In this document: one piece after another, positions 1 to 64,000 of the stretch
Position numbering within the stretch: position 1 is the stretch's first letter
Layout: each line of letters opens with the position of its first letter
Source of the DNA: Octopus vulgaris
Taxonomy: Eukaryota
DNA length: 64,000 bases
Reading direction: 5' to 3'
NCBI GenBank assembly: GCA_951406725.2
Contig: OX597817.1
Span: 51,398,001 to 51,462,000, forward strand
Translations under genes and position numbers: made by a program
Notes under the pieces: model-generated
Seen by the model: only the letters and a program-made list of their open reading frames with translations
Told to the model about the DNA's origin: nothing
Database searches by the model: none

Positions 1-27
1 ATACATATATACATATACACATATACA

Positions 28-100
<73 letters not shown>

Positions 101-218
101 TTAACAATTAAGGATAACTTCTTAATAAGGAATCTTAACAAGAAATTATCAGGTAGTTAGCGTGAAAAACCTCATAAGAGAAAAATTCGAAAATAATTTT
201 TTTCTTTAGAACATATTA

Positions 219-423
219 ATTTATATTGTATAGAGGGCATTATTACACATAAATGCCTCACACTAAGAGGGACATAAGTCATTACTACCAAAATTTCACT
301 ATTTAAATGTCTTGCTTTGTAGAACTGCATTAGGTACGATTAGTGAAATTTTGGTAGTAATGACTTATGTCCCTCTTAGTGTGAGGCATTTATGTGTAAT
401 AATGCCCTCTATACAATATAAAT
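219..423. repeat. Perfect 83-bp inverted repeat (219-301 / 341-423), part of a (TA)n-flanked element related to 6499-6890
   Basis: ATTTATATTGTATAGAGGGC...AAATTTCACTA is the exact reverse complement of TAGTGAAATTT...GCCCTCTATACAATATAAAT. Confidence 0.9.
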
Positions 424-928
424 ATATATATATAAATATGTATATATATATATACACATATATATATATATACAAACACACGCATATATTCATATAGGTA
501 TGTATATTTATGTATATACTATGTATAAATAGATAGATAGATTGCACAGCAAAACAGATGAGCCAGTCACAAACACCGTAGAAGTTTTGATGAAACGTAT
601 AACAAGCATACAGATTCCTGTCCAACTAAAAGATTCCAAAACTCACCCCAAAGGCCAAAACAAGCCACCTTAATCACGAAATCTAAAGAAAATCACAAGG
701 TGTTTATGGAGAGTTAACAAGATTGGCGATTGAGTGCAAAGACATAATTGCCAAAATGTCGCAGAGTCAATTCTACATGGGGAAAAAATGTCGTTATCTA
801 TAATACGATGCATAATCATTTGTGTTTTTATAATTTATGGCTGTAAGATATTTATAGGGAGATAAATATTTGTATTCAACCACCGATGTTATTAGGCACA
901 AATTCGCAAATGTCTGATTTTTGCCCGT

Positions 929-971
<43 letters not shown>

Positions 972-1403
972 TGTGTGTGTATGTGTGTGTGCATAAATGA
1001 TTAAATGTATGAATGTAACTACATATGGAAATATGAGTGCATATTTTTCATATATAAATATGTATATATACTTATATATATACATATATAAATACATATA
1101 TATATATACATATATATATACACACATGTAACATTTGCTATATATACATATATATATATACATGCGCAATCACATACACACACACTCATACACATTATAT
1201 ATAAATGTGTGGTAGCGCATGGGTGCGTGTATTTGTTTGTGTATATGTATGTGTGAATGAGAGTGTATATACAGATATATATATATATATACACACATAC
1301 ATATAGACATATACATACATATATATATATAGACATATACATACATATACACATACATACATACATGCATATACATACATACATATACATATACATACAC
1401 ATA

Positions 1404-1435
<32 letters not shown>

Positions 1436-2094
1436 CATATACATACATATATATATATATATATATGCATTTGAATAGATGTTTACTTAATGAATAAGGA
1501 GGTCATGCCTCCTCAGGCATTTTCATGGATCTCATTAAATAGATTTGTCAGTTTTCCTCTTGTCTACCAAGTACAACGCTTCATCTTGTTATTTACTCAT
1601 TTGCGAATTCCCGGTTGTTTCTGGAGTTGAAATAAACACCAACAATTGTTCTACACAGCGCCATTTTCTTTTCTTTCTGTATTTACTCCCATTCAAACCC
1701 TGGGCGCTGCGTTTCCTTCTGTGTAATGATATTATTCCTTTTGAAAAGAATCCACTTGGTGACCAATTGATCGAATTATTGTCTTTTATATTTCATTTCT
1801 TACTTCTTTCAGTCATTTGACTGCAGCCATTCCGAAGCCTCGCCTCGAAAAATTTTTAGGATATTTTTTTAAGCTTAAAACATATTCTGTCAATCCCTTT
1901 TTTTAAACCGCTAAGTTACGCCCACATGTCATTCTTCCACACTCGTTATTTCCCTATCCGATAAGTCAGTGATGGCGAGACTTCGAAGTACCAGTCATTC
2001 TATATTTCTGATCTCTACACACTCATATTACATAAACACGCTTACACGCATGCACACATACGTATATACACACACACACACATACATACATACA

Positions 2095-2126
<32 letters not shown>

Positions 2127-2678
2127 AGGATAAGATTGATATTTAAATATTGATCTTATCAAGTGGCCAGCACGGGAATAAAACCTTTCAAAGGTAATAA
2201 TTATTTAAAATTATAATTTAGGGTATCTGAGAGATACCACCACGCTGATAATACCAGTCAAATCCCGAATCTAAAGCCATATATATATGTTTGTGTGTCT
2301 GTGTTTGTCCCCCTACCATCGCTTCACAACCGATGTTGGTGCGTGTATGTCCCTGTAACTTAGCAGAACTATAGAATAAGTTCCAGGTTCACAAAGCATA
2401 AGTCCTAGGAATCGATTTGTCCGACTAAATCCGTGCTCCAGCAAGGCCGTAGTCAAATGACTGAAACAAAAGAAACAATAAAAGGAAGAGAATATATATA
2501 TGAGTGCCTGTGCTCGTGTGCGCGCGTGCATTATGTGTATGTGTGTGTATGTACCGGTTGGTGCACATATACAGGTAGGTTTATATATTTTTGCGTCTCA
2601 GTCTAATTGTGGTGGTGGTGGTGTGCGCATGTATTCACGAACCCACACTTTCACGCGCATACACATACACATACATTT

Positions 2679-3030
2679 ATGTATAATGCTTGTAGATTGA
2701 ATACTTTTCAATATTTTCATAGTCTTCTAGGCTATCGCAAATACTTAGCCAGGGAAAATGATAATGATTACACTTACTACTTTGAACGCATTACTCTCTC
2801 TTCCTCTCCCGTCACTTCGCACTCTCTCTCTCACACTATATACACACACACACATGTATAATGCTTGTAGATTGAATACTTTTCAATATTTTCATAGTTT
2901 TCTATGCTAAGTCTATCGCAAACACTTAGCCAGGGAAAATGATGATTACACTTACTACTTTGAACGCATTACTCTCTCTTCCTCTCCCGCCCCTTCTCAC
3001 TCTCTCTCTTACTATACACACACACACACG
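2679..3030 (+). repeat. Tandem duplication of a ~175-bp unit
   Basis: ATGTATAATGCTTGTAGATTGAATACTTTTCAATATTTTCATAG...(CA)n occurs at ~2679 and ~2854. Confidence 0.85.
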
Positions 3031-3105
3031 CACATATATATATATATATACACACACATACACACACATATATGTGTATGTATGTATATTAACAATTTAG
3101 GTTAG

Positions 3106-4095
3106 TTGAAGTATGTTTGTCACATATTTCAGCTGCTAAAGTCAAATATACTGCAGTTATCGAGGAGAAAAAATTCTCCCGTTCGTTCAGTGTCACCCTC
3201 TCTCGAGAATCTGAGACATCGATGTTTCGAGGTTGTTGACTCTTTTCACACCTTTCTACCATAAGAGAGATTTTTTTTTCTCCACGACATCTACAGTGTA
3301 TTTGCCTTTCAGCAATTGAAGTATGTGACAAACATATTTCAGCTAAACTAAATTGGGATTATACGTAAAAACCGCTTAACGCTTTTACTCCGGTTTTTCT
3401 CTCGATCGGGAGATCTACTAGCGCACATCAGTCAATGTGTGTTGGCTGAATTATGCATAAAGCTATAAGCGTTATCAGTTCGATCAGGGTTCCTTCTGTC
3501 AGGTACATCTCATCAATAAGAGTTAATAAACTCGGCGAGCTGGTAAAAACGTTAGCACGCCGAGTGAAATGCTTAGCAGTATTTCGTCTGCCGTTACGTT
3601 CTGAGTTCAAATTCCGCCGAGGTCGACTTTGCCTTTCATCTTTTCGGGGTCGATTAAATAAGTACCAGTTACGCACTGGGGTCGATATAATCGACATAAT
3701 CCATATGTCTGTCCTTGTTTGTCTCCTCTTTGTGGGTAGTAAAGAAACAAGTATTTCGTCTGCTGTTACGTTCTGAGTTCAAATTCCGTCGCGGTTGACT
3801 TTTCCTTTCATCCTTTCGGGTCGATTAAATAAGTACCAGTTACGCACTTGGGTCGATGTAATCGACTTAATCCGTTTATCTGTCCTTTGTCTCATCTGTG
3901 TGTAGCCCCTTGTGGGCAGTAAAGAACTGAGAGTCAACAAATTCAAAACATCGATGTCTCAGATTCCCGAGAGAGGGCGACACTGAACGAACGGGCTGCT
4001 TTCACACCTTTTTACCATAAGAGAGAATTTTTTTCTCCACAGTAACTTCAGTGTATTTGCCTTTAGCATTTGAAATATGTGACAAACATACTTCA
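3106..4095. mobile_element. PLE pLTR-like element in inverted/direct fragments, with decayed hammerhead halves, interrupted by a SINE-B dimer
   Basis: 3106-3243 is the reverse complement of parts of 3946-4095; 3245-3341 repeats 4000-4095; the GAAAC-ATCGAT-GTC palindromic stem III is intact on the minus strand at ~3214-3228 and reads AAAAC-ATCGAT-GTC on the plus strand at ~3945-3958. Confidence 0.55.
3533..3926 (+). mobile_element. tRNA-derived SINE family B, dimeric copy
   Basis: GGCGAGCTGG...GTTCTGAGTTCAAATTCCGCCGAGGTCGACTTTGCC (B box GTTCAAATT); more than 10 copies in the window. Confidence 0.85.
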
Positions 4096-4437
4096 TCGTG
4101 ATTAAACTCTTTATTCCTTTCTATGGTGTTCTACTCTACTGATCATATTATTATTTTTATTATAGCCTTTATGTAAGTAAACCTCTTAATTTTGTACCCC
4201 TAGAAAATTATATTAGCTTGTATATAATAGTACCGGTAACTAAAGAACTTATAATATACCTCTTAGATTGTAATTAATATATAGTTAGCATGTTCTATCG
4301 GCCTAGTATTGTTTTAGTAAATGCCGGGGATCAGTCTTTATAGATACCACCTAATAAGTAAATAATTAAGTATATGATTAACTATTAAACTAATTCTATG
4401 TAATTTTTCTCTCCCTATTGTTGAAAATTTTGGTACA

Positions 4438-4845
4438 GGCGCAGGAGTGGCTGTGTGTTAAGTAGCTTCCTTACCAACCACATGGTTCCAGGTTCAGTCC
4501 TACTGTGTGGCACCTTGGGCAAGTGTCTTCTACTATAGACTAGGGCCAGCCAAACCCTTGTGAGTGGATTTGGTAGATGGAAACTGAAAGAAGCCCGCCG
4601 TATATGTATATATGTGTGTGTGTGCGTGTGTGTATGTATGTTTGTGTGTCTGTCTCCGCAACATCGCTTGACAACAGATGCAGGTGTGTTTACCCCCCGT
4701 AACTTAGCGTTCCGACAAAAGAGACTGATAGAATAAGTACTAAGCTTATAAATAATAAGTCATGTGGTCGATTTACTCGACTAAAGGCGGTGCTCCTTCA
4801 TGTCCGCAGTCAAATGACTGAAACAAGTAAAAGAATAAAAGAATA
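4438..4845 (+). mobile_element. tRNA-derived SINE family A, full length
   Basis: A box TGGCTGTGTG, B box GGTTCAGTCC, internal (TA)/(TG)n, tail GAAACAAGTAAAAGAATAAAAG; about 15 copies in the window. Confidence 0.9.
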
Positions 4846-5385
4846 TATTGAAAATTATTCAAAATTTATCTTTTTGGTTAAATATTTTTCTTGATAACTC
4901 TAAATTTTATCTTTAGACAATATAACAATATTGTTTAAATTAATCACCTATAGAACACCATGAAAACATTTCTTCTTTATTATCATCATTGGTTTTATTA
5001 CTATCTTGCCCCTTTAACTCGTAATTAACATCTTGATTTGACGTCTTCCACACTCCAACCTCATTATGGTCAGTTAGCTAATCTTGACAAGTTTTATGAC
5101 TATACACACTATATTCTGTCAACTCCCTCATGCCCTTTCTTAACAGAAACTGTTCTCTTAGTCTTAGATTTGATATACAAAGATTCGATAAACAAGACTA
5201 ATAAATTAAAACTGAACCAAAATCAGTGACAAGCCATGACCCAAACAGGTTCTTTTCCTGATGTCTTAGAAACTTCTAAGCTGAAGTGACAACAGCATGG
5301 ACTTTGTCTTTCTTCTCAGCCTCTTAGCGGATTTAAGTATAATTATACAAATGTGTCCAACTGGTTAAAAAAACTATTTATTTAC

Positions 5386-5468
5386 GCAGCTGAGTATAGC
5401 CCTGCATTTAAATTGATGTAATGATTGCATTGTTCAATTAAATAAGCCGCTTGAAACGGTCGTACTGC
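5386..5468 (+). ncRNA. Type I hammerhead-like motif (G8U variant)
   Basis: GCAG-CTGAGTA-T-AGC...GCT-T-GAAAC-GGTC-GTA-CTGC: stems I and III pair, core has one deviation. Confidence 0.5.
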
Positions 5469-5534
5469 ATTACCTCTGGATATCCTGTTGCTTATTTTGA
5501 TATATATATGTATACATGTGTGTGTGTGTGAGTG

Positions 5535-5586
<52 letters not shown>

Positions 5587-6452
5587 GTCTTTGAATTTTC
5601 TTTATATATTAAAATTATTTGCAACGATCCGCCAGAAACGTCGGCCGTGCTGGAGCAATCCGTTGGAGGATTTCAGTTGAATGAATGAATCTGCCAGTCT
5701 ATTTCTTCTTTTAAACTTGTTGATGCCTTTAGCAACGTCCCTATGCTATGCAGACGTCATGAAAACAACATCGGTTCTCAAGCTTTCAGGGAGACAAGAA
5801 CAAACATAAAGATAGTCACACACGGACACATATATGTATATATATACATGTGTGTGTGTGTGTGTTTGTGTGATATGTGTGTGAGTGCGTGTGCGCCCGT
5901 GCATGTGAGTGTGTGTATGTATGTATATATAAATATATATACATATATATGTATGAATGTATGTTTGTAAATGTATATTTGTGTATGTGTGCATGGGAGT
6001 ACTTCTATAACTATATGTGTTAGTATTGTTGTATAGATTCTCACAATTCCGCATCAAAATGGCTTCTCTGTCTGATGTCTATTTTTTATATTTAAGTAGA
6101 TTATACAATGCTTTTGGTAATATTGTCTGCAAACCATACTTTAAACCAGAAATCAAGAAACGTTCACAAGTTATAGATTTTTTTCTAGTTGCTATTTTTG
6201 TGACGAAATCATATCTAGTTCTTGAGTTCATACGAGTTTCCAAATGCAAGAAATTCGTTCACGCAGTCAGATACCAGTTCATTCTTTTTCTGGTTTAAAT
6301 ATGTGGCCTAAAGGAACACCTGAAGAAATATGGCATGTTATTAAAATCTGCCGAATTATTGTGCCTCTACTGTATGGAATTATCAGCAATTCTTTCGTAA
6401 ATTCTACATATATTAAATGGCTGAAATGCATTTTTACCGATAGCGGAACAGT

Positions 6453-6502
<50 letters not shown>

Positions 6503-6626
6503 ATAGAGGGCATTGTTACACATAAATGCCACACGCTAGGAGGTACTCTTAAAGTCATAACTACCAAATATAAACAAATTGTACCGAATGCAATTCTCAA
6601 AGCGAGTCATCTAAAAACAGAATTTA

Positions 6627-6690
6627 ACTCCATCTCACCTGTGATTTCGCAATTAACGCGTTATACGCGTCCCTTGCTCTTCAGTGAAGC
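6627..6690 (-). ncRNA. Type I hammerhead motif (U16.1G)
   Basis: Minus strand GCTTCA-CTGAAGA-GCAA..ACGCGTATAACGCGT..TTGC-GAAA-TCACAGGTGA-GA-TGGAGT. Confidence 0.7.
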
Positions 6691-6974
6691 GAATCCAAAA
6701 TTTATCATAAATAAACAAAAACATCATACCAGGTGGACAACCGTCGCCGTCATCGTAGCATATGGAAATGTTTACCCATCATACATTTATGTAAATGTCA
6801 GGCTCTTTTTTTTTCTCTTATGAGGTTTTTCACGCTAACTACTTGATAATTTCTTGTTAAGATTTCTTATTAAGATTTTATCCCATTTTTTATATATATA
6901 TATACACACACACACACACATACATATATATATACATATACGCACATACATACACGCACATACATACACACACG

Positions 6975-7077
<103 letters not shown>

Positions 7078-7359
7078 GTATGTATGTGTGCATGTACATT
7101 CAATTAGAGGTTAGATAAATCTCATGAAGGAATAGTAATACTCCATGAAATTTGTTGTGAATATTAATTATAATATTTATGAATAATAGGTAATTAGATA
7201 AACCAAGGTTTATATTTATTCAAGAAGAATAAGGACATGGAAATAAATCAATTAAGTATATATATTAACTGCAAAAATAAATATAATCTTTATGTTTAAT
7301 TTGCAATTAATAAATATAATTATCAATTGATTTATCAAAATTTTCCTATTTTTCTTATA

Positions 7360-8026
7360 TGGATTCTCAGAACTTTCCAGTAGAGAGATATCCACACCAT
7401 TATCCTTCTCTTCTCCACTTTTGCCCGACCCCACCTTGAATACTGTTGTCCACTGTGGTCTCCCCACACAAAACAAAGTATCATAAAAGTTGAAGCACCT
7501 CAAAGGGCAATCACAAAAAAGATAGATGGCATGACAGGCCTCGACTATTGGGGTCGACTAGAAAAGCTAAAACTTTATTCTCTCCAACGTCGCCGTGAGC
7601 GCTACATCATCTGCATGATGTGGAAAATATTCCATCAGCATTGCCCAAATGATGTTGGCATCACCTTTAAGGTACATCCAAGGCTTGGGCCCCGTGCCAT
7701 CAGCCCAAAACAAAAATCGCACTCTCATCTCATAACAACAATACGGCACAATTATTTCACCTCAATTGGCCCCGCTCTTTTTAACATTACACCAAAACAC
7801 ATTAAAACAGAAACAGACCCTATAGGGTTCAAGAAGTCTTTGGACAGATTCCTTCAAGAAATCCCGGATAAACCCTCTACACCCGGATATGTCTCTGTAA
7901 ACAATAACTCTCTACTTGAGTGGGCCATAGTGCCCAAATTCTGACTTGAAAGACTTCACCAGGTGGTGCTATTAAGTTAGACATGGCCTGGGCCAATAAT
8001 GGCCGAAACCTATCAAAGTATCAAAG

Positions 8027-8030
<4 letters not shown>
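7360..8030 (+). mobile_element. 3' end of a CR1-group LINE (ORF2 C-terminus + 3' UTR)
   Basis: LEYCCPLWSP and YWGRLEKLKLYSLQRRRER...FKKSLDRFL motifs, followed by a short (TATCAAAG)2 tail. Confidence 0.85.
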
Positions 8031-8059
<29 letters not shown>

Positions 8060-8944
8060 ACGTTTATACATATATGTGTGTGTGTCGGTATGTATATAGG
8101 TATGTATGTATGTAGGTATGTATGTAGGTATGTATGTATGTAGGTATGTATGTATGTATATATGTAGGTATGTATGTAGGTATGTATGTATGTATATATG
8201 TAGGTAGGTAGGTAGCTAGGTAGGGTAAAACGGGCTATAACAGGCATCCAGGTGAACAGACATGGAGTTAATGAAGCAGATAAATATTGGTTAGGTCTTC
8301 CACTCACTACGATATGCCTTTTTCTTCACCATTTCAACCTTTAAATTTCCTGCATCATGACTTGAAATGTTAGATATTTATTTCTCCCCCTTCAAGACGG
8401 TGGCCGGATCTACCCAATATTTGTATGCTTCCGCTACTGGCTGCTTATTTTTTGTGAACTACATCTGCCAAAATTACGAAATATTTTCGAGCCCCCAGAA
8501 ACAGCTGTCGGACGTGTAACACCGTACATTCTTTCCTTTAACACACTAAGTTTTGTGCTCTGTGTAATTCTGTTCTGTTAATGTATGCATGCATATGCGT
8601 GTGTATCTGTGTGCGCACTCAATGTTTATTTGCCGATTAGAATGCGTCTAATACCCTCTTGTGGGCAGTAAAGAAATTAGAATACATCTAATACGGTATT
8701 TTATAGTTACATAAATGATTACGTTTATTCAGCATAGCTCTGTAGTAGAATAGCAAGCGTTATTCACGATGGGCGTTTTGTGTTTCACTATTCCCTCGAT
8801 ACTAATTCTATGAGGCTTCTTTTAGTTTGTCTGGATATTTGTTGTGGGCCGTCTGTTGTGTTGTGAAATGTTTCTTTAATCAAAGCCGTATCAGCATTAA
8901 AACTATGGTAAATAATTAACAGAAAGATATGATGAAGGAAAATA

Positions 8945-9440
8945 TTTTATTATTATTAGTTATTATTACTACTAGTAGTAATATCATTGTTATTATTATT
9001 ACTTTTATTATTATTGTTATTATTATTACTTTTATTATTATTGTTATTATTATTACTTTTACTATTATTATTATTATTATTATTATTACTTTTATTTTTA
9101 TTATTATTATTACTTTTATTTCAATTATTATTATTACTATTATTATTACTTTTATTTCAATTATCATTATTACTATTATTATTTTTATTTTTACTACTAC
9201 TATTATTATTGTTATTACTTTTATTATTATTACTTTTATTATTATTACTTTTATTATTATTATTATTATTTTTATTATTATTGCTTTTATTATTATTATT
9301 ATTATTGCTTTTATTATTATTATTATTATTACTTTTATTATTATTATCATTATTATTACTTTTATTATTATTATTACTTTTATTATTATCATTATTATTA
9401 TTATTATTATTATTATTACTTTTATTATTATTATTATTAA

Positions 9441-9476
<36 letters not shown>

Positions 9477-9524
9477 TTTTATTGTTATTATTACTTTTAT
9501 TATTAGTTTTATAATTATTATTAC

Positions 9525-9596
<72 letters not shown>

Positions 9597-9620
9597 TTTT
9601 ATTATTATTATTATTACTAT
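8945..9620. repeat. Interrupted (ATT)n microsatellite with recurrent ACTTTT spacers
   Basis: Direct reading; source of the poly-I/L/N ORFs. Confidence 0.95.
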
Positions 9621-9629
9621 CAGTGTTTA

Positions 9630-10120
9630 ACTTGTTCAAATTTCTATGGAGAGAAAATTTTGCGTTGCAGTTGTTTCTTATGGAGTTATTCCCATAGATC
9701 CAGTTATTGTCGAAAATCAAATTTTCAATAGACAACATGAAAAACAACTATACAATCAAAGCAAAAAAATAAATTTTATAATAGAAAGATCTTTCACACC
9801 TGAATGAAATTTACAAGAAATGTCCTCTTTGAAAATATCAACTGGTATTACCAATAAAGAAATGGAAATAACGACAAAGGAACGCACCTGGAATCAAAGA
9901 ATTCTTCAAGAAAAGCTAATCATTAAATAAACAAAATTCCGTCTTTTCCAGCAGCCATAACATCTAATTTGAAAGCAAAAATAAATGGCAGCACCGAGAG
10001 CAGTGTTGTAGAATATTTTGGTAAAAAGGCAATGCATGCAACTCGACCGCAACGGAATATAATTTCCAAAACAAGTGCAATATCTGAAGAACTGCACAAC
10101 TTTTTATCAAATCACGAAAA
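9630..10120 (+). pseudogene. Possible highly decayed non-LTR (RTE-like) ORF2 C-terminal remnant
   Basis: A-rich strand with fragmentary motifs resembling LINE C-termini (..AAPRA..RPQ..); many stops. Confidence 0.3.
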
Positions 10121-10197
10121 AGCTAAAATATGTCTCGCCCAATTTTGAGTGTATTTTCCAGACTTTCATGAGATATATTATTTCAAGTTGGCTATAT

Positions 10198-10519
10198 GAA
10201 GGCGCGTTGCTCAGTGATTAGAATATTCAACTCACGATTGTAAGACCGTGATTTCAATTCCCGGCGATGCGTTGATTCCTTGAGCAAGACACTTTATTTC
10301 ACGTTGCTCCTGTCCATTCAGCTGGCAAAAATGAGTTGTACCAGTAATTCAAAGGGCCAGCCTTGTCATACTCTGTGCCACGCCGAATCTTCCTGAGAAC
10401 TACGTTAGTGATACACGTATCTGTGGAGTTCTCGGCCACTTGAACATTAATTTCACGAGTAAGCTGTTCTGGTGATCGGATCAGCTGGGACTTTCACCGT
10501 CTAACCGACAGAGTGCTCC
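10198..10519 (+). mobile_element. tRNA-derived SINE family C, diverged
   Basis: Head and body align with 48601-48956. Confidence 0.75.
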
Positions 10520-11239
10520 AGCTGGTCATAAACAAAATTAAGAATATCAGTATTCTAAACTCTAGAAATATTTTTTTATAATTTGCGTTGATTTGATTAT
10601 TAGATAGGCACAAATAAGTGATGTATACTCTATATTACCGACGCTGGATGAATGAAAGATAAAATTGAGATGAGACGGATTTGATCTCAGCTTGCAAAAT
10701 TTTTGAACGAATATCACGTGATATATAACCGATGCGCTAACTAACCTGCCAATTCACAAAACATAAGCAATATAAATATTGGTTTCAAAATTTGGTAGCA
10801 AGCATGAGGTTTCGGGGGAGGGGATAAGTCGCTTGCATCGACCACAGTTTTACTCATACTTATTTTATAGATTTCGAAATTTTGAAAGATTAAGTCAACA
10901 TCGGTGGAATTTGAATTCAGAAAATAAAGACTGACGAAATGCCGCTAAATATTCGACCTACTCACCACCTTAAAGCAACCCAATATAATTAACATTTGTA
11001 ATGTTAACCTAAAACATGTCCCAAAATAAATACTTCCTCACTAATATGTAGTCTCTTCAGGAGATTTATTTAATCATTTATACGCCATGATAACAGATAC
11101 TATATGTTCTATTGATCTGCGTAGTGATCTTCTGCAACAAGAATATTATTCCAAAATCATTTACGACTCCAAAAGAAGAAAAGCTCATTAAAAACCAAAA
11201 GGAGACAATATCCACATAGCTTTTTATTTGTCTTCATCA

Positions 11240-11444
11240 CAGTATTGCGGTAATGCTGGGGCACCACCTTAAAGGTTTTCGATATAATAAACCACCCTAT
11301 TACTTACTTTCTGTTTTTGAACGCTGTGACTCACTCTATTAATCTCTTTCCAAAAATGGTAGGTCATGGGGTGTAAACAAACCGACACTAGTTGTCTGGC
11401 GGAGAGGAAACCGACACAAACACAAGGGTATAACACGTATATAA

Positions 11445-11486
<42 letters not shown>

Positions 11487-11680
11487 ATGTATGTATGTAT
11501 GTAGGTATGTATGTATTGTATATATATATATATATATATATATACACGAGGAGTTTCTGTTAGCTTTCCGCTCACGTGGCTTTAGTAGGCTGTAGTGGAA
11601 GATACTTGGTGAACGTGCTAGGCAGTGAGACTGAACATCAGACCATGAGTTTAGAAAGTTAGCTTCTTACAACCATGTCT
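11240..11680 (-). mobile_element. SINE family A, diverged
   Basis: Reverse-complement similarity to 4438-4845. Confidence 0.65.
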
Positions 11681-12262
11681 AGGAACACAGAAACTAGTAA
11701 CAAACATATTTAATAACCTATTAAGTGATCCCGATACACGATCTGAGACAAAAAAAAACGTACATTTTAAATCGCAAAATCTCAAGAAAATATCGAACGT
11801 AATTTTATGGCACTTAAGCACCCGCCCAACAAATTTCAAAGCCTTAATTGTAAAAATATTGCAGTAAATCGGCTATTCTTTAGATAATATTTTATCCTTA
11901 TCAATACTTAATCTTTCTCTTTTTATCTTTTGGGTTCTAAAAGTAGATAAAAAAAGAGATAAATATTTCTAGCGAACCATTTAGGTTTTATATGTATTTA
12001 TATACATGTATGTGTGGGTGGGTGCGTTTGTGTGTGTGTGTGTGTGTGTATGCACGTTGGTATACACACTCTGATTAAATTTTCAATGTGTTAACTTGTA
12101 CCTCCTTTCGACAAAGTAAACTTTCATTTAATAAAGGTATTCATCGCTTTAAGAGTAGCCTCCGGTATAGAGCTCGTTCGATATTTACCACTTCTGAGGT
12201 TCCGCTCGCTATGAAACATATGTAGCGAGCATCTTATCATCTCCATTCCTTAATTCTTGCAT

Positions 12263-12311
<49 letters not shown>

Positions 12312-12669
12312 AGAACAAGGTGTACGTATGCCACTATATATATATATAATACAAAATGGGACAAAAACGCAAAACATCCGAACAACTAGGTGATACAAAA
12401 AAGGACAACAAAACATCCAGATAAACGATATAAAAATATACGGACGGGTCATTCGAAGCCTTTTATCTTCAGTCAAGAACCGGATCATCCTCGCAATTTC
12501 GGTGGATTAATCTTGAGATTGCTCCAATTTGGCCACCCCAAGGAAAAACTAAGCTAAGAGCATTAGATTCCGTGAAAAAATGCATCGAATGTATACGAAA
12601 CAAGGACGGAAAAACAGACGATGTTACACGAATATAAAAAGAAAAATACAATAAAAAACAATAAAAAAC

Positions 12670-12755
<86 letters not shown>

Positions 12756-12849
12756 TAATAATAATAATAACAACAACAGGACATAAAAAAGGCGTCTTTC
12801 GACTGGGGACGAATTGAATTCAGCTGGCGTGATTGTTTTTTCTCACCAC

Positions 12850-13200
12850 CTTCCGCTTATGCACCTTCTCTAAGTACGTTGATGACATCCTTATCAACAC
12901 AACCTCCAGGGATAAAGCCATTAACATACACCGGACCTTCAATAACATCGACATAATAATCAAATTCGAGATTGAACATCTAGACGAGCCGGGAACTCTG
13001 TCTCTGCTCGACTTTGAACTCAAGATCAGAGAGCAAGACTCCATGTTTACCAAGTTCTATAAAAAAACCGCTAGCAGAAAAGAATTTCGTCCACTACCAA
13101 TCAGCCTTACCAACCAGAGCCAAAGAAACGAGATTGCACGAGTAAACAATATTAGCAGCGAAGTAACCACTTCGTATAATGCAAAACAGAAAAGATATAA
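12850..13200 (+). pseudogene. Penelope-like element RT C-terminal fragment
   Basis: KYVDDIL...IKFEIE...LSLLDFEL...FYKK motif order typical of PLE RT (YxDD, IKFTxE, xxFLD, YRKPT). Confidence 0.75.
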
Positions 13201-13945
13201 TCCTAAGCCGTACCCTTTCTCTGTATCACCAGTACGAATGCATCAGCATGAAAATTTTTTATTACATGACAGTCACTCACTCTTCCGCTATTCATGAAAT
13301 ATCCAACTTATGTGATTTTATGTCATTATTTCTTTTAATTAGTTTGAACTTCTATTTGTTATTTGGTTTCATAAATAAGCATTATGAGAATCATAAGCGT
13401 AACACAAGCGTGATAAAGTATTGAAAAAAATAATGCGATGAAAGAACTCGCTATAGTGATTATAGTGAGTTTGATAGCTACGTTGTTAAAGCAGGTTATA
13501 AAAGGAAGATATTACACTACGAAGATATTCCCACGGATCCACTTATTCACGAATGTTTAAACTTCAGTTAACACTTTGGAAAGCAAACACGACGAACAAA
13601 CAAGAAAGCATACAAATATAATGAAAGAAATGATCATTCCATCCTTAATGAAATTCGCCGGGAAAATACATTGATTGCTAACATAATACTGTCATAAATA
13701 CTGCACAAATTTAACACAGCAATCAAAAAGGAAAAGTTTTATCTGAAATGAAAGAAGACCTGAAGCAAACGCTGTTCGTTAAATGTCTAAGAATACGTGT
13801 TTCTGACAAGCGACAACAATTCCTTCTACAATAACTTTTATTCCATTTTGAGGTAATTTTCATCCATTTCTACTTTAAAATAAAATAGAAATGAATGCAG
13901 CGCCCACAGCAGAGATATATAACTACTAGAAATATATATGACTTA

Positions 13946-14525
13946 AGGCGGCGAGTTGGCAGAATCGGGCGAAATGCCTCGCGGTATTTCGTCTGCCGCT
14001 ACGTTCTGAGTTCAAATTCCACCGAGGTCGACTTTGCCTTTCATCCTTTCGGGGTCGATTAAATAAGTACCAGTTACGCACTGGGGTCGATGTAATCGAC
14101 TTAATCCGTTTGTCTGTACTTGTTTGTCCCCTTTGTGTTTAGCCCCTTACATACACCGAAACTAAATAAAATATTCTGAATGATTTAATGTACCAGTGAT
14201 AGTAAAGAAGGATACTTAATATTTTTTCGTTAAGCCAGCAAAAAGGAACAAGAAATAACGTAAGGAAACTTGAAACTAAATAAAATATTCTTACATTGAG
14301 GATAGGAAAATGGGTGGAGTAGGTATTTCTTTCGAGGTCGATTAAATAAGTACCAGTTACGCACTGAGGTCGATATAATCGACTTAATCCGTTCTGAGTT
14401 CAAATTCCGCCGAGGTCGACTTTGCCTTTCATCCTTTCGGGGTCGATATAATCGACTTAATCCGTTTATCTGTCCTTGTTTGTCTCCTCTATGTTTAGCT
14501 CCTTGTGGGCAATAAAGAAATAAGA
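13946..14525 (+). mobile_element. Two SINE-B copies (13946-14148 and rearranged 14322-14525)
   Basis: Near identity to 3533-3926. Confidence 0.85.
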
Positions 14526-14878
14526 AATATATATGACTTGTCATGCAGACAGTATGTTCAAATCATCAAGCGCAGGGCGTAGTCCAACTTTTAGAAATAT
14601 TACTATTATTATCATCTATCTTTTACTTGTTTTAGCCATTGACCTGCGGCCTAGCTGGGGCATGGTGTCGATGGTTTAGTAAAACAAAACTACTCAAATA
14701 CTTAACGTTTTCAATTGTTGTAGCTATTCTAACGGTTCTTTTAGCCAAATCGCCAAGTTGCGTGGATGTAAACAAAGTAACAGCGGTTGTTAAATGAGGA
14801 GAAAGCATACGTAAACACAATTCACAAATACGCACTAACAGGGACCATAATTATCCGAAAAATGCCGACTGAGAATTT

Positions 14879-14927
14879 CTAAGACCGACGTCAGTTTCGG
14901 TAATTTTCGTGGCCATCATCAGTTAAG
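14879..14927 (-). ncRNA. Type I hammerhead, minus-strand copy (weakened stem II)
   Basis: CTTAA-CTGATGA-T-GGCCA..TTACC-GAAA-CTGACGTCGG-TC-TTAG. Confidence 0.75.
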
Positions 14928-15023
14928 CCAGCTCTTTGTTCGGCTCTTTCCAGACCTGTTTCTCTATTAGTATATGTTTTCATCATCCAAATAAATGGAT
15001 GAGTTAGCTGAACACCAATGTGG

Positions 15024-15073
15024 TTTAACTGATGACGGCAACGGAAATTGCCGAAACTGACGTCAGTCTTAAG
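15024..15073 (+). ncRNA. Type I hammerhead, canonical core, GUC site (predicted cut after 15068)
   Basis: TTTAA-CTGATGA-C-GGCAA-CGGAAA-TTGCC-GAAA-CTGACGTCAG-TC-TTAAG; stem III is the 12-nt palindrome ACTGACGTCAGT. Confidence 0.88.
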
Positions 15074-16344
15074 AATTCTTGGTCGGCATTTTTCAGACAA
15101 TTATAGTCACTGTTAGCGTATATGTTTTCATTCGTGTAACTTAACAACAGCATTAGATCACTTTAGTTTTTATTTCTAACAATGTAGGTATTTTTAATAC
15201 CCTCATCACATTAAATAACAATTATAATTCTCTTTGGTGAAACGCTTCAACCATACATACATACATACATACACCGAAAGAGTTCTACACAGTTCCTCTC
15301 AGGCAAGTTCACTCACAAAATATTTTTCGCCCCAGTGCTATAGAAGAAGTCACCTGGTCATGCTACTCCACAGTTACTGAACCCGATACCACGTGGTCGC
15401 AAAGTGATCTTAATCACACAGCCATGCCTGCGCCAGAAGTATCACATTTGGATGTTAACCGATTAACAATACAGGAAAATAAAATTGTAAAGATATTACA
15501 TTCAAAATCTATAATCGAGAATGCTATACGCCATAATCATATTCATTCGGAAAACAGATCCTTGACTTCTGGAATTGAATCATTATAAAATACCTGAATA
15601 TGTAGAAAATATCATTATGATATAAATTTCTGGCTGAAATATTTGTCATACAGGCAAAATTATTTAATGACATGATAAAATATCCAGAAACAAAACTTGA
15701 AGCTACATCATACCCAATTTTAAGAAAAACAGGCAAAAATATAATCTACAGAGATATAAGGTTGTCTTCAGTGTACGAAAGTGTACGAAAACTTGAGGGA
15801 AATAATAACCAAAGGAAGCAATAACTGAAGGAAAAATAAACTTTCTCTGAGAAGAAAACTAGAAATGCGGTGAAGTCCAATATAGGGATAAAGATCACTT
15901 CCTGGTCAATAAAAACTGATTGAATATCTGGAGGCTGAAGGATTTAATGCATTGAGTACCAGTGATAGTAAATAAGGAAACTTAATATTTTTTCGTCAAG
16001 CCAGCAAAAAGGAACAAGAAATAACGTAAGGAAACTTGAAAATAAATAAAATATTCTTACATTGAGGATAGGAAAAGGAGTGGACAGCTTAAAAAAGAAG
16101 TAGAAGAAATCAAATAACTAAGAGTTATATATTTTTATATAAAGTGAGTGTAGGAATTCACAACGAATCTATAAAGTGGAAATCATGTTTATCCGCTCAA
16201 AATTTTACTACCCTTCACTGCCGAAAGCAGTTTTATATACCAGTTTATCTTTTGTTGTGATAGATATTCCAGGTAGAATTAACATAACTTTGGTTTAATA
16301 TAAGACAGAGAAAGATAAAGAGAAGTTGGAAGATATATTTAAGT

Positions 16345-16481
16345 ATTATTTACATTTGACGGATATTTGTCCTCGTCTTGTTTGTTGTTAACACAACGTT
16401 TCGGCTGATATACTATCCAGCCTTCTTCAGGTGTCTTGGGGAATTTCGAACGTGGGTTCTCATTCCTAAGGTATTCTTCGA

Positions 16482-16514
<33 letters not shown>

Positions 16515-16615
16515 TATTATTGTTGTTGTTGTTGTTGTTTAGGCCACTGCTTGGAATCGAACTCAGAATCTTGAGGTTAATAGCCCATACTCTTAACCAC
16601 TACGCCATATGCCCG
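16345..16615 (-). mobile_element. SINE-like element: tRNA-like head, (AAC/AAT)n, hammerhead, tail (family E)
   Basis: Minus strand A box TGGCGTAGTGG and B box GTTCGATTCC at 16615-16541, followed by the hammerhead at 16434-16391; body shared with 33236-33360, 41670-41790 and 59910-60122. Confidence 0.75.
16391..16434 (-). ncRNA. Minimal type I hammerhead (family E)
   Basis: ACAC-CTGAAGA-A-GGCTGG-ATAGTATA-TCAGCC-GAAACGTT-GTGT. Confidence 0.85.
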
Positions 16616-17042
16616 TTGACAAATATCCGTCGAATGTAAATAATGTACATAATTCCTCATCCCTTAAATATAGAACTGTGTTATTTAAGTATTGTTGATT
16701 ATGTTATTGGTATTGAAGGTAAAACATTCTCTGTATGGAGGAGCACCATCTCCAGGTTTTGGACATGATAATCCACCCTGCATTTTTCATTGATTTCCTC
16801 AAACAATTTTGTTAGATATAATAATACATAATCATAATGAATTACTGCGCTCCCGGTGCTCAATAACGTTACTGCTTTAGGTGAAAATGTAACTATAAGT
16901 TAGCTGCTTTCATAGGACAAGATGAAACCTTGTGACAGATTAATTTAATCTCTTCTTGGTTTTGTGATTTTGTCCAAGTTCTCAGCCCTATTTTTGACCT
17001 GTTGCGATTATATCACTTAACTATTTACAACGATACAGCGTA

Positions 17043-17272
17043 TATGTTCTGTTGTGTCTGGGGAGAGTCATTTTCTTTTTGTGCCTTATAATGTAACACA
17101 CTCACCGGTAACATTTCCACTTTGAGAGTCAAAAATATTGAAAAGTTTGCAAGACGCAACGAAAATTTTAGGAAAATAGAAATAAGAAAAGATAAGTGGA
17201 AATTTTACCGGTGAGTGTGTAACATTATAAGGCACAAAAGGAAAATGACTCTCCCCAGACACAACAGAATAT
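17043..17272. mobile_element. Foldback/MITE-like element with ~78-bp inverted arms
   Basis: TTCTGTTGTGTCTGGGGAGAGTCATTTTC... / ...GAAAATGACTCTCCCCAGACACAACAGAA; second copy at 54491-55192. Confidence 0.8.
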
Positions 17273-17507
17273 GCTTCAACACACGAACTCATATAAAGCA
17301 TTTTGGTAACCAAATCCAAAAACGAAATAGCTTATATGTTGATAAACAGAAAAGGGTAATAAAATATAGGACTTTATGATTTTTAAGTTTAAAAATGTTT
17401 TCCTCGACAGTATATTTTATTTTTGTGGGTAGATAGTCATGTTGGTAATGATGGCGCTGTGGGTACTTAAATTAACATTGATTTGATATGATCCACTTCT
17501 CTTCGTA

Positions 17508-17923
17508 CCTATTTCTTTACTATCCACAAGGGTCTAAACACAGAGAGGACAAACAAGGACAGACAAACGGATTAAGTCGATTATATCGACCCCAGTGCGT
17601 AACTGGTACTTATTTAATTGACCCCGAAAGGATGAAAGGCAAAGTCGACCTCGGCGGAATTTGAACTCAGAACGTAACGGCAGACGAAATACCTATTTCT
17701 TTATTACCCACAAGGGGCTAAACACAGAGCGGACAAACAAGGACAGACATAGGTATTAAGTCGATTACATCGACCCCAGTGCGTAACTGGTACTTAATTT
17801 ATCGACCGCGAAAGGATGAAAGGCAAAGTCGACCTCGGCGGAATTTGAACTCACAACGTAACGCAGATGAAATACCGCTAAGCATTTCACCCGGTGTTCT
17901 AACGTTTCTGCCAGCTCGCCACC
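17508..17923 (-). mobile_element. SINE-B dimer
   Basis: Reverse complement of 3533-3926. Confidence 0.85.
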
Positions 17924-20669
17924 TTGTCATCAAAACCAGTGGCATCAAAACCAAGAAGCGATACAAGCAAAGTTAACCTACAGCAGTTTTAGAACTCACA
18001 CAAAAAGATGCCTCTGAAACTAGTAACGACACACTTACTTTTGACTTCTAATAATATAAATCCTCGTCAATTGATTCCAGGTGTATATTGATGAATGAAT
18101 CTCAAAATGGCCAATAAAATTAATGTGTTTTCAACGCAGGAAATTACAATTGATATAATCAGTAATCTTTGTAGAAATAATAAGTAGCTATTTTGTATAA
18201 TTCCTGTTTTGAATCCGGATACAATAGTTTTTCCCAAATGAAACCACACAACGACAGCTTATAAAGTGTAACAGCAAATTATGTCCCAACAAACGTTGCA
18301 TTCCAACAAATACACTAAACTCTATAAGAAATGTTAGAAGTAGAACGATATTAAATTTATTGCGAGAACGCAATGTACGTTGAAATGAATTGGAGACGTA
18401 GTCTCTCTTCTTTGTAAAATGGCCTCCAGTTAAATGAAATTCCATATCCGGTTTTTTTCTAATGTACATTAATGATAAAGGCGAAAACAATAATGAGTCA
18501 ACAGACAAATGAACAGTGAAGTGATTCCCTTTTCCAACAAGACATTAACACATAATAAGAAAACATGTTGAAGTAATTCCCATACATACGTATGTTGACG
18601 GACGAAAGCAATCTTGTTATTGGATTTCCTTGTATAATGGTTAGAAGTACAGAAACTGGAATTAACTAAATGGTCATAACGTCATTGTCGGAGCTGAAAT
18701 TATCGTAACAAATGATTGGTTCAATATTCCGTAGCCTATCAGATTCCCATCAATCTACGACGCCTAATTATTTTGAGAAGAAATTTATGCCTTCTTTCTG
18801 CAACGTTTATTCTCCTCGTCTTCCTGTGTTTATTCTCTTCGTCTTCCTGTTTGTGAGTAGCCAACTCTCCAAAGAATACAATCACCTATTCGTATTTCTG
18901 ACTGACATACATACACGCCAAAACGCTTTATCGTTTAATTAACTACCATCACAGCCTTCATCAAATCACGTCCGGCCATTACACTATTGCAGTTATTTTG
19001 CAATACGTAAGCATTCGGCACCAAACCCAACAAAAATCCGAATCCTTGGGCACTTCAAGAAAGCTAACATGTTCGATTTCTACTAGCTTTACTCTAAACT
19101 TTATCAGGAATTATGAGATTCACAATTGATCGAATCTAGAGAGCTCTGCCGGTATCTGGAACCACTAAACACTTGGGTTTACCTCTGTTTCTTTTCAGAC
19201 AACCCAGCTACTTCAAATCATGAAAGTGATTCACACACATCCACTACGCAACATCGCAAAAAGTACACACACACACACTCACTCACACGTAGCCAACGTA
19301 CGAAGAAAATTCCATCCACCTCAATAAACTGATTTCTAGTCACGTTCTTCTCTCAAAATCACTATCCGAGAAACAAGGGATGTCTTTGAGAATCACAAAC
19401 TGCCTCATAAATTTGTATCTCTTTGCTTTAGTAATTTTGCAAGAGGGGGATATATATCAACTAGTCAGACTCTTCCTATCTGGAACTTCGAAATATTACA
19501 ATATTCCAAAAATATTCTGTCTATATTACACATGCACACACAAACACTCATACATTATGTATATGTAACACACACACACACACACACACAAACAGTTCTG
19601 TCACTCCTATAGTGTTTTAACAACTTCCTGCCTGACATCAGTAATAGCACTCTTCTTCAAAGGAAATATTTGATTAGTGAATTATGCCTTACTTAATAGC
19701 ATCTTGAAAATTAACAATGTGAACCCTAGAAATAGATCTAAAAATAGACCTAGGAAAACATTATGGTTCGCTCCGCTTCTCCCTAAATGCTAAAACTAAT
19801 GTAGATGAGAGATTCTTGGTACTTCTAGATGAGCATTCGCCAGTAAACCATGGTGCGCTGGTTAAATATATACAGCTGCTGCTACAAAATGAAGAACATT
19901 GTCATTCAGAGCCCATTCCCAGTTGTAACCGTTAAGACCCTGAAGCCTGTCCATTTGATCAGCTGTGTAAGATAAACTTTATTTGAAGTGAGACAGAATC
20001 CACAGCAACGCTTCAAGATAATGTAATTAGGAAGAAACATTAAATCGGTTTATGCGAAGGCGATTTTAAAAGGCGTTATGCAAACCACTCGTATTCTTTC
20101 GACAAAAGTAAGTTGACTAGCCAAGTGGAGAAATGTGAAGTGATCTATGCCTAGTGTAAATAGATTTAAGAAAGGCAACTTATATGCAGTTAAAAGGTCA
20201 CACAATTATTTTAGCTCCAATAATTCCTCCATGCTGCTTAAATCCAGATAAGAAATTTTCAGCAATTTCAAGCATATGGCCACATTTTTTTTTTTTTTTG
20301 TTGAACTCCGAATCGAAAAGCTGTCTCGCAGACTTTGGCCTCCTTTTCTTTTTTGGCACCATATGTTTTAATTATGATACCTACTGTCATTTTTTCCTTT
20401 TCTTTTTCCGTTTTTATTCACCTTATATTTTCCCATTTCAATTTTTGCATCAATCTTCTCTTTTCCCATGCAACAGCGTCCATATTTTCCGATAAAACAA
20501 GAATTGTACCTGCAGATGCAAGGCACATTATAAAATTCTGCGTGACCTTTTGTTTCCATGACAAAAAATAAGTAATAGCTCTTATTCTACTACAGTGTTC
20601 ATTAAATGATTTTCGTCTCCACTTGATTGCAGTAGAGTTTTTCATGATCCTACCTTAACGGAACAAAAA

Positions 20670-20974
20670 GAGCACTCCGTCGTTTATGACGACGAGGATA
20701 CTCTCAACGTAGTAGCTTGCTCGTAAAATTAACGTGCAAGCGGCTGAGTAATCCACAGACACGTGTACACCTAACGTAGATCTCAGGGTGATTCAGCATA
20801 ACACAGAGTGTGACAAAGCTGGTCCTTTGAAATACAGCTACAACTCATTTTTACCAGCTGGGTGGACTGGAGCAACGTGAAATAAAGTTGTCCCCGGGAA
20901 CTGAACTCACGACCTTACAATCGTGACGTTCTCAAATAACCTTTGCATTTGACTAATGTCTCTACGCGCCTTCC
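20670..20974 (-). mobile_element. SINE family C
   Basis: Reverse-complement similarity to 10198-10519 and 48601-48956. Confidence 0.75.
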
Positions 20975-21438
20975 ATACTTTCGTGAGTTGAATTGAGCAA
21001 ACCTATAGTAGAAGAGATTTTCTTTAAGGTATTGGAAATGAAAAAAGTTTTTTTAGCTGCTATTTCTAATGAGTTCAGTATGCGGCAAAGTAATTTATTT
21101 TACTAAGCCCTTTTATATAATGTAATAATTTGAATTCGCCTTAAATGGTCCCTTTGCATACTGAATACTTGGTGAAATTGATTAATTAATTAATTTTACC
21201 CTCAATTGTTGAACGTATAGGCTTCATCTCTCTCTATTTAATGCCTCGGATTTTACCGAAAAAAGCATAGTGTTTACCTGATTTTAACCCACGCTTGGAA
21301 AGGGGAGAGCAGAAATTCTTCGCTTGCATATTTGAATTTGCAGACACTGTTAGTTTCGAGCAGGTCTTCAGAAGCGATGGGAAGCCGAAAGGGTATGCTC
21401 CCACTTTCAGTGTTTTCAAATCCATAATAAGGGAGTTC

Positions 21439-21491
21439 TGAGCTGATGATAGAAGTGTCGAGTTTGACTAATCTTGAAACGTACGTTCTCA
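21439..21491 (+). ncRNA. Type I hammerhead, intact core, GUU site
   Basis: TGAG-CTGATGA-T-AGA..GTCGA-GT-TTGAC..TCT-T-GAAACGTACGTT-CTCA; palindromic stem III ACGTACGT. Confidence 0.8.
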
Positions 21492-22012
21492 AATACCACC
21501 TTTGCATGATTTTTTAATACACCTCTGAAACCCATACTTCCGTGTGTGGTTTCCGCTTCATCGGGGAATTATCTCCCTTTGCAGGATAAAGGACGCCGTG
21601 ATGGTGTCAAGCCTATCTGGCGACGTTGATGTTCGCCTGGGGCTAAATGCAACAGTAACACCCCAACCACCCTGCCCTGTCCCTAGCCATATTCAGATGT
21701 CCCTAGCCATACACACATATATATATATATATACATATGTATGTATAAAGCAGGTGTTGGTTACCAGACTAATGATATATTCCCTAACACTATATATCAT
21801 TCACAACGTAAACGACGTAATGATTTATTAATTAAGCTAGCTACTAATCACACATTATAAATGCAAATTAATTTACCTTATTTAAATGGTTCAGCGAGAA
21901 TTTGTAACTTCATAGACAATATCTTCGTAAACAGGTGCACAGTCACTCATAAAACGCCAGTGTTCGTTCAAAAACATACAAGCATACACACACACATATA
22001 TATGTATGTCAT

Positions 22013-22647
<635 letters not shown>

Positions 22648-23038
22648 TGTATATATGCATTAGACAGAATGATATAACAAGATTTCAATTACACCTTCTC
22701 ACATGAAGGTATATCCATAATATTCCAGAAACAGCCGTAAGACTATTTCATTATAAATTCCCTGAAAACCCCCTCACAGCCGTTGTTTTGTTATCTGTTT
22801 TTGTCGAATATATATATATATATACATGCGAATACAAGACCCCCATTACACTCTTCTGTCGTATCATTATCGAACCAAGAGTTTAACTACGGCCTCTCCA
22901 TAGCACTTATTTGCGTTACCTGACATTCTTTGGGTCTCCTAGATACCAATACATCTCGTGTATATATATATATTGGTAAAAATGGTAAGATAACAAAAGA
23001 AAAAAAGCGAGCTCAACATTATGTAAATAGAGGAATCT

Positions 23039-23175
23039 ATCTGTAAAATAATATGTGACAATTATTCAGTAGCCAAGATAACCGAAGAGATGGTGGTGTG
23101 GATTTCCACCTCGGCATCCGAAACTAAGACTTTTATCTTGGCTACTGAATAATTGTCACATATTATTTTGCAGAT
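23039..23175. repeat. 43-bp inverted repeat enclosing a decayed hammerhead core (23082-23132, +)
   Basis: Arms 23039-23081 / 23133-23175; loop CCGAAGA-GATG..CATC-C-GAAAC-TAAGA-CTT. Confidence 0.75.
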
Positions 23176-23214
23176 ATATATATAAATATATATATATTGT
23201 GTGTGTACGTGTTT

Positions 23215-23260
<46 letters not shown>

Positions 23261-23391
23261 CTACTTGAATATATTATGTAATTTTAAAGACACAATAATA
23301 TTTGATTGGAACTGGTTTTTGGAAATGAATAAGTTGGGGAAATGAGGAAACGGGAATGGAAGAAAATCAAATACATCACCGGCATAATAGC

Positions 23392-23932
23392 AAAGGCGTG
23401 TGGGTAGTGATTATGGTGTTGCACCCGCGATCACAAGTTCGTTGTTTCGAATCCCAGGCAGCGCGATGTATTGTGGTCTTGAGCAAGTCACTTGATTTCA
23501 CGTCGCACCAGGCCATTCAGGTGTATGGGAGTAAACCTGCACCGGACGGGCGTCCCTTCCAGTCCCTTATACGCCACGGAAAGCGGGTAACCGCTGTATC
23601 AACTGGCACTCCGTCGGTTACGACGAAGAGTGTTCTAGTGGATCCGATCAACAGAACAGGCTACTCGTAAATGTATCGTTCAAATGGTTGGGACATGCAT
23701 ACTTTTAGTGTAGTTCGGAGGGAAGATCAGTGCCACAAAAAATATGACAAGGCTGGACCCCGGAATGTGGCAACGTTGACCCTTACTGTTAAAGCTCATT
23801 TTTGCCAGCTGATTGGACTAGAGTAACAGAAAATAAAGTGTCTCGCTTAAAGTCACAAGCACCGTCAGGAATCGAACTCACGACCTTACGACCGTGAGCC
23901 GAATGCCCTGACCACTAGGACACGCACCTTCA
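23392..23932. mobile_element. Two diverged SINE-C-like copies, tail to tail
   Basis: tRNA-like heads at 23392 (+) and 23932 (-). Confidence 0.65.
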
Positions 23933-25084
23933 ATGAAAAGCTGAGTCTTTGGACACGAGACAGTCTTATTTTTCGAACATAATAATGATGGATATACAAA
24001 TAGATTCAGTTAGTGTTCTTATCAAAGAGATCGCGTTTGAGAATATCAAATAAATGAAACTCGTGTCTACGACGTTTCTCGAATGTTGATGTCTACGTGC
24101 TTTGGATTCGATATAACTGAAAATATATGAAGAACAACGTTTTTGAGAATATTCTAATAATATAGAATACAGGTGTTTGTTATAAAATGTTCAGCCTTTT
24201 CTGAAATGAATCATGAGACGCTTCCACGTAGAATGGCGATTCTAGTGAAGGCGGACATCACATCTAAATGACAAAAGGAATCGAAAATATATCCATCATC
24301 ACAAGTACAAATATCACAGGTATCGGCGATTATGGAAGTACAACATTTTTGTCAAAGACATAAAATGCTTTTTTCATGCGTTGTTCGAACAGAATGCTAT
24401 GACAGCATCTGAATATCATTATGTGTGGGGAATGTAAAACAGTAAACAGAGCATAAACACAGCAGGAAAATCAATATAACACGAAGAGAATATAATGATA
24501 AACAATCCACGGAATAAATTGGATTATCATTTGAATATAAAGCATCGGTACGGTAAAGAGAGTTGCAATAAAATGGATTTACTACAGAATAGAGTGGAGG
24601 AAATAGATCGCCATTTTATAGGTTACGTATATTAGCAAAGTACTTCGGTGGATATTAAGACTTGAAATAAAAACGAGACGACGTACATGGTCGTTTTCGT
24701 GCTAGACATACCAAACACATAACTGTATACATTCGCATCTAAATGCCTCATTTATAGGATAAAATTTGGTCACTAAATATTAATAATATTTAAGAAGTTA
24801 ATTAGTTGCCTTATATAAAATATACTTTGCAAATGAGCCATCTTCTGATTCAATCTATCGTATATGATTTTACTTGTTTCAGCCATACGACAGCAGCCAT
24901 GTTGATGTATAGCTATAATGGGTTTAGTCAGTAAACAAACGGCCCCTGTATTTATTATTTTAACTCTTGCATTTACTCTAGGACCTCCTGTCAGTCGTAT
25001 ATAAATTTATATATACATATAGATAGATAGATAGAAATATATACATATAGATAGATAGACAGAAAGATAGAAAGATGAATAGAT

Positions 25085-25168
<84 letters not shown>

Positions 25169-25525
25169 ACACATGGGTATATAGATACTCACACACAGAG
25201 TATATATATATATAAGTATGTATAAGTATATATGAGAGTGATAGAATTATCAAAATACCATCACTTGTTGTAAGCGAGCACCAGCCGTACCTTCAAATTA
25301 ATAAACTCTACATATATAAGACATGTGCTTCTATATATACGAGAGCATTACATGAGTAGCTACATCACTAAAATTAGAAGTCAAGAAAACTTCTGTTCAC
25401 TGGAAGTTTTTCCTACCATGCTTGTATGTATTTTGTGTCTTTTCCGAAGCACAGATGTATGTTTGACTGCTATGTGTGTGTGTGTATATACATGTGGGTG
25501 CGCATGTGTAGGAGAGGGGTGAAAG

Positions 25526-25564
<39 letters not shown>

Positions 25565-26173
25565 CTGAAACGCTGTTCGAACTTAGAGGAAAACTTAGAT
25601 CAAGCAATTTACGGAACCTTAAAATCCGTACAATTTCTACTCCATAGAGTACTCCTCTCTCGCATATTTCATGGTATCTTTTTTCCCTACTTACTATTCT
25701 AGTGATTTGCCCAACCTCCATTTCTATGCATAGCTAATAGCTTGATATATTCACAATTATCTTTCAAATTGAAATGAAGATTCTTTCCTAGATTCCATCA
25801 TATCAAGACAGTCAATTAATGCATAAATTAAGAACGGCTGAGATGTCTGTGCAACCGATCAAATATAAGGCTGGCTGTATAGCGTTTTTACTTTATCATC
25901 ACATCATTTTTATGCCTTGTAAATATCGCAGCCATCCTAGGTGATAAATAATGATGGATTACTAACCAAATTTTCTATGATACATGTGTATGCATCTATA
26001 TGTATATATGCATGTAGGGGTGTGTGTACATAAATAAATAAATACATAAATAAATAAATAAATACATAAATAAATATATATATAAATATACATATAATTA
26101 TTTGAGGGAATATTATTCCTAACTTACAGGGAAAAATTCAATTTAGAAATAGTAAATCAAATTTCACAAAATG

Positions 26174-26213
<40 letters not shown>

Positions 26214-26878
26214 TAGAAAAAAAAACACCTTTTATCAATTCAAATTGAACAATTAAATTACACAATCTAGAAAATTACATATAATAGATATATTAAAAAT
26301 AAAATAACAATAATATACCAATGATTAAGTAAATTGCAAAATAATAATAAAACGTATATATTTGATAGAATAATGACACGTCTTTCTTGGCTATATTTAA
26401 GAAATGATTATAGTAAAAAAATTAATAGTAGTAGTAAAATCACTTCGATATAAATATAGCCACTTATTAGGTTAAAAATAAACTATAAAAATAAAATAAT
26501 TAATTAATTTATATACGTAAAAAATATTTTAAAATATAAATATATATCTTTAAAAAAAATATATATATATAAATATATATATAAGATACTAAATATACAT
26601 TAAGGGAAGACAAAAAAACAATACTTAAATTATACAATACTTTAAACTTAATTAATATACACAATGTTAGTACAAGCCATTAATATTGTAATCAAAATAA
26701 GAAATGGTTCAAATATAGACAAACTCATTAAATATGCTAACTATATAATTAATATATATGTGTAGTATCTATAAATTTAATATATCACTCAATAATATAG
26801 TTGACTAAATATCAATTAATATAATACCTTATTATCTTAAATTTAATACTACTTAACAAATATGTCACCTAATTATTA

Positions 26879-26925
<47 letters not shown>

Positions 26926-26939
26926 ATACATACATACAT

Positions 26940-27018
<79 letters not shown>

Positions 27019-27021
<3 letters not shown>

Positions 27022-27754
27022 TCTAGAGAACTTTCTTTGTAGTTTGATCGTTGATGATCTATTTCTAGCATACGGCCGATTACCTAGCAGTCTTGCCCTG
27101 CCAATATACACATATATTAGAATTTTCTCTGATTTCTCAGATTTTTTGCATGCTAGACTACTGGTTTTAAATTGATATTAAAATTAATATTAATTTATCT
27201 CCATCATTATTTAAATATTGAAATAAATACGTTCTCTAGTAGCAAACACTAACCGCAGTGAATTATTTACTGCAGTTCTTCGCTTCAGGAATTCTTTAGC
27301 GCGCCGGAACTAAGACATTTGAAGTTTTATCCCTAATGTAATCGGTAAAACTAAACACGTGTCTGTTTTGGCACAGAAAGCTGGGGTTAGTTTTTTCAGA
27401 TTGCATTTACACTGTACGATTGTACTGATGAGGCCTCGGACATTTGAATTATGTAAGTAATTCTTTTGTTAAAGGCCGAAACCGAGGTATGCAATTAATT
27501 CTGTTTTTTATATAAATTTTCATCTGTCTTGCCCGCCAAATTTGGTTCTGGTGTTCGTGAATTTTTCCTCTAGAGAACTTTCTTTGATCGTTGATGATCT
27601 ATTTCTAGCATACGGCCGACTACCTAGCAGTCTTGCCCTGCCAATATACACATATATTAGAATTTTCTCTGATTTCTCAGATTTTTTGCATGCTAGACTA
27701 CTGGTTTTAAATTGATATTAAAATTAATATTAATTTATCTCCCTCATTATTTAA
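27019..27754 (+). mobile_element. Retrozyme/pLTR-like non-coding element: ~190-bp direct repeats around one hammerhead, inserted in (TA)n
   Basis: 27019-27214 is repeated at 27566-27754; (TA)n on both flanks; hammerhead at 27419-27495. Confidence 0.8.
27419..27495 (+). ncRNA. Type I hammerhead, intact core, GUA site (predicted cut after 27489)
   Basis: ATTGTA-CTGATGA-GGCCT...AGGCC-GAAA-CCGAGG-TA-TGCAAT. Confidence 0.88.
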
Positions 27755-27759
27755 TTATT

Positions 27760-27814
<55 letters not shown>

Positions 27815-28085
27815 TTATTTATATAAACAAACCCGAAAAGCTTTGTGAGTTAAGAAGAGAAAGCTAGTATGATAATAACTGTATATAATTACTATATTTT
27901 TATTAAATAGATGGGTGAACGTTTGGCCAATCGGATGTACAAGCGTTGATTTATGGGTTTGATTCTGCCAGAGGTTAGCTCATCATTTTTTGATCATTTG
28001 TTTGTAGTTAAAATTTGTCGTTTGAAATCGGAGAATACATATTATCATAGAGTTATACACATACATATATATATATATGTATGTG

Positions 28086-28175
<90 letters not shown>

Positions 28176-28539
28176 TGTGCGTTTGTGTTCAATTAAATCA
28201 TAGCGTTTCCTTTCAGCATATACGCAAGGATTTTTTCTATGTCCTTAGTTAAATATATATATATATATGGCGCGTGGTCTAGTGGGTTGGGTACGAACTG
28301 CACGTTTTGTATTAGAGCAAAACACTTTATTTCACGTTGCTCTACGATTATTTCGACATCTGACATATGGTATATTTGTGCACATTTACAGGCAACGTCG
28401 ATTTGATCGTGGAAGTGAGCTTATGTACTGCGCATACTTTTGATCACTATGAACATGCACATATGTGTGTTTGTGTGTGTAAGTGTGTGTGTGGTCTGAT
28501 CAATACTTATTCGGACAGTTCCCATAGTAACGATATTAA

Positions 28540-29180
28540 AACAGAGTGAAGCTGCTTGGCACAGATTGACCTTGACCTCTGCTGTCCATGCCATGTGCAC
28601 CCGTTTTAACGTTCTAGCTTACTTGTGCTGTTTACCGCAGTGCTTGAAAATAACGTGTGCCCTGGTCTTCATTGACCATGGCAGAGAAAGTCGAGCAGAG
28701 AATCTGCATCAAATTTTGCCAAAAGCTTGGCGTTACCTGATCAGAGACCTACGCAAACTTTTCAAAATGTTTTCATCGTTTTCTCACACTATCAATGAGA
28801 TCTTATACAACTTAAACCCGAATCTTCAATACCCAAATCTTCAATGATAATGGGCTGCACTGAATTGTACTCTGCACATACTCTGATAACTCGACGATTT
28901 CCCCCTCACAGCTACCCGCACATCTGCGATGTTTTTCTCCGTTCTGCTGGTGACGGATCCCCCAGAATATCGACATTTTGACCATCTTGGAAACATCTGA
29001 ACCACTCGTACACTTGTGTGCTGCCCATATACTCCTCTCCATATACATCCTGCAACTTGCGTAGGCCTCTGAGCAGGTATCACCATGAGAAATTTCTCTG
29101 TCATGGTCAATGTAACGATCACGTTTTACACACGTTACTTCGAAGCACTGCTGTAAACAGCGGATGTGAGCTAGAATGTT
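28540..29180. mobile_element. Two decayed mariner 5' fragments in opposite orientation
   Basis: Plus strand MAEKVEQRICIKFCQKLG; minus strand (frameshifted) VYEWFRCFQDG..TSRTEKNIADVRVAVR, typical of the mariner HTH region. Confidence 0.8.
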
Positions 29181-29257
29181 AAAAACTTAGCGCGCATGCA
29201 GAGATTAGAAAATTACTATTTGTAAATCTAACAACGTGAAATATTCAGCAACAGTAC

Positions 29258-29518
29258 TTTGGAGTAAAGAATGTTTGCCAACATAACATGATAGTCCTGG
29301 TTTAGGACAAATTTTGCTGTAATTTAGCCCCAGGAGACATCGTTTTCAGCTGGCTATACGACACGATCTGAGTCTTTATATTTCCTTCTTCAAAAATATA
29401 AGGACACAGATCGTGCCGTATAGCCAGCTGGGGAGGATTCTCCTGGGGCTAAATTACAGCAACATTCATCCTGAACCATGATTGCCATATTATGCTGGCA
29501 AACAATCTTTACTCTAAA
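29258..29518. mobile_element. Foldback/MITE-like element, ~125-bp arms with ~10-nt loop
   Basis: TTGCTGTAATTTAGCCCCAGGAGA / TCTCCTGGGGCTAAATTACAGCAA and flanks are reverse-complementary. Confidence 0.85.
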
Positions 29519-30605
29519 TCAGAGATTCTGAACACGGGTTCACATGGTCCCTGAGGATCCATATAAGATTTGGTGGTGTTGAGGTCCCCGCAACAAACAA
29601 CTATTTTAGGGATCAACAATAATGTTTTAAGAGCCACTGAAAGTATTTTGCTTTAGCCCTATGTATTGATATGTATTGCAAAAATAAGTAGGTTTCTTTC
29701 TCTACCATTTTACATAGTTTAATGTACACAAGGGAATGAGTAAAAAACAAAATTTCTAACCGATAACCAGTTAATGAAATAAACCTTATTCCTTTTCATT
29801 AATATACGTACCTATGTATATTTTCCTCCGTATCGTAAACTCCTTACAACGTAGGATGAGTAGATGACAAATATTTTTAATTACGAATTACTGATAATGA
29901 CTTTGAAATTGAAAAAGTTTAATGTCTATATTAAGGTGTCATTTCAGAAATACTTCACAGAATACATTATATAAAAATCGCCATAGAATTGGTGATGATG
30001 TTCGTTAAATATCGAACTTGGAAAGTAAAGTGTTTCTTTTGAAGTACGCAAATTGAGAGCGCGAATTATATATATATATATACATATATATTAACGTTTG
30101 TTTTTATGTCATAATAAAAGAAACTTTACATTAATCTGATGGGATACTCTATACTTTTATTATTACCATACAAAAATGCTGTTAACAGTGACTTCGAGGT
30201 TTTGGGCAGCCATGGTGATATATCTTTCTGCTTCCTTCACCAATGCTGTTTGTAATGCTCCTGATTAATATCCAGATATAAACGCTTCGTGGAAACGTAA
30301 TTTTTTGTATTATAAATATTTCTCTGATGAGATTTTAATAGGAAATTCCTTACATGACTATCTCGTATGTAAATCTTTGTAATTCCTATTAGCAAATGAA
30401 ACTCATGTAACGCATACTGAAAAAAGCTAACAAATTTCCACTTACCTTTTTTCATACTTTAATTCTTCAAGTATTTCCATACATTTTCAAGTTAATTTGT
30501 ATTTCGACCAACATAGAGTGGCAGATGTGGATACATATACAATGTTTTAATAGAATAAGGAAATGTACTTCAAGAGGAAACAGATAGAATTTACCTTAAC
30601 TACCA

Positions 30606-30664
<59 letters not shown>

Positions 30665-30670
30665 CATATG

Positions 30671-30717
<47 letters not shown>

Positions 30718-32840
30718 TCTGCTAACATAAGTCGTGGAGAGTAGTGTTCAGTTACTCAATAAATGAAAGCTGCATTAAATATTACAAAAGGTACACGTCG
30801 GACAGACATGGAAGGACCGGAAAGGATGAAAGGCAAAGTCGACCTCTGCGAAATTTGAAGTCGGAATGTAAAGACAGACGAAATACCGCTAAGCATTTCG
30901 CCCGGCGTACTAACCTGAAGTTTCAAATATAATACAACGCTAAAGCAACAGGGGATGAAAAGAGAGAGGCTGATTGCCATTGAAGCGACTGGGAAATAGA
31001 GTATGATGGGATATGTTTTATAATTCCTGTCTGGGTTTATGTTATATCACAGGCAGATTATGAACCGTGTTAAGCTTATAACGGATTGATCTCTAACAAT
31101 GAGTGTCGGTGATCAGTCACAAATTCTGCTTGAACCGTAAAATCCACAATGTTAAGAACACTTTGGGGTCTCGGAACGATGTCTCTTTTTCCCCATATTG
31201 TTTATTTTTCATTAATCACTGATACCTTCAACACCGTTCTTTACACCAAACATCCGTGATAAACGAGTATAAATGCATTATTCAAGTTGTGCTGTACAAA
31301 AGATATGCTTCATAGAATGTAATATTACCGTTCACGTGATACTACTGCAGCTTCATAATCCTGTACGGTTTCAATTTCCAACAATATCTTCATTTTGCAT
31401 TATATTATTAAATTCAGCTAACACCAGTTATTTATTTCCCAATATGGTATAACTTGTAGTTTACGGTAATATCTACAGCATACACTGCGCTATAATGTGA
31501 ACTCTACATCAAATATTTACAGCATTTTCCTAATATGATAAAACTTACAGAATACTGCAGGTGAACCTCATATTGAATAATGAAATATATATATATTAGA
31601 TGAGCATTTAATGTAAAGCTCCCTTAGGCCAACATTATTGTATGTACTTTGGCAGATAAAATATCGTATGTTAATAAGTAGTTATTCTAAGATTCTCCTG
31701 TTCTTGATTCTACTTAAAGCTTAATGTAGTTAGTTACAACTTAATTCAGGATTTCGAAAATGACTGTATGAGGTGACTGACGAATGACAGGCAACAAATG
31801 AGAAAATACTGAACTTTCACCTTTTCAATATGAAGGGAAGTATTGTATCACTTGGGATTAAATATATCATTGGCATTATAGCGATACGTTGCCATAGTTC
31901 TGTCCAATAAGTACCAATCAATACAAATTCCCTGAGACCGAGTCTAAACATGATCATTAAAATGGAGTCGACTTTTAGGGTTAGTCCAAGCGGGCGTAAT
32001 CCGAAAGGAATAAGCTGTTTCGAAAATTATGTAGGATAATTAATAGCTTTCCTGTCGTCTCGAAAATGTCATCGTAAATCCAGAAACTCCATTTGTCAAG
32101 TGTTTCAAAGCTCATGTTGCAGAAGATTCTTCATTTTGGTAGGGGTTTTTTTTTGGTGGGTGGGTTATTTACTTTTGTAATTCAAGAGAGTCATTATGTC
32201 AGTAATAAACATACGTAGCCTTTTAATTTCACTTTTTTTTTTAATTTCTCGACAAAAAGTTAATTATTTAACCAATTAGCTGATCGACTGTTTAATTAAT
32301 GATACGGTTAATCAATTAAACCAGCAATGTTCGTCGTCATTCCCGTTCTCTTCAATCTCATTCCCTCTCTACTACAGGTCCGATTCAAATTTGTAAGATC
32401 ATTTTCTTACAAATGTATCCAATACAATCGTCAGAATTATTAAATTCGCATGTAACGACTTAACGATGGATCCTAGTCTTATTCAAATGTAACAATGTTT
32501 CTATTTAAACCGTCATTATTCTCCGTAATCACATTCTTTGTTTGCTGCATTCATTGTTTGTATACCGCATCACTATAAGACTTCATGTTGCTGAAGAATC
32601 GGAAACGTCTCACATGCATTAATAATGGTGATTGTTAATTAATTTCTTTATTATTCCTGTATTGAAACTTTTTCGTATATAGTCTGCTGAAAATGATATT
32701 TTAGTTTTGTCATTCTTCATTAATATATGTACCCCTTCAAGGAACGAGCAGACAGAAGCGGTTGTCAAGACATGGTAGCGGAGAAATTCAGACACAACAC
32801 ATACAGACATACACTTACCGCCCATATACATATATATATT

Positions 32841-32889
<49 letters not shown>

Positions 32890-32921
32890 GCATGTGTGTG
32901 TGTATGTGTATTATTTTATTC

Positions 32922-33185
32922 TTTTAATCTTTTATTTGTTTCAGTCATTTGACTGCGGCTATGGTGGAGCACTGCCTTTAGTGGAACAAATCGACCCCAG
33001 GACTTATTCTTTGTAAGCTTAGTCCTTATTCTATCGCTCTCTTTTGCCGAACCGCTACATTACGGGGACGTACACACACCAACATCAGTTGTCAAGTGAT
33101 GGTGTGGGATAAACACAGACACAAATACACACATGATGGGCTTCTTTCAGTTTCCGTGTACCAAATCCTCTCACAAGGCTTTAGT
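32922..33185 (-). mobile_element. SINE-A, 5'-truncated
   Basis: Reverse-complement similarity to 4438-4845. Confidence 0.8.
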
Positions 33186-33267
33186 TGAAGCTGCTCGTGT
33201 GCGGTGTAGGGAGAAGCAATGGCTCTATGTACCGCCCGAAAATACCTTAGGTTCGAAATTTCCCCAA

Positions 33268-33313
33268 AACACCTGATGAAAGCTGGATGGTATATCAGCC
33301 GAAACGTTGTGTT
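33268..33313 (+). ncRNA. Minimal hammerhead (family E)
   Basis: AACAC-CTGATGA-A-AGCTGG..TCAGCC-GAAACGTT-GTGTT. Confidence 0.8.
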
Positions 33314-33434
33314 AACAACAAACAATATGAGGACAAATATCCGTCAAATGTAAATAGTGTACTTAGTATTACAGGTTTACACTTTTATTGCCTCCAAAGT
33401 ATTCTCCATTTGAAGCAATGCATTCGTCCAGACA

Positions 33435-34770
33435 TGTTAGTTAGTTAGTTAGTTAATTTGGTTCAAAAGCAAATAGCAAGGCCATGTAAGGGGACATGGA
33501 GTTAAGTGCAGGGTGGTGTTCATGTAAAGAGTTCAGGCCACTTGAGGTCAAGGGAGGCTTTGAACAAAGGGTGTGTTGCATGAGGTCGTCGGGCAAGTCA
33601 TTTATGAAGACTAAGAACAATAAGGGCCCAAGCACTGAACCTTGAGGCACATCACTGCTCGCACTGGAGACGTCGGACCGCGAACCATTAACTTGGACTT
33701 GGAAGGAGCGATCTGAGAGGAAGGCACCAACCCATCGTACAATATCCGGATGGAAACTATATGCTTGAAGATTGACAAGTAATAGGCGGTGGTTTACCGA
33801 GTCAAAAGCTTTGGCAAAGTCCAATAAAACGATGTCAACAGCATCACTATCATCGACGATGCGCGTCACCAATTCTTCCATTACCAGTAAGTTGGTCAAG
33901 CATGATCTCTTCGGCACGAAGCCGTGTTGGGAATCAGAGATAGAGGCTGTGTTTTGGAGGTGGAGAATCATACTTTTCTTAAGGATGGTTTCGAACATCT
34001 TGCTGATTATTGATGTAAGGGAAACCGGTCGGTAGTTAAGCGGGTCTTCGCGGCTCCCTTTCTTGAAAATTGGGCAGATTATCGCTGTTCTCCAGTCCGC
34101 AGGTATAAAACCCGTCGCCAATGACATATTGAATAGACGTGTTAAGGGCTCGCAGATGACCGGAGCCAACGCTTTGATAACCCGTGGGTGTATGCCGTCA
34201 GGGCCGTGACCCTTGTTGACATCGAGGCCTTGAATAACACGTTTGACTTCGTCCCGCGTGATGACCAATCGAAGCATTGGTGGTACCGATCTATCAAATG
34301 GAGAGGGTTCACGACCATCATCTCGTTTGAAAATAGTTGAAAAAGCCTCAGCAAATAATTGACTCTGTTGATAAGGGTCCCCAATCGATACGCCTGTTGA
34401 GTCTACCAACGTTGCAATCTGGTTGTTCAAGCGGGAATTCCGTTGGACATGGGCAAAGAAGGTTTTTGGATTGCTACTGGCATTTGCCGCGATTTTGTAT
34501 TCATAACTGAAGCGATCTTCCTTTTCAATTTTCACGACTCGTTCTCGTTGAGCTTTGTACACCTCAAAAGCAGCAGTCGAATCCAGATTTTTGAATTCAG
34601 CCCAAGCAATATCTCTGAGTCGAAGTTCTCGTTTAACCTTCTTCGTCACCCAGGGCTTGTGTTTCTTCTTCTTGGGAAGCCCAACGAGAACTGCCTGGTC
34701 AGTCAACCAGATTACATATGCCTTGAGGGATGACCATAGTTCGTCAACTGAGGACAACGTCATCAGGGAT
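33435..34770 (-). mobile_element. CR1-group LINE fragment: ORF2 tether + RT N-terminal half, internal deletion, 3' UTR and (TAAC)n tail
   Basis: GPDGIHP, PIFKKG, NYRPVSLTS, QHGF, LDFAKAFDSV, VPQGSVLGPLLFLVFINDL; the ORF jumps to non-RT sequence before the YADD motif. Confidence 0.92.
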
Positions 34771-36048
34771 CTCCAACATGTTTTCTACTGTTGGAAGCAG
34801 TGTTGGAAGTCTTACGAAGTTATGCATTTTAACGCCGCCGTGGTTTTTTCCTCACCTCTTCCACATCTGTAAATTCCGGAGCACCAGCTTTCGTTACAAG
34901 TGGTGACCTTCGAGAAAAGGAACGGATCAACTTCCAACTGTTCTTTCGATTCATAACACGCATTCAGTCGTGACTGTTTTTGATCTCCTACATTTTTGAT
35001 CATCTGTATTCGTATGCATTTATTGAAAATATTATTGATGTGTTCCCAAATTATGTGGCATTTAAATTTTTAACGAGTGGCTTGGTAAACGACAAGCTTT
35101 TATAATTATGATTTAGTAATTGTATTTGGTAAAGTCTATGGAAATGGTATTACCAATGCAAAATACAGAACATTCCTTTGTCACAAACACCGTTCCGCAT
35201 TAGAAGGAAAATTAACTTACAACTGGAAAAGTCTCCTACCAGACTTAGTCCTGATTTATATAATATAAGATTGTCAAAATCCACACATATATTTAGTAAT
35301 ATAGCGATCAATATATTTTTATTAAGGCTTCATCTAGAAGTGATATCTATCTTAAATAGTGAATTACATTTTCACTAATCACATAACACACGTGTTTTGT
35401 GCGTATCTTATGTTTGTGTACGCGGGTGTGTATATGTGTACGTGTATGTGTATGTGTATGTGTGTGTGTGTGTGTGTGTATGTAATTAAAAGATGTGTTT
35501 TATATATGTGCTAACTGAACAGAACACTCAGCAGGATTGCTGAGTCTAATATCCACAAGGCACCTAATTACCAATCACTTCGAATATATATATATAATAG
35601 AAATATGTTACAAAAAGAAAGTAGAAACTACGCGTGGTAATGTAAGGGGAAAGTAAGAAAAATCAACAAAAATTCACATTGTAAATAAAAAAAGTAAAGG
35701 CTTTTTATGAAAGGTAACCACAGATGAACAATTAGATGAACTGAGGTAGGAATTAAAGTAATAAAAGTCATTATTATGAGATTATTAAAGAGATTAAAGC
35801 ATAGCTCGATATATATATATATATATATATATATGTAAGTATGTATATACATATATGTTTGTGCGTGTGTGTATGGGTGAATAAATTATAAGGGAGAGGG
35901 TTAAAAAAACTTTACATGCTTAGAAATAACATTCAAATTCCGCCATAAAGCCACTATAATCATTCATATGAATTCTCCTGAACCATAAATGCGTTCGGCG
36001 AGCGCCATGACATATAAAATTTAAAACCTAACTAGAAATAAAAGGTTA

Positions 36049-36111
36049 GTCCTCTATTGCAATTTCGAAGTTAGGAACTAAAACTGGATCCATTTTTCTC
36101 TTCAGAAGAAC
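36049..36111 (-). ncRNA. Type I hammerhead, intact core, AUA site
   Basis: GTTCTT-CTGAAGA-GAA...TTC-GAAA-TTGCAA-TA-GAGGAC; palindromic stem III ATTGCAAT; stem I 6 bp with three G-U pairs. Confidence 0.75.
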
Positions 36112-38189
36112 ATTTCTGTACATAGGTTTTAACGCAAAAAAAACATTGCTTTGGGCTTAGCATGTTTCCCGGCCGACAAGAATATATATATGAAGAAGAA
36201 TTCAAGTAGGGTTCAAAATTCAGAACAAGTGTTTCGGGAATATTTCATTGAAGAATTCTTAGGTTATACGATAGCGAAAAGTCGATATCATTAGATAAAT
36301 TTTAAACAGAGCAACATGCAAGATAAAACCAGAAAATGACCCGTGGATCAACTACCATGATGAACAAGTCACATACATACATACTGACAGACAGAGAGAC
36401 AGACTTGTATGCATATATGCATGTTTGTATGTATGGGTGTAATGAATTGATCAAATTGTTTAGAAAGATTTATTTTTTCGTTTTCATCGCAATGGTCAGT
36501 AGATTCCGTTTGTTGCTGTTCCATTGTGTATTTTCAATGAAATTATCTAGGTTCTATTGTAATATGAGCATGTGGGGTTCTAACCAATCAACAAGTCTTA
36601 AAACTCGAAATTAAAATCAGATAATCAAATTTCATGAACATTATAAATATTACGCATCTGATAATACGAATTCAATTGTTTTAAATGACATTTCTATGGA
36701 AAAGCTCATTGTTTTTTATGCTTGTAATTTCCTTGGTTCAATAATAACAGAAAATATAATTCTGTAAAATTGAAAATTATGTTCAATTGTTTCATTTATT
36801 CTTCGTTCTTCTTTGATGAGGTTTGATATTTTACCTCATATTACGCAACTCCCTTATCACAAATATGACTCAAAATGGCGCAGAGTCAAAATGACAAATG
36901 TTCATGATATTTCCCTTTCGTGAATGATTTCAATCACGAACTAATTCACATCATGATTTAACCTTATCGTTCTCAAAGGATTTTCAAGATTCATTTCGTT
37001 TTTTACTGTCATATAAAGTTAGTTGAATATCAGAGTTTAAATTTTACAAAAAGAAAAATAAGTTTAAAACCAGCGATTTAATTAATTTAAACTTGATGGA
37101 TAATTGTGTGGTAAAGTAGCATTTTTGATTTCTTTATCGTTAACTTATTTTATAATTTTATCTTGTTTCCTTAAGAATATAGCATCCAGATAATTATGAT
37201 AAACAATTTAAGAAATATTAAATCTTGATAGATAACAAGGTTTCCTAAATAATTTCTAAGACGGAGAGAAGCTTAACTACGATTTCTAAAGTGTTGGCAT
37301 TCAAATGATTTCAACACATTTGTTTTTTTTCATTTTCTTGATATCACCTGCAGATATTTCGATGACAGAAATGACATCGAATAGATTTATGCTGCTATTT
37401 GCATTGAATATCTATTGCAAATTTGAATATACAGAACAACTTTACACCTGTGAAAAATTATGTACACTTAAGTCTCCATCACGATAACCTTCATGTCATT
37501 GTTAGTGTCGGGTCACAAAGCAATTATAATAAAAAATGTCAAATTTCCTTTACAGTAAGGGAGCATTTAATTGTAACTAATCAAAAATTGATAAAACAGA
37601 AATTTAAAATCAGATAATTAAATTTCATAAACATGATAAATATAATACATCAGATAATATCAATTCTAAATTTATAAATGGTATTTCATGCAACACCTTA
37701 TTCACTTTTTAACTTTGAAAATCTTTACTCTTTCATAATCAAAAAATTTATACAATTCTGTAAAACTGAAAAAATTCTTTAGATTCTAATAGTTTTATTG
37801 CATTTTTCTTTAAGGGGCTTTTCCCCTTTCTCGCATATTTTAGAAATCCGTCATGTTGAATATTGCGAAAAATATGGCTCAGGTTTAGAATGACAAATGT
37901 TTAAGAAGCACAAAGCATCACGATTGAATTCAACATTAAACTTATGCTTATCAAAATATTAGAAGCTGCAATCTTTTTATCCTTTGCTTGTTACAGTTAT
38001 TTGACTACAGCCTTGCAATAATTTAAAGATGAAAACAGAGATTAGACTTTATAAACAAAGTTTATGACAACAAGAGATGGAATAAACTGAAACTTGTGGC
38101 TATTTTTAATGTTGAATAATGTTCTTGGCTCGTTTATCATTAAAACATTCAATAATGTCGTGTTACCTTCAAAAATATACACACGATTA

Positions 38190-38400
38190 CTATTCTTTTA
38201 TTTGTTTCAGTCATTTGACTGCGGCCATGCTGGAGCACCACCTTTAGTCGAGCAATCGACCCCATGACTTATTCTTTGTAAGCCCGGTACTTATTTTATC
38301 TGTCTCTCTTGCCGAACCGCTAAGTTACGGGGACGTAAACACACCACCATCGGTTGTCAAGCGATGTTGGAGGGACAAACACACTCACACAAACATATAC
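38190..38400 (-). mobile_element. SINE-A 3' half
   Basis: Reverse-complement similarity to 4438-4845. Confidence 0.8.
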
Positions 38401-38537
38401 ATACATATATATATGTACATATATATATGTACATATATCTGTGTGTCTTTTGACATAATTTCTCCACACACACACACACATGCAGGCGTACAAAAAGAAG
38501 CGCACTCGCACACATGTGTGTGTTTGTGTGTGTGTAA

Positions 38538-38710
38538 GAGGGTGTGCTGAAAAGTTCTTGGCTTAGTTTAGAAGGAAATAAAGGAAGATGGGTTAATTAT
38601 GATTGCACTCAATATATTCCCTTATCGTGTTCACACACTTACTGCACTTGTCCTTCAGTTTTTCTAAGCCCTGTAAAAGAACTCGGACGTTTGGGCCTCA
38701 AACCAGGCAA
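38538..38710 (-). mobile_element. Mariner 3' end fragment with TIR
   Basis: TIR-like GAGGGTGTGCTGAAAAGTTC; minus strand GLEKLKDKCSKCVN..GEYIE-like C-terminus. Confidence 0.65.
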
Positions 38711-38785
38711 AAACAACAGGCAGAGATAGATTAGGAAACAACAAACAGGGCATTTTGATTCGAAGCTCAGGAAAAATTGAAGAAA

Positions 38786-38824
38786 CCTTTTTATATTTCG
38801 AGCCTTAGCTCTTCTGCAGAAAGG
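38786..38824 (-). ncRNA. Minimal hammerhead variant in a solo Neptune-like pLTR fragment (~38720-38880)
   Basis: CCTTT-CTGCAGA-A-GAGC-TAAG-GCTC-GAAATATA-AAAAGG; downstream TTTCCTGAGC shared with 54261. Confidence 0.6.
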
Positions 38825-40004
38825 AATGAGGGGAGAAAACAGATGGAGAAAGTAAAAAAACGTATCTGAATTAACGGTCGCATACACACACACACACACA
38901 CTTGTCTATATATATAAGTTCAGCAAATGTATGTTGGCAATTGAAATAAGCATAAAAAAGTATATTGTCTTTTTTATTAAAAGAATTTTATATGTGGCTG
39001 AAGATTGCTCTACATTTTAAAACTGATGTAATACTTACATTGTTTAATAAAATGAAGTAGCATGAAACGATTGTACTACACTACCTTGGATATACTTGCT
39101 GCTTATTTTGAGTATATATATATATATATCAATGCGCGATTATCAATGAGGTTGCCCTTTTACAAAATAGTAATTGTTTTTTTTTCAACCTGTTAGCAAG
39201 CTTTTAATCACCACAATACATATGATTCTTATTTCTGCTTAAAGAAGGCAACAGTGACGTCATGATTACCCTCTGTTCTATTCCCATTACCCCAACCACG
39301 ACCGCGACCACAGCCACAATCACTGTCAACATCATCATCATCTACAGAAATTATCAACCTAAACAAGCACATCAACAAGACTAACAAAATCTCTGTTATA
39401 GACATCGTGATCGAATTCTCGAAATCCACAAATGTCAGAATTAACTTCAATAAAAATTGATCGATCCAGCCATTCCTTTTACAGAATATTTCAATCTTTG
39501 ACATTTGTATTGGAAAAGAAATTCCCAAATGCTGAAGAGAGGAGCATAGTAAAAGTATAGAATATGTAAAACAAGAAAGAAAATGGTTGAACTATAAAGA
39601 TTTTATTCTGTGCAAGACGTTTCCTTAAAATCGTAAACATACTTTTTTTAAACTCTACGTAAATGAAATTATAGAACTTGTTGTTGTTGCTGCTGTTTCT
39701 TTGTTGGAGAAGCAATCGTTACATTTGCTAACAACGCTACATATTTTTCTTTTCTTTATCTCTGTTAAGGAGAAATGTATATTTTTATTCCAAAATGCGT
39801 TTGATGTTAATATTAAGGATTTCAAAGTTAAGGTATATTAATGCATAATACATATATATATATATATATATATACATATTTATATTATATATATATATAT
39901 ATTTATTATGCATTGATATATATGTACATGTAAAAAATATATATATATATGTAAAGATATATATATATATGTATGTATATGTAAATATATATATATATGT
40001 ATAT

Positions 40005-40040
<36 letters not shown>

Positions 40041-40790
40041 GTAAATACATATATATGTATATGCAAATACATATATATGTATATGTAAATATATAAATAT
40101 ATGTTTATGTAACTATATATATATATAGTTAAAAGTATCTGCTATTGTATGTGTATACCCAATGTAAGCATATATTTTAATGATAACTTTTAATGCAAAC
40201 CATGCATATACACATACAATAGATGTATTTGCCTGAGCAAATATGCACCTCGTGTGTGTGTATGTTTGGGAGGTTGTAAAATGTTTTATACCCACATGCA
40301 TTTGTAGGAAGATTGCTACATCTTTCGGTATAGATATAAACAATATTGGATTTTTGTACCAGCGTATTTATTACATGTATGTATGCACGTCCTTACATAA
40401 CTTTTCAACTGACGTTATAACATCTATAGAACTCTCAACAATTTTTCATTTTATTTAAATGTAAAAAAAAAAAAAATTTAGGAAATAATCATGTTACGTA
40501 AATGGTAAAGGAATCGTAGGAACGAATATGTGCTTTGAAGTTCTACTTAGCAAAGCATTTCCCACGCGAAAATCATTTTAGTTTCCCAAATATAACCACG
40601 TTCAATGAGTTGATGAAAGAGTGCAAATGTAGCTATTTCGATTTGGTATAATTATCTGTGAAATATCTTTCAATTTATATATTTATGGACCAGTATTATG
40701 TTTAAAAAACATAATACTGGATTGGAGAAAATATTTTCTGCTCCCATCGCTAAACTTGGTGCACTCATCGATAATTATGTAGGTAGGTAG

Positions 40791-41156
40791 ATAGACATAC
40801 AGACAGACAGACAGACAGAGATAAATAGAGAAAGAGAGAGAAAGTGAAGACAGACACACAGATAGATAAATATATAGATAGATAGTTACATACATAGTTA
40901 CATAGATAGATACATACATACATAGTTATATAGATATATAGATAGATAGACAGACAGATAGACAGAGAGAGAGAGAGAGACAGACAGACATACAGACAGA
41001 CAGACAGACAGAGATAAATAGAGAAAGAGAGAGAAAGTGAAGACAGACACACAGATAGATAAATATATAGATAGATAGTTACATACATAGTTACATAGAT
41101 AGATACATACATACATAGTTATATAGATAGATAGATAGATAGACAGACAGATAGAC

Positions 41157-41197
<41 letters not shown>

Positions 41198-41252
41198 CAG
41201 AGAGAGACAGACAGATAGATAGAAAGACAGACAGACAGACAGGTAAATAGTT

Positions 41253-41303
<51 letters not shown>

Positions 41304-41340
41304 TATGTGTGTGGGTGGGTAAGTAGGCAACTAGATAGAC
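40791..41340. repeat. Compound GATA/GACA/GA microsatellite containing a ~194-bp tandem duplication
   Basis: GAGATAAATAGAGAAAGAGAGAGAAAGTGAAGACAGACAC occurs at ~40817 and ~41011. Confidence 0.9.
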
Positions 41341-41690
41341 AGATACATACATACATGCATACACACACATACATACATATATACATACATGGATACAGAT
41401 AGGTTAAACGGAGATCATCATAATATCTTTTCATCTTTCTATACACAACCTGTACATTAAGGAATCTCTTTTAACCGCAATATATGAAGCTGTAATCATA
41501 CTTAACTTGTATTGTTATAAGACAGGAATTTTTAAAAGTCATTCATAAGAAAGTGTCTCAAAACTTTACTGTGACTGTGACGAAAATTTATGTTGCATTA
41601 AAATACTATCTGCAATGGGATTGGTTCCACTAGAAAAGATTCCGCTTAATGTATATCAGTAAGCGATAGCTGGTTCGAAATTCCACCAAG

Positions 41691-41734
41691 ACATCTGATG
41701 AAGGCTGGATGGTATATCAGCCGAAATGTTGTGT
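41691..41734 (+). ncRNA. Minimal hammerhead (family E)
   Basis: ACAT-CTGATGA-A-GGCTGG..TCAGCC-GAAATGTT-GTGT. Confidence 0.78.
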
Positions 41735-41991
41735 TAACAGCAAAGAAGATGAGATAAATATCCGTCAAATGTAAATAATGTAAATAATGATCACCAAGGA
41801 TTTCTAGTCGTGTTGTTGCTGCAAGTTTTTATATTTTATGACGATGTGGACCAACATATTCATTCTTGATACACGTTGACAGATTCGAATGTGAATATGC
41901 TAATTGCTGAGGTGTTTCGTAACAAGAGAACAAACTTGTACTTTGCGACAAATATGTGTTCATAATTCACTCGATTCATGAGTGCAAACCT

Positions 41992-42039
41992 CTCTGTGAC
42001 ACCCGGTGTTTCAAAATAATTTTTTCTCGTCAGTATGAG
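41992..42039 (-). ncRNA. Hammerhead core with decayed stem I
   Basis: CTGACGA-GAAA..TTTT-GAAA-CACCGGGTG-TC. Confidence 0.5.
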
Positions 42040-43016
42040 GCACCCTCGACATATAAATTCCACGAAGCTCTTTATCATTTATTTTTCATCCCTCATATGT
42101 TTCAGTTGTTAGACCGCTACCACGCTGGAGCACAGCCTTCAAAAATATTTTTAGCCGAATGAATCGACTCCAGCACTTATTTTTTTTAACCTGGAACTTA
42201 TTCTATTTGTTTCGTTTGCTGAACCGTTTGTCAAGCAGGGGTAGGGAACAAACATAGATCCAAATATACACATACATCACACACACATATATATACTACG
42301 GACTCCCTTCAATTTCTATAGTAGAAGAAACTTACCCAAGTGGCTCTGTGGTAAAAAGTTTGCTTGCCAAGTACATTGTTAGGGCTCAGACCCCTGCGTC
42401 GCACCATAGGAAAACGTCTAAAGCCTTGGGCTGACCAAAGCCTTATGAGTGGATATGTTACACAGAAACTGAAAGAAGCTATGTGTATATACTGGTTGAC
42501 GTACCAGGTAATTCCCGAGAAAGCGGGGCTTATCACTTGGTTCCATTTTCATAATTGTTTCGCTAATCCACTAACAACAATACGAAGTGTGTAGACATTA
42601 AAGAAGTTTTTGTACATTTACAGAGAATACCGAACTGTGTTACACAGGATCTTGTTTTTAGGAATCCCCTGTAAGTTATGAATACCCAAATTGTGAAGTC
42701 AGTTATGTAATAACATGAAATTAGTTACCCGATAGTAAGAATTCAAATAAAGTAACCCACAAAAAGGGCTTCAATGCGTTCCCAGAATATATAGAACATA
42801 GGAGGAAATACTAATAAGGTATATATACTAAAATCGTGAAGCATGTTACGAAATAACAGGTTATTCAGATATGAGATAATAACAATTCAAAGTAAATAAC
42901 TCTGAAAAGGACTTTTGTGCGTTCCCAGAGAATATTACCCTCAGAGGCGCTAGTGTTGCTTTATTCATGAATAAATCACTAACCGAACTAAGTGGATCTA
43001 CTGTTTAGGAAAATAC

Positions 43017-43152
43017 TATTTACCTGTTTAAAGGTTGTACTGGATAAATTGCGAAAATAACTCTAACAGCTCAAATACTAAGATATCTTAGTATTTGAGC
43101 TGTTAGAGTAATTTTCACAATTTATCCAGTACAACCCTTAAACAAATAAATA
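43017..43152. repeat. 136-bp near-perfect palindrome with no spacer
   Basis: Centre AAGAT|ATCTT at 43084/43085. Confidence 0.9.
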
Positions 43153-43194
43153 TCATTTACGCCGGTCCCTCGCAGGTGAACTGCAAAATGCAGG

Positions 43195-43377
43195 GGGGAA
43201 GAGTGAGAGAAAGTTGTGGCGAAAGAGTCAGCAGAAGTTCGCCATTACCTTCTGCCGGAGCCGCGTGTAGCTTAGGTGTTTCGCTCATAAACACACACAT
43301 TGTCCGGTCTGAGATTCGAACCCGCGATCCCTCGACCGTGAATAAGCTGCTCTAACCACTAGACCATGTGCCTCCAC
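43195..43377 (-). mobile_element. SINE-C-related 5' part
   Basis: tRNA-like head similar to 48601-48710. Confidence 0.7.
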
Positions 43378-43550
43378 GTCAATATATAGACGTGAGAGAC
43401 ATTTTTGAGGCCCATTTCACACTACTACAGTGTTTCAAAAACTAAAAATTCGTTGTTTCAGTGTTAAGTCTGTCACCACTTTCCGAAGGTCGGTTCCCGT
43501 TGTTGTTTCACATTCACCACTAATCTCTAACACTGTTAATACTGGACTCT

Positions 43551-43923
43551 CTTTACTCTTTTACTTGTTTCAGTCATTTGACTGCGGCCATGCTGGAGCA
43601 CCACCTTTTAGTCGACCCCAAGACTTATTCTTTGTAAACCCAGTACTTATTCTATCGGTCTCTTTTGCCGGCCGCTAAATTATGGGGACGTAAACACACC
43701 AGCATCGGTTGTCAAGTGATGTTGGGTGGGGAAAAACACATACATATATATACATATATACGACGGGCTTCTTTCAGTTTCCGTCTACCAAATCCGCTCA
43801 CAAGGCTTTAGTCGGCCCGAGGCTATAATAGAAGTCACTTGTCCAAGGTGCCACGCTGTGGGTCTGAACCCGGAACCATGTGGTTAGTAAGCAAGCTACT
43901 TACCACACAGCCACTCCTGCGCC
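43551..43923 (-). mobile_element. SINE-A, full length
   Basis: Reverse complement of 4438-4845. Confidence 0.9.
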
Positions 43924-45157
43924 TATATGTATTGGCACATTTTAGCACTACAATTTATTCTCCTTATTGTAATTCGCAATAATATTACTGGATTTGATAT
44001 CCTTTTATATGTCTACAGTTCTTTTATTGGTGTCTAAATAAATGTATCGTTTTAAATGGCATCTTTACCTGCCAATTATTGCTTATTTTAATATGATAAA
44101 GTGAAAATATAGTTCAATTGATTTCTTTTATAACCAAATGTCCATATAAAATCTGAGTTGTTTTCTTCCATCCCTTGTTCTCTCCCGCTTCTCTCTCTCT
44201 CTCTTTCCTTCTTCTTCTTCCCACTTTATTTACCTATATATCTAATCGACTTTTACTAATACTCCAGACATATACAAGTCCACACACACACACACCTACG
44301 CTTGCTCTCTCTCTCCCTCTCTTTCTCCTTCCCCTTCTCTCTCTCTCACACACACACACAAACACGCATTGTTTACGAAAGAAGAATTTAAAAACTCTGA
44401 AGGTTGTGAAATAATTCGTTTGTAAAGTTGGAACTCGAAGCAGATAGAACTATAGATAATAGCGTGTAGAATAAATCCTCGACTGAAAATCTAATTGGCT
44501 AGAAACAGTTCGAAGGCTGATATTTTCTATGCAAAGCCTTTTTTATACCAAATATCTACGTAGTTTCACCTACTTCGAGTCACACTGTAAACAACAAATT
44601 ATATACACACCTGCACAAACATGTGTGTGTTTGTGTGTGCATCTGTCAGTCTAACTCTCTGTGAGCGTGTGCCTATGTGAATTAGTCATATATTGTTGCA
44701 CTTGCGCCAAAATCTGAAGTCAATATTGATCTCTTATTTTGAGAAAGCTGTACAATGTCTTTCAGTACAGGAAAGATATTATTTTGAAGCAGTTTCAACG
44801 TGTTTATGAGATGTGCCAAGTTTAGCAGCCAAATTTTTCTCAGATTAGATCCTATTTTTCTTGAAACAAGCAAACAAATGCCTAAATGGAATCATATGAT
44901 AGTTCATACAGAGAGTCTATAAGGAAGCGAAAAAAATGGATCTTCGTAGCAAAAACGCTTCTAGGTCCAATGGACAAGGCAGGGCTAATATGTAGAATCT
45001 CACTGTGTAGCCTGTGTTTCCGAGTTAGGACTCTCTGTGCAGCACCTTGGGCAAGTATCATCTATGATAGACCCTGAGTGTGTTTTGGTGGAAGGGAAAC
45101 TGTATAGAATGCTATCGTTTTGTTTGTACATTTATATTCATATATATATATATATAA

Positions 45158-45467
45158 CACCGTGATCACCGTGACCGACCAGGCTATCAGATGTTGCTAC
45201 ACATCGCTGGTCACAATGCGCTTCGCATTGTTTTAGCCTTCAAATGACGCCACCCCGTTGGCTAAGCGAGCAGAACAACAGAAAAAAAGAGTGAAAGAAA
45301 TTTGTGGCGAAAGAGTGCAGCAGGGATCACCACCACCCCCTGTCAGAGCCTCGTGGAGCTTTAGGTGTTTTCGCTCAATAAATACACACAACGCCCGGTC
45401 TGGGAATCGAAACCGCGATCCTATGACCGCGAGTCCGCTGCCCCAACCACAGTGCCATTTCGTCCCC
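45158..45467 (-). mobile_element. SINE-C-related element with alternative 3' part
   Basis: Head matches 48601-48710; the tail differs. Confidence 0.7.
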
Positions 45468-45474
45468 ACATGTA

Positions 45475-45524
<50 letters not shown>

Positions 45525-46174
45525 TTAAATATACAACCGAAAGAGCAACTAATAGTTTCATGCTATTATGATACTTGAACAGGCATATTCATAAACTATA
45601 CCATATATCTTAAAGCAATCTTCCAAGCTCTGTATATATGCGTTACATATAATTTTTAAAAACAAGTATGCTGGATAGTAAGAAAATACGGAAAAAAAAA
45701 CGGGGCAAAAGCGTAAAGAAAGCTGCTGCAAAAAATGGAACGCGAGAAAAGAAACGAAATGAAGAAAACCCAGATCCTCGTCACCCCTCATTGCAAGAAG
45801 CTCCTTAAATACAAACAGTATAGAATAAAATAACAGAATGTGAGAGTCTGCGAACAGCTACTCAATCCGTATGCGTGCATGTTTGTATGTATGAGCGTGT
45901 GTGCGTGCGTATATGTGTGAACATATACATATGTATAATAATATAGGCGCACAAGACGCTCAGTCGGCAGGTGCCTGTTAAGATGCTTAGCGGAATTTTG
46001 TCCGTGTTATTTCCCCGAGTTCAAATTCCGCCGTGGTCGAATTGCCTTTCATCGATAAAATAAGTACCAGTTGAGCACTGGGGTCGATGTAATCGCCTTA
46101 CCCGCTTCCCCGGATTTTTTGGCTTTGTGCCAAAATTTGAAACCAGTAATATAGATGAATAAATTATTATTTTT

Positions 46175-46580
46175 TTCCTACTCTAGACAAAAGGCCCGAA
46201 ATTTTGGGGGAGGGGGGAAGTCGATCACATTGACCCCAAAACGCAACTGGTACTTAATTTGTAGACTCCAAAAGAGTGAAAGCCAAAGTCGAGCTTGGCG
46301 GAATTTGAACTCAGAGCATAAAGACAGGCGAAATTGCTTAGCAGAATTTCGCCTGGCGTGCTAACGATTCTTATTTCTTTATTGCCCACAAGGAGCGAAA
46401 CATAGAGGGGACAAACAAGGATAGACAAACGGATTAAGTAACTGGTACTTATTTAATCGACCCCGGAAAGATGAAAGGCAAAGTCGACCTGGGCGGAATT
46501 TGAACTCAGAACGTAACGGCAGACGAAATACCGCTAAGCATTTCGCCCGGCGTGCTAACGTTTCTGCCAGCTCGCCGCCT
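46175..46580 (-). mobile_element. SINE-B nested/dimer copies
   Basis: Similarity to 17508-17923. Confidence 0.8.
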
Positions 46581-47270
46581 TAGATGTATACACTATTTTG
46601 AAGTGAACATTTAGGTATTATAAGGTGTTACTGAATATTAAATCATATTCGCTATTATTTCATACGGAAAAGAAGACTCGCCTTTAATACTATTATAACG
46701 AAGACTGTACAATGGAAACCACATGAAATTCCGATCACGAAGGAAAGGATAAGAACACCAGAAATAGCAGAATGTTGTCACGAAGTACAAACGGAAATAA
46801 TAGATATGTCAAGATATTTTCATTATGGTCAAATATTCACAGGTGTACCTAAGACTCAACTAAATATAGCAAACCTTTGCAGCGAAACTTTGTCTCACTT
46901 GCTAAAGCTCCACGTGAGTGATTGTATAAAATATATTCACCTCTCCTATCGCACCTGGAAATTTTCAGGTAAAAGTTAGATATATTGTGAACCCGGTAAA
47001 AGCTAAATAAAGTAATATTGTATGGATCGATGTTTTTAAGGACATTATACACGAATATCCTTTATGTTCAACTTCCTTTAAATATTTCTGTATTTGATAT
47101 TTTCCGGCTTCTCCTCTCAAGTTGTTCTAGAAGTTTCTATATAACTACTTTTAGCACGCAATATCTCTACTTGTAACTCCATCTTGATATTCCTCACTCC
47201 GTTTAAAATCCTCAAGCCGTACCTACAAGCATGCGCAAACACATACACACGCACAGATATATATATATAT

Positions 47271-47309
<39 letters not shown>

Positions 47310-47355
47310 TTATTTATATTTGCATTCACATATATATAGATATACATACATATAT

Positions 47356-47578
47356 ATTTCTTTATTGCCCACAAGGGGCTAAACATAGAGGGAACAAACA
47401 AGGATAGACAAAGGGATTAAGTCGATTACATCGACCCCAGTGCGAAACTGGTACTTAATTTATCGACCCCGAAAGGATGAAAGGCAAATCGACCTCGGCG
47501 GAATTTGAACTCAGAACGTAACGGCAGACGAAATACCACTAAGCATTTCGCCCGGCGTTTCTGCCAGCTCACCGCCTT
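47356..47578 (-). mobile_element. SINE-B
   Basis: Similarity to 17508-17923. Confidence 0.85.
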
Positions 47579-47775
47579 TATACATACATATATCCACACT
47601 CATATACATATTAATGTACATATACATATAAAAGCACACATAATTATCAATATATACATATACATGTATTCATATATATATATATACATATAGATACATA
47701 TATATACATATAGATATATATATATACATATATATACATATAGATACATATATATATATATATATATATACATAT

Positions 47776-47845
<70 letters not shown>

Positions 47846-48600
47846 TATATATATATTTATATATGCATGTATGTATATCCAGGTGTATGTGTGTTGGAGT
47901 TGGTGTTGTTGTACACATGCGTGTATGTTTGTTGTTTTCCAAGAAGCATGTTAAGTTAAAAATCGGTCTGTAAATATTACGCATGTAATTAACGGTTAAC
48001 CTTTTAAATTATCTACCGGAACCTCTGATCAGTCAATGAATGACGCGTAATTTGTGCTTTTCTTGTGTGGGATTTACAACAGGAAGCTGTTAATGTATTA
48101 GTGAAAGACAGAAAGAGCGTTATCCTCATTAAACAACACTAATGAAAGACGTGTTTGCATTCAACATTATTGATTGTTGGGCGTTGTATTTTAAACGTGA
48201 AAGAGTGAATTCTGGGATGGCTGTTGTATTGTAATCGGCCGGCTTTTAGAAATTTATGTTACATCTTGATTGCTTTCCATTGAATAATTGAGCATGACTT
48301 TATATTCGCGCACGTATATATTTACACCTGCGAACACACGTTTCTGTTAAGAGAAAATTTATACAAAGAAATATATTCATATATACATAATACCTTCATA
48401 ATTGTTCCATACAACCAAATTATTTCATTTCTGAAATCATGAGGACTGCTCAGAGTCTAATACGTCTCTGTTACTATACATCTTAATAATGGCGTTGGTT
48501 TCATAACATTAACACTCTAATCTCATAAATTTTAGTAACACAGCAATGTGTTCTCACCTTGTCTCACCTTGTTTCTCCCACCTCATTTTATCTTTAATTG

Positions 48601-48956
48601 TGGAGGCGCAATGGCCCAGTGGTTAGGGCAGCGGACTCGCGGTCATAGGATCGCGGTTTCGATTACCAGACCGGGCGTTGTGAGTGTTTATTGAGCGAAA
48701 ACACCTAAAGGTGAACCCTGCTGTACTATTTCACCACAACTATCTCTCACTCTTACTTCCTGTTTCTGTTGTACCTGTATTTCAAAGGGCCGGCCTTGTC
48801 ACTCTCTGTGTCACGCTGAATATCCCCGAGAACTACGTTAAGGGTACACGTGTCTGTGGAGTGCTCAGTCACTTACACGTTAATTTCACGAGCAGGCTGT
48901 TCCGTTGATTCGGATCAACCGGAACCCTCGTCGTCGTAACCGACGGAGTGCTTCCA
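48601..48956 (+). mobile_element. tRNA-derived SINE family C, near full length
   Basis: A box TGGCCCAGTGG, B box GTTTCGATT; several copies in the window. Confidence 0.85.
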
Positions 48957-50236
48957 TTTTTTTTATCTTTAACTCTTTTTTCACCTTTCTGGCTCCTCTG
49001 AAGAAACAAACTGCTTAACGCTTTCTAAGCGTCTTTGCTGTTGTTATTCCAACGTAGTTCCCAAATTCCTCGCTTAAAATCATATTCAATCCATCTTGTA
49101 CTAAACTGTATCTATATAAAATTCGTGGCCTGTCAGTCATATTTTACCAAGATTTAAATCTTGTAATCTTGAAGCTATACATGGAGAAATCGACCACTCT
49201 AATGGAGAGAGAGTGAGATGTTCTGAACTCACCTCGGAACTTTACCTTTTGACCTACAGATTTTTAAAATAATTTTTTGTAACTAAACACTTTCAAACTT
49301 TGGACACTGGTAGAATGTGTCATATAAAACATCTTTTACTCAGCGTTTTTAAGAAAAAGTTATATTTACGAAGTTATTCCACGTTAAATTTCTCGTATTT
49401 CGGTAATTTCAACCAATCAATGACGTGCATTCAATTGAATAAAATTACTGCCGTTGTTTGTCAACAACTATCGGTTCGAAAGTGGCTAACATCTATTGGT
49501 TGTAATAACCCTACTGTCAACTGATAGTGATGTAGGATGTTTGTATGTGTAGCAGATGCACCTTTCTACGTTCTAGATAAATGAGCAATATTTGTGCGAC
49601 TAAACGGTCAGTAAAGAACATGGTTGAAATATGTAAAATGTAATGAATGATTATTAAAAAATCCTTGTTTCCTGCGTTTGTATGTTTCGAATCTTCAACC
49701 ATTTTTCCTTAAGAAACTAAAATTTTAATTCTAGACTTTCGAATTTTTGTATTTTATGTTTATTAAACTTAACAAGGGGCAATGGTTTACGCATTTGTTT
49801 GATATTCTGTGACAATTGAAAGACGATATGTATTTATGTTAATAGAGATATAAAATCTTTAGCACAAGGCCAGTAATTTTGAGAACGTGATTACATCGAC
49901 CCCAGTGCTCAACTGGTACTTATATTATGGACAGAGTAAGGATAAAAGGCAAAGTCGACTTCGGTGGAATTTGAACCCAGAACGTAAATACGAACGAAAT
50001 ATCGCTAAGCATTGTGCCCAGCGTGTTAACGACTCTGTCAATTTGACGCCATTGTATTTATGTTAATATTGTTGATATGGCTGTTTCCTTAAAACGCTCT
50101 CTTTGCAAACCACGTAGTTTGCAGGTCAATCTCACTGCGCGGTACCTTGGGTAAATATGTCCGAATATAGCTCAGACTGACCGATGCCTTGTGAGTAAAT
50201 TTGAAAGATATAACTGCGTAGATACTCGTCACGAAG

Positions 50237-50292
<56 letters not shown>

Positions 50293-50293
50293 G

Positions 50294-51384
50294 GGCCGAC
50301 CCCCGAACTATACGGTCGCTATATCGACGACTGCGTAGGTGCCACCTCCCTTTCCCGTGAACTTCTCTGCCAATTCATCTCTTTCCTTTCCAACTTTCAC
50401 CCCTCTCTTCAATTCACCTCCACCATCTCCAACACCTCTGTCAACTTCCTTGACATCTCTCTCCGCATCGATCACCCCTCCAGCTCTCTCACCACCACCG
50501 CCTTCTTTAAACCTACGGATTCCCACCTCTATCTCAACTTCTCTTCCTCCCACCCCTTCGACACCAAACGAGCCATCCCCTACTCCCAGTTCCTCCGCCT
50601 CCGACGTTTGTGCAGCCGCGACCAGGATTTCGAGACCCAATCTCAATACCTGGCCCGCATGTTCAGACTCCGAGGTTACCCACCCACACTCCTCTCTGAT
50701 GCCCTCACCCGCGCCCGTCGCATCGACCGCACTACCGCCCTGTCTCCTTCCCCCCGCCCACCCCCCAACCGCACCCCCTTCCCCCTCCTTTTCCACCCCT
50801 CTACCCTACCCCTTCGTCGCAAGATACTACGTGCCTTCCGTCGCCTCCAGCTTGATCCCACCACCCGCCCCATTTTCCCTAACCCACCCCTGTCCTCTTT
50901 CAAACGAGCCCGCAATCTGCGTGACCTCCTGGTCCACAGCACCCTCTCTCCTTCCCCCTCAGCCCCACACGGATCATTCCCTTGCTCTAGATCCCGCTGC
51001 AACACTTGCCCCTTCATCACCAACACCACCGCTGTCACCGGCTCCAACCTGCATACTGTACGCATTAGGCACTCTTTTACGTGCACCTCGTCTGGCCTTA
51101 TTTACTGCATTAAATGCAACCTATGCGGGATGCTGTATGTAGGTCAGACGGGACGCCGGTTGTCCGACCGTTTCACTGAACACTTGAGGGACGTTCGCCT
51201 ACACTCTTTTTCTCCCGTCGCACGCCACTTCCGCTCGGCCGGCCATTCCCGAGATGACATCTCAGTGTTTGGTCTCGCCCCCCACAATGGTCGCCCACTT
51301 TCCAGGCTCCACTTGGAGCAACGCTACATCTTCACCCTACAAACTACCACCCCACACGGACTTAACACAGCCCCCTCCTCTTGA
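50294..51384 (+). CDS. Penelope-like element (Neptune-type) ORF, 5'-truncated: RT C-terminus, Cys-rich linker, GIY-YIG endonuclease
   Basis: RYIDD, FHPSLQFT, VNFLD, FKPTDSHLYL, SSHP, PYSQFLRLRRLCS, RGYP, CSRSRCNTC, LIYCIKCNLCGMLYVGQTGR..RFTEH..HF..H..E..GLN; no stops. The N-terminal part of the listed ORF is (TA)n read-through. Confidence 0.93.
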
Positions 51385-54212
51385 GATCGGTTTTTTTTTT
51401 TTTTCGGACACACCACCCACACCCACCCACCCACCTACCTCCCACACGCCTGTTCACACACACACATACGTAGACCCATCTACGTACATACATTCACACA
51501 TTTAATCACACACACTTACAGACACACATGCACATACACACACACATACATACATACACACACGCATACATACTTACACACACACACACACACACAGACA
51601 TACATACACACATACACACACACATACATACGCACATACATACACACACACTCACACACACACACCGCACGTACATACTTCACACACACACACATGCACA
51701 CATACATGTAGGCACATACATACATACATACCCACACATGCACACCCGTACACTGAATGCACACACACATACACCTTTTTGCATCCAGGCAGCCCCCCTC
51801 TTTTCTGCTTTCCGGTTTTGGCTGATGGATCCTCGGTTCCCGCGTAGCGGGGCGTTCGAGGGCCTTTGCGCTCGCGCGCCTTGGCGCGCGCTGGGGCTCG
51901 GTCGGCCCCTTTGGGCTTGCGTTGTACTGCTTGTGCGTTGTGTGCGTGGGCGCGCTTCGTGTGTGTGGGCTTGCTTCGGATGTGCGCATGCGTATGTTTG
52001 CATACATACCCACACACTCGCATGCATCCCTACCCACATACATACACGCACACCTACTCACACACACACATACACACACACACATACCCGCACACACACA
52101 CACATACATACATACACACACATACCCACTTCAGACATACACACACACAGACATACACCCATACACTCACACTCACACGCATACACACACACACATACAC
52201 ACGCACACGTACACATACACACACACACACACCTACATACATACATTACACTTGTATACACACACACTTACATTCATACACACACACCTACACAGCCATA
52301 CCCTCACTCAGACACACACATCTACCTACACACACACACAAACACACACTGACACACACCCATACATACATACATCTACACACTCACGCCTACACACATA
52401 CATACACACATACATAAACACACACACATACACATACACACACATACGCACACACGCATATACTTATACACATGCACACACACACACATACATACATACA
52501 CCCATATACATACACACACACATACCTACATACTCCTATACGCACATACATACACACATACACACTCACAAAAACATACACACACACATACTTACACACA
52601 CACTCACCTGCACGCGCACACACATGCATGACAAACACCCATACACTCACACTCACATACGCACACACCAACATAAACACGCACACGCACACACACACCT
52701 ACACTCCCACACACATACGCACGCACCTACATACACACACGCACGCATACACACGCATACACACACACATACACACACATGCATGCACACACACACACAC
52801 AAACATGCACGGACACACCCAGACATACATACACACACCTATATACACACGCCCACACACCTACATACACACACATATACACACGCCCACACAGCTACAT
52901 ACACACACATACATACACACATACACGGACACACCCATACATACTTACATACATACACCTATACACACACGCCTACACACCTACACACACACATGCATAC
53001 ACACACACATGTACGCACATACACACACATATACGCACATACATATATACCCACACACATGCACACACACACACATACGCACATGCATGCACGCATGCAC
53101 ACGCGCACACCTACACGCATACACACACACACACGCACGTACACATACATACATACACACACGCATACATACACCCATACACATACATGCATCCTACACA
53201 CACATACATACACACTCACACATACATACACACACACGCACTCACTCACACACCTGTATGTTCGCGCACACACATGCACATACACACACTTCCCCACACC
53301 CACACGTACATACATACACACTCATACACATACACACACACACACACACGGACATACATCTATGCACACACATACATACACACATACTCACATACATTCA
53401 TCGGACACACTGCCACCCAGACATACACACAGACACACTCACACATCCACACACACACATACGTACGCGCACACTCGCAGGCGCGCGCACACACGCGCTT
53501 GCGCCGGTTCGCGCACGCATGCGCGCCGCATGCACCTCGCCCTTGGACCCGACGAGACCTCCCGCCCGTTCCTGGGATGTCGCTTGTCGTTGGGTTTTCC
53601 CACGCCCGTCTCCGCGGGACCACTCTTCCATCTTCCCCTCCGCTGGAGTCCTTTTCCTTAACCCCCCCCTTTTTCGTTACACACACGCGCACACATATAC
53701 ACACATTGCTTAAACATATACATTACTCTTACACACATTCAATCTACTCGCCATTAATACTACCACGACACTGGACACACACACACACTACTACCCAACA
53801 CACGCTGGCACGCTACATACGCCCCCACCCCTTCCCCTCCCTCCCTTCCTCCTTCCTCCCTTTTCTTACTACTGACCTTTGTCTGCTATGCTGCTGCTAT
53901 GCTGACCACCGTCTCGCCCTACCTCACACGCCTACACACAGACGCACACACTAACACATACATATATTTTTTGTTTTTTTATCTCGCCTCACACACACAC
54001 ATACACACACGCACACGCACACACTCACACATACACACACATCTGTTGCGTTACCAACCTTGTCTCCACTCTTTTGCCTTTAAAAACCCACTTTGCTCTT
54101 GTTATCGTAAACATCCGCCTTTCACCATGTGTAACTCCTAACACCAGTCGTTTTTTTCTCTATCTCCGTGGCCCGCTCTGGGATCTTTCTTTCCTCTCTC
54201 TTCCTTCTTTAT

Positions 54213-54247
54213 GTTTCCGACGAAGAGCTCCGCTCGAAACGTCATAC
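54213..54247 (+). ncRNA. Minimal hammerhead variant (U4C) in the PLE 3' end
   Basis: GTTT-CCGACGA-A-GAGC-TCC-GCTC-GAAACGTC-ATAC. Confidence 0.7.
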
Positions 54248-54332
54248 CTCCCTGCTTCCATTTCCTGAGCGCCTATTAATAATAATACTGTAATTGTTCC
54301 ATTGTTGTTGTTTTTTGTTTCCCGTTTGGATT

Positions 54333-54387
<55 letters not shown>

Positions 54388-54490
54388 TATGTGTGTATGT
54401 GTGTGTGTTTGTCGTCTCCCCTCTGAATATCAACCTATGTTGGTTTGTTTACGTACCTGTATTGTAGCGGGGAATTTGTGTGTTGGACCA

Positions 54491-54815
54491 TATTTCATTA
54501 TGTCTGGGAAGAGTCATTCTCTTTTAGTGCATTATTATTTAATACACTCACCGGTTCGATTTCCACTCATTTACTGAAATATTTCAATTTTTTTTTATTT
54601 TTATTTTTATTTAAAATTTATTTTTTCCAATTTATGTTTCCTACGCAACGAAAATTTAGGAGTGGCTGTGTGGTAAGTAGCTTGCTTACGAAACACATGG
54701 TTCCTGGTTCAGTCCCACCGCGTGGCTCCTTGGGCAAGTGTCTTCCACTGTAGCCTCGGGCTAACCAAAGCCTTGTGAGGTGGATTTGGTAGGCGGAAAC
54801 TGAAAGAAGCCTGTC

Positions 54816-54874
<59 letters not shown>

Positions 54875-55192
54875 TGTATGTGTGTGTTTGTGTTTGTTTG
54901 TGTTTGTGTGTCTGTGTTTGTCCCCCAACATCGCTTGACAACCAAATGCTGATGTGTTTACGTCCCCGTAACTTAGCGGTTCGGCAAATGAGGCCGATAG
55001 AATAAGTACTAGGCTTACAAAATACAAGTCCTGGGATCGATTTGCTCGACTAAAGGCGGTGCTTCAGCATGGCCACAGTCAAATGAGTGAAACAAGTAAA
55101 AGAGCAAAAGAGTAAGAAAATGAGTGGAAATCGAACCGGTGAGTGTGTCAAATAATAAGGCACTACAAGAGAATGATTCACCCAAGGCATGA
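54491..55192. mobile_element. Second copy of the 17043-17272 foldback element, split by a SINE-A (54659-55117, +)
   Basis: CACTCACCGGTTCGATTTCCACTCATTT / AAATGAGTGGAAATCGAACCGGTGAGTG arms; shared internal ACGCAACGAAAATTT. Confidence 0.8.
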
Positions 55193-55532
55193 TAATTACA
55201 TTTTGGAAGCCCCGTAATGGTTTCCCTTCATTCTAGTTTGATCAGGCTATATCACATCACAAAATGTCAAACGGCAGATTACAGAATGCAGATGATGTAA
55301 TCTGGTTTCCTGTTAAGTCATCTGCAGGCTAATCACAGAACATTCCAACTCTATTAGATAAATCATAAGTATTACTTCATATGTACTAAATCATATATAT
55401 TACAGACATGATATGTGACAGACTTCAGTTCACAGAACGAAGTATGAACTGTGTTGGTGTCGAGAACAGATAATTAATTCCTCACTTAATCAAATAGTTT
55501 TAATTCTTCCCTTCAAGTTAGGGGTTACTTGA

Positions 55533-57523
55533 TAATTTAATGGAAAGGGTAGTATTCGCATTTTATTCACACAGGAAATCAAGATTTTCACTAACGGGTC
55601 TCTCATAGTTCTTGTTGTTTAGTGACCGCTCTGTTATACACTGTATGCTAAGAACGATGGAAAGCAATTAAATTTTTTTTAGTTATATATTTATTTACTG
55701 TTATACAAACTGTCAGTAAATCGCTTTTTGTAGATTTATCATGGTATCACTGTGTAACCAGGCGCAGGTCTGGCTATGCGGTTAAGAGATTCGCTTTCCA
55801 ACCATTAGGTTTCGAGTTCAATCTTACTATGCGGCACCTTGCGCAAATGCCTTCTACTTCAGTCGACGAATCTATTTTTTCTTCTACTCAAGGCACAAGG
55901 CCTGAAATTTTGGGGGAGGGGGCCAGTCGATTAGATCGACCCCAGTACGCAAATGGTACTTAATTTATCGATCACGAAAGGATGAAAGGCAAGGTCGACC
56001 TCGGTGGAATTAGAACTCAGAACGTAACGACAGACTAAATACCTATTTCTTTACTACCCACAAGGGGCTAAACACAGAGAGGACAAACAAGGACAGACAA
56101 ACGGATTAAGTCGATTACATCTACTCTAATGGCTAACTGGTACTTAATTTATCGACCTCGAAAGGATGAAGGGCAAAGTCGACCGCGGCGGAATTTGAAC
56201 TCAGAACGTAACAGCAGACGAAATACGTCTACGCATTTCGTCCGGCGTGCTAACGTTTCTGCCAGCTCACCGCCTTAGTCAAACAATCTATTTTGAGTGG
56301 ATATAGTAAACGGAAACATTGTGGAATTCCGTCGTAATCATACGCACGTGTTTATGGTCTTGTGTTTTTTCTTCATGTTTCTTCCCTTTCCACCGCCTGA
56401 GAACCGATGTTACTTTGTTCACATGCCCGCAACTTGGCGCATCGTCAAAGAGATCAACGTGATCATTACCAGGCGTCCGGGGTTTTTTTTTCGACTAAAA
56501 CCCTCTCAAAGCGATGCCTCAACATGGACGCAGTCCATTAAGTGAAACATCTACAAGATTATAGATAAAAGGTGTTGAAAAATTGTTCTTTCTTTTCATT
56601 GTCACGTCTCTAATACTTTTGGCCGTTGTGGTATCACTCGTTGTAAATATTCTGCCAAATATGGCTATGTTTTTTGTTGCATTTGTTCTCACAATGTATT
56701 CTTGTTTCCAAATCAGCGAAAAAGTTGCTTCGGATGCATTCCTATAAAAGACGTTATATCACAGACTTAACGGTATATGGACGTTTGGCCTGAGTTCAAA
56801 TTCCGCCGAGATCGACTTTGCCTTTCATACTTTCGGGGTCGATTAAATAAGTACCAGTTACGCACTGGGGACGATATAATCGACTTAATCCGTTTGTCTG
56901 TCCTTGTTTGTCCCCTCTGTGTTTAGTCCCTTGTGGGTAGTAAAGAAATAGGTATGTGGACGTTTAGGGATCCCTTTTCTTTTCTCTTTTCTTCTTTTAA
57001 CGTCCAGCGTAAGGTATCCTACGCTAAACATTACGGAGATGGAAACAAAGCAACACCGGTTCTAAAGCGGTACAAAGGGAATAAACACGAACCGAAAAAC
57101 GCATGCCCCCCCCCCCCCACACACACGTGTGTATGATATATACGACAGGATTCTGGACAGTTTCTGTTTACCACTTCCACTCACAAGATAATGGTTGTTT
57201 AGATTATAGTATGCGGCACTTGCGCAAGGTGCCACGAGGCAGCACTGAACTTGAAATCTCATTGTCGCAAAGCGAGCTTCTTAACCACATACCCACGTCT
57301 ACGCCTGGATACGCAGTATGTCATGCTAAACCTACAAAAATATATTTACTGAAAAACTATAACAATATATAAATAAATACAAAATGAAAATTTGCTTTCC
57401 ATTGATCTTAACATACACTCTACCCCAGAGCGGTCACTAAACAACAGGAACAATTCAAGAACCGTTAGGGAAAATCTTGATTCCCAGTTTCAATAAAATG
57501 CAAACACTACCCTTTCCATTAAT
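55533..57523. repeat. Diverged ~100-bp inverted repeats 1.8 kb apart (55533-55632 / 57426-57523)
   Basis: TGTTGTTTAGTGACCGCTCTG / CAGAGCGGTCACTAAACAACA and TAATGGAAAGGGTAGT / ACTACCCTTTCCATTA. Confidence 0.75.
55880..56276 (-). mobile_element. SINE-B dimer
   Basis: Similarity to 17508-17923. Confidence 0.85.
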
Positions 57524-59909
57524 TCGTGCCATCCTTAAATTATGTGAATGCTACGTTTTCCATTAAATTGGAATAAATTGACATGAATTATATTCCTTTT
57601 GAACACTTGTAGCTCAGTACGTGCGTGGAAAAGTTAGAAAAGTATGAGTAGGGCGGAAATACGCAAGTACAGAATTGCTGTGTAGTAAGGAATGTGTGTA
57701 CTGCTTTGTCCACGACAAATTCCTTGTGGAAGTTTGGTGGCGTGAATGTTTAAATGATCTGAGAGCTATATCAACGGAACGCAAGTTCGTACGTCCTCCC
57801 ATGTTGGATATATCAAAGGATACAGGCCAGAATAATACAGACCAGCTCTTCCTAGAGATAAAAGTGGGTTTTGTAGGGGGGCAACACTACAATCAAGAAA
57901 AGAATAAAATTACTAAAGTATCGATGGCAATTTAAAGCCAACGAGACAGAGATGAGGGCCTTACGTGATTCAGCGAAATCCGAAATGGAATTGCAAGCTC
58001 GACTCCCCTATCGACCACTATGATACAACGCAGAATCGAGACTAGTGGAGGAAAGACGTCGATAACCTATGCTTCATCGCGTGCAAGAGCCCAAGTAAAT
58101 ATTGAAGCCAGCGAGATACAAGGCACAAAGGCTATTATAGTATCAAGGTCGCTCGCCTATGTTACTTTGGGCCGATTTAAAGCAAATGCATTTGTGGCGA
58201 AGGTAATAGTTATCATTGTGTGTGGTGCTTCAATTATTAACTTATAGAAAGCTGTTTGATTGTGCATCTGTTCTGTGGCAGATGGGAAAGATAGTCTCTG
58301 GCTGTAAGCAGATAACTCTCACGCAAAATATAACATCGAATTTTCAGATTTCATTTTATCTATTTAAGAAAGGTGGCTTAAACTAGGTTTGTGAGAGAGA
58401 AAATTGAGAATAATATTTTTGAAGCTGTAAGTTAGCGTATTTTACAATGTGGGGATTTTGCTTGATATTCTTTGCATATGAAGGGCTTTCAGCTTTTAAT
58501 TTACCTCCCAAACGCTCGAAAAACATGTACGAAAAATATATTAGAACTGATAATCTCATTTAGCAATAAAACAATCAAATGATTGACAAGTTTATTGCAT
58601 CTCACTGTTTTCAGCCAAGGAACTGAAGATTAAATGCTGACTAAAATATTCTCATCTTTAATTATATTATTTCCGTTACATTTCTATAAATAGGTCATCT
58701 TCCATTGGTTTAGCAAAAATGATTTTAGCATATTAGACCCATAGATATGAATATATGAGCGACTTTAAGCCTATGCACGCGCATGCGTGTGTCCATGTTT
58801 GTAGGCGTATTACTTTATATATATATGCCTATGTGTGTATACGTATGTGGCGTATCCGTGCCTTTACTTATTTATTATGTATGAGGAAGGTCACAAGGTG
58901 AAGGACGGAAAGTCGTAGATCCGAGGTTCTGTTTGTTTTAGATTTAGAAGCGTATTCGACATTAAGGCGTCATTCCTCTAATGGAAAATAATACTAATCA
59001 ATAAGAATTATCTGCTAAACCATAAATCCTTCGAGCTATAGGTCTCTGTTTATCATTCCCGTCTATCACACTAAGATGTTAAACAAAAGATTTAAAGCAT
59101 AATTTTATCTAAGCTATTCAAATAATACAAATACATGCTGAGCAGTCTTGGATGGAGGAATTAATAGAACCGGAGAAAACATTTTCTGTCATTCAGTTAT
59201 GGCTTTTAATATTTTATTTTCTAGCTTTGCTTCTCGTTCAGATCGACTTTGACTGCATAATTGTTAAGTTGTTAGTATAAGAACCTTCTAAGTTCAGAGG
59301 TCGATATATAATAGATAATGTTACGGTAGCCATGCTCGGTATGACAACAATAGAACGAATGGAAACAGTTTATAAGTTTATACATTTAAACATAATTAGT
59401 TTCACTATCTATGTACCGCAAATTAGTGTATATTGTCCTGCTGTGTTGTTTCTATCTTTTTTCTCCTATTTTATCGGGCACGTAATTTGATTTCCTCATT
59501 ATATAATTATTTTATAAATGAAGCTGGCGCCTGTCAATATTTTTTCATCTTAGCTTGTCGAGCCCTAGGAATCATAAGGCCTGCTACTTTGACACAAAGT
59601 TTACCAAAACATCAATGTTTTCCTTGAACGGTACGTTATCCTATCGACCCGAAAGGGGTGAAACGTCAAACTCATCCTAACACTTGGCTGGTACATTATT
59701 CTATCGACCCGAAAGGGATGAAACGTCAAGCTCATCTCGGCAAGGTTTTAACTTAGAACGTTAAAGAGTCGAAAAATACTCCTAAGCATTTTGTCCGCCG
59801 CACTTAAGATTTTATCAACTCACTGCTTCACCTTTATCATTAACCGGTTTTAATTTTGCTTTGCAGTAATTTGTCTGTAATTTACGGAACCGGAAATATT
59901 ATCCTAGAT

Positions 59910-60122
59910 TATACAGTTCTATATTTAAGAGATGAGGAATTATTTACATTATTTACATTCGACGGATATTGGTCCTCATCTTGTTTGTTGTTAACGCAAC
60001 GTTTTGGTTGATATACCCTCCAGCCTTTATAAGGTGTATTAGGGAACCCAGTTTCGAAATTTACCCAACAACAAACAAGTTGAGGACAAATATCTCTCAA
60101 ATGTAAATAATGTAAATAATTA
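59910..60122. mobile_element. Family E element, minus copy with dead hammerhead plus an inverted 3' fragment
   Basis: Matches 16345-16470 and 16617-16680; core reads CTTATAA..AAAACGTT. Confidence 0.75.
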
Positions 60123-60474
60123 CTCTAGATTGTTTTAACTGTTATTATTGGCTGAAACGTTAGTACGCTGGACAAAGTGCTTAGCGTCATTTCGCCCATC
60201 CTTACGTTCTGAGTTCAAATTCAGCCGAGATCAACTTTGTCTTTCATCCTTTCGGGGTCGACAAATTAAGTACCAGTGAAACACTGGCATCAATATAATC
60301 GACTACTCCCTTCCTGCCAAATTCCAGAGTTTGTGGAAATGATTATTTACCCGAAGAATAACAAGAACACTTTCCTGGCTAAGGAGCACCCCATATTATT
60401 CGATGCTGTGAACCTAGGGCAAAACATTAGTCCCTGCTTCTGTACCCTACTATAAAAATATAATTTTCATATAG

Positions 60475-60661
60475 GAACAGACATGGCTGTGTGATTAACG
60501 AGATTGATTTGCAACCGGGTGGTCTCGGTTTCAGTCTCAATGCGTGGCACTTTAGGTAATTATTTCCTACAGGAGCCCCGGTTCACGCCGGTGCCTTGTA
60601 AGCGCATTTGATAGACTGAAGCTCTGAAAACCCGTTGTATATACATACATGCATACATACA

Positions 60662-60737
<76 letters not shown>

Positions 60738-60950
60738 CGTGCGTATGTGTGTGTCTTTCTGTTTGTGTCGGTCCCATGACAGCTTAAACACCGTTTGTTT
60801 GTTTGTGTCCTCGTAACTTCACGTTTCGGCATAGGAGACTGATAGGTTAAATACCAAACTTACAAAAATAAACATTAAGGTGTATTTATTGCAATACAAT
60901 CTGCAAGACTGTGCTCCAGCATGGGCGCCGTTCAGTTAGTGAAGAAAACA
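60475..60950 (+). mobile_element. SINE-A, diverged
   Basis: Colinear similarity to 4438-4845. Confidence 0.7.
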
Positions 60951-62575
60951 AAACATAACCCTATACATACTGATTTTAATTTCAAAACAAATCAGTGTAC
61001 TAGCAACCGCTGGCAATGCCCTGTTTTTCTTCTTCTTTCTTTTTTCCTTTACGACAGGATCTAGGAGAGATTTGTTGTTAGAAAATAATTACACACAAAT
61101 AACAAACCCCCACTGAATCCCCACCAAAACAAACGGCCTACCTAGTTGCACCTTCAAAATTCTTCACTTCAAGAGCGCTGCGAAACAACGTCTTGACAAT
61201 ACCAGTGTAGCAGTAACTGACTAACGCATGCGCAGTAAGCAAGCTCCTTACCACACAGCCACTCCTGCATCTATATTTAAATTTTATGATTATCAGTCTC
61301 GGCCGGGCAATTAAGGTATTAGATTACCGATTGTGACATCATTGTTTCGATTCCTGGAGAAGGTGACGAGTTACTGCCTTGAGGAAGGCTCATCATTTCA
61401 CATTGCTCTAGTTTGCCTACCTGAAACTCAGTACTAGTCAAGTGATGGCGTAATACTCTCTCCCTCCAGCAGTCACATATTCGATATTGCGCTGGTTAAA
61501 ACTGAAAGGGCTGAGAGTCTCTCCATCTAATAGAGTCACTTTTAAGACATCTCTACAGATTCTCTATAGAATTTAGAGCCAGCATGGAAAGTACGACATT
61601 TCTAATACGAATATGCCAACGTAAACAATGCGACCAAACACAGAGAAGTAGGAAGTTGGCGTTTCATGAGCTATTGGGGGTTTTTTTCAGCAGCATATCG
61701 AACCTTTTAACCATTCACGGATTCATTGCTTAAATAGATTTGAAGTTGAGCAGTGTCACACTATTGGATAGAGCAATTTACACTTAAATGGGACTGAATC
61801 CCAGTGCTGACACAAAAGACAGAAAACAGAAATGACTTATAATGATTATTGAACGAATTACGATGTCCTTCTTAGTAAAGAACCGAGTACAATACAAACT
61901 CCTACAGCAATTAGTGAAAGAATGATTTATGCTACAAATCCATACACGATTACGCGCGATTCATAAGGGTTATTATGTGGCCCATTGAGTTAACAGGCGC
62001 CACATTCGTCTGCACAAAATCTTGATACTCGCGAATCGAATGAAAACCCATACGCTGTGTGTTTTAACGTCTTATCGACTTTACGCGCTGCAAACCTCTT
62101 CTCAAAACAAGACGCTGAGTAAAATATAACAAAGAAAGAAAAAAAAACGTCAATTTTTTTTTTTTCCGTTCATGTTTTCCTTTATTATATCTTAGAATTT
62201 ATAACTCACGAAAAACAATTTGTTTCTGGTTTGAATACAACATTAATAAAAAAAAAAAATTCCAATGTGCAAAAAGCGTATTAAGTAACAGATATCTTTT
62301 TCACATTTCCTCGAAATCATGAATGCTATAGAGTAAATACATAACATACCATATATACATATATACATATACATATAGATACATATGCACATATATATAT
62401 ACACACACATATATATATGTAAATATATTATATACATACATACACACACACATGTATATATATATACATATATATAGATATATATAGATATATATATTAT
62501 ACACATATATATACACACGTATAGATGTATGTAGGTTTATACATATAAATGAATATTCTATATACATGCATTGAA

Positions 62576-62625
<50 letters not shown>

Positions 62626-62666
62626 TTCAGTGCGTCAATGTTCAAATGGACTCAGAAAAGCATTCC

Positions 62667-62697
<31 letters not shown>

Positions 62698-62707
62698 CAC
62701 ACATACA

Positions 62708-62753
<46 letters not shown>

Positions 62754-63309
62754 CAAATACACACACACGTACACCTATACAGCTCATGCATAGAATGGTA
62801 CTATATTTGCAGATATTTCTTCAGTTCTCTGCAAAGGTTTCCATCCGTTTATTGAAATTCCGTTGTATAAGGTGGATGGTTGGGAAAGCGGTGTCGGTTG
62901 TTACAATGGTAGTTGTTTCTTTTCTATTTTTCCCTCTTTTCTATTTCCCTCATTTCTGATATAGTGCAGCTGCTGCCGTGGCTACTACTGCTGCTGCCAT
63001 TGCAGTAGTATCGGTTTTATGAAACCACGATAGATGAAATATTGTTTTCGTAGCTTTGAGATATAACATTAAAAATCTTTTGTTTTGTGTTTTATCCCCC
63101 TCTTTTTTATAGTTTTCGTTTTCCAACCACACTATAATACACCGTATTGTATGTAACGGAGTTCTTCAGAACTGTACATGGGGTTCTTCACCGCAAAAGT
63201 ATATAGAAGTCTTCACCGCAAGAGGCATAACGCGGTGACTAACGTTAGCAAACTGTTGTATTATTCCAGTTGTCCTCTTCAAGGTTAAAAAATGTATGAC
63301 GTACAAAGG

Positions 63310-63471
63310 GACAGGTGTAGCTGTGTGGTAAGAAGCTTGCTTCCCAACCACATAGTTCTGGGTTCAGTCCCATTGCGTGGTATCTTAAGCATGAGTCTTC
63401 TACGATAGCCTCACTCCAACCTAAGCCTTGGGAGTGGATTTGGTAGACGGAAACTGAAAGAAGCCCTCGTA
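63310..63471 (+). mobile_element. SINE-A head, interrupted by a MITE
   Basis: Matches 4438-4602. Confidence 0.85.
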
Positions 63472-63477
63472 CACTTA

Positions 63478-63996
63478 CCGTAAATCCTCGAGTATAGTCT
63501 GCCCTTGAGTATAATACGCAGGTTTTTTTTAGGGTGCTGTACCTCTGAAAAACCTAAACCTTGTGTATAATACGCACCCCTTCTCTAACTTGAGTCAAGG
63601 AGGTCTATATAACGTCCTTGGTTGGTAAAAATGTATACGGTAACGTCCTTTATTATTATTATTATTGTACATATAACATAATGCAAACGTGTAGCGTTTT
63701 TTGTGCATTTTGTTTGCAGAAAATAAAGAAATAACAGTAATAACCTTTAATAAATGTTGCTTACTGCAATTTATGGATGATTCTTTTATGACTTCATTGC
63801 TTTCTGGCTTAGCTTAAGGTATTTTCGCGCCCGACATCACAAAATGCGTCTGAATAAACATTGCCGGACAGCAAATAGAGACTCGGACATTGCTTAGAAA
63901 ATAATTTTCATTTTTAACCACGTATATAGTACGCACTGGGGATTTTGACCTTTACATTTTGGGGAAAAAATACGGATTATACTCGAGGATGTACGG
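63478..63996. mobile_element. Tc1/mariner-superfamily (pogo/Tigger-like) MITE with TA target duplication
   Basis: TA-CCGTAAATCCTCGAGTATAGTC ... GATTATACTCGAGGATGTACGG-TA, 20/22 TIR match. Confidence 0.85.
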
Positions 63997-64000
63997 TACA

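What the first reader, a model, noticed from the sequence alone, without database searches (positions are those of the whole stretch)
16345..16680. SINE-like retrozyme: tRNA-like Pol III head upstream of a hammerhead, multi-copy family
Seen on the minus strand: CGGGCATATGGCGTAGTGGTTAAGAG...GAGTTCGATTCCAAGCAGTGGCCT (A and B boxes), then (AAC/AAT)n, a linker, an intact minimal hammerhead and the tail GAGGACAAATATCCGTCAAATGTAAATAAT. An inverted copy of the tail sits at 16617-16680. The same hammerhead and tail occur at 33236-33360, 41670-41790 and 59910-60122, giving 4 copies in 64 kb. Known analogue: the Schistosoma SM-alpha repeats combine Pol III boxes with a hammerhead. Inference: a self-transcribing, self-cleaving non-autonomous element mobilised by PLEs, given the inverted-tail signature. 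Only this copy shows the head.
Basis: partly seen in the sequence, partly recalled or inferred. Interest (0 to 1): 0.85.

Follow-up and report, generated by a model that had tools for sequence, protein, structure and literature searches.

The report
Penelope retrotransposon with tRNA-derived promoter
This repeat is the terminal piece of a protein-coding Penelope retrotransposon that carries a tRNA-derived head, likely an RNA polymerase III promoter, just before its start codon and hammerhead ribozyme motif; that likely explains its many SINE-like short copies and may mean the whole element is made by the tRNA polymerase.

Summary
One 12-nt target-site duplication encloses the whole insertion. 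All 29 other head loci tested carry the body or tail downstream. About 22,000-26,000 loci are estimated genome-wide.

It is not a free-standing retrozyme. The unit is the pseudo-LTR of an autonomous Penelope/Poseidon element (RT + GIY-YIG):
- The head sits about 28 nt after the ORF stop in 28 of 30 endonuclease loci.
- Linker, hammerhead and tail are the first ~40-50 codons of the ORF.
- The inverted arms and one-sided 35-nt extension (45 of 48 pairs) are known Penelope signatures.

The new part is the tRNA-Arg-like head inside an autonomous element's pLTR:
- Short copies start sharply just before it (14 of 16 within -6..+5).
- The 2.6-kb unit has no TTTT terminator on its sense strand (P about 0.01-0.08, depending on the control).

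Best reading (inferred): transcription, likely by Pol III, starts at the head and runs into the ORF; internal reverse-transcription priming copies the 5' pLTR back to that start. Hammerhead cleavage appears unused (1 of 54 arms starts at the cut). Polymerase identity is untested.

The parts
16336..16347 (.). Target-site duplication, left copy (12 nt, overlapping the element end by about 3 nt)
   Evidence: the same 12-mer lies at 16682-16693
16345..16389 (-). 'Tail' = ORF codons ~25-40, ending at the first inferred RT start site, without the 35-nt extension
16390..16435 (-). Penelope-type minimal type I hammerhead inside the ORF: helix I 5 bp, extra A after core, helix II 6 bp, palindromic AACGUU in place of helix III; predicted cut between 16395 and 16394
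   Evidence: definition from PMC4209133
16461..16463 (-). Inferred start ATG of the Penelope ORF; this copy has a 1-nt shorter T/C run downstream, so its frame is broken
   Evidence: homolog N-terminus match
16484..16539 (-). (AAC/AAT)n spacer of variable length; lies in the inferred 5' leader
16540..16616 (-). tRNA-derived head (closest to tRNA-Arg among those tested); A box 16607-16597, B box 16564-16553; this copy starts at -2 relative to the tRNA +1
16618..16678 (+). Inverted, 5'-truncated second arm carrying the 35-nt extension (ORF nt ~122-154)
16682..16693 (.). Target-site duplication, right copy
33238..33356 (+). Headless copy: hammerhead plus tail
41673..41788 (+). Headless copy: hammerhead plus tail
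59905..60125 (.). Headless two-armed copy: minus-strand arm with decayed hammerhead and extension, short plus-strand arm without extension

Best explanation
The repeat is a solo pseudo-LTR of an autonomous Penelope/Poseidon retrotransposon whose pLTR carries a tRNA-derived head that likely acts as an internal Pol III promoter, so that the short copies likely arise when reverse transcription starts inside the head-initiated RNA and runs back to its 5' end.

Shown from sequence:
- The unit is ORF (RT, GIY-YIG) - stop - about 28 nt - head - (AAT)n - ATG - hammerhead - tail - rest of the ORF.
- Insertions are often head-to-head, with the 35-nt extension on one arm and a duplication of about 9-14 nt around both arms.
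- Short-copy 5' ends pile up at -6..+5 of the head.

Inferred:
(1) TFIIIC/Pol III starts about 6 nt before the tRNA +1 and reads into the ORF, which has no T4 terminator.
(2) As in the anole element PAc, the protein nicks both strands and primes at two internal sites, here about ORF nt 121-130 and nt 154. This gives the one-sided extension.
(3) Priming in the 5' pLTR gives a ~250-300-nt copy ending at the RNA start, often with a few bases of fold-back. Priming in a 3' pLTR gives 5'-truncated copies with ORF.
(4) The uncleaved RNA is the template. Hammerhead cleavage about 70 nt after the ATG would cut the start codon off the ORF and is more likely a slow, dimer- or protein-dependent off-switch than a replication step.
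For: Structure:
- The head follows the GIY-YIG end in 28 of 30 loci.
- Upstream pLTRs run straight into the ORF in L190, L209, L185 and L194.
- The peptide read through the hammerhead aligns with the N-terminus of intact homolog P0005 (39% over 198 aa, E 7e-36). RVT_1 hit E 2e-9. The close homologs carry RVT_1 and PF26215.

Insertion signatures:
- Extension on exactly one arm in 46 of 51 raw pair rows; 45 of 48 after removing 1 duplicate and 2 cross-pairings.
- Flank duplication of 8 nt or more in 33 of 50 two-armed insertions, against 1.2 for shuffled pairs.

Defined 5' end:
- Of 29 copies picked on the body alone, 20 reach the head. Four end inside it over 70 nt; 14 of the remaining 16 end in the 11 nt -6..+5, 8 exactly at -6 (binomial P 4e-19 under constant truncation).
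- Genome-wide, only 297 of 1,526 exact head starts keep the 8 upstream Penelope bases exactly. My rough divergence correction raises this to about 28%.

Terminator avoidance:
- 0 T4 runs in the 2,615-nt column majority, against 4.5 expected (P 0.008); Phe codons TTC 16: TTT 5.
- Natural copies obs/exp 0.21, against 0.89 for other Penelope-like loci of this genome and 1.39 for metagenome ones.

Mechanistic precedent: PMC11167929.
Against: - No direct transcription evidence exists.
- The 5' pile-up coincides with a natural GCCC-AC-GGGC mini-hairpin that could itself cause fold-back truncation.
- T4 absence is one ancestral observation, not many. It is not significant under a shuffle that keeps codon usage (mean 2.1, P 0.08). 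The in-script yardstick had a frame slip, so the codon tests are approximate.
- A and B boxes are no more conserved than their neighbours among copies, and SINEBase calls boxes only an indication.
- Pol III RNAs are uncapped (recalled), and Kojima argues that autonomous partners of Pol III TRIMs must use Pol II.
- Some insertions carry ORF 3' sequence upstream of the 5' pLTR (L209, L193, L194), so longer read-through templates also exist.
- The hammerhead shows no covariation within the family.
- No intact full-length copy was seen; long copies average 91% identity to the majority.
Confidence: 0.68

Rival explanations
1. Ordinary Pol II Penelope element with a fossil SINE head in its pLTR. Short copies are 5'-truncated products, and the pile-up at the head is a fold-back hot spot at the GCCC-AC-GGGC hairpin.
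For: Most -6 copies show a few bases of fold-back at this hairpin. The bases upstream of the head in long copies resemble a decayed inverted head. Heavy truncation and inversion are normal for Penelope-like elements. The T4 test is borderline under one control.
Against: Many 5' ends fall at -5..+5, where the hairpin is incomplete: 6 of 14 body-selected and 13 of 29 head-selected. One arm ends at -6 with no fold-back (L052). T4 and TTT depletion is absent from control Penelope loci.
Confidence: 0.2
2. One reading: an independent non-autonomous SINE lineage or retrozyme with its own short master copies, which self-cleaves or circularises and borrows the Penelope protein.
For: It meets the SINEBase sequence criteria (short, dispersed, more than 100 copies, at least 60% to a tRNA). 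Short copies far outnumber ORF-bearing ones (1 of 11-13 sampled loci). One allele (G at body position 8) was in 23% of short-class arms and 0 of 25 long 3' pLTRs.
Against: No fixed difference separates short and long copies. The G8 allele also sits in the upstream pLTR of long copy L190, and the body-selected set was biased toward it. The commonest junction keeps the ORF frame (TTTCCCC in 42 of 57). No tandem arrays were found. 1 of 54 starts lies at the cut. In PAc the template needs ORF sequence beyond the priming sites, which short copies lack.
Confidence: 0.1
3. The head is an unrelated SINE that inserted next to a hammerhead copy by chance.
For: Only 1 of 4 window copies has the head.
Against: One target-site duplication encloses head and body. 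29 of 29 other head loci have body or tail downstream. 28 of 30 ORF ends are followed by the head.
Confidence: 0.01

Closest known systems
Penelope/Poseidon-clade PLEs, especially PAc (Poseidon of Anolis carolinensis; PMC11167929)
   Same: RT + C-terminal GIY-YIG ORF; pLTR overlapping the ORF start; hammerhead cut site inside the ORF; 30-40-nt tail on one end; inverted 5'-truncated arms; no sign that cleaved RNA is the template.
   Different: A tRNA-derived A/B-box head and an (AAT)n spacer sit in the pLTR, copies start sharply at that head, and the unit lacks T4. None of this appears in the PAc text I read (parts 1-2 of 4).
Schistosoma Sm-alpha / Sj-alpha SINE-like hammerhead repeats (seen only through review PMC6765202)
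   Same: Pol III-type promoter combined with a type I hammerhead in a short repeat.
   Different: Those are described as tandem and non-coding, with the promoter left at the 3' end after cleavage and a hammerhead that cleaves in vitro. Here the unit is part of a coding Penelope element, is dispersed or head-to-head, and has a minimal Penelope hammerhead.
Non-LTR retrozymes (PMC7761336; bioRxiv 10.64898/2026.07.22.740005)
   Same: Type I hammerhead, related to Penelope pLTRs, non-coding short copies.
   Different: They are defined by tandem units and circular RNAs and are said to lack promoters. This family is not tandem and has a promoter-like head.
TRIMp3: Cassandra, Helenus, Ajax (PMC10886601)
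   Same: A small-RNA-derived Pol III promoter inside a terminal repeat, proposed to arise by SINE insertion.
   Different: Those are non-autonomous LTR elements under about 1.3 kb. Here the host is an autonomous, coding Penelope element.
tRNA-derived SINEs (SINEBase definition, PMC3531059), including octopus OK/OR1/OR2 (seen only as a citation; tRNA-Arg origin of OR1/OR2 is recalled)
   Same: tRNA-like head, short dispersed copies, high copy number.
   Different: The partner is a Penelope element that itself carries the head. The 3' end is an internal ORF site rather than a LINE tail. I could not compare sequences with SINEBase, Repbase or Dfam entries.

Membership tests
Penelope/Poseidon PLE | Single ORF with RT followed by GIY-YIG endonuclease | tested here: met
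   RVT_1 E 2e-9; GIY-type C-terminus in natural copies; homologs up to 66% identical with RVT_1 + PF26215. Pfam GIY-YIG itself did not score on the decayed copy, and no tree was built.
Penelope/Poseidon PLE | pLTRs in partial tandem around the ORF | tested here: met
   L190, L209, L185, L194 upstream; 28 of 30 downstream
Penelope/Poseidon PLE | Inverted 5'-truncated arm and a 30-40-nt tail on one end only | tested here: met
   45 of 48 pairs
Penelope/Poseidon PLE | Minimal type I hammerhead in the pLTR (long helix II, extra base after A9, G10.1-C11.1, palindromic helix III) | tested here: met
   (91% of cells paired, no covariation) against PMC4209133
tRNA-derived SINE | Short, dispersed, at least 100 copies | tested here: met
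tRNA-derived SINE | At least 60% identity to a tRNA over at least 60 nt | tested here: met
   62-66% to tRNA-Arg over 75-77 columns
tRNA-derived SINE | Transcribed by Pol III from the internal promoter | not testable with these tools
   Only indirect: 5'-end pile-up and T4 absence
tRNA-derived SINE | Non-autonomous lineage with its own source genes, distinct from the partner | tested here: inconclusive
   No fixed differences between short and long copies, only frequency shifts in biased samples
Non-LTR retrozyme | Head-to-tail tandem units each with a hammerhead | tested here: not met
   0 of 11-13 sampled loci
Non-LTR retrozyme | Self-cleaved monomers or circular RNA as template | tested here: inconclusive
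   1 of 54 internal arm starts at the cut argues against cleaved templates; circles could not be tested

The most novel reading that the evidence does not exclude
An autonomous, protein-coding Penelope retrotransposon transcribed end to end by RNA polymerase III from a captured tRNA-derived promoter. Its 2.6-kb unit has been purged of T4 terminators, it is translated from an uncapped RNA through an (AAC/AAT)n leader, and it sheds tens of thousands of SINE-like solo pLTRs that record its start site. This would be a direct route from a Penelope element to a SINE.
Probability: 0.35. Interest if true: 0.92.

Novelty: new variant of a known kind. Interest (0 to 1): 0.72.

Why it matters
SINEBase defines autonomous retrotransposons as Pol II transcripts and Pol III promoters as the mark of non-autonomous SINEs. 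TRIMp3 work assumes autonomous partners cannot use Pol III. A coding Penelope element with a tRNA head and no terminators would break that rule and show how a SINE can arise from a Penelope element.

Even if Pol II is the enzyme, the family gives tens of thousands of natural products that map where a Penelope RNA starts and where reverse transcription primes. That tests the PAc model at genome scale. It also warns that some 'SINEs' in repeat libraries of such genomes may be Penelope ends.

Tried and rejected
Family and fold scans:
- Rfam (gathering, whole window; E-value up to 10 on 16300-16720) and ARAGORN: no hits.
- Head cloverleaf: not supported.
- Covariation in the hammerhead: none among 22 distinct rows (one search had helix II one column off and is void).
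- Pfam found nothing on the first two window ORF tries.

Expression:
- No RNA holder is listed.
- Four runs guessed to be RNA, held only as contigs, cover the pLTR and part of the ORF start. They cannot show starts, strand, cleavage or level, so they are not used as evidence.

Close relatives' DNA:
- Not found. The metagenome scan gave 8 distant loci at 36-44% identity, with no A/B-box pattern hit. The viral scan gave none. The prokaryote genome scan gave one weak, irrelevant hit.
- 30 other Penelope-like loci of this genome: 1 A/B-pattern hit, upstream of the RT match, none downstream.

Other:
- Loci for the second hammerhead family could not be cut out, so its partner is unknown.
- Three look-ups of earlier findings returned nothing.
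- RNase P processing as the source of the 5' end was considered and judged less likely, because the mode is -6 rather than +1 and the cloverleaf is lost.
- The T4 test on only the last 364 codons was not significant (P 0.10-0.27).

Full report
Observation. Three more hammerhead-tail copies lie in the window. The genome is 2.8 Gb in 227 contigs. From its size and microsatellite content I infer an octopus, which guided my literature searches. Exact-pattern counts give 5,200 hammerhead and 1,526 head matches, with zero for reversed controls. In 140 evenly spaced 10-kb stretches I found 11-13 family loci, which scales to 22,000-26,000 loci (95% range 11,000-44,000).

The head belongs to the element. 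All 29 other best head loci have at least part of the body or tail downstream on the same strand. In the window, one 12-nt duplication (16336-16347 and 16682-16693) encloses both arms and the head. Such duplications of 8 nt or more flank 33 of 50 two-armed insertions, against 1.2 for shuffled pairs. Three natural heads are 62-66% identical to tRNA-Arg of this genome (27 distinct tRNAs of 8 anticodon types), although the cloverleaf is lost.

What it is part of. Four of 29 head loci continued upstream, and one led into a Penelope GIY-YIG region. Searching with that region gave 30 loci; 28 have the head right after it, about 28 nt past the stop codon. Searching with the ORF's 5' part gave loci in which head, spacer, hammerhead and tail run directly into the ORF. 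An ATG 26 nt upstream of helix I opens a frame through the hammerhead and tail. That peptide aligns with the N-terminus of an intact 847-aa homolog. The 'SINE' is therefore the pLTR of an autonomous Penelope/Poseidon-type element, and its hammerhead and tail are coding. The hammerhead fits the Penelope minimal type of PMC4209133 (read parts 1-2 of 4). The most even two-allele column within it is the free core position N7. There is no covariation within the family. The 35-nt extension is on exactly one arm in 45 of 48 pairs (46 of 51 before removing one duplicate and two cross-pairings). This matches the one-sided tail described for PLEs (10.1101/2021.04.23.441226, passages) and explained by two internal priming sites in PAc (PMC11167929, parts 1-2 of 4). 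In PAc the hammerhead cut site also lies inside the ORF, needs protein, and is not needed for insertion. Here only 1 of 54 internal arm starts falls at the cut.

What is unusual: the 5' ends. Among 29 copies chosen on the body alone, 9 have no head (one weak 18-nt hit dropped). Four end inside the head, 14 end in -6..+5 (8 exactly at -6), and 2 end at -14 and -18 (P 4e-19 against constant truncation). Genome-wide, 297 of 1,526 exact head starts keep the upstream Penelope bases. Position -6 is 13 nt before the A box, a plausible Pol III start (established knowledge of tRNA gene leaders, not tested). It is also the edge of a 4-5-bp hairpin, which is the main rival explanation.

What is unusual: no terminators. 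The column majority of the whole 2,615-nt unit has no run of four T on the sense strand: expected 4.5, P 0.008 by base shuffle; P 0.011 and 0.044 by two codon models; P 0.08 when codon usage is kept. The yardstick had a frame slip. Natural copies have 0.41 runs per kb, as expected for decay from zero (0.35), against 2.2 and 4.3 per kb in control Penelope loci. A-rich long ORFs in the sampled stretches and the window had 117 runs against 101 expected. The copies descend from one ancestor, so this is a single, moderately significant observation.

Mechanism (inferred). Transcription starts at the head of an upstream pLTR and runs into the ORF. The protein primes internally at about ORF nt 121-130 or nt 154. 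Priming in the 5' pLTR copies back to the RNA start and yields the short class, which needs no separate SINE master. In PAc the template needs ORF sequence beyond the priming sites, which short copies lack, so they are probably dead ends. The two arms of one insertion differ at N7 in 7 of 28 cases (21 agree; 14 expected if independent). This suggests the second arm is often copied from a second RNA molecule, in line with PAc's two-strand nicking and predicted dimer; the sample is small. Against the Pol III reading: there are no transcript data, some templates extend upstream of the 5' pLTR, and an uncapped RNA must be translated. A likeness of the spacer to unstructured CAA-rich viral leaders is recalled and untested.

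Comparison and novelty. It is a member of the Penelope-like elements. It works like a SINE in having a tRNA head and many short copies, but a separate SINE lineage is not shown, and the retrozyme definition (tandem units; bioRxiv 10.64898/2026.07.22.740005, part 1 of 5 and term search, with no mention of tRNA or Pol III; PMC7761336, passages) is not met. Schistosoma Sm-alpha (seen only through passages of PMC6765202) and TRIMp3 elements (PMC10886601, passages) are the nearest analogues of a Pol III promoter beside a ribozyme or in a terminal repeat; both are non-autonomous. Ten full-text searches listed no paper whose title or abstract start describes a Penelope element with a tRNA-derived promoter. 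Passages of two cephalopod repeat surveys (PMC13282606 with its supplement, PMC8967140) and a mollusc SINE paper (PMC4758252) do not describe it; SINEBase (PMC3531059) was read as passages for definitions. I could not search Repbase, Dfam or SINEBase sequences, subscription papers (Ohshima and Okada 1994, Ferbeyre 1998, Lunse 2016: seen only as citations) or bioRxiv supplements. The family may already sit in a library as an unclassified SINE or Penelope entry.

Verdict. A real, abundant feature: a new variant of Penelope-like element with a captured tRNA head. The structure is shown, the head-defined RNA start is likely, and Pol III transcription of the whole coding unit is possible (about 0.35) and directly testable.

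Noticed in passing
window 14894-14922 (-) and 15029-15057 (+): A second, unrelated hammerhead-like repeat in head-to-head arrangement, with a longer palindromic helix III region; 597 first-look candidates genome-wide. Its autonomous partner is unknown.
   Followed up: partly
window 50290-51381 (+): C-rich 364-codon open fragment of another Penelope-like element (RT end, Cys linker, GIY-YIG at E 0.004), Neptune-like by my reading; not related to the head family.
   Followed up: partly
window 12833-13195 (+): RT fragment of a third Penelope-like family; 150 scored matches in the genome, used as the T4 control.
   Followed up: partly
two-armed insertions, e.g. L117, L018, L055, L059: The two arms of one insertion differ at the non-CpG N7 position in 7 of 28 cases, which suggests two RNA templates per insertion.
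   Followed up: partly
L027 and other long copies, about 18 nt upstream of the head: These bases resemble a decayed inverted copy of the head start, as if the head was captured together with its own fold-back.
   Followed up: no
L034, L056, L025, L047: The (AAT)n spacer is often expanded or interrupted by other repeats, splitting head from body by 200-430 nt.
   Followed up: no
family alignment: CpG positions decay several times faster than others, which points to germ-line methylation of the copies.
   Followed up: no
L036: Two near-identical insertions 1.4 kb apart that share upstream flank, probably a local duplication rather than two insertions.
   Followed up: no

What the first reader, a model, noticed from the sequence alone, without database searches (positions are those of the whole stretch)
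27019..27754. Retrozyme-like 1.4-mer: one intact hammerhead between ~190-bp direct repeats, inserted in (TA)n
Seen: a unit period of about 547 bp, a terminal redundancy that is nearly identical (one 7-bp indel, few substitutions), no ORF, a canonical hammerhead (6-bp stem I, GGCCT/AGGCC stem II, GUA) and long (TA)n on both flanks. Known: retrozymes make circular RNAs via hammerheads, and PLE pLTRs form partial tandems. Inference: a circularly permuted copy of a ~545-nt circular or tandem RNA read more than once by a microsatellite-targeting PLE RT.
Basis: partly seen in the sequence, partly recalled or inferred. Interest (0 to 1): 0.8.

Follow-up and report, generated by a model that had tools for sequence, protein, structure and literature searches.

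The report
Hammerhead-bearing non-coding Penelope-type repeat
This is one of a few hundred copies of a 547-base non-coding repeat that carries a hammerhead ribozyme fold and sits in TA microsatellites; its copies show the insertion pattern of Penelope-like retrotransposons, which likely mobilise it, possibly by copying a circular RNA more than once round.

Summary
In detail: a 547-bp unit, a 195/188-bp terminal repeat (one 7-bp indel, two substitutions), one type I hammerhead with its predicted cut after 27489, and (TA)n on both sides. It is a 5'-truncated copy of a dispersed non-coding family (about 400 segments estimated) that fits the non-LTR retrozyme / non-autonomous Penelope-like (PLE) class. 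Across 128 loci, copies are not free permutations: 170 of 194 arms end at one of two internal TA-like sites (S1, S2), while 5' ends vary. 59 loci are head-to-head pairs; where both ends are assignable, 41 of 42 pair S1 with S2. Repeats inside one insertion share subfamily variants (95 of 109, against 12% between loci), so each insertion comes from one source RNA type. Arms run through the cut site without indels, up to about three units. This fits a circular template but does not exclude an uncleaved tandem transcript. Compensatory changes support the hammerhead fold. No coding end was found. One locus is fused to a Neptune-like PLE, a weak lead to the partner. This copy has one hammerhead and is probably a dead end. 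The class is known; the S1+S2 pairing rule is the useful addition.

The parts
26883..27019 (.). (TA)n target microsatellite, left flank
27020..27566 (+). One full 547-bp turn of the non-coding unit, counted from this copy's 5' truncation point
   Evidence: other copies continue seamlessly across 547|1
27020..27214 (+). Upstream copy of the terminal redundancy (195 bp); its left end is a variable 5' truncation point
27103..27117 (+). Site S1: internal TA-like motif at which 70 of 194 family arms end (second copy at 27643-27657); inferred reverse-transcription start site, not used as an end by this copy
27419..27495 (+). Type I hammerhead fold; predicted cleavage after 27489; 2-bp stem III, 36-nt extended loop II
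   Evidence: cleavage itself not tested
27567..27754 (+). Downstream copy of the redundancy (188 bp, 7-bp deletion found in 1 of 155 segments, i.e. this copy only)
27745..27754 (+). Site S2: internal TA-like motif at which this copy and 100 of 194 family arms end; inferred reverse-transcription start site
27755..27825 (.). TA-rich / (TA)n right flank

Best explanation
The element is a 5'-truncated, 1.36-unit copy of a dispersed non-coding hammerhead repeat that is likely retrotransposed in trans by a (TA)n-targeting Penelope-like (Neptune-type) RT-endonuclease, likely from a unit-length RNA copied more than once. Shown: the unit, two fixed 3' ends, variable 5' ends, S1+S2 head-to-head pairs, one source type per insertion, seamless passage through the cut site. 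Inferred steps: rare two-hammerhead loci are transcribed and the RNA is cut and in part ligated to a 547-nt circle. A PLE protein dimer nicks (TA)n and starts cDNA at S2 and/or S1, whose TA-like sequence can pair with the target. Synthesis stops at variable points, sometimes after more than one turn. When both strands are primed, one uses S1 and the other S2, giving head-to-head arms. This copy started at S2, made 1.36 turns, and holds one hammerhead, so it probably cannot release a monomer.
For: Family: 124 matches from 40 scored of 1887 candidates at 72-100% identity; 186 exact hits of a 28-mer, 0 for the reversed control; about 400 segments estimated. Ends: 170 of 194 arms at S1 or S2; 152 of 165 such ends lie in (TA)4+; 46 of 68 single-arm 5' ends have (TA)3+ nearby against 9% background. 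Pairs: 59 of 128 loci head-to-head; 41 S1+S2, 1 S1+S1, 0 S2+S2, 17 with an unassigned end; p about 3e-12 against free choice. One source: common variants shared by both repeats in 95 of 109 cases (direct) and 78 of 106 (inverted), against 12% between loci; differences between successive repeats show no inherited polarity (7 same, 16 opposite). Read-through: 48 of 94 motif-selected arms pass the cut site and 16 of 94 exceed one unit; none of 109 passes has a gap at the cut; L002 holds about three units. Neptune-type PLEs in this genome end the same way, at two TA-like sites running into (TA)n. A PLE RT starts at two internal sites, nicks both strands and is predicted to be a dimer (PMC11167929, first half of the text read).
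Against: No autonomous PLE with the same 3' sequence was found among 80 fetched PLE loci, some overlapping (only 150 of 6136 GIY-YIG candidates were scored). A tandem transcript from a young, homogeneous source locus predicts the same sharing of variants as a circle. In PMC11167929 uncleaved RNA was the main substrate and hammerhead mutants still inserted; its start sites were not homologous to the target, unlike the TA-like sites here. 5' ends pile up just downstream of the cut site (24 of 72 arms at risk against 38 of 270 upstream, p=4e-4, bin chosen after seeing the data), which suggests some templates were cut and linear, though the stretch is also 80% AT. In 33 of 41 S1+S2 pairs the arms overlap, which needs strand displacement or two RNAs. 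Cleavage, circles and expression were not tested.
Confidence: 0.6

Rival explanations
1. Same class and same PLE enzyme, but the template is an uncleaved linear tandem transcript from a few young master arrays. The hammerhead matters at another step or merely rides along.
For: [quoted passage not shown] Tandem loci exist (6 of 188 arms with two hammerheads). Autonomous PLEs here also form seamless partial tandems.
Against: Tandem-from-tandem descent should let the first and second repeat drift apart. Instead they share subfamily variants (95 of 109) and show no inherited polarity. The longest arms (about 3 units) need masters at least as long, and none longer was seen in 128 loci. The catalytic core lacks inherited variants and the stems covary (30 loci were picked by hammerhead similarity).
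Confidence: 0.27
2. The unit is the terminal repeat (pLTR) of a coding PLE, and these copies are its truncated ends.
For: Same anatomy as PLE ends (PMC8557442 passages). One locus, L016, joins 22 nt of the unit to the GIY-YIG end of a Neptune-type PLE.
Against: Arms continue into another copy of the unit, never into coding sequence, in 127 of 128 loci. The PLE family of L016 shares no sequence with the unit in 29 other fetched loci. Sister family B has the same closed layout.
Confidence: 0.07
3. The redundancy arose at the DNA level, by local duplication or satellite-like unequal exchange after insertion of a monomer.
For: Li et al. (bioRxiv 10.64898/2026.07.22.740005, discussion) suggest local tandem amplification for retrozyme arrays.
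Against: The repeats keep exact phase and end at S1/S2 in dispersed loci, with variable 5' ends and inverted arms. Local duplication would not do this repeatedly, and no flanking DNA is co-duplicated here.
Confidence: 0.04
4. LTR-type non-autonomous element (TRIM or plant-type LTR retrozyme) with two short LTRs.
For: Two near-identical terminal direct repeats.
Against: The left end is not fixed, there is no TG..CA, the hammerhead lies between the repeats and is type I, and repeat length varies from copy to copy.
Confidence: 0.01

Closest known systems
Non-LTR retrozymes of animals (Cervera & de la Pena 2020, PMC7229834; Li, Clavereau & Pollet 2026, bioRxiv 10.64898/2026.07.22.740005)
   Same: Non-coding, AT-rich tandem unit with one type I hammerhead per unit; monomers outnumber multimers; PLE mobilisation and circle templates are proposed there.
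   Different: The unit is 547 bp, above the 150-450 bp of PMC7229834 but inside the 51-972 bp range of the preprint. Copies are mostly sub-unit or partial tandems inside (TA)n, with two fixed 3' ends and head-to-head pairs. 'Octopus' occurs 0 times in the main text of PMC7229834 and no mollusc is among the preprint's sampled classes; supplements were not read. No homologous PLE pLTR was found here, unlike 24 of 57 Xenopus families.
Endonuclease-containing Penelope-like elements, Neptune/Hydra/Naiad clades and non-autonomous Chlamys such as MRC1 (Craig et al. 2021, PMC8557442)
   Same: 5' truncation, partial tandems, inverted 5'-truncated copy, 'tail' at one end only, microsatellite targeting, hammerhead in the repeat.
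   Different: No ORF; the tail (S1 to S2) is about 110 nt rather than 30-40; no sequence shared with an autonomous 3' end among the PLEs sampled.
PAc (Poseidon of Anolis carolinensis) in vitro system (Frangieh et al. 2024, PMC11167929)
   Same: Two internal RT start sites defining the tail; both target strands cut and extended; AT-rich target; predicted dimer.
   Different: Here both start sites resemble the (TA)n target. The genomic pairs show that the two ends almost always use different sites (41 of 42), whereas that paper saw no difference in start site between strands.

Membership tests
Non-LTR retrozyme | Type I hammerhead in each repeat unit | tested here: met
   Core and stems at 27419-27495; covariation on 50 distinct copies. 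Rfam itself gives no hit.
Non-LTR retrozyme | Head-to-tail tandem units of a few hundred bases, low GC, no ORF | tested here: met
   547-bp unit, up to about 3 units; 50-89% AT per 44-nt bin; no coding frame.
Non-LTR retrozyme | Two consecutive complete hammerheads ('active' criterion of Li et al.) | tested here: inconclusive
   Not met by this copy (one hammerhead); met by 6 of 188 family arms.
Non-LTR retrozyme | Self-cleavage and accumulation as circular RNA | not testable with these tools
   Needs cleavage assay, RNase R and divergent RT-PCR.
Non-autonomous EN+ Penelope-like element | 5' truncation with fixed 3' ends and partial tandems | tested here: met
   170 of 194 arms end at S1/S2; 5' ends spread over more than a unit.
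Non-autonomous EN+ Penelope-like element | Inverted 5'-truncated copy, with a tail at one end only | tested here: met
   59 of 128 loci head-to-head; 41 of 42 assignable pairs are S1+S2.
Non-autonomous EN+ Penelope-like element | Microsatellite insertion bias | tested here: met
   152 of 165 S1/S2 ends in (TA)4+.
Non-autonomous EN+ Penelope-like element | 3' sequence shared with an autonomous partner | tested here: inconclusive
   None among 80 fetched PLE loci; most GIY-YIG candidates unexamined; one chimera at L016.
Autonomous PLE (unit as pLTR) | RT plus GIY-YIG ORF between the repeats | tested here: not met
   tblastn with five PLE proteins on all 148 fetched family loci hit three: L016 fused, L204 and L251 lying apart from the unit.
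LTR retrozyme / TRIM | Fixed TG..CA LTRs, type III hammerhead in each LTR, short TSD | tested here: not met
   A TSD cannot be read inside (TA)n.

The most novel reading that the evidence does not exclude
The family is a genomic record of rolling-circle retrotransposition: a Neptune-type PLE dimer copies a ribozyme-made 547-nt circular RNA, one subunit starting at S1 and the other at S2 on opposite strands of a (TA)n target, for up to three turns. The L016 chimera would name the donor enzyme. This would be direct support for the proposed circle-to-tandem route and would explain why PLE tails sit at one end only.
Probability: 0.35. Interest if true: 0.7.

Novelty: new member of a known kind. 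Interest (0 to 1): 0.42.

Why it matters
How PLE partial tandems, inverted arms and one-sided tails arise, and whether animal retrozyme circles are true transposition templates, are stated as open in PMC8557442 and PMC7229834. This family is short, young and numerous, and the same genome holds Neptune-type PLEs with long open RT-GIY-YIG frames, so a circle-versus-linear assay can be built from defined parts. The S1+S2 pairing rule is a quantitative constraint on any model. The single copy itself is most likely an inert insertion.

Tried and rejected
Rfam: no hammerhead model matched. Expression: no RNA holder listed; contigs of runs only guessed to be RNA cover the unit in pieces, which is no evidence on expression, strand or circularity. 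Partner by shared sequence: none in 80 PLE loci; a 26-nt match in L081 lay outside that PLE; the copy in L104 is a separate insertion about 3 kb from a GIY-YIG fragment. More chimeras: only L016 among 128 loci. Free circular permutation: rejected, 3' ends are fixed. A sharp stop at the cut site: only 8 of 94 arms start within 8 nt of it; a broader pile-up is ambiguous. Inherited differences between successive repeats, which would have shown a linear master: not seen; absence does not prove a circle. Whole-unit folding is more stable than shuffles (z -3.9) but is branched and does not tell circle from linear. Literature: 8 searches listed no paper on an octopus hammerhead repeat or on S1+S2 pairing counts; subscription journals, Repbase/Dfam and supplements were not seen, so the family may already be catalogued. 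No earlier notes on this genome or sequence.

Full report
Observation. The element spans 27020-27754 between (TA)n tracts. The repeats 27020-27214 and 27567-27754 differ by a 7-bp indel and two substitutions, giving a 547-bp unit and 1.36 turns. No coding frame lies inside. A type I hammerhead reads from the sequence at 27419-27495 with GUA at 27487-27489. Stem III has 2 bp and a near-palindromic loop that can self-pair between two molecules (-8.6 kcal/mol); loop II is a long hairpin. Rfam gives no match. On 52 copies (50 distinct), 94% of cells pair, 6 of 23 pairs change on both sides, and slid controls fall to 28-40%. The base pair of stem II next to the core is G-C in 16 copies including this one, A-U in 2 and unpaired in 32, so activity may differ between subfamilies.

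Host. The genome G000 has 2.80 Gb in 227 contigs. I take it to be an octopus from recalled likeness of its short repeats and from the 2.8-Gb size given for O. vulgaris in a passage of PMC13282606; this was not tested. Runs under four organism labels hold part of the sequence.

Family. Searches gave 1887 and 790 candidates, 40 scored each, and 186 exact hits of a 28-mer. Since 37 of 79 segments chosen by other queries carry that 28-mer exactly, about 400 segments cover it. I fetched 148 family loci. Removing repeats of the same insertion and one segmental duplicate (L010) left 128; a few duplicates may remain. L001-L030 and L250-L258 were picked by full-length similarity, L031-L060 by hammerhead similarity and L171-L249 by the 28-mer, so length statistics use the 94 motif-selected arms.

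Ends. 100 of 194 arms end at S2 (unit 184-215), 70 at S1 (84-112) and 24 elsewhere; several of the 24 are alignment breaks or small deletions. Both sites are TA-like, and 152 of 165 such ends lie in (TA)4+. 5' ends are spread over more than a unit. 68 loci are single arms, 59 head-to-head and 1 direct. Among head-to-head pairs 41 are S1+S2, 1 is S1+S1, none is S2+S2 and 17 have an unassigned end; free choice would give 48% mixed (p about 3e-12). In 8 of the 41 the S2 arm stops before S1, as in twin priming on one RNA; in 33 it runs through S1. PMC11167929 (first half of the text read) shows two internal RT start sites, cutting of both strands and a predicted dimer.

Template. Within an insertion, direct repeats differ at 2.3% of sites and inverted arms at 3.1%, against 5.4% between loci. 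Common variants are shared by both repeats in 95 of 109 and 78 of 106 cases, against 12% between loci. Differences between successive repeats rarely recur and show no polarity; the 7-bp deletion here is private (1 of 155 segments). So each tandem was made afresh from one sequence type and then aged. By the clock quoted in PMC13282606 (0.09 = 25 My) that is roughly 3 My for the family, a rough inference. 48 of 94 arms pass the cut site and 16 of 94 exceed a unit; none of 109 passes has a gap at the cut; L002 holds about three units starting and ending near S1. This is what a ligated circle predicts, as proposed in PMC4209133 (passages) and PMC7229834 (passages and discussion). A tandem transcript from a young master predicts nearly the same, and PMC11167929 found uncleaved RNA to be the main substrate. 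An excess of 5' ends at unit 468-511, just after the cut (24 of 72 against 38 of 270; post hoc, AT-rich), hints that some templates were cut and linear. Only 6 of 188 arms have two hammerheads; these are the candidate sources, and this copy is not one.

Partner. The genome holds many GIY-YIG PLE copies (6136 candidates, 150 scored), including a family with 781-aa RT-GIY-YIG frames. A C-terminal endonuclease with the CX2-5CxxC linker, seen by eye, places them as Neptune-type by the criteria in PMC8557442; no tree was built. They also end at two TA-like sites running into (TA)n. None of 80 fetched PLE loci shares sequence with the unit, apart from separate nested copies. At L016 a 22-nt inverted piece of the unit is fused to the last 486 nt of another Neptune-type family, which has 2758 candidates, the 40 scored at 94-100% identity, so a similar age. 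This may be a template switch, but it is 1 of 128 loci, and a later insertion with deletion explains it equally well. No unit leads into coding sequence otherwise.

Relatives. Family B (2644 candidates) is 74-77% identical in the aligned blocks, has the same layout and the same two ends, and is non-coding in 30 loci apart from a neighbouring PLE fragment at L132/L133. A third variant lies in L151.

Verdict. A real feature and a new member of the non-LTR retrozyme / non-autonomous PLE class, whose link to PLEs is argued in bioRxiv 10.64898/2026.07.22.740005 (parts 1-3 of 5 read; supplements closed). Confidence in trans-mobilisation by a PLE is about 0.9; in a unit-length, probably circular template about 0.6. 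What goes beyond the papers I read is the S1+S2 pairing count and the single-source test. Interest 0.42.

Noticed in passing
window 50296-51385 (+): 5'-truncated, GC-rich PLE fragment with RT end and GIY-YIG (28% identity to the 781-aa PLE protein) directly after a (TA)n tract.
   Followed up: partly
L098:1118-4818 and L091-L102: Very young Neptune-type PLE family (unit about 4.7 kb) with many near-identical 781-aa RT-GIY-YIG frames and a second, overlapping upstream frame of 479 aa without Pfam match; canonical PLEs are described as single-ORF.
   Followed up: partly
3' regions of L098, L065 and L016 (about 1095-1045, minus strand): By eye, the autonomous PLEs carry hammerhead-like motifs with a U3-A8 core variant and palindromic minimal stem III; family B has a U4C-like core with the same stem III palindrome as the 781-aa family. 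Not tested.
   Followed up: no
L016:925-1432: Chimera: 22 nt of the unit fused to the GIY-YIG end and 3' UTR of a Neptune-type PLE, forming the inverted arm of the insertion.
   Followed up: yes
L029:2285-2760, L111-L140, L151:2400-2625, L024:2130-2330: Sister non-coding families (B, C and a more distant one) with the same 3' region, often nested in the (TA)n next to family A or PLE copies.
   Followed up: partly
L069:213 and 450; L064:about 695: Other hammerhead-bearing repeats with long loop II, one as an inverted pair, next to PLE fragments.
   Followed up: no
window 2665-3029, 3578-3887, 17506-17876, 22223-22563: Head-to-tail dimers of 169-184-bp SINE-like repeats.
   Followed up: no
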